In this document: positions 1 through 32,023 of the stretch, piece after piece
Position numbering within the stretch: the stretch's first letter is position 1
Layout of the letters: each line of letters opens with the position of its first letter
DNA from: Gemmatimonadota bacterium
Lineage (GTDB): Bacteria; Gemmatimonadota; Gemmatimonadetes; Gemmatimonadales; GWC2-71-9
Direction: 5' to 3'
DNA length: 32,023 bases
Assembly (NCBI GenBank): GCA_039588295.1
Contig: JBDHAB010000033.1
Location: 1-32,023 of the forward strand
Program-made: the position numbers and the translations under genes
Notes under the pieces: generated by a model
Seen by the model: only the letters and a program-made list of their open reading frames with translations
What the model was told of the DNA's origin: nothing
Database searches by the model: none

Positions 1-411
1 CTGGAGCCATCCGGTGAGGTCACCGTGCCCATCATTGAAGGGCTCTACTGCGGATGCCGCAACGAGGTGGCGGCGGTCAACGTCCCCAACTGCGGCGCCA
101 TCCCCAACCTCCCCGACGATGCGGTGGTCGAGGTCCCAGCCGCGGTGGACGCGGACGGCGTGCACGCGAGACAGATGCAGCCGTTACCCGAACTGGCGGC
201 CGCGCTCCTCCGCACCCAGATCAGCATCCACCGGTTGCTGGTGGAGGCGTTCCAGCACGAGTCGCGGGACGCGTTGCTGCAGGCGCTGCTGCTGGATCCG
301 ACCACGGTGTCCTATCGGGCGGCGGTGGACCTGATCGATCTGATGTGCGAAAGCCAAGCCGAGGTGCTGCCGCCGTTGGAGTGGCAGCGGGGCGCGACGG
401 GGCAAGGGTGA
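1..411 (+). CDS. Family 4 glycoside hydrolase (alpha-galactosidase/6-phospho-glucosidase type), C-terminal part; 5' truncated by the window edge
   Basis: Frame is open from base 1 (LEPSGEVTVPIIEG...). It contains the GH4 C-terminal patterns VNVPNxGAIPNLPDDAVVEVP and LLQALLLDP. TGA stop at 409-411. Confidence 0.88.
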   Translation: MEPSGEVTVPIIEGLYCGCRNEVAAVNVPNCGAIPNLPDDAVVEVPAAVDADGVHARQMQPLPELAAALLRTQISIHRLLVEAFQHESRDALLQALLLDPTTVSYRAAVDLIDLMCESQAEVLPPLEWQRGATGQG

Positions 412-477
412 AATCCGGGGTCGCCGGCGCAGGTGGTGCACAGCCTACCAAGAATCGGTCATGCTCGACCGCCCGGG

Positions 478-1494
478 CTATGGCTCCAGCACAACCCGGC
501 CGATCACGTCGCCTGCGGCGAGCGCGTCGATGCCCTCTTGGAACCGCTCGAGCGGCAGCACACGATCGAGCACGGTGCGCACGATCCCCCGCGCCACGAG
601 GTCGACGCCCTGTTGCAGCTCGGCGAGTGTGTTGCCGACCGAGCCCATCACACTTCCCTCGGTGATCACCAGCTGGATCGGGTGCACCGTGTAGGAGTCC
701 GCCGAGTAGCCGATGAACACCAGCCGGCCGCGCTTGGCCAGCGCACGCGTGCTCTGCTCCATCGTCGCCGTCGTGCCCACCAGCTCCATCACGACGTCGG
801 CACCGTGGCCGTGCGTCAGCTCCCGCACCCGGTCGGCGACGGGCTCGGTGGCGGCGTTGACGGCGTGCGCGGCTCCCAAGTCCCGCGCGCGCTCGAGCTT
901 GGTCGGCGAGCGGCTTACCGCGATCACCTCCGCCCCCGCGTGCCGCGCCACCTGAACCAACCCGAGGCCTACGCCGCCGATCCCGTACACCAGCACCACG
1001 TCCCCCATCGTGAGTCGCGCGAGGCCGGCGGCGTGCACTGCGGTCGTGACGCTGCAGCCGATCGGAGCGGCCGCTGTCGCGCTCACGTGGTCGGGTAGGG
1101 GGACGCAGCATCGCGCGGGCACCCGCACGTACTCGGCGAACCCCCCGTCGGAGATGAAGCCGTACTCCGCGCGGAGCGCGTCGCAGAGGTGCTCGTCGCC
1201 CCGGAGGCAGTGCCGGCACGCACCGCACCCCACGTAGTAGTACACGATCACGCGCTGCCCCTCTGCGAGCCCCGTGACGCCGGGTCCCGTGGCGTGCACG
1301 CGGCCGACGACTTCGTGGCCCAGCGTGAGGGGCGCGACGCCCAAGTTCAGGAGCCCGCTCAAGAAATGGAGCTCCGTATGGCACAACCCGGCGGCGGTCA
1401 CGCGCACGACCGCCTCGCCCGGTCCCGCCGTGGGGTTCGGGACTGTCTCGAGCTTCAGCGGCTGATTGGGACCGTGGTAGCGGACCGCGCGCAT
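478..1494 (-). CDS. Zinc-dependent alcohol dehydrogenase (MDR family)
   Basis: Starts MRAVRYHG at ATG 1494 with GAGG upstream. Catalytic Zn motifs GLCHTE and LGHE, structural Zn CGACRHCLRGDEHLC, Rossmann motif GIGGVG, ends GRVVLEP. Confidence 0.93.
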   Translation of the reverse strand: MRAVRYHGPNQPLKLETVPNPTAGPGEAVVRVTAAGLCHTELHFLSGLLNLGVAPLTLGHEVVGRVHATGPGVTGLAEGQRVIVYYYVGCGACRHCLRGDEHLCDALRAEYGFISDGGFAEYVRVPARCCVPLPDHVSATAAAPIGCSVTTAVHAAGLARLTMGDVVLVYGIGGVGLGLVQVARHAGAEVIAVSRSPTKLERARDLGAAHAVNAATEPVADRVRELTHGHGADVVMELVGTTATMEQSTRALAKRGRLVFIGYSADSYTVHPIQLVITEGSVMGSVGNTLAELQQGVDLVARGIVRTVLDRVLPLERFQEGIDALAAGDVIGRVVLEP

Positions 1495-1907
1495 GGTAGC
1501 CTCGGCGTGTGGGGGTGGTCTGAACAATGTGCTCTCGGATGGCGCTGCGGTACTCTCCCGGGCCGCAGCGCCCACGCCTTTCCCGTCCGCGGTGGCCGAT
1601 GCTTGATTTGCTCGCTCCCCCGCGCAGCCATACGTCCAAGTTCCGACTAGCGGAAGTTCAATTCTGGAAACAACTTGGAGGGCGGGGTGATTCGAGTTCG
1701 TCGCTTCGCCCGAGGCAGTCGTGTGCCAGTCGTCTGCCAAGTCCTGGTGCCGCCACCGCACGCCTTCTTCGGCTCCAAGGGATCTTCGTGAGGATGAGCG
1801 CCACATGACCAAGCGCTTTGACCGTCGCTGCGACGTGGGAGGGGGCACTGCCCGAGCTATGCTGGTGAACCGGAATGCACCGTGTCCAGGAAGCCGGGAC
1901 CGATACC

Positions 1908-4508
1908 ATGCCTAGTCGCTCAACGGAGGGCGGCGTCCGACTCCTGATCCTGGTGTTGTTCTTCCTCTCAGGAGCGTGTGGACTGATCTACGAAGTCGTC
2001 TGGATGCGGATGCTCACCCTCGTATTCGGCGCGACGGCCTTTGCGACCAGCACGATTCTGGCATCGTTGTTCGCCGGGCTGGCGTTGGGGAGTTTCTACT
2101 TTGGGAGAGTCATAGACAAGGGTAGGAACCCGCTTCTCCTCTATGCGCTGCTCGAAGCAGGGATTGGCCTCTTTGCGTTCCTCATGCCGGTGCTGTTCTC
2201 CGGCCTGAGTGAGGTGTACGTCGGTCTCTCTCGACGGTTCGCGATTGGGTATTACCAGATCAGTCTCGTGAGATTCGCCCTTTGTTTCTCCGTGCTGCTC
2301 ATTCCGGCCACTTTCATGGGCGGAACTCTCCCGATCATTGTCAAATTCTTTGCTGACAGACGCGAGAAACTGGCGTGGAATGTCGGTCATCTCTATGCCA
2401 TGAACACCTTCGGGGCAATGGTGGGTGCCCTTTCTGCGGGGTTCTTTCTCATCTTGATGGTGGGTGTCAAAGAATCCGCCTATATCGCCGGGGCCGTGAA
2501 CCTTCTGATCGCGGGCGTTGTGGTAGCCGTCGCTTGGCGTGTGGCGATTCCCCGGGTCGCAGTCAGTGAGCGAGACCAGAGCAGGCCAGAGCCCGACGAG
2601 CGCAGAGGAGAAGTCGTCTCTTCGCGTGTCGCTCGGCTTGTCCTGTGGGCCGTCGGTGTCTCCGGCTTCTGCGCTTTGGCGCTGGAAGTGTTCTGGACAA
2701 GAGCGCTCGTCTTCTTTCTGGATAATTCTACCCATGCCTTCACGACCATCTTGACGGCCTTCTTGTTGGGTATCGCGATAGGCAGCTTCATCATCGCGAG
2801 GTTCATCGACACGAGGAAGAAACTGGTCGCCTGGTTCGGCGTGATCGAAATACTGATTGGGGTGTGTGCCGTCCTGGCAATCCCAATCTTGAGCCGCTCG
2901 ACCTCTGTCTTTCAAAGCATGGCAGGGGCATCGCTTGACTCGTGGCTTCCCTGGAAGTGGATGGGGATGAGGTTCATCAAGACCCTTTCGGTCATGCTCG
3001 TGCCAACCATCCTTATGGGAATGACGTTCCCGCTCGTGAGCAAGCTCTATACGAGAAACATCGACAGGGTAGGGACCGCGTTGGGAAACGTCTATTCCGT
3101 CAATACGATTGGAGGGGTGCTTGGTTCCCTCATGGCCGGCTTCGTGCTGATCCCTCTCATTGGTGTGCAGAACGGCATCATGGTGATTGCCGCCATCAGT
3201 GTCGTTCTTGGTGCAGTGCTCATACTCTCCGAGCCATTGGTGAAACGTCAGACTCGAATCAGGGTGGCGGTCGGGTTGGGGGCCGTGCTCGCCGGTGGAG
3301 GGATGTTCTACCCCACGATCGGTGGTGCGAACATTTTGACATCGTACTATGAGGGAGTCGATCGGCCAGAGGTCCTGTCGTACACGGAAGGCATGGGCGC
3401 CACGGTCAAGGTGTACACCGATAGAATGAGCGAGAAAGCCATCAGCGTGAACGGATTCCCTGTAGCCGGAACGGCACTCGGGGCACACGACGCGCAAAAG
3501 CCCCTGGCGCATTTCCCCATGCTATTGAGCAGGGTGCCCTCACCACGGGTGAACATCATAGGCTTTGGAGCAGGCGGGACGTCGTGGGGGGTGACGCAGT
3601 ACGAGGTGGCAACAGTGGACTGCGTTGAATTGGTGCCGGCCGTGATCGATGCCGCGCCGTGGTTCCCGGAAATCAACCATGGTGTGCTCAGTGACCCTCG
3701 ATTCAACGTGATACTGGGAGATGGGAGAAACTATGCGTTGGTGACTGACAAAGAATATGATGTGATCTCCATTGACGCGACGACTCCCAAAATGGCCGGC
3801 AACGGGAGCCTCTACACGCTCGAGTTCTATGAACTGCTGACAGAGCGATTGTCTCCTGATGGGCTGGTCGTGCAGTGGCTCCCGTTTCACTTGCTGTCGG
3901 ATGAGGAAATGCGGATGATCGCAAAGACGTTCATGACCGCGTTTCCTCATGCCACGCTCTGGTTCTCACCATTGCGGCATCATAGCATCCTCGTGGGGAC
4001 ACAAGCGAGGCTTGAGATTGACTTCAGAGCGTTGAGTGGCAAACTCGAAATGGGAGCTATCCAGCAAGAGTTGGCGTATTTCTCTCCTGTCACGGACCCG
4101 ATCGATTTCCTGAGCTGGTTTGTGATGGGTGAAGAGGCGCTAGCCAGGTATGTCGGAGACGCCAGACTCAATACCGACGATCACCCCTATTTAGAGTTCA
4201 CCCCGGCGATGGCGTACTTTGCATCAGACGCGTACCGCATACGAAACATGCTGACGATGAGGGACTTTCGAGAGAGCGCATTCCCGCGGCTCATCAATGT
4301 CGGTGACACCGACGAGGAAATCGCTGCCGTGGCCGAGAAGGTGCGGCGGCGGTTCGATGCGACGTACCACAGTCTCAATGGAGATGTCTACGCAACGCTG
4401 AGGAGGCCGGACGCGGCACTGGAGGAATACACCAAGGCTCTCGCGATAGACCCCCAAGAGAAGATTGCGTTGAACCCGATGTGGCGAACTGGGACACCCC
4501 GAAGATGA
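1908..4508 (+). CDS. Fused multi-pass membrane domain / spermidine synthase-like (class I SAM-binding) protein with a C-terminal TPR-like segment
   Basis: N-terminal LFFLSGACGLIYEVVWMRML with a duplicated TM repeat (SGFCALALEVFWTR; NTFGA/NTIGG). C-terminal IIGFGAGGT, DCVELVPAV, DGRNY, YDVISID, NTDDHPYLEF, then a TPR-like helix pair. Start could also be 1875. Confidence 0.88.
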   Translation: MPSRSTEGGVRLLILVLFFLSGACGLIYEVVWMRMLTLVFGATAFATSTILASLFAGLALGSFYFGRVIDKGRNPLLLYALLEAGIGLFAFLMPVLFSGLSEVYVGLSRRFAIGYYQISLVRFALCFSVLLIPATFMGGTLPIIVKFFADRREKLAWNVGHLYAMNTFGAMVGALSAGFFLILMVGVKESAYIAGAVNLLIAGVVVAVAWRVAIPRVAVSERDQSRPEPDERRGEVVSSRVARLVLWAVGVSGFCALALEVFWTRALVFFLDNSTHAFTTILTAFLLGIAIGSFIIARFIDTRKKLVAWFGVIEILIGVCAVLAIPILSRSTSVFQSMAGASLDSWLPWKWMGMRFIKTLSVMLVPTILMGMTFPLVSKLYTRNIDRVGTALGNVYSVNTIGGVLGSLMAGFVLIPLIGVQNGIMVIAAISVVLGAVLILSEPLVKRQTRIRVAVGLGAVLAGGGMFYPTIGGANILTSYYEGVDRPEVLSYTEGMGATVKVYTDRMSEKAISVNGFPVAGTALGAHDAQKPLAHFPMLLSRVPSPRVNIIGFGAGGTSWGVTQYEVATVDCVELVPAVIDAAPWFPEINHGVLSDPRFNVILGDGRNYALVTDKEYDVISIDATTPKMAGNGSLYTLEFYELLTERLSPDGLVVQWLPFHLLSDEEMRMIAKTFMTAFPHATLWFSPLRHHSILVGTQARLEIDFRALSGKLEMGAIQQELAYFSPVTDPIDFLSWFVMGEEALARYVGDARLNTDDHPYLEFTPAMAYFASDAYRIRNMLTMRDFRESAFPRLINVGDTDEEIAAVAEKVRRRFDATYHSLNGDVYATLRRPDAALEEYTKALAIDPQEKIALNPMWRTGTPRR

Positions 4509-4597
4509 GATGATCCGCCCGCAACTCCTACCGTACACGTCTGCAACCGAGATCTGATTCCCGGACACCGAATGACTGAGGACTGAGGGGAGATACC

Positions 4598-5329
4598 GTG
4601 CTTTCACGTACAGCCCCGAGCACATGCAGGATCGCGGTGGTGATCGGGATCATGCTCATCATCGCGCTCATGCACGCGTTCAGGGTGGGGAGCTATCTAA
4701 ACGGGATCCTATTCACCCTTTACTACAGCTACATTTCGGATGCGGCCATCCCGTTCGGGCTGTACTTCCTCCTCTGCCTCAACGAAACCAGCTTGCCGTT
4801 CCTAAAGAACTGGGTCGCGAAGAGCCTACTCCTCTTCTCCGTTGCAGCCATCACCGAGTTGATGCAGGCGTTTGGTGTTCCTCTTCTCGGTGAAACTTTC
4901 GATCCTGTTGACATGGCCATGTTTGGAGTCGGAGCACTCCTAGCGGCTCTCGTAGATCGGATCCTTCTGAGGAAGGTACTTCCATGCTGGTTCCGTGACG
5001 GCCTGAGGCAGGCGTACGATCAGGTGTCCTACTTCGCACGTGGAGGCCTGACCGCTGGCCCTCCTGCGTGGCTGCGATTGAGTTCGTTGGGTGTTCAGGT
5101 CCCGCCTTCGCCTCCCGACCGTACGAGCACGAACAGTCCCTGGTTGGCCGGAACCTGCACACGCGACAGGTCGACTTGGGCCGCGCCCTGCAAGCCCTCG
5201 ACGGCTGGCGCGTGCGCACGCATCTCCGACCCCACGCTCAGCGCGCCCGGGTCGAGCGTCAGGGTCACGGTCTCATCCTCACCCGACCAAGACGCGAGAG
5301 CTATCAGTAGGCCATCGGGCCGAACGTAG
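4598..5329 (+). CDS. Small membrane protein (DUF2809/VanZ-like); the true 3' end is uncertain
   Basis: GAGGG RBS before GTG 4598. About four hydrophobic helices with ELMQA...LGETFDPVD. Residues after about position 5000 look non-conserved and overlap the convergent gene. Confidence 0.6.
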   Translation: MLSRTAPSTCRIAVVIGIMLIIALMHAFRVGSYLNGILFTLYYSYISDAAIPFGLYFLLCLNETSLPFLKNWVAKSLLLFSVAAITELMQAFGVPLLGETFDPVDMAMFGVGALLAALVDRILLRKVLPCWFRDGLRQAYDQVSYFARGGLTAGPPAWLRLSSLGVQVPPSPPDRTSTNSPWLAGTCTRDRSTWAAPCKPSTAGACARISDPTLSAPGSSVRVTVSSSPDQDARAISRPSGRT

Positions 5330-8136
5330 GTGGTGGCCAGGACCCGAGGATGATTGGTCGTGACCGGCGCATCGTCCAGCCAATACCCCAGCATCCGGCT
5401 CTCCGCGATACCGAACTCGTTCATCAGTCGCCACACGGGACGCGGGTCGACGTTTCCGTACATGCGGGCGGTCATGCCGTACAACATCCCGCGGTACGGG
5501 TGCCCGCCATCCTGGAGCATCTCGCCCATCAGGCCGAACGGCAGTCCGGACACTTCAGTCAGCCAGTAGTCCTCGTCCCGGTCGTACTCGAAGTACTCGC
5601 CAAACCAGAGCCGCGAGATGAACGGGAAATGTTCCATGTACAACATGGCGCTGTTGATGTGACCGTCACGCGGATTGAATTGATTGGCCGAATGAAGATC
5701 GATGACGACTTCGTCACGGTGCTCGTAGAGCACCGAAATCATGCGCTTCACCGTTTCGCGACTGAAGGCGATATCGTCGAGATACAGCCCGTCGATGTGC
5801 TGGTTCGCGGCTAGCCAGGAGAGTCCCTCGACATAGTAGTTGGTCCAGCGCGACGTGCCCTTATTGAGCATGGCCGCATCATCCACTCGCCACGCGTGCC
5901 ACGCTGAATGGTAGTTGTGCTCCAGGTGCTCCTGCATCCATGAATGCCCTCCGCCCTCACCGTCGTTCAAGATCTCGTCGCCGAAACTCCGCAGAGCGAA
6001 AAGTTCGTGCGCGCGATAGCTCAGCTCGCGAATCGTGTTGTAGAGTTTGACCTTGATGCCCTTCGCGTGCGCTTCCTCGATGTACGCCGTTTGCAGATCC
6101 AGGTTGAAGAAGGGGTAGTTGATATACGGATTGATCTCGTTCGCGTGGTGGATGTTGACCACCGTACCGCCCCAGGCCCGCACGGAATCGACGGGCACAT
6201 ATCGGTGCACGAAGCGCGTACGGAAATGTGACCCGGTGTCGATCGTCTTGAACGGGGTGAGTAGGAACCGGACGTTGAACTGCAGCGTGTCGCCGGCAGC
6301 CATCCGTCGCGCGCCGGAGTAGTTCACAGCGGTGACCACATCGGCCGCCGGGTCGATACGAATGCCGCCGCGCCCGCCGTTGAACCATGACGTCGGCATG
6401 TGGAGCGGTTGATTCTGGTAGAAGTTCGTGTTGAGGGGCCGCTCGTACGCATCGTCCCGCAGCACGTACTGGAGTCCTGCGTGCACCCCGCCGAGCCACA
6501 CGCCCTCCTGATGGTTCTCGATCTTCCACTTCCAGTCGACGTGCGCGGGCCGCCTGCCTCCGCGGAAGCCCAACCCAAGCATGTATTCGGCCGCCTCGGC
6601 CTCCAACGATATCGGCAGCACGATGTCGTCCATTTCGAGATCACGCAACGCATGCACGGTGATCCGATAGTCGAGCATGCCGTCGTACTCCAGGGCTCCC
6701 GCCACGCGCATGGCGAGTCGTTCGGATCGACCTTCGGCCGACCACTCCGCGCGACCGCGTGCTACCTGCTGTACGACGTACGCTGACCATTCCAGTCGCT
6801 CCGGGTGGCCGTCCACGACCACCTCGAGATCGATCGGGCGGGCGAGCAGGGGCTGCGGCGAATCTACGAGATGGGTCAGCTCGGGGCTGAAATGGCTCAA
6901 CAACCGATCGGGAAGACCCGACCCACCCAACTCGACCGAGCGACCGAGAATGGAAAGCGAATGCCCGTCGACACGCACCGCCTCGAATGGCTCGATGATG
7001 AGGTCGGGATCTGTGCCGGCCGTCGAATTGAGCCAGGCGAGCCGAGTCATCAGCTGGGGCGAATCGAAGCCGTGGTTGGCGGCGCTGCCCGGTTGGATGT
7101 CGAGGCTCAAACGCACTGTCTTCCGACCCCGGTTTGCGGTCGATACGGTCACGTTGCCCGAATGCCAACCGGGGCGTGCGTCTTCCGGTATCTGGAGTCC
7201 GATCCAGAGCGGCAGCACCGTCCCGGCGGGTACCGACACGTCGGTCTCGAATGACTCACCCTTTTCGTTGATCCCCCCGCAGTTGAAGCAGGTCAGTGTT
7301 GCACCCATTGATTCGGGGAAGCCGTCGGAGGCCATGCGAACGTGATTCAGCGTGTCCGAGCCAGCGACAGCGGCGAGTTGGAACGTGAAGTATTCTCCCG
7401 GCAATGCCCGGCTGGCGAACTCGGTCGCGTGTTCGCTGGCCGTCCAGTGGTACGGCAGGAAGTGCCGCATGCGAACCGGATAGTCTCTGTGTTCGGGCAC
7501 GAGGGCCCAGCCGTCTTCGCCAGTGGACATGAAGGCAGCGGTCTCGGACTCGCTCGCAATCACCTCCATTGGAAAGAAGCTGTGGAATGCGTCGACCGAC
7601 TGGATGCGGGTGGTGCGTGCCCGCGGCAAGTCGGCTGGGTACGCGGCTCGGACCCGTCGCACCCAGGCCGCATCGGTCGCCGCCACGATCCGGGGGTAGG
7701 TCACACGAGGGTAGTAGCCCCCGGTGGACTCCCACGGCATGTAATAGACATGGTACGTGGCGGACCCCGGATTCGGCTGGAATGCCACCTCACCCGACAC
7801 GTTCTCGACACGCAGGGCCACGGCGTTTGCCACCGGATGGTTCGTTGCCGCATCGACGACGACAATTGATTTTGCCGCGGGATCCCGATCGCGCCGCCGC
7901 CACGGGATCGTGACCAGTACTGCGTCGCCGGCCACACTGTCGAGCACGACCACGGCCCGATGATTCCCCCACGACGTCCCCTCCGCACCCGCCGCGAGAT
8001 GCGGCTCCCAATTCCCCGCTTCGAACACCACGCCGTCAATCACGTTAGCGATCTCGGGTGCGCCGTACGGCTCGCCCACCTGCTCGGCGCACGCGGTGAG
8101 CAGCACCGCGGCGGCCAAAATATGTCGGGGGTCCAT
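5095..8136 (-). CDS. Large lipoprotein, putative glycoside hydrolase (DUF6067 / GH123-like TIM barrel)
   Basis: GGAGAGG RBS and lipobox LLTAC. Conserved-looking blocks WGNHRAVV, NIHHANEINPYINYPF, IDGLYLDD, IDLHSANQ, LWFGE, EVSGLPFGLMGEML. Family assignment is from recall. Confidence 0.72.
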   Translation of the reverse strand: MDPRHILAAAVLLTACAEQVGEPYGAPEIANVIDGVVFEAGNWEPHLAAGAEGTSWGNHRAVVVLDSVAGDAVLVTIPWRRRDRDPAAKSIVVVDAATNHPVANAVALRVENVSGEVAFQPNPGSATYHVYYMPWESTGGYYPRVTYPRIVAATDAAWVRRVRAAYPADLPRARTTRIQSVDAFHSFFPMEVIASESETAAFMSTGEDGWALVPEHRDYPVRMRHFLPYHWTASEHATEFASRALPGEYFTFQLAAVAGSDTLNHVRMASDGFPESMGATLTCFNCGGINEKGESFETDVSVPAGTVLPLWIGLQIPEDARPGWHSGNVTVSTANRGRKTVRLSLDIQPGSAANHGFDSPQLMTRLAWLNSTAGTDPDLIIEPFEAVRVDGHSLSILGRSVELGGSGLPDRLLSHFSPELTHLVDSPQPLLARPIDLEVVVDGHPERLEWSAYVVQQVARGRAEWSAEGRSERLAMRVAGALEYDGMLDYRITVHALRDLEMDDIVLPISLEAEAAEYMLGLGFRGGRRPAHVDWKWKIENHQEGVWLGGVHAGLQYVLRDDAYERPLNTNFYQNQPLHMPTSWFNGGRGGIRIDPAADVVTAVNYSGARRMAAGDTLQFNVRFLLTPFKTIDTGSHFRTRFVHRYVPVDSVRAWGGTVVNIHHANEINPYINYPFFNLDLQTAYIEEAHAKGIKVKLYNTIRELSYRAHELFALRSFGDEILNDGEGGGHSWMQEHLEHNYHSAWHAWRVDDAAMLNKGTSRWTNYYVEGLSWLAANQHIDGLYLDDIAFSRETVKRMISVLYEHRDEVVIDLHSANQFNPRDGHINSAMLYMEHFPFISRLWFGEYFEYDRDEDYWLTEVSGLPFGLMGEMLQDGGHPYRGMLYGMTARMYGNVDPRPVWRLMNEFGIAESRMLGYWLDDAPVTTNHPRVLATTYVRPDGLLIALASWSGEDETVTLTLDPGALSVGSEMRAHAPAVEGLQGAAQVDLSRVQVPANQGLFVLVRSGGEGGT

Positions 8137-8171
8137 CCGCCCTCTCCGTGTTGATTCAAGACCTGCGGTCT

Positions 8172-11100
8172 TCATCCGCCTCCACCGCGCGAAACTGCGA
8201 GCGACAAGCTTCGGAGGAGCAAGCGACTGTCGAGATCGTCGTCCAGCTTCGCTCGCTCGTCGGCGAGTTGCCGAGATAGGTCACCCGCATCCCGGCCCAG
8301 CGCGGTCAGCGATGGAATCACGAGAAGATCCAGACGACTCGGACGCGCACGGGTGAGATCCGTGGCCTCAACCACAGCCTCGAACGCCGCTCGGGCCTCT
8401 TGGACTTTCCCAAGGCGCTGCGCCGCCACGCCCAACAAGTACCGCACGAGCCGCTCCTCCGGATTATACGGTCGGCCCTGCCCCAGGTGTTCGGGCCAAT
8501 CGAGGGCGGCACGTATGTGGTGTTGTGCATCCTCGTAGGCACCGCCCTCCATCGCGTCCAACGCAGCCAGCGTGTGCGCCTGCTCGTACAGTCGATGACT
8601 CGTGCGCGCATTCTCCGACGGAAGCACGTGCGTGGCATTGAGGATGTCGATGGCCTCGAGCGGTCGATCGAGCTGAATGAGAGACTGCACATGCAGGAGA
8701 TCGAGGTTGAAGTCGCCCGGGAACCGTGACCGGCCTTCCCCCGACGCCGCCAGCGCATCCTCCCATCGACCCCGCCCTTGAAGGTGCCGAACCAAGTGGA
8801 TCCGGATCGTCCGGTTGGCGCCGTCGATCCGCACGGCCCGGCGGAGATCCGCCTCCGGATCGCGCGCCGCCAACTCCTGCAAGAGGAGCGCACGAGTCAC
8901 GTAGGACGGCGCGAAGTCCGGCCGGTCGCCCAGCGCCGCCAGCAGCGCGGCCGCTTGATCAGCGCGGTCCCGCGCCCAGAGGTTGAGCGCCAGCAGGTAC
9001 GACCACGTCCACTGGTCGTCGTGTCGCACCGCCCACTCCAGGACGGCAAGGGTTTCCCGCCGGAACGGGAACACCAAGCTGAGGTCTGCCTCACGAGGCA
9101 ACGACGCTGGATCGTCGTCGAGCCAGGCGTGCCACGCACTGAGGAGTGGGTTCGGCGTAACGTCGGCCCCGAGACGCAACAATGCACGGGCATCGTCGCG
9201 GGCTCCTCGGCGCACATAGTCGACTGCCAGTTCCAGGATCGCCTGATCGGGGTACTCGCCCCTGAGCGTCGCCAGTAACGCTGCCGCCGACGGCTCGTCG
9301 CGGTCGGTAAGGAAGGTCTCGGCTGCCACGAAGTGGTGCAGCGGGTCGATCGCGAGCAGTTCCGCTTTCATCGACGCCACCAGGGCATCGTCATTCTGCT
9401 GCCGACCGATGATCGCGAGCACCTGTCGCGCCGGCAGGTTGTAGCGGTCGTAATCCAGCGCCAGGCGCGCGTAGCGCGTGGCTTCCGGATAGTCTCTTTC
9501 AGCGAGCATGAGTTCGGCGAGCTGGTCGTAGGCAACCGAGCGATACGCCATCGAGCGGGCCGCCCAGCCGAAGGCGTCGCGGGCGTCGGCCACTTTTCCG
9601 AGGGCACGATAGAGATTGCCGGCCACGAAGTTGGCGTGAGCGTCGTAGGTGTCGAGTTGCAGCACGTAATCCACGTGGGCACGCCCCGATGCGTACCGAC
9701 CACGCCGATACTCCAGATCGGCGAGTCCAAGCCGCGCCTCGCGGTGCCACGGATCTTGGGCCACGACGGATTCGAACACCTCCCGGGCGTCTGTGTATCT
9801 GCGGCCCTTTGCCAACTCCCGTCCCGCAGCCACTAACCGGTGAACCTCTGGAATCTGAGCCCGTGCGGACGGGTCCGTCGCGAACGGCCGAGCCAGGGCC
9901 CGCGCGCTGGGATCCGAGGTGTGGTCCAAGCGGAGCGCGGGAAGCTTCACTCGAAAGACGGTGCCATCGGCAAGATCGAACGCATGCTCGACCGGTTCCA
10001 GCGCCGAGAACGACATGGGGATCGATGCCACGATGCGATCGCCGGAAGAGACCCATAGCGTGTCGGCCATATCACCGAAGGCGTGGACGCTGACGATCAG
10101 TCGTCCGTCTTCCCGCCGCACGTGCATCGCCCCGTCCCGCGACACGTCGGTCAGTCCGCCCAGTCCCTCAACGGGAAACCACGTTTCCGACCAGCGGTCC
10201 GCTGCGCCGGGATCGAACCCCGCCTGCGTGATCGGATTGACGTGTGCTCCCTGCGAGTACTGTACGAACAGTCGCCCGGCCTGGAACTCGATGTACTGCC
10301 CGTCGGTGTCGGTGAGCAGTTCCTCCCACACACCTCCTTGGCGGGAGAGTGCCCAGAGCCAGAGCTTCTGTCCCGGCATCTCCTCGTGACGTGACCAGTG
10401 GCCAAAGCCATAGCTATCGTCGTGGTAGTAGCCGCCGAAGAAGTCGTGCAGCTCACCCACGACGTGGTAGGACTTGTGTCCGGCGAACCGGTTGTTGGCG
10501 TAGGCGGGCAGAAAGCGGCCGGCGGCATCCACAGGCCACGGGCGGCTCTCTCCGGAGTGTGCGAGATAGGCGTTCCCGGGCATGACCATCTCGAGGTCGT
10601 TCCGCGCAAACGCTGCTGCCGTCATCCAGTTGTAATACGGTTGCTCGAGCGGCGTCGGATTGTACCACAGGACATTGGTCTCGAAGTACGCGCGGTCAGC
10701 GGGCAGGCGGATCTCGACGCGCCAGTGGGTCCGAGACGGCAGGTCCATCGCGCCGACGATGCAGCTCACGCTGCCGTCGGGGTTCTCGCGCAGGACGTAG
10801 TCGACGGGCGTAGCCGTGGCCGGTGTGTGGCCAATTACGCCGAAGTTGAATTCGATCCCGCCCGAGGTCCACGGACCGCGCAGCGCGATGTTCCTGAACT
10901 TCATCACCTCGTTCCGATAGATGAACTCGTGCCCCGTCCTCTTCACCACGGCTCCCCACACTTTCCCGCCCGCCTCAGGGAGCACGAACACCTCGATGAG
11001 ATCGTTCTCGAGGTGCACCACGTTCCACTCCCGCGGAGCGCCTTCCGTCGCGTATCCCTCGAACGAGTGGTACGGGTACAACCGTGCATCACGCGTCAGG

Positions 11101-11246
11101 ATCGGGATCGGATTGGGCTCGGAGAACGGATAGGTCGTGAGGACCCGCGTTCCTTCCGAGATGTGCGCCGTCTGGGCTGCGGATCGGGTCCACAGCGACG
11201 TGAGCGCAGCAAACAGCAAGATCGTGGTGCGAGGAGACATGGGCAT
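8172..11246 (-). CDS. Exported DUF5107-domain protein with TPR repeats
   Basis: Signal peptide ending SAAQ. Motifs LYPYHSFEGY, LENDLIEVFVLPEAGGKVW, IALRGPWTSGGIEFNFG, GQKLWLW, YIEFQAGR, then a long helical TPR region. Start is 11246 or 11240. Confidence 0.8.
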   Translation of the reverse strand: MPMSPRTTILLFAALTSLWTRSAAQTAHISEGTRVLTTYPFSEPNPIPILTRDARLYPYHSFEGYATEGAPREWNVVHLENDLIEVFVLPEAGGKVWGAVVKRTGHEFIYRNEVMKFRNIALRGPWTSGGIEFNFGVIGHTPATATPVDYVLRENPDGSVSCIVGAMDLPSRTHWRVEIRLPADRAYFETNVLWYNPTPLEQPYYNWMTAAAFARNDLEMVMPGNAYLAHSGESRPWPVDAAGRFLPAYANNRFAGHKSYHVVGELHDFFGGYYHDDSYGFGHWSRHEEMPGQKLWLWALSRQGGVWEELLTDTDGQYIEFQAGRLFVQYSQGAHVNPITQAGFDPGAADRWSETWFPVEGLGGLTDVSRDGAMHVRREDGRLIVSVHAFGDMADTLWVSSGDRIVASIPMSFSALEPVEHAFDLADGTVFRVKLPALRLDHTSDPSARALARPFATDPSARAQIPEVHRLVAAGRELAKGRRYTDAREVFESVVAQDPWHREARLGLADLEYRRGRYASGRAHVDYVLQLDTYDAHANFVAGNLYRALGKVADARDAFGWAARSMAYRSVAYDQLAELMLAERDYPEATRYARLALDYDRYNLPARQVLAIIGRQQNDDALVASMKAELLAIDPLHHFVAAETFLTDRDEPSAAALLATLRGEYPDQAILELAVDYVRRGARDDARALLRLGADVTPNPLLSAWHAWLDDDPASLPREADLSLVFPFRRETLAVLEWAVRHDDQWTWSYLLALNLWARDRADQAAALLAALGDRPDFAPSYVTRALLLQELAARDPEADLRRAVRIDGANRTIRIHLVRHLQGRGRWEDALAASGEGRSRFPGDFNLDLLHVQSLIQLDRPLEAIDILNATHVLPSENARTSHRLYEQAHTLAALDAMEGGAYEDAQHHIRAALDWPEHLGQGRPYNPEERLVRYLLGVAAQRLGKVQEARAAFEAVVEATDLTRARPSRLDLLVIPSLTALGRDAGDLSRQLADERAKLDDDLDSRLLLRSLSLAVSRGGGG

Positions 11247-11411
11247 GGCAGAAGGTCGTTGAGGTTTTGGCAGTCGGATCGGGGCTTCAGCCAACCAATC
11301 TACCGAGCAATCACTGTTGTCACATCCACCGGCGATAACTGGGCATCGGACGCCAGGAATGATGTCCCGCTGAGCGTTGCGTCACACCGCTCACACCTGC
11401 AAGATGCGTCT

Positions 11412-12362
11412 ATGGACATCGCGAACGAAGTGTGCTGCGCCGAGCAGCGCATCCGGCCCCATACGCGTGAAACGATCCTTGAACGTTCGGCGTATCTGAG
11501 CCAACTGGGCGACGCGGAAGTGCACTGCAAGCTCGAGAACCTCCAGTTCACGGGGTCGTTCAAGGCGCGCGGCGCGATGAACAAGATCCTGTCACTCGCG
11601 CCTGAAGAGTTGGCGCGGGGCGTCATCGCCGCCTCCACCGGTAACCACGGTCTGGCCGTGGCGCGCGCAGCGCGGGAGCTGGATGCGCCGGCGATCGTCC
11701 TCGTTCCCCATGGCGCGAGCCCCTCGAAAGTCCGAGCTATCGAGCGCTTCGATGCCGACGTGCGCCACCGTGGTGATGACGGGCTGAAGACTGAGGTCCA
11801 CGCGCGGCGGTTCGCTGCCGACAACGCTATGACGTACGTGTCACCTTACAACGACCCGCTGGTGATCGGCGGGCAGGGAACCGTGGCGCGAGAGCTTGAG
11901 CGGCAGCTCGAGCGGATCGACGCAGTGTTTGTCGCTCTGGGTGGCGGTGGCTTGATCTCGGGTATCGCGGGTTATCTCAAGTCCGTTCGGCCCGAGGTCC
12001 GTATCGTCGGGTGTTCGCCGGAGAATTCGGCGATCATGATTGAATCGGTGCGGGCGGGTCGGATTCTCGATCTACCGTCTCTCCCGACGCTCTCCGACGG
12101 TACGGCCGGCGGTGTCGAGCAGGGCTCCATCACGTTCGAGCTGTGCCGCACGCTGGTCGACGAGTACGTGACGGTCACCGAGGACGAGATCGCAGAGAGC
12201 CTCAGGCAGTTCACCGATGCCCATCACCTGCTGGTTGAGGGAGCGGCGGCGGTCGCGGTCGCCTCGTACGTGAAAACGCGCGAGCGGTTCGCGGGAATGC
12301 GCGTGGTCGTGGTGATCTGCGGAGGAAACATCAGTCTGGAGACCCTGAAACAGGTACTCTGA
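11412..12362 (+). CDS. PLP-dependent threonine/serine dehydratase (fold type II, no regulatory domain)
   Basis: KLENLQFTGSFKARGA (PLP lysine), ASTGNHG, GGQGT, GGGGLISG, VEGAAA, CGGN. ATG at 11412; the ORF-track extension back to 10398 is an antisense shadow. Confidence 0.93.
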   Translation: MDIANEVCCAEQRIRPHTRETILERSAYLSQLGDAEVHCKLENLQFTGSFKARGAMNKILSLAPEELARGVIAASTGNHGLAVARAARELDAPAIVLVPHGASPSKVRAIERFDADVRHRGDDGLKTEVHARRFAADNAMTYVSPYNDPLVIGGQGTVARELERQLERIDAVFVALGGGGLISGIAGYLKSVRPEVRIVGCSPENSAIMIESVRAGRILDLPSLPTLSDGTAGGVEQGSITFELCRTLVDEYVTVTEDEIAESLRQFTDAHHLLVEGAAAVAVASYVKTRERFAGMRVVVVICGGNISLETLKQVL

Positions 12363-13057
12363 TGGTGGGTTGGATCGTCCCCCCGGCCAGAGAGCCGACG
12401 AAGACGCCGGAGAAGTTGGAGCGCGAGCGGGCTGCCAAGGTCGAGGAGTTGACGGCCTTGGGGTATCTCACGTCCGAGCGAATCCGCCGAGCGTTATTGA
12501 AAGTGCGGCGCGAGGATTTCATTCCTCGGGCGTACCGGGACTATGCCTACATGGAGGTGCCGCTCCCGCTCCCGGGTAAACATGCCACGATCTCCTGCCC
12601 GCACAGCTATCCCTTGTTCTACGAGCCGCTGAGATTGGATGCCGGGCACAGATTCTTGGAGGTCGGGCTCGGCTCGGGATACGGCGCAGCGGTTGCTCGG
12701 GAGGTCGTGGGCAGCGACGGCCTCGTGGTCGCCGTGGAAATCGATCCCGTGACGTTGGCGTACGGGGAAGCCAACCTGAACCACGCGGGCTACGACGACG
12801 TCGTGCTGGTGCGCGCCGATGGCGGTCTCGGGTATCCGGCGCTCGGGCCGTATGACCGCATCTCCGTCACCGCTGCGTGCACGAAAGTTCCCGCGCCGCT
12901 CGTCGAGCAGCTCGTCGTGGGTGGGCGGGTCATTGCACCGGTCTTCGCGCGCGCGGTGCAGCAGCTGGTGCTCATGACGAAAACGGCGGATGGGATGGAG
13001 CGGAGCGCGATCTGCCCGGTCGCGTATGTTTCCCTCAGAGGGCGATACGGCGTATGA
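12362..13057 (+). CDS. pcm: Protein-L-isoaspartate O-methyltransferase
   Basis: VRREDFIP..AY...PLP...TISCPH, LEVGLGSGY, DGGLGYPALGPYDRISVTAA, QLVVGGRVIAPV. TGATG overlap with the upstream stop. Confidence 0.9.
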   Translation: MVGWIVPPAREPTKTPEKLERERAAKVEELTALGYLTSERIRRALLKVRREDFIPRAYRDYAYMEVPLPLPGKHATISCPHSYPLFYEPLRLDAGHRFLEVGLGSGYGAAVAREVVGSDGLVVAVEIDPVTLAYGEANLNHAGYDDVVLVRADGGLGYPALGPYDRISVTAACTKVPAPLVEQLVVGGRVIAPVFARAVQQLVLMTKTADGMERSAICPVAYVSLRGRYGV

Positions 13058-14076
13058 AGACCCAAGCGCTGTTGTTCGAGCGCTTGGAGGGTGATGTGGC
13101 GCGCTGTGGCGTGTGCCAGCGGCGCTGCACGATCCCGCCGGGCGACGTGGGGTGGTGCCGCACCCGCCGGAACGAAGACGGCACGCTCTACAGTCTGATT
13201 TACGGGGAAGTCTCGTCGGTGTCCGTCAATCCGATCGAGAAGAAGCCCGTGTTCCACTTCCATCCGGGGTCGAGATGGCTCTCGTTGGGGAGCGTTGGGT
13301 GCAACTTCCGCTGTCCCGGGTGCCAAAACTGGGAACTCTCGCACTGGCAAGACGGCGAGACGGGCACGGAATACCTCCCGCCTGAGCGCGCAGTCCTCTT
13401 GGCGAAGGAATATGGGTGCATCGGCATCTCCTGGACCTTCAACGAACCGTCGATCTGGTTCGAGTACACGCTGGACGGGGCGAAGGCAGCGAAGAGAGAC
13501 GGGCTTCACACCAACTACGTCACCAACGGCACCATCTCGAGGGACGCCCTGGCTGCGCTGGCGCCGTACCTCGATGTGTTTCGGGTGGACCTCAAGGGGT
13601 TCTCCGACTCCACGTATAAGCGCATCGGTCACGTCGGCGGGTTCGAGCAGATTCTCGACGTCATCCGACTGGCGAAAGGCTTCGGCATGCATGTCGAGGT
13701 CGTGACCAACATCATCCCGGGCATCAACGACAGTGCGTCTGAGCTCAGCAACCTCGCGAGATGGATCAACGACACGCTGGGGGCCGAGATGCCGTGGCAT
13801 GTGACGCGCTTCTACCCGCATTTGAAGCTCCACAGTGTCCCACCCACGCCGATCTCCACGCTCGAGCGTGCCAGGACCCTCGGCAAAGAAGCAGGCTTGT
13901 GGTACGTGTACGTCGGCAACGTGCCGGGTCACCGATGGGAGCACACATACTGCCACGTGTGCGGCCATCTCTTGATCGAGCGGTACGTGTTCGATGTGAT
14001 CGACAATGAGATCGATGATGGTATGTGTCCGGAGTGTGGCGTCGGCGTACCGGGGGTGTGGGGGTGCGGGCGGTAG
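13054..14076 (+). CDS. AmmeMemoRadiSam-system radical SAM enzyme (PFL-activase-like)
   Basis: N-terminal CGVCQRRC...GWCRTR, NPIEKKPVFHFHPG, radical SAM motif GCNFRCPGCQNW, FNEP, HVTRFYP, YVYVGNVPG, C-terminal CHVCG and CPECG. ATGA overlap with pcm. Confidence 0.92.
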   Translation: MKTQALLFERLEGDVARCGVCQRRCTIPPGDVGWCRTRRNEDGTLYSLIYGEVSSVSVNPIEKKPVFHFHPGSRWLSLGSVGCNFRCPGCQNWELSHWQDGETGTEYLPPERAVLLAKEYGCIGISWTFNEPSIWFEYTLDGAKAAKRDGLHTNYVTNGTISRDALAALAPYLDVFRVDLKGFSDSTYKRIGHVGGFEQILDVIRLAKGFGMHVEVVTNIIPGINDSASELSNLARWINDTLGAEMPWHVTRFYPHLKLHSVPPTPISTLERARTLGKEAGLWYVYVGNVPGHRWEHTYCHVCGHLLIERYVFDVIDNEIDDGMCPECGVGVPGVWGCGR

Positions 14077-15087
14077 GATGGTACGCCGGTTCCAGCCGGT
14101 GCCTCTTCGCCCTAATGTCATGCACTCCATGGCTGATTCTGCGGGGTCAAGAGGTAGCCAGTGGCTCGAGCATCAGTGTAACGGCGGGACTCTACTTCGG
14201 TGAGAGTTCCTCGGTGAGCGGTCCGTTGATCGCACTCCGGTACGCTCACGAGGTCATTGGGCCGATCGCGCTCGGCGTGAGGATTCGCTACCGCGATGAC
14301 ACACCCGGGGGGGGGCCGGACTCAAGCCGTCGGCATAGGTGGTGACGTCCTCATCGGGGATCCGTTGAACGACGACCGCGGATTCTACTTGCTTCTCGGC
14401 GCTTCCGTTGAAAGAGCATTCACCTCCCATGGCTCCGAATTCAGACCCCCGGACATTGAAAGCGGTTTCCACCCGTATGGCTCCGTTGGTCTGGGGACGG
14501 CTGTTGGCGTCGGAAACGCTCGTCTGCTCGCTGAGGGACGGATCATCTACGGGGCAGGTGGCCCACTCGGCGTCGTTTCACTGGGCTTGGGTTCACGGGC
14601 CACACGCCGCGACCCCCGTGAGCGTCTTGCGAGCAGCGCCTTCGCGGTGCTGGCCACGACCTTCACCCACACCAACAGGAACTACCGACAGGACGAGGAC
14701 TTCCGTGGCTACGTAGTGTGGTACGAGCACGCTCTTGCACAGGGGAGATTCAGGGCCCGCGCTGCATTGGGAATCGACTTCCTGCGTTTCCTTGTGGATG
14801 GCCGAGAGTGGAGTACCGGTGCTGTGGACGCAGCAGTCTCAGTGCCCGTGACAGTTCTTGCTGCTCTGCGACAAGTTGTCAGGCTGTCGGTAGTTCCCGA
14901 AATCGGCGGGCTGCTGTTCACCGAACCTCAGGTGCGAGCATACCCCATTGGACGACTCGGCGCAGAACTCACCCTCACGTTCAGTGGCGCGGGTCTCGTC
15001 GCCGGAGTGAGCGGGGCGCTGGGCAACGGACCCGGAGGGACACTCTCCGGATGGCAGCCGAGGCTTGGGGTGCAGCTGAGCTTCTAG
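14064..15087 (+). pseudogene. Outer-membrane beta-barrel protein interrupted by a frameshift at a G9 tract (phase-variable gene, pseudogene or sequencing error)
   Basis: Upstream frame: signal-like VRAVGW...CLFALMSCTPWLILRG-QE, then amphipathic strands to RYRDDTPGGG. Downstream frame (14296-15087) has beta strands and a terminal WQPRLGVQLSF. Removing one G from 14307-14315 fuses them into about 340 aa. Confidence 0.65.
14307..14315 (+). repeat. G9 homopolymer tract
   Basis: acaccc-GGGGGGGGG-ccgga, located exactly at the frame junction. Confidence 0.95.
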
Positions 15088-15172
15088 GACCGCCCGGCCA
15101 ATCCGCACGCGATGCTGGCTGCAGGGTGTTGCGCCCCACCCGCGACGCGCCTCAGCACCGTGTCCATCCCTT

Positions 15173-17176
15173 CTACCAGTCCACCCGCTCGAATCGCAGG
15201 TTCCGCACGCGCCCGCTGGAGATTAGCATCCGCGTCACCAGCCCCGCATCGTCGCGCTCGAATTGGATCTGTCCGAAGTCGCCCTCGAACCGATCCGCCG
15301 CACCCGCCTCGGAGATGGCTATCGGTTCGTGCCGTACGTGAACCGCCATCAGACGTCCGTGTTCGACGGCCAATAGGTACGAGGTCTCGAGCTCCGGACT
15401 GTAGTACCGGCCGGTGTAGTCCTCCAGCACCACGGTCGCCGGGTCGAACGACGGGAGACGTCGGGCTGTCTGAACCACGTCGCCCTGCACCAAGACGAGT
15501 GCCGTCACCTCTCTCTGCTCGCGCTGAAACCTGACGGTGGCCGAGGCTTCGGGAACGAAGAACTCGCTCTCGGACTGCGGGATCAGCTCGACCCGCGGCT
15601 GACCGGTGGCCTGTCCCATCAGCCGATCCCCCTCTCGCTCCACCTCCACCAAGAGACCGGACGGGAAGGTGTAGCTGCCTTCGTAGTCGTCAAAGACCGC
15701 CGGGTCCACGTCAGCACGTGCCAGTTCCCCAATCTCCTCGGCGAGTGTCTCCGGGCTCTCGGGAAAGTGTCCCTCGAGATAGACGTCCGCCACGCGGAGC
15801 GCCATCTGCGATGGATTGAAGCTCGCGGCGTTGGAGAAGACGGCGACGGCAAAGTCCTGGTCCGGGAACCTGCCAACGTAGGTCCGGAAGCCGGCGTCGC
15901 CTCCGGAATGGCCGATCAACGACAGTCCTCGGTGCCGGCCGATGCCGAGACCGGCCGCATACCCCAGGGTATCGCCGCTGTTGAGCACCCCGCGTCGGTG
16001 CATCAGCTCCAGCACCCGGCGGCGGCCGACGGTACCCTCATCGAGGTTCCGCGTCCACCGCAGGACATCACCCACGGTGGTGAACAAGCTCGTGGCACCC
16101 ACGTTGGCATAACTCAACACGATCTTCCGGAACCCGCCATCCGGATCCGCCCGGTACGAGTACGCCCGGTTCGGCACCACCATCTCGTGATCGTCATGGA
16201 AATGGGTGTGCGCCATACCGAGCGGCTCGAACACTTCCTCGCGCATGAACTGTGGGAAGGGCGTGTCGGCGACCCTGCTCACGATCTCCGCGAGGAGCGT
16301 GTACCCCGTGTTGCTGTAGAGATACATGTCACCGGGGGGGAAGTTGAGCTCACGCTGCCGTTCGATGAGACGCATGATCTGGTTGCGCGTGATCACGTCG
16401 TCGAGTCGCCACCCCGCCATACTCAGCAGGTCCCACTGGTCCCGCAGGCCGCTGACATGGTGGATGAGGTGCCGCACGGTAATCGTCGGTCCGAAATCGT
16501 GGACCTCGGGCAAGTACTGCCGGATGTCGTCATCGAGCGACAACATGCCGCGATCGGCCAACAGCATCACTGCGAACGCGGTGAACTGCTTGCTCACGGA
16601 CGCCACATGAAACACGGTCTCCGGCGTGATCGGCACCTGGTACTCGAGTTGAGCTTCCCCGTACCCGTTCGCGTATATGATCTCGGAGTCCTGCATGATG
16701 CCGATGCTGGCTCCCGGTCCCCCCGGCCGGTCCCATACCGCAAAGAGCTGATCCACACGGCCTTCGCGCGTCGCGGCCACCGGCTCCAGGCGCTCGATGC
16801 GGACTTCGTATCGACCGGGGTCGGCGTCCTCGTTGAGCGGTCGCACCTCGATGCCGTAGTCACCTGCCACCTCGGTGAACAGCATGACCGGCTCGACGCC
16901 CTGCCGCCCGTTGGGGCTATCGATCTCCTGCAACTGCTCGCCGTCGGGGCCGCTCACGTGGAGGATCACGTCGATGCCGCGTTGCTCGACCGCCACGAAT
17001 GCGAACTGTTCGGCTTCCAGGGCGACGGCGTAGCGATGCACCTGACCGGCGGTCAAGTCGCGTTCGATCGGCGCATCGCGTTCCAGGCGGGTCACGTCTT
17101 GTGCGACGGCACCTCGCGGGCCTACGAGAAGGCTGAGGACGGCAAGCAACCCGGCGGCGGTTCCGAGATGACGCAT
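15173..17176 (-). CDS. Exported serine hydrolase (beta-lactamase class C/AmpC-like) with an N-terminal PPC-like domain and C-terminal DUF3471-like domains
   Basis: Signal peptide ending AVAQ. SxxK motif ASVSKQF, LIHHVSGL, YSN motif (YLYSNTGY), HSGG. GGGAG RBS. Confidence 0.9.
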   Translation of the reverse strand: MRHLGTAAGLLAVLSLLVGPRGAVAQDVTRLERDAPIERDLTAGQVHRYAVALEAEQFAFVAVEQRGIDVILHVSGPDGEQLQEIDSPNGRQGVEPVMLFTEVAGDYGIEVRPLNEDADPGRYEVRIERLEPVAATREGRVDQLFAVWDRPGGPGASIGIMQDSEIIYANGYGEAQLEYQVPITPETVFHVASVSKQFTAFAVMLLADRGMLSLDDDIRQYLPEVHDFGPTITVRHLIHHVSGLRDQWDLLSMAGWRLDDVITRNQIMRLIERQRELNFPPGDMYLYSNTGYTLLAEIVSRVADTPFPQFMREEVFEPLGMAHTHFHDDHEMVVPNRAYSYRADPDGGFRKIVLSYANVGATSLFTTVGDVLRWTRNLDEGTVGRRRVLELMHRRGVLNSGDTLGYAAGLGIGRHRGLSLIGHSGGDAGFRTYVGRFPDQDFAVAVFSNAASFNPSQMALRVADVYLEGHFPESPETLAEEIGELARADVDPAVFDDYEGSYTFPSGLLVEVEREGDRLMGQATGQPRVELIPQSESEFFVPEASATVRFQREQREVTALVLVQGDVVQTARRLPSFDPATVVLEDYTGRYYSPELETSYLLAVEHGRLMAVHVRHEPIAISEAGAADRFEGDFGQIQFERDDAGLVTRMLISSGRVRNLRFERVDW

Positions 17177-17296
17177 GGCGTTCTCCCTGGCAGTGACTAA
17201 CGTATAGACTACGCATCAGAGGGACGAACCGCTTCGACAGCGACACGTCCCGGCGTGTTACACCAAACGTAGCCACTTTTCGAGGAGGTGCTCATC

Positions 17297-17716
17297 ATGG
17301 CACGCACACGATTCCTCTTGATGGTCGCCGTACTGGCATCGTCGTCGGGTTGTGAGCAGCGATCATCCCCAGGCGGGGAGAGTCCGGCTGCGAATACAGC
17401 CCAGGCAAGGCCCGATGAACAGGGGGCTGCGGCGACCGTCGCGGCGATGCTGGCTCTCGCTGAGGAAGGTGCGTGGGGCGCCTACGTGGACGACTTCTAC
17501 GGCGAATCGCACAAGTTCGCATCGGACGAGGATCGCAACCAGCTCGTGCAGCGATTCGAACAGCAATGGGGCACACAGGTTGTTGAAGCACTGAGGCAGG
17601 CTACCACCATCGCTCCGGTGATCGACGATGACGGTCGAGCCGTGTTCACCACCGATGGCGAGCCGGTGTTTGTGCTCTATAGAACGGACGACGGCAGGTG
17701 GACGTTCCATCTGTGA
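17297..17716 (+). CDS. Hypothetical lipoprotein
   Basis: GAGGAGG RBS, ATG 17297, lipobox-like LASSSGC, Pro/Ala linker and a small globular domain. Confidence 0.75.
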   Translation: MARTRFLLMVAVLASSSGCEQRSSPGGESPAANTAQARPDEQGAAATVAAMLALAEEGAWGAYVDDFYGESHKFASDEDRNQLVQRFEQQWGTQVVEALRQATTIAPVIDDDGRAVFTTDGEPVFVLYRTDDGRWTFHL

Positions 17717-17801
17717 CCTGACAGCACGTTGCGCCCGCCGCTGCTCGATACCGTGAGGTTCATGACGCAAGCTCGATCCAGATTCCTACTTGGAGGTTTT
17801 C

Positions 17802-18731
17802 GTGTCTCGGCATTTGCAGTTGATCCCACTGGTTGCGGCAACGGCCCTGTGGCTCGGTTGCGCAGAGGGACCACCGGTGTGGTCCGTCGATCCCTTGGCG
17901 GAGCCGCAAGCCATCTCACTCTTCGGCGATTCGCTGTACGCTCTCCCAGACACGACCGGCGCCGTTGCGCAAGCCGATTCGGCTCTCGCGGAAGCCCCCG
18001 ACAATGTGGATCTGTTGATTGCGTCAGGACGGGTGCGTCGGAACTTCTGGCAGTACCGTCAGGCGATGGCGCTCTACACCCGAGCGATCGACCTGGCACC
18101 CGAGGATTGGCGGCCGTACCGGTTTCGCGGGCACCGCCACATCTCGGTGCGTGAGTTCGACCGGGCCATCGTGGACCTGGAAGCGGCGCGAGCACGGGCA
18201 CCGATGAACTGGGATGTGGCCTACCACTTGGGGCTAGCGTACTTCCTGGCAGGCCGGTTTGCCGATGCGGCCGATGAATATTCGCGATGCCTCGAATTGG
18301 CGGACGATGCCGCTGCGCTTAGCGCGCCGCGCGAGGGCTTTCGGAGCTGCGCGGAGAACGCCGCCGACCCGGAATCGATGGTGGCTATGACGGAGTGGGC
18401 CGTGCGGGCGCTCCGTCGGTCCGGGCAGCACGACTCCGTGATGCGCCTCCTCGCGGCGCTCCCCCCGGATCTTCCCATCGAAGAGAACGTCGCCTACTAC
18501 CACGATCTGCTGTTCTACAAAGGAGTCAAGACCGCCGACGAGTTGCTCTCCCCCGGCGAGGACGCGCCATACCGGTTGGAGACGGTGGGGTTCGGCGTGG
18601 CGAACTGGTTACTCGTCGAGGGCGATACGGCCCGTGCCACGGAGATCCTGGAGCAGATTGCCCGACATCCATGGTGGCCGGGCTTCGGGCGCATCGCGGC
18701 GGAGGCGGAGTTGGCGAGGATGGCTCGGTAA
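17802..18731 (+). CDS. TPR-repeat lipoprotein
   Basis: GGAGG RBS before GTG 17802, lipobox LWLGC, TPR patterns (AMALYTRAIDLAP; YHLGLAYFLAGRFADAADEY). Confidence 0.82.
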   Translation: MSRHLQLIPLVAATALWLGCAEGPPVWSVDPLAEPQAISLFGDSLYALPDTTGAVAQADSALAEAPDNVDLLIASGRVRRNFWQYRQAMALYTRAIDLAPEDWRPYRFRGHRHISVREFDRAIVDLEAARARAPMNWDVAYHLGLAYFLAGRFADAADEYSRCLELADDAAALSAPREGFRSCAENAADPESMVAMTEWAVRALRRSGQHDSVMRLLAALPPDLPIEENVAYYHDLLFYKGVKTADELLSPGEDAPYRLETVGFGVANWLLVEGDTARATEILEQIARHPWWPGFGRIAAEAELARMAR

Positions 18732-18782
18732 GGCGGTCGACCCTCAGGTCGGACGGTCGATGAGAGTGGAGTCGGCCCCTAC

Positions 18783-19766
18783 CTACCAGTGGATCTCCAC
18801 CACGTCGCCTTCTTCCAGCACGTGCGCGTCCTTGACCGACTGACCGTCGAAGACGCTGGGTCCCCAGATCCGCGCGAACTTCAATCCGTCGGCGATGTCC
18901 TTGTGGATGGTTCGGGCCAGATCGCCAACGGTGGAGTTTCTGGGGAGCGTGAACGGCCGATCGTGGTCCGGGTCCTTCTTGGGTTCCTTCGTGTATACCC
19001 GGATGATGTTCAGAGCATCGAAGGTTTGCTTGGCCAACTCCTCCAACCCCGTGCCCCTTACCGAAGACACGGGCACGATCGGCCACGGGGTTTCCAGCAG
19101 CTCCTCGAGTGCCCCTAGGTCCCCGTCCGCACCCGCTCGGTCCGTTCCGGTGACGACGAGGAGAGCGGCCTTGTGAAGCCATCCCAGTCGGACTTCCGTC
19201 GGCGCTCCCATTCCTGCCGGATAGAGCCCGACGGCCTTTCGGCTGAGAAGATCCAGGACCAGGTCAATCCCGTTGAGCGGCCGGTCGATGGAAACCACGA
19301 GCCACGCCAGGTCCCCAGCTCGAATCAGATCGTAGACCCAGGACTCCACGTGCTCGTGGCACAGGGCGGGGAGATCCACGAGCTGAATCGCGATGTCCTC
19401 GAAAGGCATCATCCCCGGTGTGGCTTCCCGGGTGGTGAGCGGATACGCGGCGACCTCGGGCTTGGCGTGGGTGAGGGTAGCAACGAGGCTGGATTTCCCG
19501 GCGTTTGGTGGCCCGACCAGAACCACCTGTCCTGCCCCCTCTCCCGGGATTCGGTGACTGTGTCCCCGCGTGGGACCCTTCTTCTTCGGTTCGCGCCTGA
19601 GCTTCGACAGCCGTGAGCGCAGATCGGCTTGGAGTTTGTCCGTCCCCTTGTGCTTGGGGATCACCCGCAGCATCTCCTCGAGGCCGGCGATCTTCTCCTC
19701 TCGGGTCACGGCGTTCCGGAATCTGGCCTCGGCCGCCTTGTACGCTGGTGTGAGGTTAGCTGGCAT
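18783..19766 (-). CDS. DRG/OBG-family GTP-binding protein with a C-terminal TGS domain
   Basis: MPANLTP N-terminus, IPKHKGTDKL, G1 GPPNAGKSS, G2 YPLTT, QLVDLP, TGS domain IIRVYTK...IHKD...ARIWG...HVLEEGDVVEIH. Confidence 0.9.
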   Translation of the reverse strand: MPANLTPAYKAAEARFRNAVTREEKIAGLEEMLRVIPKHKGTDKLQADLRSRLSKLRREPKKKGPTRGHSHRIPGEGAGQVVLVGPPNAGKSSLVATLTHAKPEVAAYPLTTREATPGMMPFEDIAIQLVDLPALCHEHVESWVYDLIRAGDLAWLVVSIDRPLNGIDLVLDLLSRKAVGLYPAGMGAPTEVRLGWLHKAALLVVTGTDRAGADGDLGALEELLETPWPIVPVSSVRGTGLEELAKQTFDALNIIRVYTKEPKKDPDHDRPFTLPRNSTVGDLARTIHKDIADGLKFARIWGPSVFDGQSVKDAHVLEEGDVVEIHW

Positions 19767-20070
19767 CGATGGGCTCCCCACCTGAACCACGTCCTCTTCC
19801 CACGTCCACTCCCCCGGAGTTCAGCATGTACGAGGAGCCGCCCTGCAAGGTGGCGACGTCACAACACTCTACCGGCCAACCGGTTGGCTGTGATTGCCGA
19901 CCATTCCATTTCAGTGGTTGCATTGCTACCATTCTTGTCGGCGACGGTCCGGCGCCGTATCAGCCATAGGGGCAAATGCAACGGGCAAAAGCAGTTGGGG
20001 TGATGCACGGTCCTTGTGCCCTGGCTGCCCCGGTTCCACAATCCACCGTTACACAGCGAGGAGATTGGCA

Positions 20071-20487
20071 ATGAGGAAGCTCCGTTCAATCCGCTATTCA
20101 ACGTTCTTCGTGCTTGCGGCTCTCATCCCGGCCGTCGTTACCTGTGGGGACAGCTTCGAGCCCCCGGAAGGCCTCGTCGGCACGTGGAACGCCACGGCGA
20201 TCGTCGTTGACGGCGTCGACTACGCGCTCGAGGGCATGACCCTGAGCTTCACCTTTGATGCTGACGCCGAGTACTCGTTCACGGTGACCAACGATGGATT
20301 CGGCTTCTGTGATCCCGACCCCAATTGCAGCGACTTTGGCGACTTCACGACGACGGCGACTCAACTCACCTTCGACCCCGGAACCATCGACGAGGAGACC
20401 TTCAGCTACACGGTTGCGGGCAACACGCTGACCGTCTCGGGCACGATCGACGGATCCGCGTTTACCTTCACGTTCCAAAAACAATAG
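20071..20487 (+). CDS. Lipoprotein with a lipocalin-like beta-barrel
   Basis: GAGGAG RBS, ATG 20071, signal ending AVVTC, LVGTW motif followed by alternating beta strands. Confidence 0.78.
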   Translation: MRKLRSIRYSTFFVLAALIPAVVTCGDSFEPPEGLVGTWNATAIVVDGVDYALEGMTLSFTFDADAEYSFTVTNDGFGFCDPDPNCSDFGDFTTTATQLTFDPGTIDEETFSYTVAGNTLTVSGTIDGSAFTFTFQKQ

Positions 20488-20532
20488 CCGAGCTGGACCT
20501 TCAAGCTCGATCCACTTCCCTCACTCAGTCTT

Positions 20533-20563
20533 CCGCCCGGCCCCGCGCCGGGCGGTTTTGTTT
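20533..20563 (+). terminator. Rho-independent terminator
   Basis: Perfect 9-bp stem CCGCCCGGC / GCCGGGCGG, 5-nt loop, followed by TTTTGTTT. Lies downstream of the lipocalin-like gene. Confidence 0.8.
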
Positions 20564-20582
20564 GCAGACTGGCATGCGGCAT

Positions 20583-21920
20583 TCACGCCGTGCCGGGAAC
20601 CGGGATCACCGCCCGCACCAGATTCGAGGGGCCAAACACCATGCGGTCGGGGCCCAGCTTGAGATCCGACTCCATCATCTCGTCCCAGGTGACTTCCTGA
20701 CCGGTGTAACACGAGATCCGGCCCATGATCGCCGTCATGGTTGAGACGGCGGTCCGGCCGGCTTCGTTCACCGGTTGGCCGGTGCGGATTGCGGTCACCA
20801 AGTCGATGTGCTCCTGCTTATAGGGCTTCGGCCGGATCTCGTTCTCTTCCTCGTCCAACTCGTACGGGTACTTCCACTCCTGGCTGCCATCGGTCCGCCA
20901 GATCTCGTCTTCGCAATTGGTGTAACCCTTGGTGCCCCGCACGAACTCCGAGACGTTGTCCGCGCAGCCGGCAATCTGCCGGCACATGCTGTGGACGTGT
21001 ACGTCGTTCTCGAAGGTGAAGTCGATGCTGAAGAAGTCGTACTGGTCTCCGCTGGGACGGCGCCAGCGCCCACCCACTCCAACCGCTTTCTCCGGGTGGC
21101 CGTCGCCGAGGAACCAGTGCATCACGTCCAGGTTGTGCACGTGCTGCTCCACGATGTGGTCGCCCGAGAGCCAGGTCCAATTCACCCAGTCGCGCAGCAT
21201 GTACTCGACGTCGCTCCAGGCCCGCTGGCGGTCCCGCCACCACGGGACCCGGCCGTTCCAGTAACAGTTGGCCGCGACGACGTCACCGATGGTCCCGCGA
21301 GTGATGTTGCGGAAGGTCTCGAGGTAGTTGGCCTGATGACGGCGCTGGGTGCCCGTGACGATACACAGGCCGAGGCCGTCGGCCGTGCGGGATGAGGCCA
21401 TGACCGAGCGTGCGCCGACCGGGTCGACCGCGACCGGCTTCTCCATGAACACGTGCTTGCGGGCGTCCACGCAGGCTTCAAAGTGCTGTGGTCGGAAGTA
21501 CGGCGGCGTCGCGAGCAGCACGATGTCCACGTCCGTCTCGAGCAGACGCTGGTAGGCGTCGAACCCGACGAAGCAGCGTTCCTCGGGTACCTCCACGCCT
21601 TTCTCCTCGCGCAGGGTGTCACGGCAGCTATCCAGCCGGTCGCGGAATACGTCGGCCAACGCAACGATCTCTAGGTTGGGGCCGGCGTCCAGAAAGTCCT
21701 GTGCGGCGCCGGTACCGCGTCCGCCGCAGCCCACGAGTCCCGCTTTCAGTGGGGGACCGTCCGGCGCTCCTTCGAGGAGTGGTGGCCATGGGTAGTCGGC
21801 ATATTGCTCTCCACCATCTGCGCAACCGGCGACCATCGCGCCCACGACCCCCGCCGCGCCGATCAGTCCGACCGTCTCGATGAACTCGCGCCGGTTGGGT
21901 CCGTCATGTGTCTTCCTCAC
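20583..21920 (-). CDS. Gfo/Idh/MocA-family oxidoreductase, Tat-exported (probable Tat lipoprotein)
   Basis: GGAGGGAGG RBS, GTG start, NRREFIE twin-arginine motif plus VAGC lipobox. GLVGCGGRGTGA, LATPPYFRP, HVFMEKP, GDHIVEQHVHNLD. Confidence 0.92.
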   Translation of the reverse strand: MRKTHDGPNRREFIETVGLIGAAGVVGAMVAGCADGGEQYADYPWPPLLEGAPDGPPLKAGLVGCGGRGTGAAQDFLDAGPNLEIVALADVFRDRLDSCRDTLREEKGVEVPEERCFVGFDAYQRLLETDVDIVLLATPPYFRPQHFEACVDARKHVFMEKPVAVDPVGARSVMASSRTADGLGLCIVTGTQRRHQANYLETFRNITRGTIGDVVAANCYWNGRVPWWRDRQRAWSDVEYMLRDWVNWTWLSGDHIVEQHVHNLDVMHWFLGDGHPEKAVGVGGRWRRPSGDQYDFFSIDFTFENDVHVHSMCRQIAGCADNVSEFVRGTKGYTNCEDEIWRTDGSQEWKYPYELDEEENEIRPKPYKQEHIDLVTAIRTGQPVNEAGRTAVSTMTAIMGRISCYTGQEVTWDEMMESDLKLGPDRMVFGPSNLVRAVIPVPGTA

Positions 21921-21936
21921 CGTTCGCCTCCCTCCC

Positions 21937-23487
21937 TCATTGTTCCTCGCCTGAATCATTGAACTCGCGTACCACTCGGAATCCTACATCCGTGCAGTCG
22001 GAATACCACCAACGGCTCTTTGGGCTCTGCGGGTCGCTCAGGAGACACGCCGTGCGACGGGTGCTATCCCGGACAGCCGCACGAACGTCGGCCGGATCAC
22101 TGCGGAACGAACCGCCCCGCACGACATGCCCTGTTCCCGTTGCCGCTCCTCGGGGATCCACGACGGCCATGGTGGTATCGCGGTCGCGGTACGTGTCAGG
22201 CGCGTACCAATCCAGTGTGAACTCGCGGACATTGCCAAGCATGTTCACGAGCCCAAACGCATTGGGTGCGACGTCCGATGGCGACTGGGTACGACCGGTG
22301 CTGTTGCCGGCGTGGATCACAAAGCTGTCCAATGTTTTCGTGTCCCGGCCGAGAAGCCGGTTCCAGAACCGCCGCTTCGTGTAGCGCGTGGGGCTTCCCT
22401 CGAAAAAGTAGGGTGTCGAGGTCCCCGCCCGGGCGGCGTACTCCCATTCCGCTTCGGTTGGCAGTCGGTAGCGCCGGCCGGTCACCGCCGAGAGCCACCG
22501 GCAGTATTGTTGGGCAGCATGGTGCGTCATGGTGATCGCCGGACGGTTCCCTTTGCCCCAGCCCTGATCGGGCGGCACGTAGGGCGGGGTGGCGCCGGTG
22601 ATGGCGTCGACGTCCTCCTCTTCCATGAGCCGGGTGTCGCTGCGGCCTTCCGCACGCGTCGCACGATACCATGACTCGAACTCGTCCCACGTGACCTCGA
22701 CGCGTCCCATCCAGAAGGGGCTGACCGCGACCGAGTGCATCGGGCCCTCGTCCGCCCGGCGGTACGGCTCCGACTCGGGACTGCCCATCCGGAACGTCCC
22801 TCCCGAAATCGCCACCATGTCGAACGACACGCTCGTGCCGGGAATGAACTCCGTGTAGTCAACGAATCCCTCGACCACCGCGGGCGCGTCATAGATCTCG
22901 GCCTCGCCGAACGCGACGAGACCGAAATCGATCTCCTCCGCATCGGGATCGTAGTGTCCCACGTGCAAGTGGCACTTGATGCAACGCAGCTCCTGCTCGT
23001 GCCGCTCATAGTGGAGGTGGGCTTCCTCCCCTTCGTCGGTGAGTTCCACGGGAAAGAGGTTCGGGTGGCAGTCCACGCACGATGCTCGAAAGACGTGACT
23101 GCTGGCGTGCTCGAGTTGAGAACGCTCCTCCCAGTGGGAGCTGTCCTGATCCCGGAAGACGGTCCCAAAGGCGTCGCGGATCCCCAGTCTGGTCTTGTGG
23201 GCGGCGTAGGCAACCCCACCGGGTGGCAAGTGACACTCCACGCAGTGCACTACTGTGCCGCTCTTGGTCGCGTAGTGCGTAGATTGCCGCCAGGACGTCG
23301 TGGCCTGGGGATGGACATGGCACGACTCGCAGAAACGATCGGTCGAGGTGAGGCCGTTTCCGCCGCGGACCAGGAGCAGTGCCACGATCCCAACTGCGAC
23401 GCCCCAGATGAATGGGCGGCGCAGCGTGCGCCCCACGGCGGAGGCCGCGGCTCCGATCGTCTTCAGGACCTTCGGAAGCCAGGGCAA
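21937..23487 (-). CDS. Fusion of a NapC/NirT-type membrane-anchored tetraheme cytochrome c and an FGE-sulfatase (SUMF1/EgtB/PvdO)-like domain
   Basis: N-terminal TM helix, TSTDRFCESCH, and four CxxCH motifs (CESCH, CVECH, CVDCH, CIKCH). Then FRMGS, RLPTEAEWEYAARAG, PNAFGLVNMLGNVRE, RGGSF, VGFRVVR. TTG start is uncertain. Confidence 0.87.
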   Translation of the reverse strand: MPWLPKVLKTIGAAASAVGRTLRRPFIWGVAVGIVALLLVRGGNGLTSTDRFCESCHVHPQATTSWRQSTHYATKSGTVVHCVECHLPPGGVAYAAHKTRLGIRDAFGTVFRDQDSSHWEERSQLEHASSHVFRASCVDCHPNLFPVELTDEGEEAHLHYERHEQELRCIKCHLHVGHYDPDAEEIDFGLVAFGEAEIYDAPAVVEGFVDYTEFIPGTSVSFDMVAISGGTFRMGSPESEPYRRADEGPMHSVAVSPFWMGRVEVTWDEFESWYRATRAEGRSDTRLMEEEDVDAITGATPPYVPPDQGWGKGNRPAITMTHHAAQQYCRWLSAVTGRRYRLPTEAEWEYAARAGTSTPYFFEGSPTRYTKRRFWNRLLGRDTKTLDSFVIHAGNSTGRTQSPSDVAPNAFGLVNMLGNVREFTLDWYAPDTYRDRDTTMAVVDPRGAATGTGHVVRGGSFRSDPADVRAAVRDSTRRTACLLSDPQSPKSRWWYSDCTDVGFRVVREFNDSGEEQ

Positions 23488-23497
23488 GGCGGGCGCG

Positions 23498-24445
23498 TCA
23501 GGCTATTTGGAAGGTCTGTTTTGCCCACGCCACGTTCGCGCGGGTATCCTCCAGGAAGCGGTTCTCGCGGCCACTCGTCTCCAGCACCAGCCACTTGTCG
23601 TAGCCGATGTCGTGCAACGCCGCGGCAGCGCCCGGCATGTCCACCATCCCCTTGTCGCTCCCCAACAGCGGGGTGCGCCAATCCTTGAGGTGGACCTCGC
23701 AGATCCGGTCGTTCCCGAGCATCCGCAGCTCGCCCGGCACGTCGTACCCGTTGCCGGTGGAATTGCCAAGGTCGTAGTACACCTGCAGCCATTCCGACCC
23801 CACTCGGTCGATGATCTCGAGGTTCTGACGTGCCGTGATGGTGTTCTCCAGTCCCAACACGACTCGCGCATCCCGGGCGCGAGGCACGATCTGCCTCAGC
23901 GTCTCGACGACACTCGTGACCTTGTCTTCGTCCAGGCGGTAGGAGGCGAAGCCACCCTCGGACTCGTTGACCCGTTCACCGTTCTCATCGCTGAATCGCA
24001 GGTCGCCGTTGCCGAAGAAGGCCATGAGTACGTTGCCCGCACCGAGCGCCGCCGCCGCCTCGATGGCATCGACCAACCAGACGGTCGCCCGGGGTTGGTC
24101 CGCCAGGGGATTGCCGTTGAGCAAGCCAAGTGCGACGGAATGAAACGTGATCCCGTGCTGTCGACCCAGCTCGAGGTACCGCTGCCGGACGGCGGGGTCG
24201 CGCAGCACAATCTCCTCCGGGGTCCGTCCCAGGCTCACCTGGATTCCCTCCAGGCCGGCCTCAGCCGCCGCCGGAACCTTCTCGGGATCGCACATCGCCT
24301 CCGGTCCGAGGTTCCAGTCACAGATCCCAATCCCGGCCGGTCGCACGCGCGATCGAGCGTTCGTCGAAAACGCGGTGAGGGTCCCCACCGAGGAAGCGGC
24401 GGCCAACGCGATACCGGTGTGCTCCAGGAAGCGTCTGCGGTCCAT
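23498..24445 (-). CDS. Tat-exported sugar-phosphate isomerase/epimerase (xylose-isomerase-like TIM barrel)
   Basis: MDRRRFLE Tat motif. Metal-ligand motifs LGLEN, YYDLGN, EVHLKD, GYDKWLVLET. GAGG RBS. Confidence 0.9.
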   Translation of the reverse strand: MDRRRFLEHTGIALAAASSVGTLTAFSTNARSRVRPAGIGICDWNLGPEAMCDPEKVPAAAEAGLEGIQVSLGRTPEEIVLRDPAVRQRYLELGRQHGITFHSVALGLLNGNPLADQPRATVWLVDAIEAAAALGAGNVLMAFFGNGDLRFSDENGERVNESEGGFASYRLDEDKVTSVVETLRQIVPRARDARVVLGLENTITARQNLEIIDRVGSEWLQVYYDLGNSTGNGYDVPGELRMLGNDRICEVHLKDWRTPLLGSDKGMVDMPGAAAALHDIGYDKWLVLETSGRENRFLEDTRANVAWAKQTFQIA

Positions 24446-24568
24446 GATCGGGTCACCTCGTTCTGGGGTCGGATCCGGAACCCGGGGTTCTCATCGCCTA
24501 AGATGGCGGTTGCGATGCGGTTGGACTAGATGGCTCGAACCCTCGAGCCCCGCGCAGATGGGTCACGC

Positions 24569-24603
24569 CAAAGCCCCGTTGTCTCGGAGGCAACGGGGCT
24601 TTG
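24569..24603. terminator. Strong hairpin; probable (bidirectional-type) terminator downstream of htpX
   Basis: CAAAGCCCCGTTG...CAACGGGGCTTTG inverted repeat of 13 bp, about 30 nt after the htpX stop. The U-tracts are short. Confidence 0.7.
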
Positions 24604-24634
24604 CGGTGACACCGAGCGCTGATGCTGAGGCCCC

Positions 24635-25468
24635 TTAGCGGTTCTGGAGCCGCGCGATCCGCTGCTCCAGTGGTGGATGCGTGCTCATCAGCTTGAGCAG
24701 TCCTTCGCCACGGATACCGAAGGCGGTCAGACTGTCGGGTAACTGCGAGGGCGCGTCTTTGAGGGACCGGAGCCGGTCCAGCGCGGCGGCCATGGCCGTC
24801 GCGCTCTCGAGTTGTGCGCCGCCCGCGTCCGCCCGAAACTCTCGGCGGCGTGAAAACCACGCCACAATGATGCTCGCGATGATTCCGAACACCATTTGGA
24901 GACCGATGTAGATCAGGAAGCGGCCGCGGCCAAACTGGCTCGCGATGATCCGCGCGATGAACAGCACGAACGTGTTGAGCACACCCTGAATGAGGGTGAG
25001 CGTCACCATGTCCCCATTGACGACGTGCGACACCTCGTGGCCGAGCACCGCCTCGATCTCCTGCTTGCTCATCAGTCTCAGCAAACCCGTGCTCACGGCG
25101 ACGAGGGCGCTGTTGCGGAACATGCCGGTGGCAAAGGCGTTGGGGTCCGGAGAGTCGAAGACCGCAACCTCTGGCATCCCGATCCCAGCTTGTCGCGCTT
25201 GCCGCTGAACCGTATCGACGAGCCAGCGCTCGACATCATTGGAGGGGGTTTCGATGACGTGTGCGCGGGTCGAGCGTTTCGCCACCCATTTCGAAATCGC
25301 CAGCGAAAAGAACGCCCCGCCGAAGCCGAAGAGCGCGCACCAGATCAGCAGCTGCACGTAGGGGGCGTTCTGGGGGATGACTCCCAGGGCGGTCAGCACC
25401 GCCATCGCGATGGCCGCCATCAGCAAGACAGCCACGTTTGTCGCTAGAAACAACACGATTCTCAGCAT
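24635..25468 (-). CDS. htpX: Protease HtpX (M48 zinc metalloprotease)
   Basis: MLRIVLFLATNVAV, SKWVAKRS, PNAFATG, AVSTGLL, AVLGHEVSHVVNGDMVTLTLIQGVLNTFV, FSRRREFRAD, STHPPLEQRI. Confidence 0.96.
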   Translation of the reverse strand: MLRIVLFLATNVAVLLMAAIAMAVLTALGVIPQNAPYVQLLIWCALFGFGGAFFSLAISKWVAKRSTRAHVIETPSNDVERWLVDTVQRQARQAGIGMPEVAVFDSPDPNAFATGMFRNSALVAVSTGLLRLMSKQEIEAVLGHEVSHVVNGDMVTLTLIQGVLNTFVLFIARIIASQFGRGRFLIYIGLQMVFGIIASIIVAWFSRRREFRADAGGAQLESATAMAAALDRLRSLKDAPSQLPDSLTAFGIRGEGLLKLMSTHPPLEQRIARLQNR

Positions 25469-25645
25469 TCAACGCTCTCCTTCGAGGCCCTAACCGTATT
25501 GCGGGCCCAAACCTAAACCCCCGCAACCCGACGACAACCGTTGCGTCTTTCACGGCACGGTACGAGACGAATACCGTGAAGGTCCGGCACCGGCCCTCAC
25601 ACTACGCTCGCCGTTGCCGTGCCTCCGTGGCGTTACGAGTGATGA

Positions 25646-25891
25646 TTACGCGGGATATTCAATGATCCCGAATCCAGGGTCCTCCGAATCATCATCCAGT
25701 TCATCCAGGGATGCAGGCTCGGTGGAGCCGGCACTGGTGATGCTGCCCGACAGGCTCCGGAGGTCTACTTCGCGGAGTTCAGACGGAGTAAACCTGAATC
25801 CATGTCGCTCGGCGAACTCTACGAGGGCCTGGCGCAAGTTCCCGTCTTCCGCCACCTGGTTGAGAAATGCAGCGATAGCCTTTCTGGACAT
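25646..25891 (-). CDS. Nif11-like leader peptide family protein (putative RiPP precursor), 81 aa
   Basis: AGGAGGT RBS. MSRKAIAAFLNQVAEDGNLRQAL...AERHGFRFTPSEL matches the Nif11 pattern (FL..v..D..L...L; GF.FT.xEL). DLRSLSGS resembles a double-glycine cleavage site and is followed by an acidic tail. Confidence 0.72.
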   Translation of the reverse strand: MSRKAIAAFLNQVAEDGNLRQALVEFAERHGFRFTPSELREVDLRSLSGSITSAGSTEPASLDELDDDSEDPGFGIIEYPA

Positions 25892-26051
25892 GGCGACCTC
25901 CTGGCGAGCGTACTGCGGATACTCGCAATCTGCGGTTTGCCTCCGGTGCCAGCAAGTCCTGGTGCCAGGTGTGATTTGCCATGACCACCGCCCTTGACGC
26001 GGCCTTGACGGCGCGAGCGCATCGTAGTGCACGGGAAACAAGGAGGCCACG

Positions 26052-26585
26052 ATGCGTCGCATCACGATTCTCATCCTCATTGCGGAGGCCACGCTTGTGA
26101 CCGCCAGCGTCGCTCAGGTATCGCCGCAGTTGTTTCGCGGGCAACGCGTCCGGGTGACAGCGCCCGATCTCGGTATCCGGCACCAGGAAGCGTGGTTCGT
26201 GGCGTTGCATGGGGACACTCTGATCCTGACCGCGGACACCGCCGTGATGTGCCCGTTCTCCGCTCTGGAGCGGCTCGAGATTCGGCAAGCAGGGAAATCG
26301 CTTAAGTGGCTTGGAGCCGGAATCGGGTTTGTCGTGGGCGCCGCAACCGGCGCACTGCTCGGGTGGGCGTCGGGAGATGACAAGTCCGGGTTCTTCCGAT
26401 GGACTGCTGGTGAAAAGGCGGCAATGGCGGCCTGGGCGCTCGGAGTCGTGGGTGGCGTGGTGGGAGCCATAGTGGGAGACCGCTACAAGACGGTGCGCTG
26501 GCGGGAATTTCCGCTCGACCGCATGCGCGTGAGCATCGTGCCGCAGCACCGTGGCTTCGCGCTCGCGGCGGCCGTCCGCTTCTAG
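26052..26585 (+). CDS. Hypothetical exported protein with glycine-zipper helices and a terminal Phe
   Basis: AGGAGG RBS, signal peptide ending SVAQ, GQRVRVTAP, GAGIGFVVGAATGALLG and GVVGGVVGAIVG glycine zippers, ends AAAVRF. Confidence 0.8.
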   Translation: MRRITILILIAEATLVTASVAQVSPQLFRGQRVRVTAPDLGIRHQEAWFVALHGDTLILTADTAVMCPFSALERLEIRQAGKSLKWLGAGIGFVVGAATGALLGWASGDDKSGFFRWTAGEKAAMAAWALGVVGGVVGAIVGDRYKTVRWREFPLDRMRVSIVPQHRGFALAAAVRF

Positions 26586-26703
26586 CAACGCGCCGCCGGT
26601 ACAACTTGCCGCTTCCCCATCCCGGTGCATGTTTGTCCCAAGGCCGGTTGTCGCTTGGGGCTACGGCGACGCGCTCGACGCACTGCAACGGGAGTGACCC
26701 CTC

Positions 26704-27263
26704 ATGGCTCGCATGTATCGGGCACAAAGGCAGGCGTTCCCCAGAACGGTCGCGTGGCTGCGGCAGATGCGTACCACGATCCCCAATCGGGATGGCGGAC
26801 GGATCTGGAGGGCGTTCGTTGAGTATGGGCAGTTTTCGGAACAGGAGGCGCTACGGGCTTGTCCTGGGGACGGGACCCTCTCGTCCGAGTCGCGCGACTT
26901 GGCTCACAGACGCTCGGATTGTTTGTTCGGCGTGCTCCCACTGCCATCATGATTTCCCGCGCTGTCGTCGGCCCGTACGAACGGGCGCCCCATCGTCGCG
27001 CCAACGAACTGTGCCTCGAGGCCATCGTGCTCCACGAACTGGTTCATTGGGGGGATTGGCGAGCCGACAGGGCCCGGAGGCCGGATATCGTCCAGGGGGG
27101 AACGCGGTTGGACGCGGGAGACCAGTTTGAGGTCGCGGCCTACGGGTCCAACGTAGGGCAACCAGCCTCCTTCGATTTGTACATACGGCGCCAGCACCTG
27201 GAACAAGAGCGGGCGCGCGACCGAGAATTCGATGAGACCTTCGGGCGGCTAACAGACATATAA
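26704..27263 (+). pseudogene. Stand-alone zincin metallopeptidase (Tox-MPTase3-like), frameshifted near 26858
   Basis: Frame 1: MARMYRAQRQAFPRTVAWL...QFSEQEALRA. Frame 2: LSWGRDPLVRV...LEAIVLHELVHWGD...DAGDQFEVAAYG. Adding one base at about 26858 gives a continuous protein of about 186 aa with HExxH. Confidence 0.62.
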
Positions 27264-27682
27264 CATAGCTCGAACCAGCCGCCTCGTTGTTCGCGACGCT
27301 TGCGTCGGCGGCACCCGTACTGCCTTGACTTCCCCACCAGGCCGGCGAGCACCCCGCACACACGTGCCACATTGGGCGAGTGTCCTCAGCAACGACGCCA
27401 GGAAATGGCAACGGTCTCACGCGGGCTGGCCCGAAGAAATGGGTAGCGCGTGACGGGAACCGGTATTGATGTCTCAATTCTGACAAACGATGCCCCAAAC
27501 AGGGTCTACCCCAGGAGGGCTCCAGCGGCTATGCTGGGCGCATCATCAGCTCGTCGGCGTCCGTGGCCCGTCACGTCCCTCGCGCGGCCACTGTTGCTGC
27601 GCGGAGCTTTCGGATGAGAATTCGTGCATTCCTGCATTCCCGATCCGACGACGACAGCCTACCGCTCTCGGAGGAGGTAGCC

Positions 27683-29266
27683 ATGAAGCGCCTGCATCCA
27701 CGCTGGTTCACCGTCTCCTTCAGTGTCGCGATGGTATTGGCCGTCGCCGTCTCCTGCGGCAGAGCGCCCGAGCCCGTGAGCGTCGCTGCGCTCGTCCAGG
27801 ACGCCCAAGCGCCGGTGACCGTGACCTACAATCCGCTGACCGGGAGACCGAGCTTCATTCGGGGCCGGATTCCCGTCACGGCGTTCGGGCTGCGCACGGC
27901 TGACACCACCGAAGCGGTCTCGTACGGGGTAATGAGCCGGTACGCCGGCGTGTTCGGGCTGGACAGTGCCGAGCAAGACCTGGAGTACCTCGAGTCGCGC
28001 GTCGACGCGCTTGGCATGCGTCATATGACCCTCAAGCAGGTCCACCAAGGCGTCGATGTCTACGCGGCCCGAGTCTCGGTCCACTTAGCCCCGCAAGGGG
28101 GAATCATCGCGGCCGTGAGCAGTAACGCGGTCCCCAATGTCCGCGTGCCCACGACGCAACCCGACTTGAGCGAGGACTCGGCGCGGGCCATCGCTGGCAG
28201 GCAGCTGCCGAACGGCGCTCCGATTTCGTCTCGGCTGACCGTGTACCCAGGTTCGCGGCGAGAGTCGGACGCCGACTTGGCGTGGATCGTCGAGGTCCGC
28301 GACGACTCGGTTCCCGCTCGGTACGACTACGTCATTGACGCGAGTCGCGGGAGGATTCTCGACGTCCTCGATCGCCTGTACACCAGCCGCAATCGCCTGA
28401 CCTACGATGCCAACGGTGGAACGGTGCTCCCCGGGACGCTGAGTCGCAACGAGGCCAGCGGGCCCGTTGGAGATGCCGATGTCGATTCTGCACACGCCTT
28501 CGTTGGTCAAACGTACGATTACTTCGCGAACGCTCACGGTCGGGATAGCTATGACAATGCAGGGGCGACGCTGACTTCGACCGTCCACTACAGCGTCAAC
28601 TACCAGAATGCCTTTTGGAACGGCATTCAGATGGTGTTTGGTGACGGGTTCGCCGTCGAGGACGTGACAGCCCACGAGCTCACGCACGCGGTGACGGAAA
28701 GGACAGCGGATCTGGAGTACAAATGGCAGTCTGGCGCTCTGAATGAGAGCTTCTCCGACATCTTCGGGGCGATGGTGGATCGAGAGGACTGGATCATGGG
28801 AGAGGATCTCCCGATCGGCGCCATTCGCGATCTGTCCAATCCCGGAGCCTTCGGGCAACCGGATCACACGAGTGGCTGGGTGAGGACCTGTAACGACAAC
28901 GAGGGAGTCCACACGAACAGTGGAATCCCCAACAAGGCCTTCGTGAACGTCGCAGCTAGCATCGGCAAGGGCGACGCCGAACAAATCTTCTATCGGGCGT
29001 TGACGGTATACCTTCACCCACAGGCGACGCTGGAGGACGCACGCTCGGCCGCGCTTCAGGCCGCAGAGGACCTCTTCGGCGCCTCTAGTACCCAGGTTCA
29101 GGCGGTGGACACCGGATTCAACGCGGTTGGACTGGACGGAACCTTCCAGCCCGCAGCCAACAACTGCGGGGTGCCGGATCTCTCGCTCGTCGGGTTCATC
29201 GTGCTGCTGGCGCTGATCGGTCTCGCTGCGATGCTGCGGGCACGAAGAGCGAACGCGTTGACCTAG
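27683..29266 (+). CDS. M4 (thermolysin-type) metalloprotease with FTP/PepSY propeptide, N-terminal lipobox-like signal and C-terminal exosortase sorting signal
   Basis: GGAGGAGG RBS, LAVAVSC. FTP-like DALGMRHMTLKQVHQGVDVY, PepSY-like YVIDASRGRIL. NAFWNG, HELTH, GALNESFSD, EGVHTNSGIPN. Tail VPDLS + TM helix + RARR. Confidence 0.93.
   Translation: MKRLHPRWFTVSFSVAMVLAVAVSCGRAPEPVSVAALVQDAQAPVTVTYNPLTGRPSFIRGRIPVTAFGLRTADTTEAVSYGVMSRYAGVFGLDSAEQDLEYLESRVDALGMRHMTLKQVHQGVDVYAARVSVHLAPQGGIIAAVSSNAVPNVRVPTTQPDLSEDSARAIAGRQLPNGAPISSRLTVYPGSRRESDADLAWIVEVRDDSVPARYDYVIDASRGRILDVLDRLYTSRNRLTYDANGGTVLPGTLSRNEASGPVGDADVDSAHAFVGQTYDYFANAHGRDSYDNAGATLTSTVHYSVNYQNAFWNGIQMVFGDGFAVEDVTAHELTHAVTERTADLEYKWQSGALNESFSDIFGAMVDREDWIMGEDLPIGAIRDLSNPGAFGQPDHTSGWVRTCNDNEGVHTNSGIPNKAFVNVAASIGKGDAEQIFYRALTVYLHPQATLEDARSAALQAAEDLFGASSTQVQAVDTGFNAVGLDGTFQPAANNCGVPDLSLVGFIVLLALIGLAAMLRARRANALT
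29171..29266 (+). other. IPTL-CTERM-like C-terminal sorting signal of the M4 protease
   Basis: VPDLSLVGFIVLLALIGLAAMLRARR: signature motif, hydrophobic helix and basic cluster, lying 5 nt upstream of an exosortase gene. Confidence 0.78.
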
Positions 29267-29271
29267 GGCGG

Positions 29272-29886
29272 GTGCAAATGCGGAGTGGTCTCGGATCCGC
29301 GGCATGGTTCGCGGTGCTGACATGGCTGATTGCGATCATTCTCCTGCCGTACAGTTCCGCGAGCCCGGTGAACGTGCTCGAGCCGTTTGCCACACTCGTC
29401 GCGCACCTCACCCAGTCGGCGCTCGGCTGGGTTGGGGTGGGCGCGTTGCGCGCAGGGACGTTCCTCTATGTCCCCGGGGTGTTCGAGTACGAGATCCGCG
29501 CCGGGTGCACGGGCATTCTACCGGCTGCGGTGCTGACCGTGGCGATTGTGGCGTCCCCTGGGAACGACGTGGCGAAGCGGTGGGGTCTGATCGTCGGGGT
29601 ACCGTTGGTGCTCGCGGTCAACCTGCTCCGACTACTGCATCTGTTCTACCTCGGCGTCCACGCACCGCAGCACTTTGCACTGGCCCACTCCGTCCTGTGG
29701 GAGGGCACGATTGTGCTCTGCACGTTCGCCGTATGGCTCGCGTGGGCAAGGTATGCGCCCTCGTTCAGCGGTTTCCCGCGACGGAGTGACCCGCCGCCTG
29801 GGCGTGGGAAGCAGCTGTGCGGGGTGAGACTCGGCGGTCAGCGCCTCTTGTCGGCGAGCCCATTGAGGAATACGATGAGCGGCTGA
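29272..29886 (+). CDS. Exosortase/archaeosortase family protein (XrtH-like)
   Basis: Multi-TM protein with the Cys-Arg-His triad: EIRAGCTG, AVNLLRL, FALAHSVLWE. Start is GTG 29272 or ATG 29278. Confidence 0.85.
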   Translation: MQMRSGLGSAAWFAVLTWLIAIILLPYSSASPVNVLEPFATLVAHLTQSALGWVGVGALRAGTFLYVPGVFEYEIRAGCTGILPAAVLTVAIVASPGNDVAKRWGLIVGVPLVLAVNLLRLLHLFYLGVHAPQHFALAHSVLWEGTIVLCTFAVWLAWARYAPSFSGFPRRSDPPPGRGKQLCGVRLGGQRLLSASPLRNTMSG

Positions 29887-30329
29887 AGCTCCGCTGGAAT
29901 CGCCGTATCCATCATGCGGATCTTGCGACCCCGGTAGATCACCACGTACTCGAAGAGATCTGCCCCGGTCCGAGGCGGTAGGTACTCCTCCCGCAGACTG
30001 GGGAACTCGATGCTCTCGAGCAGCGAACGGAGTTGCGCAAGACTGTCGGTGCCAATCGTGAAATCCAGTTCGGTCCCTCTGTGGGTGAGGTGCGCCGTGC
30101 CGTCGGCGTTGACGACCAGTTGGTCATCGCGTCCCATGATGCCCCCGGAGCGCCGATACTCGACCAGGGCAGAGGCCTGAGGATTCACTGTTGCACAGCC
30201 TGTAATGGCGTAGAAGACCAGTAGCGTCGAGGCCCAACAAAGCGTCGAGCTGGAAAGCAATGCGCCCAAGTCATTGCGCCGACGACCCACCACCGAGCCG
30301 GTCGAGCCCGAAGGTACCATGTCAGTCAT
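29838..30329 (-). CDS. Lipoprotein with an emfourin (M4 protease inhibitor)-like domain
   Basis: GGAGGGG RBS before ATG 30329, lipobox AITGC. VEYRRSGGIMG...GADLFEYVVIY...DTAIPAELQPLIVFL recalls the emfourin pattern RSGGxxG...AD.f.Y...P..l.pL. Confidence 0.68.
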   Translation of the reverse strand: MTDMVPSGSTGSVVGRRRNDLGALLSSSTLCWASTLLVFYAITGCATVNPQASALVEYRRSGGIMGRDDQLVVNADGTAHLTHRGTELDFTIGTDSLAQLRSLLESIEFPSLREEYLPPRTGADLFEYVVIYRGRKIRMMDTAIPAELQPLIVFLNGLADKRR

Positions 30330-30598
30330 GCGCCCCCTCCAACCGTCTGTTGCCTTGCCTGTCGTCATTGGAGCGTATCCCAGGAGCGACGCGCCAGTCA
30401 AGTACCTTCATGCATGTTCCGGCCAAACCGGCAGCGGGCACTGCCGGCGACTCGCCCAATCGTCCCACCACTGGACGGTTCCCCGAGTCGGCCGTATCAT
30501 CGCGGTTGCACGCGTCGCCGACGGGTGTGCTGTGAGGCGCAACCACTGCCGGAGTTGTCTCCGAGTCGTGAGCCGCAATACCCGATTGACGCCTACTC

Positions 30599-31048
30599 CT
30601 AAGGCAGGGTGAGCTTGGAGAAATGGTACTGCACGATCTTCCAACTGCCGCCCTCCCGGATACGGGTCTCGGAGTATCGCCACGACCCAACCTCAGGCGC
30701 CCCGCCGGGCAGGGTCAGCGAGCCGTCCGCATACGCGACCCCCACCGCAATGTCGCCGAGGACTCTCACGTCGATGTCACGCAACTCCATCTCGGCCCGG
30801 AACCCCGCTTCGTACGCCGCCGCGAGCGCCGCCGCATTGAAGCCTCGTGCCAGCGTACCACCACCAAACAGAAAACCGCGCACCTCCTCGTGGTAGGACT
30901 GTGCAAACCGATCGAAGTCCCCGTTGCTCCAGGAAGCGAGTGTCTCCAACATCGCGGCGCGGACTTCCTCCTCCTGCGCGACCGCGGTGGCGGTATGGAT
31001 TGCAAGCACGCACGCAACAACGGCGAAGAGCCTGGACCACCGTCTCAT
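30599..31048 (-). CDS. Exported NTF2/SnoaL-like (DUF4440) protein
   Basis: GGAGGG RBS, signal peptide ending AVAQ, WSNGDFDRFAQSY, DVRVLGDIAV, terminal GGSWKIVQYHFS typical of the NTF2-like fold. Confidence 0.85.
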   Translation of the reverse strand: MRRWSRLFAVVACVLAIHTATAVAQEEEVRAAMLETLASWSNGDFDRFAQSYHEEVRGFLFGGGTLARGFNAAALAAAYEAGFRAEMELRDIDVRVLGDIAVGVAYADGSLTLPGGAPEVGSWRYSETRIREGGSWKIVQYHFSKLTLP

Positions 31049-31136
31049 GATATCCCTCCATCAGCAGAACCGTTGCTGACCAAGGTGAACTCCCAAGCTG
31101 GCGGGCGCCAGATGGCGCGCCGGCGCGAGAACTAGC

Positions 31137-32023
31137 TTGGTGACTCGATCGGCCTGGATCTTCACCGGGCTCGGCGCGGTGAGCGTGATCGTGGTGCTTG
31201 GGGCAATCGATCTCTCCCCTCGGGTGGAGAGCGATTTCTTCTTCTCGCGGGACGACCCGCAGCTCCGGACGTCGGTAGAGATTGAGCGTCGCTTTCCCTC
31301 TCCTCCGGAAATCATCATGCGGGTGGAGGGACCGGACGTTGAGGCAGCTACCTACGTAGCCGCGATCCGGACGCTGACCGCCGACCTCCGTGAAGTCCAA
31401 GGCCTCACGGGTGTCTACAGCATCACGACCGAGGATGCGTCTCCGAGCCCGCTTTGGTCCCGACTCCTGCTCACACCGGGGCAGGCCACCAACCTGGTGC
31501 TCCTCACGGACGACAGCGATCCCGAAGTCCTCGTCCCCAGAATCGAGGCGGTGGTTCGCCGCATGCAGACTGCGGAACTGGACGTGAAGATGTCCGGAGT
31601 TCCCTACGTTGTGGAACTCATTCGACGTAGCCTGTTCCGCGACCTGGTCGTCTTCAGTCTGGCAGCGTTGGCTGTCTTTGGACTCGTGATCGGTGCGGTC
31701 TACCGAGACGGACGGATTGTGCTGGGAACGATGACGGCGTGTGTCATGGCGTGCGCGCTGACGATCTCTACCGCCCACGTCCTCGGCATCGCGATTGGCC
31801 TGCTGACGGCGAACATCGCGACGATCGTCTTCGTGCTCACGCTCTCACACATGGTGTTCATCACTTCCAACTGGCAGCGGAGCCTACCGTCGGTCGAGCC
31901 CGGCGGGCCCGATCCCGTCCACCAGGCGGTGCGGCTGACTGCCTGGCCGTCGTTCTGGTGCATGTTCACCACCCTGAGCGGCTTCCTGAGCCTGCTTGTC
32001 GCGTCGGCGAGACCACTCCGGGA
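31137..32023 (+). CDS. MMPL/RND-family exporter, N-terminal part (runs off the window; start uncertain)
   Basis: Absent from the ORF track because it has no stop in the window. Translated by eye: TM helix, DLSPRVESDFFFSRDDPQL, SGVPYVVELIRRSLFRDLVVFSLAALAVFGLVIGAVYRD, further TM helices, CMFTTLSGFLSL. Confidence 0.82.
   Translation, partial: MVTRSAWIFTGLGAVSVIVVLGAIDLSPRVESDFFFSRDDPQLRTSVEIERRFPSPPEIIMRVEGPDVEAATYVAAIRTLTADLREVQGLTGVYSITTEDASPSPLWSRLLLTPGQATNLVLLTDDSDPEVLVPRIEAVVRRMQTAELDVKMSGVPYVVELIRRSLFRDLVVFSLAALAVFGLVIGAVYRDGRIVLGTMTACVMACALTISTAHVLGIAIGLLTANIATIVFVLTLSHMVFITSNWQRSLPSVEPGGPDPVHQAVRLTAWPSFWCMFTTLSGFLSLLVASARPLR

Follow-up and report, generated by a model that had tools for sequence, protein, structure and literature searches.

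The locus at positions 27683-30329 of the window (the whole 32,023-nucleotide stretch of Gemmatimonadota DNA that was analysed) encodes a trio of an M4 protease, an exosortase and an exported lipoprotein, each with a known precedent. We read it as a conserved cassette in which a thermolysin-type protease is likely placed in the envelope, has its tail likely processed by the exosortase and is likely inhibited by the emfourin-like lipoprotein; we give this reading a probability of roughly 0.57. The genes run 5' to 3' as protease (+), a 5-nt gap, exosortase (+) and then the convergent lipoprotein (-), the last two overlapping tail to tail by 49 nt (29838-29886, strand "."). The gap and the overlap agree with those given in an earlier sequence-only reading of this DNA. 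From the convergent layout, the protease and the lipoprotein do not form one operon. Promoter and terminator scans remained at chance level, and the GC content at 27-31 kb showed no island. Contigs of two DNA runs cover parts of the protease gene and of the exosortase gene only, with none spanning the module, and no RNA runs containing it are listed.

The same order of three genes occurs in four named Gemmatimonadota genomes (L008-L011), in a further genome of the window's family (L131) and in metagenome contigs, and because of this recurrence the trio is taken to be beyond chance. Conservation was assessed from 63 exosortase loci, of which seven with identical domains were dropped to leave 56 non-redundant loci. 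The lipoprotein gene is present at all 16 non-redundant loci with an M4 target and at none of the 25 non-M4-target loci with at least 300 nt of downstream sequence; inspection by eye downstream of the exosortase at 23 non-M4 loci revealed no conserved inhibitor-like gene. At 19 of 19 non-redundant loci holding both genes, the exosortase and lipoprotein genes overlap by about 20-76 nt. The sequence-only reading had named a lack of co-occurrence in other genomes as evidence against its proposal and conservation of the gene neighbourhood as a check; in relatives the genes do recur together. The 16 M4 loci belong to a single lineage, with the exosortases on one branch (support 99/94) and the proteases on one branch (98), and therefore count as one event rather than 16. 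Within the family, the closest M4 relative (G009) has another tail, and neither partner is present in the 7.3 kb examined.

The protease gene (27683-29266, + strand) begins with an ATG at 27683 preceded by a GGAGGAGG ribosome site, ends in a TAG at 29266 and encodes a pre-pro-protease of 527 residues. All four Pfam domains are over cut-off: FTP (residues 100-144, 36.5 bits), PepSY (162-228, 29.3 bits), Peptidase_M4 (239-339) and M4_C (342-483). The HELTH zinc motif (28673-28687, + strand; residues 331-335) supplies H331, E332 and H335, as aligned to aureolysin; the third zinc ligand is E355 in NESFSD, and H410 lies in GVHTNSG. With an HExxH motif, a downstream Glu ligand, a catalytic His and the M4 and M4_C domains, the protein is an M4 protease. 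For the mature part the best matches are aureolysin (E = 1e-60) and thermolysin (4e-56), ahead of protealysin (6e-42), and the protease lies apart from the protealysin-like branch in the M4 tree. Its long FTP and PepSY propeptide with an export signal is unlike the short propeptide of protealysin. The Pfam domains, the zinc motif and the tail sequence bear out the earlier description of a thermolysin-type protease ending in VPDLS, a TM helix and RARR.

The signal peptide (27683-27757, + strand) ends in a lipobox-type AVS-Cys25, a predicted lipoprotein signal on the propeptide. This Cys had been missed in the earlier note. Lipoprotein calls were made by a pattern screen, in which the AVSC25 of the protease is a looser match than the ITGC45 of the lipoprotein. 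Of the module proteases whose N-terminus is intact, all 12 have a lipobox-type Cys after the hydrophobic stretch and 31-36 residues before a fixed motif; the signals of Anaerolineae protease relatives lack such a Cys. Cys403 (28889-28891, + strand) and Cys495 (29165-29167), which lies two residues before VPDLS, are both present in the 20 closest of the 28 rows listed, and the Cys403 position is non-Cys in the other eight. From the sequences we infer a disulfide bond between the two. The protease is likely to be membrane-anchored at both ends.

The C-terminal signal (29171-29263, + strand), an IPTL-CTERM-like variant, comprises VPDLS (residues 497-501), a hydrophobic stretch (500-518) and RARR (519-522), and the same type of tail occurs on S8, M6 and BNR targets. 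A motif-helix-basic end, an N-terminal signal, unrelated carriers and an adjacent enzyme mark it as a predicted tripartite sorting signal. The window's tail has no match to the IPTL-CTERM models TIGR04174 and PF18203 (cut-off 20.5 bits); six of 12 related tails match TIGR04174 at 15.0-17.8 bits, and none of the 12 passes 20.5. An IPTL-CTERM search of the genome found none, with a control that was also without any match. A profile built from the very tails that it was used to count found a single tail of the VPDLS type in the genome (47.7 bits, the next at 14.9, among 30,300 frames). Assignment as a MYXO-CTERM tail was rejected, as the score of 15.3 bits is below the cut-off of 15.85 and the S8, M6 and BNR tails are without the Cys.

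The exosortase gene (29272-29886, + strand; GTG to TGA) encodes a small four-helix enzyme of a divergent XrtH type, with four hydrophobic segments and the triad C79/R120/H139. The family models PF09721 (30.6 bits, cut-off 25.7) and TIGR04178 (41.6, cut-off 23) are both passed, and in related exosortase domains the Cys is kept in 55 of 55, the Arg in 55 of 55 and the His in 54 of 55; an exosortase with an intact Cys/Arg/His triad, as first described, is thus confirmed. All 32 exosortases in the alignment score best, among the subfamilies, against XrtH. Since the window's enzyme reaches 74.3 bits against the XrtH model TIGR04177 (cut-off 86) while relatives in the wider clade, S8-linked ones among them, pass (L081, L097 and P0032 at 89.5, 108.4 and 101.1), we call it XrtH-like and do not file it as XrtH. 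A tailed target lies directly in front of the exosortase at 47 of the 49 loci with at least 150 nt of upstream sequence. The genome holds one such exosortase and one M4 protease, plus a separate EpsH/PEP-CTERM pair, and with one such tail in the genome a dedicated exosortase-tail pairing is well supported on genomic grounds. The cassette has a patchy distribution (six of 401 genomes of the phylum), and the cargo of 15 scanned cassettes comprised 13 S8, one M6 and one BNR protein. The XrtH/IPTL-CTERM-like pair is a portable cassette that mostly carries subtilases and is not specific to the M4 protease; the exosortase is dedicated, as had been claimed, in having one tail and one enzyme per genome, but not in the type of target that the pair serves.

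The lipoprotein gene (29838-30329, - strand) has its own ribosome site, with GGAGG upstream of the ATG at 30329, and a stop at 29838. It encodes 163 residues with a lipobox (ITG-Cys45), RSGG at residues 60-63 and Asp124; ITGC45 fits the lipobox pattern given in PMC9890683, and the Cys is kept in relatives. The score against Pfam Emfourin (PF20242) is 22.7 bits (E = 1.3e-4), below the cut-off of 27, which is passed by 15 of the 21 proteins scanned, a set made up of the window's protein and relatives; relatives at 65-75% identity pass, and a six-frame search of the window's genome with this model gave no match. Profile-profile comparison of the lipoprotein family with canonical emfourins (hhalign), the reference for which was linked to PDB 6ZYG, gives a probability of 96.6% (E = 5.5e-10). 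Asp124 of the lipoprotein aligns with emfourin D70 (located in 6ZYG) and the RxGG motif is kept; emfourin has a longer first binding loop. All 150 representatives of the family carry this Asp. In emfourin, the equivalent Asp70 binds zinc. The family spans 743 clusters at E below 1e-10; in the top three Atlas clusters, between 16 and 40% of the proteins are assigned Pfam Emfourin, with scores of 0.95-0.96. By a crude screen, 121 of 150 top-ranking cluster representatives have a lipobox or a hydrophobic N-terminus; signal-bearing emfourin-like proteins are therefore not rare, which corrects the earlier statement that emfourins are known mainly as signal-less proteins. Sequence comparison places the lipoprotein in a large branch of exported emfourin-family proteins. 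In the profile searches that the sequence-only reading had named as a check, M4, FTP, PepSY and exosortase passed, but Emfourin, XrtH and IPTL-CTERM were below cut-off or without a match.

The lipoprotein could share emfourin ancestry and yet act as a folding helper, a substrate adaptor or an envelope scaffold, with the sorting pair standing as described. We consider this unlikely, though it is the alternative to be taken most seriously, and the predicted fold is consistent with it. The model (pLDDT 89) matches 6ZYG weakly (Foldseek TM 0.24; VIA Z 3.4, r.m.s.d. 5.9, 82 aligned), a weakness that may stem from the NMR structure itself or be a genuine difference. The best structural match is Mago nashi/Magoh (PDB 1P27, 1OO0; 8-11% identity), with Z 10.9, r.m.s.d. 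3.4 for 109 of 118 residues and a Foldseek E of 4.7e-5, and the next unrelated structure among the rows listed has a Z of 5.3. Mago nashi is a nuclear exon-junction protein, unlike a bacterial lipoprotein, and a shared fold proves neither ancestry nor function; a literature search on bacterial Mago nashi-fold lipoproteins returned unrelated results only. Sequence searches with the lipoprotein against solved structures gave no emfourin match. The short first loop and an extra hairpin likewise favour another role, as do the many family members that consist of tandem repeats or are fused to META or further domains, and some members for which DUF6438 scores no worse than Emfourin. An M4 domain was absent from the 30 long family members scanned; longer fused forms of the lipoprotein were not found in one search, yet another returned long members. 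Against such a role, the invariant Asp and RSGG align with those of emfourin, and among the 50 structural rows listed none exceeds 6ZYG in sequence identity (20%). Apart from the extra hairpin, the strand and helix order of the model is that of the canonical emfourin model.

Gene neighbourhoods bear on the same question. In Anaerolineae, eight of the top 30 lipoprotein-family loci adjoin an M4 gene, in three layouts; minus two loci first found via the protease, six of 28 lie beside M4, compared with about 0.1-0.5% expected per locus. No M4 gene lies within 1.5 kb at the other 22 of the top 30, which favours a non-inhibitor, and no match to the lipoprotein was obtained in two Anaerolineae genomes that do carry a related M4 protease. 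Among 401 genomes of the window's phylum there are four lipoprotein matches, three of them beside an M4 gene (the window, G346 and G003); the fourth is weak and without an M4 neighbour. The adjoining M4 genes fall on separate M4 branches, and adjacency in several layouts on separate branches speaks against a role other than inhibition. The earlier proposal of an exported emfourin-like lipoprotein as a putative inhibitor is supported by homology and by neighbourhood in two phyla, but the predicted fold matches the solved emfourin weakly.

In the reading of the trio as a protease cassette with its own inhibitor, the precursor carries a lipobox signal, a propeptide of FTP and PepSY domains, an M4 site with all its residues in place and a tail of motif, helix and basic cluster. 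Following the thermolysin family, it would be exported and lipidated at Cys25, and the propeptide would guide folding and be cut off near residue 235. Removal there would leave the N-terminal lipid with the propeptide, so that the mature enzyme would need a second anchor. By analogy with exosortases and archaeosortases, the exosortase would cut at or near VPDLS and remove the helix, probably leaving a lipid anchor, and the Cys403-Cys495 bond would staple the anchor peptide to the catalytic domain. As emfourin homology suggests, the lipoprotein would sit on that face of the membrane too and bind 1:1, using Asp124 and the loop that follows RSGG to block the active site, and would thereby protect the cell's own envelope proteins; with its gene on the opposite strand to that of the protease, its level could be controlled independently. 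An Anaerolineae-type pair of M4 protease and lipoprotein may have been joined once, in Gemmatimonadales, to the portable exosortase/tail cassette, an order of events that is conjectural because the trees are midpoint-rooted. A more specific version, which may well prove wrong and is put forward tentatively, is an envelope zymogen lipid-anchored at both ends and checked by a lipoprotein that founds an exported emfourin branch, inhibiting secreted thermolysins, of more than 700 clusters with a Mago nashi-like fold. Such a fold in that branch, if true, would not be expected in bacteria.

Cleavage by the exosortase might alternatively free the mature protease with no re-anchoring, the lipoprotein restraining it only until release. 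The available part of bioRxiv 10.1101/2023.06.07.544157 (2023) states that exosortase transpeptidation is unproven and that the attachment partner, and whether attachment is a one-step process, are open; for targets of rhombosortase, a regulated release has been suggested (PMC3237569, as available), and the cassette's cargoes are mostly hydrolases (all 15 of those scanned), which would suit release. The same bioRxiv text also indicates that ArtA, a related archaeosortase, is needed both for removing the helix and for attaching the lipid and that PEP-CTERM proteins appear to remain on the surface, and we regard release as improbable. Slightly less probable still is that the lipoprotein, while a true M4 inhibitor, acts chiefly against foreign thermolysin-like proteases, its adjacency reflecting a co-transferred protease/immunity pair. 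Family members without a neighbouring M4, the separate strand and ribosome site, and the accessible text of PMC9505478, in which emfourin inhibits thermolysin as well as protealysin and is proposed to be immunity protein-like, are consistent with this; three of the four matches in the phylum adjoining M4, the fourth being weak, speak against it. That the tail is a mere anchor, or is handled by the EpsH exosortase of this genome or a Cys-dependent myxosortase (the MYXO-CTERM score is close to cut-off and a Cys lies just before the motif) while the adjacent exosortase has another job, is very improbable given the Cys-free motif on S8, M6 and BNR targets, the adjacency of tail and exosortase whatever the cargo and a genome without a second target.

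Several known systems resemble parts of the module. The XrtH (TIGR04177)/IPTL-CTERM (TIGR04174) system likewise has a short four-helix enzyme with Cys/Arg/His, and related tails score to IPTL-CTERM; the window differs in its VPDLS rather than IPTL motif, its enzyme score (74 bits, under 86), its one target per genome, its protease cargo and its attached inhibitor-like gene. The protealysin-emfourin (M4in) operon of Serratia proteamaculans (PF20242, 6ZYG; PMC9505478, in the part available) likewise sets an M4 protease beside an emfourin-family gene. In contrast, the window's protease is a full thermolysin-type exported precursor rather than a short-propeptide protealysin, and the lipoprotein paired with it has one hairpin more and is encoded on the other strand, with a sortase in between; this lipoprotein has a signal and a thermolysin-type neighbour, unlike a canonical emfourin, which has a protealysin-like neighbour and no signal peptide. 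The closest functional precedent is the potempin/KLIKK-peptidase pairs of Tannerella forsythia, in which, according to the accessible text of PMC9890683, small lipoproteins encoded beside secreted peptidases inhibit them and shield the membrane. The likeness drawn is one of function: in that text potempins are encoded upstream in the same operon with no exosortase, and PotA did not inhibit the four M4-family or related enzymes tested. JDVT-CTERM/MrtJ and single-target GlyGly-CTERM/rhombosortase systems (bioRxiv 10.1101/2023.06.07.544157; PMC3237569) share one enzyme, one adjacent target, a patchy distribution and proteases as common cargo, but use other enzyme families and motifs, and the available parts of these sources mention no inhibitor gene. 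In the literature searched, which took in neither Haft et al. (2012) nor the NMR study of emfourin, the combination of protease, exosortase and likely inhibitory lipoprotein was not found, and it may yet be in print; a search for exosortase, metalloprotease and Gemmatimonad found nothing.

As the cargo is an assayable enzyme, the 2.6-kb one-enzyme, one-target cassette would be a minimal test bed, in which exosortase attachment can be studied using a laboratory host. Should the lipoprotein prove to inhibit the protease, emfourins would extend from cytoplasmic partners of protealysin to membrane-bound guards of secreted thermolysins, and the 743-cluster family would be a possible source of M4 protein inhibitors. 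The sorting module swaps its cargo (S8, M6, BNR or M4), and the inhibitor-like gene is found only with M4 cargo.

The three genes lie where the sequence-only reading had placed them. The M4 protease (27683-29266, +) carries FTP, PepSY, M4 and M4_C domains above the Pfam cut-offs, retains an intact active site (HELTH...E355...H410) and ends in the C-terminal tail VPDLS-helix-RARR. The solved structures nearest to the mature protease are aureolysin and thermolysin, with protealysin more distant. The exosortase (+) starts 5 nt after the protease, as claimed, and ends at 29886; the convergent lipoprotein gene (30329-29838, −) has its own GGAGG site and overlaps the exosortase by 49 nt. The last 30-40 residues of the exosortase (29790-29886) differ in length between relatives, and its final stretch is read off the opposite strand of the lipoprotein gene, so that the overlap could simply be a passive outcome of where a stop falls.

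The three-gene module is real and conserved. Its predicted co-occurrence in other genomes was confirmed: of 63 loci that the protease gave in named genomes, four carry the complete trio in the window's gene order. The nearest relatives bearing it are Gemmatimonadales or Gemmatimonadaceae, and near-identical pieces are present in two runs (marine sediment metagenomes from a single study). Three Anaerolineae loci among the 63 have the lipoprotein immediately upstream of the protease and lack an exosortase. A scan with the exosortase alignment gave 53 loci from metagenomes, and among 401 genomes belonging to the phylum, 6 gave an exosortase match at E 1e-15, one of them being the window's own. 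When 63 exosortase loci were pooled and seven with identical domains removed, 56 remained. A convergent lipoprotein is present in all 16 of these with an M4 target and in none of 25 non-M4 loci (those with at least 300 nt downstream, of 32); eight loci end before the target is visible, three of which have the lipoprotein. The M4-linked exosortases form one branch (19 rows; 99/94), as do the module proteases (15 rows; 98, quick tree), and the module is therefore of one origin, retained over divergence to ~60% identity, rather than 16 independent cases. An M4 match of any kind was found in only 5 of 41 close genomes, so the distribution of the cassette is patchy.

The lipoprotein had been described as emfourin-like. 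The window's protein scores under the cut-off of the Pfam Emfourin model, but 15 of 21 proteins scanned exceed it. A lipoprotein profile run against 1.84 billion representatives gave 743 matches at E 1e-10. A crude screen classes 83 of the best 150 as lipoproteins and finds a hydrophobic N-terminus in a further 38; the residue equivalent to Asp124 is invariant across the 150. Alignment of the family to canonical emfourins, taken from protealysin-like operons and tied to PDB 6ZYG, gives a 96.6% match (E 5.5e-10) in which RSGG pairs with REGG and the invariant Asp with D70. An Atlas search likewise leads to emfourin clusters. In the emfourin NMR work D70 reportedly binds the zinc and the cleft is occupied by a hydrophobic loop.

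Among 301 genomes from the class to which one Anaerolineae genome belongs, 64 have a match to the lipoprotein. An M4 gene lies at most 1.5 kb away in 8 of the best 30 of 68 matches, whether upstream, downstream or convergent, and the M4 phylogeny places these genes in different branches. Removal of two loci originally found via the protease leaves 6 of 28, against ~0.1-0.5% expected per locus, an expectation that rests on assumed gene numbers and treats kin loci as though they were independent. That the lipoprotein inhibits the protease is reasonably likely. The strongest competing explanation, though itself unlikely, is that the lipoprotein is a non-inhibitory partner; the 22 of the best 30 loci without a nearby M4 gene (some of them cut by contig ends), the many long family members that are repeats or META fusions, and the missing lipoprotein match in two Anaerolineae genomes having a related protease count against inhibition, while the invariant Asp argues for it. 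A role in defence against foreign proteases is less probable still.

The predicted fold (model m2ec3d55816fb; 29841-30194, −; pLDDT 89) matches 6ZYG weakly, both in Foldseek (rank 16, TM 0.24) and in VIA (Z 3.4, r.m.s.d. 5.9, 82 aligned), which counts against an emfourin. When a canonical emfourin is modelled, its strands and helices follow the identical order minus one hairpin, with the Asp just ahead of the same strand, and this shared order would fit a single fold with an insertion. Among structures, the model most closely resembles the exon junction complex protein Mago nashi/Magoh (Z 10.9, r.m.s.d. 3.4, 109 residues, 8% identity), the next unrelated row being far lower (Z 5.3). A bacterial family with the Mago fold could bear on the origin of Mago; alternatively, the likeness could reflect a common sheet-and-two-helix arrangement.

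In long secreted proteins (P0051, P0052, P0055, P0056, P0163, P0175 and P0192), 3-5 emfourin/DUF6438-like domains stand in tandem or there is a fusion to META, the DUF6438 and Emfourin models falling on one same domain. At L006/L137, a locus in the window's genus (G003:C69), an emfourin (88 bits) opening with a lipobox-like signal (LLQGC) lies directly upstream of a short-propeptide protealysin-like gene, the product of which has a Pro-rich linker and a hydrophobic tail with Cys at its C-terminus.

Among the 49 loci that extend at least 150 nt upstream, 47 have a motif-helix-basic tail ending just ahead of the exosortase, as counted with a profile built from the same tails, which are also plain by eye; the exceptions are one variant tail and one broken gene. 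All 15 non-M4 targets scanned (13 subtilases, one M6 protease and one BNR-repeat protein) have an Ig-like domain ahead of the tail. XrtH is the top subfamily for all 32 aligned exosortases, with the window's own under the cut-off of that model and three relatives over it. Of 12 related tails, 6 give an IPTL-CTERM match that stays under the cut-off. These scores and the range of non-M4 cargo mark the sorting pair as a diverged XrtH/IPTL-CTERM-like cassette whose hydrolase cargo is exchangeable. A search of the window's genome (96% complete) with the tail profile gives a single protein (47.7 bits; next 14.9). The only other exosortase there is of EpsH type and sits in a polysaccharide locus, and one PEP-CTERM protein is encoded at another site. 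The claim of a dedicated exosortase is thus supported, and, with one tailed protein and only an EpsH-type exosortase besides, the pair fits the published description of such a system (bioRxiv 10.1101/2023.06.07.544157; PMC3237569). Pairing of the adjacent exosortase with the protease as its target is very probable.

The protease signal peptide terminates in AVS-Cys25, a feature absent from the sequence-only reading, and each of the 12 module proteases whose start is intact has a Cys at the same place behind a hydrophobic stretch. Anaerolineae relatives have signals without Cys and a different C-terminal domain. The conserved Cys25 and the C-terminal tail together predict a precursor tethered at either end. 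Cys403 and Cys495 occur together in the 20 closest proteases, pointing to a possible disulfide that would link the anchor peptide with the catalytic domain. In the most likely scheme, the precursor would be exported and lipidated on its propeptide, maturation would cut the propeptide away, the adjacent exosortase would re-anchor the C-terminus, and the protease would be restrained by the lipoprotein, located on the same side of the membrane. We assign this whole scheme, including anchoring, a probability of about 0.57. Less probably, the exosortase would instead release the protease. Processing of the tail by a different enzyme is improbable.

The module proteins belong to family M4 and the exosortase family, and the module is XrtH-like, IPTL-CTERM-like and emfourin-like, below the cut-off of each model. 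The module would operate like a potempin/peptidase pair (PMC9890683) joined to a dedicated sorting system, and employs a homolog of emfourin (PMC9505478). No description of the combination was found in the literature searched. We regard the module as a fresh variation on known kinds of system.

Related loci and neighbouring genes add further detail. A commoner cassette (L081-L122, L132-L135) combines a subtilase, an Ig-like domain, a VPDLS tail and an XrtH-like exosortase; its tail is covered by no curated model, and in single cases an M6 (L113) or a BNR (L108) protein takes the place of the subtilase on the Ig-tail unit. The closest M4 relative without the module (L004/L136; G009:C86, same family as the window) has a GlyGly- or MYXO-like GGGCGGG-helix tail; C-terminal anchors have thus been exchanged on this M4 protease. 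The Anaerolineae M4 proteases (L012-L022) share a conserved ~170-aa C-terminal domain, without a Pfam match in L012, the one scanned, which we take to be reminiscent of CFI-box-CTERM domains. In the window, an HtpX-type M48 membrane protease (24635-25468, −), the third metalloprotease gene inside 5 kb, shows no sign of belonging to the conserved module. An 81 aa protein (25646-25891, −) with a Nif11 domain above the cut-off (28.4 bits) and an acidic Ser-rich tail is a possible peptide precursor, although no adjacent gene for a modifying enzyme was seen. The frame at 26859-27263 (+), 420 nt upstream of the M4 protease, has a Tox-MPTase3 match (47.1 bits) that begins only at profile position 45, so that the frame looks truncated at its 5' end. 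At the named module locus L011, a signal-bearing gene with a BsuPI protease-inhibitor domain (1133-1714, −; 93.7 bits) sits 2 kb upstream of the module, past a penicillin-amidase gene.
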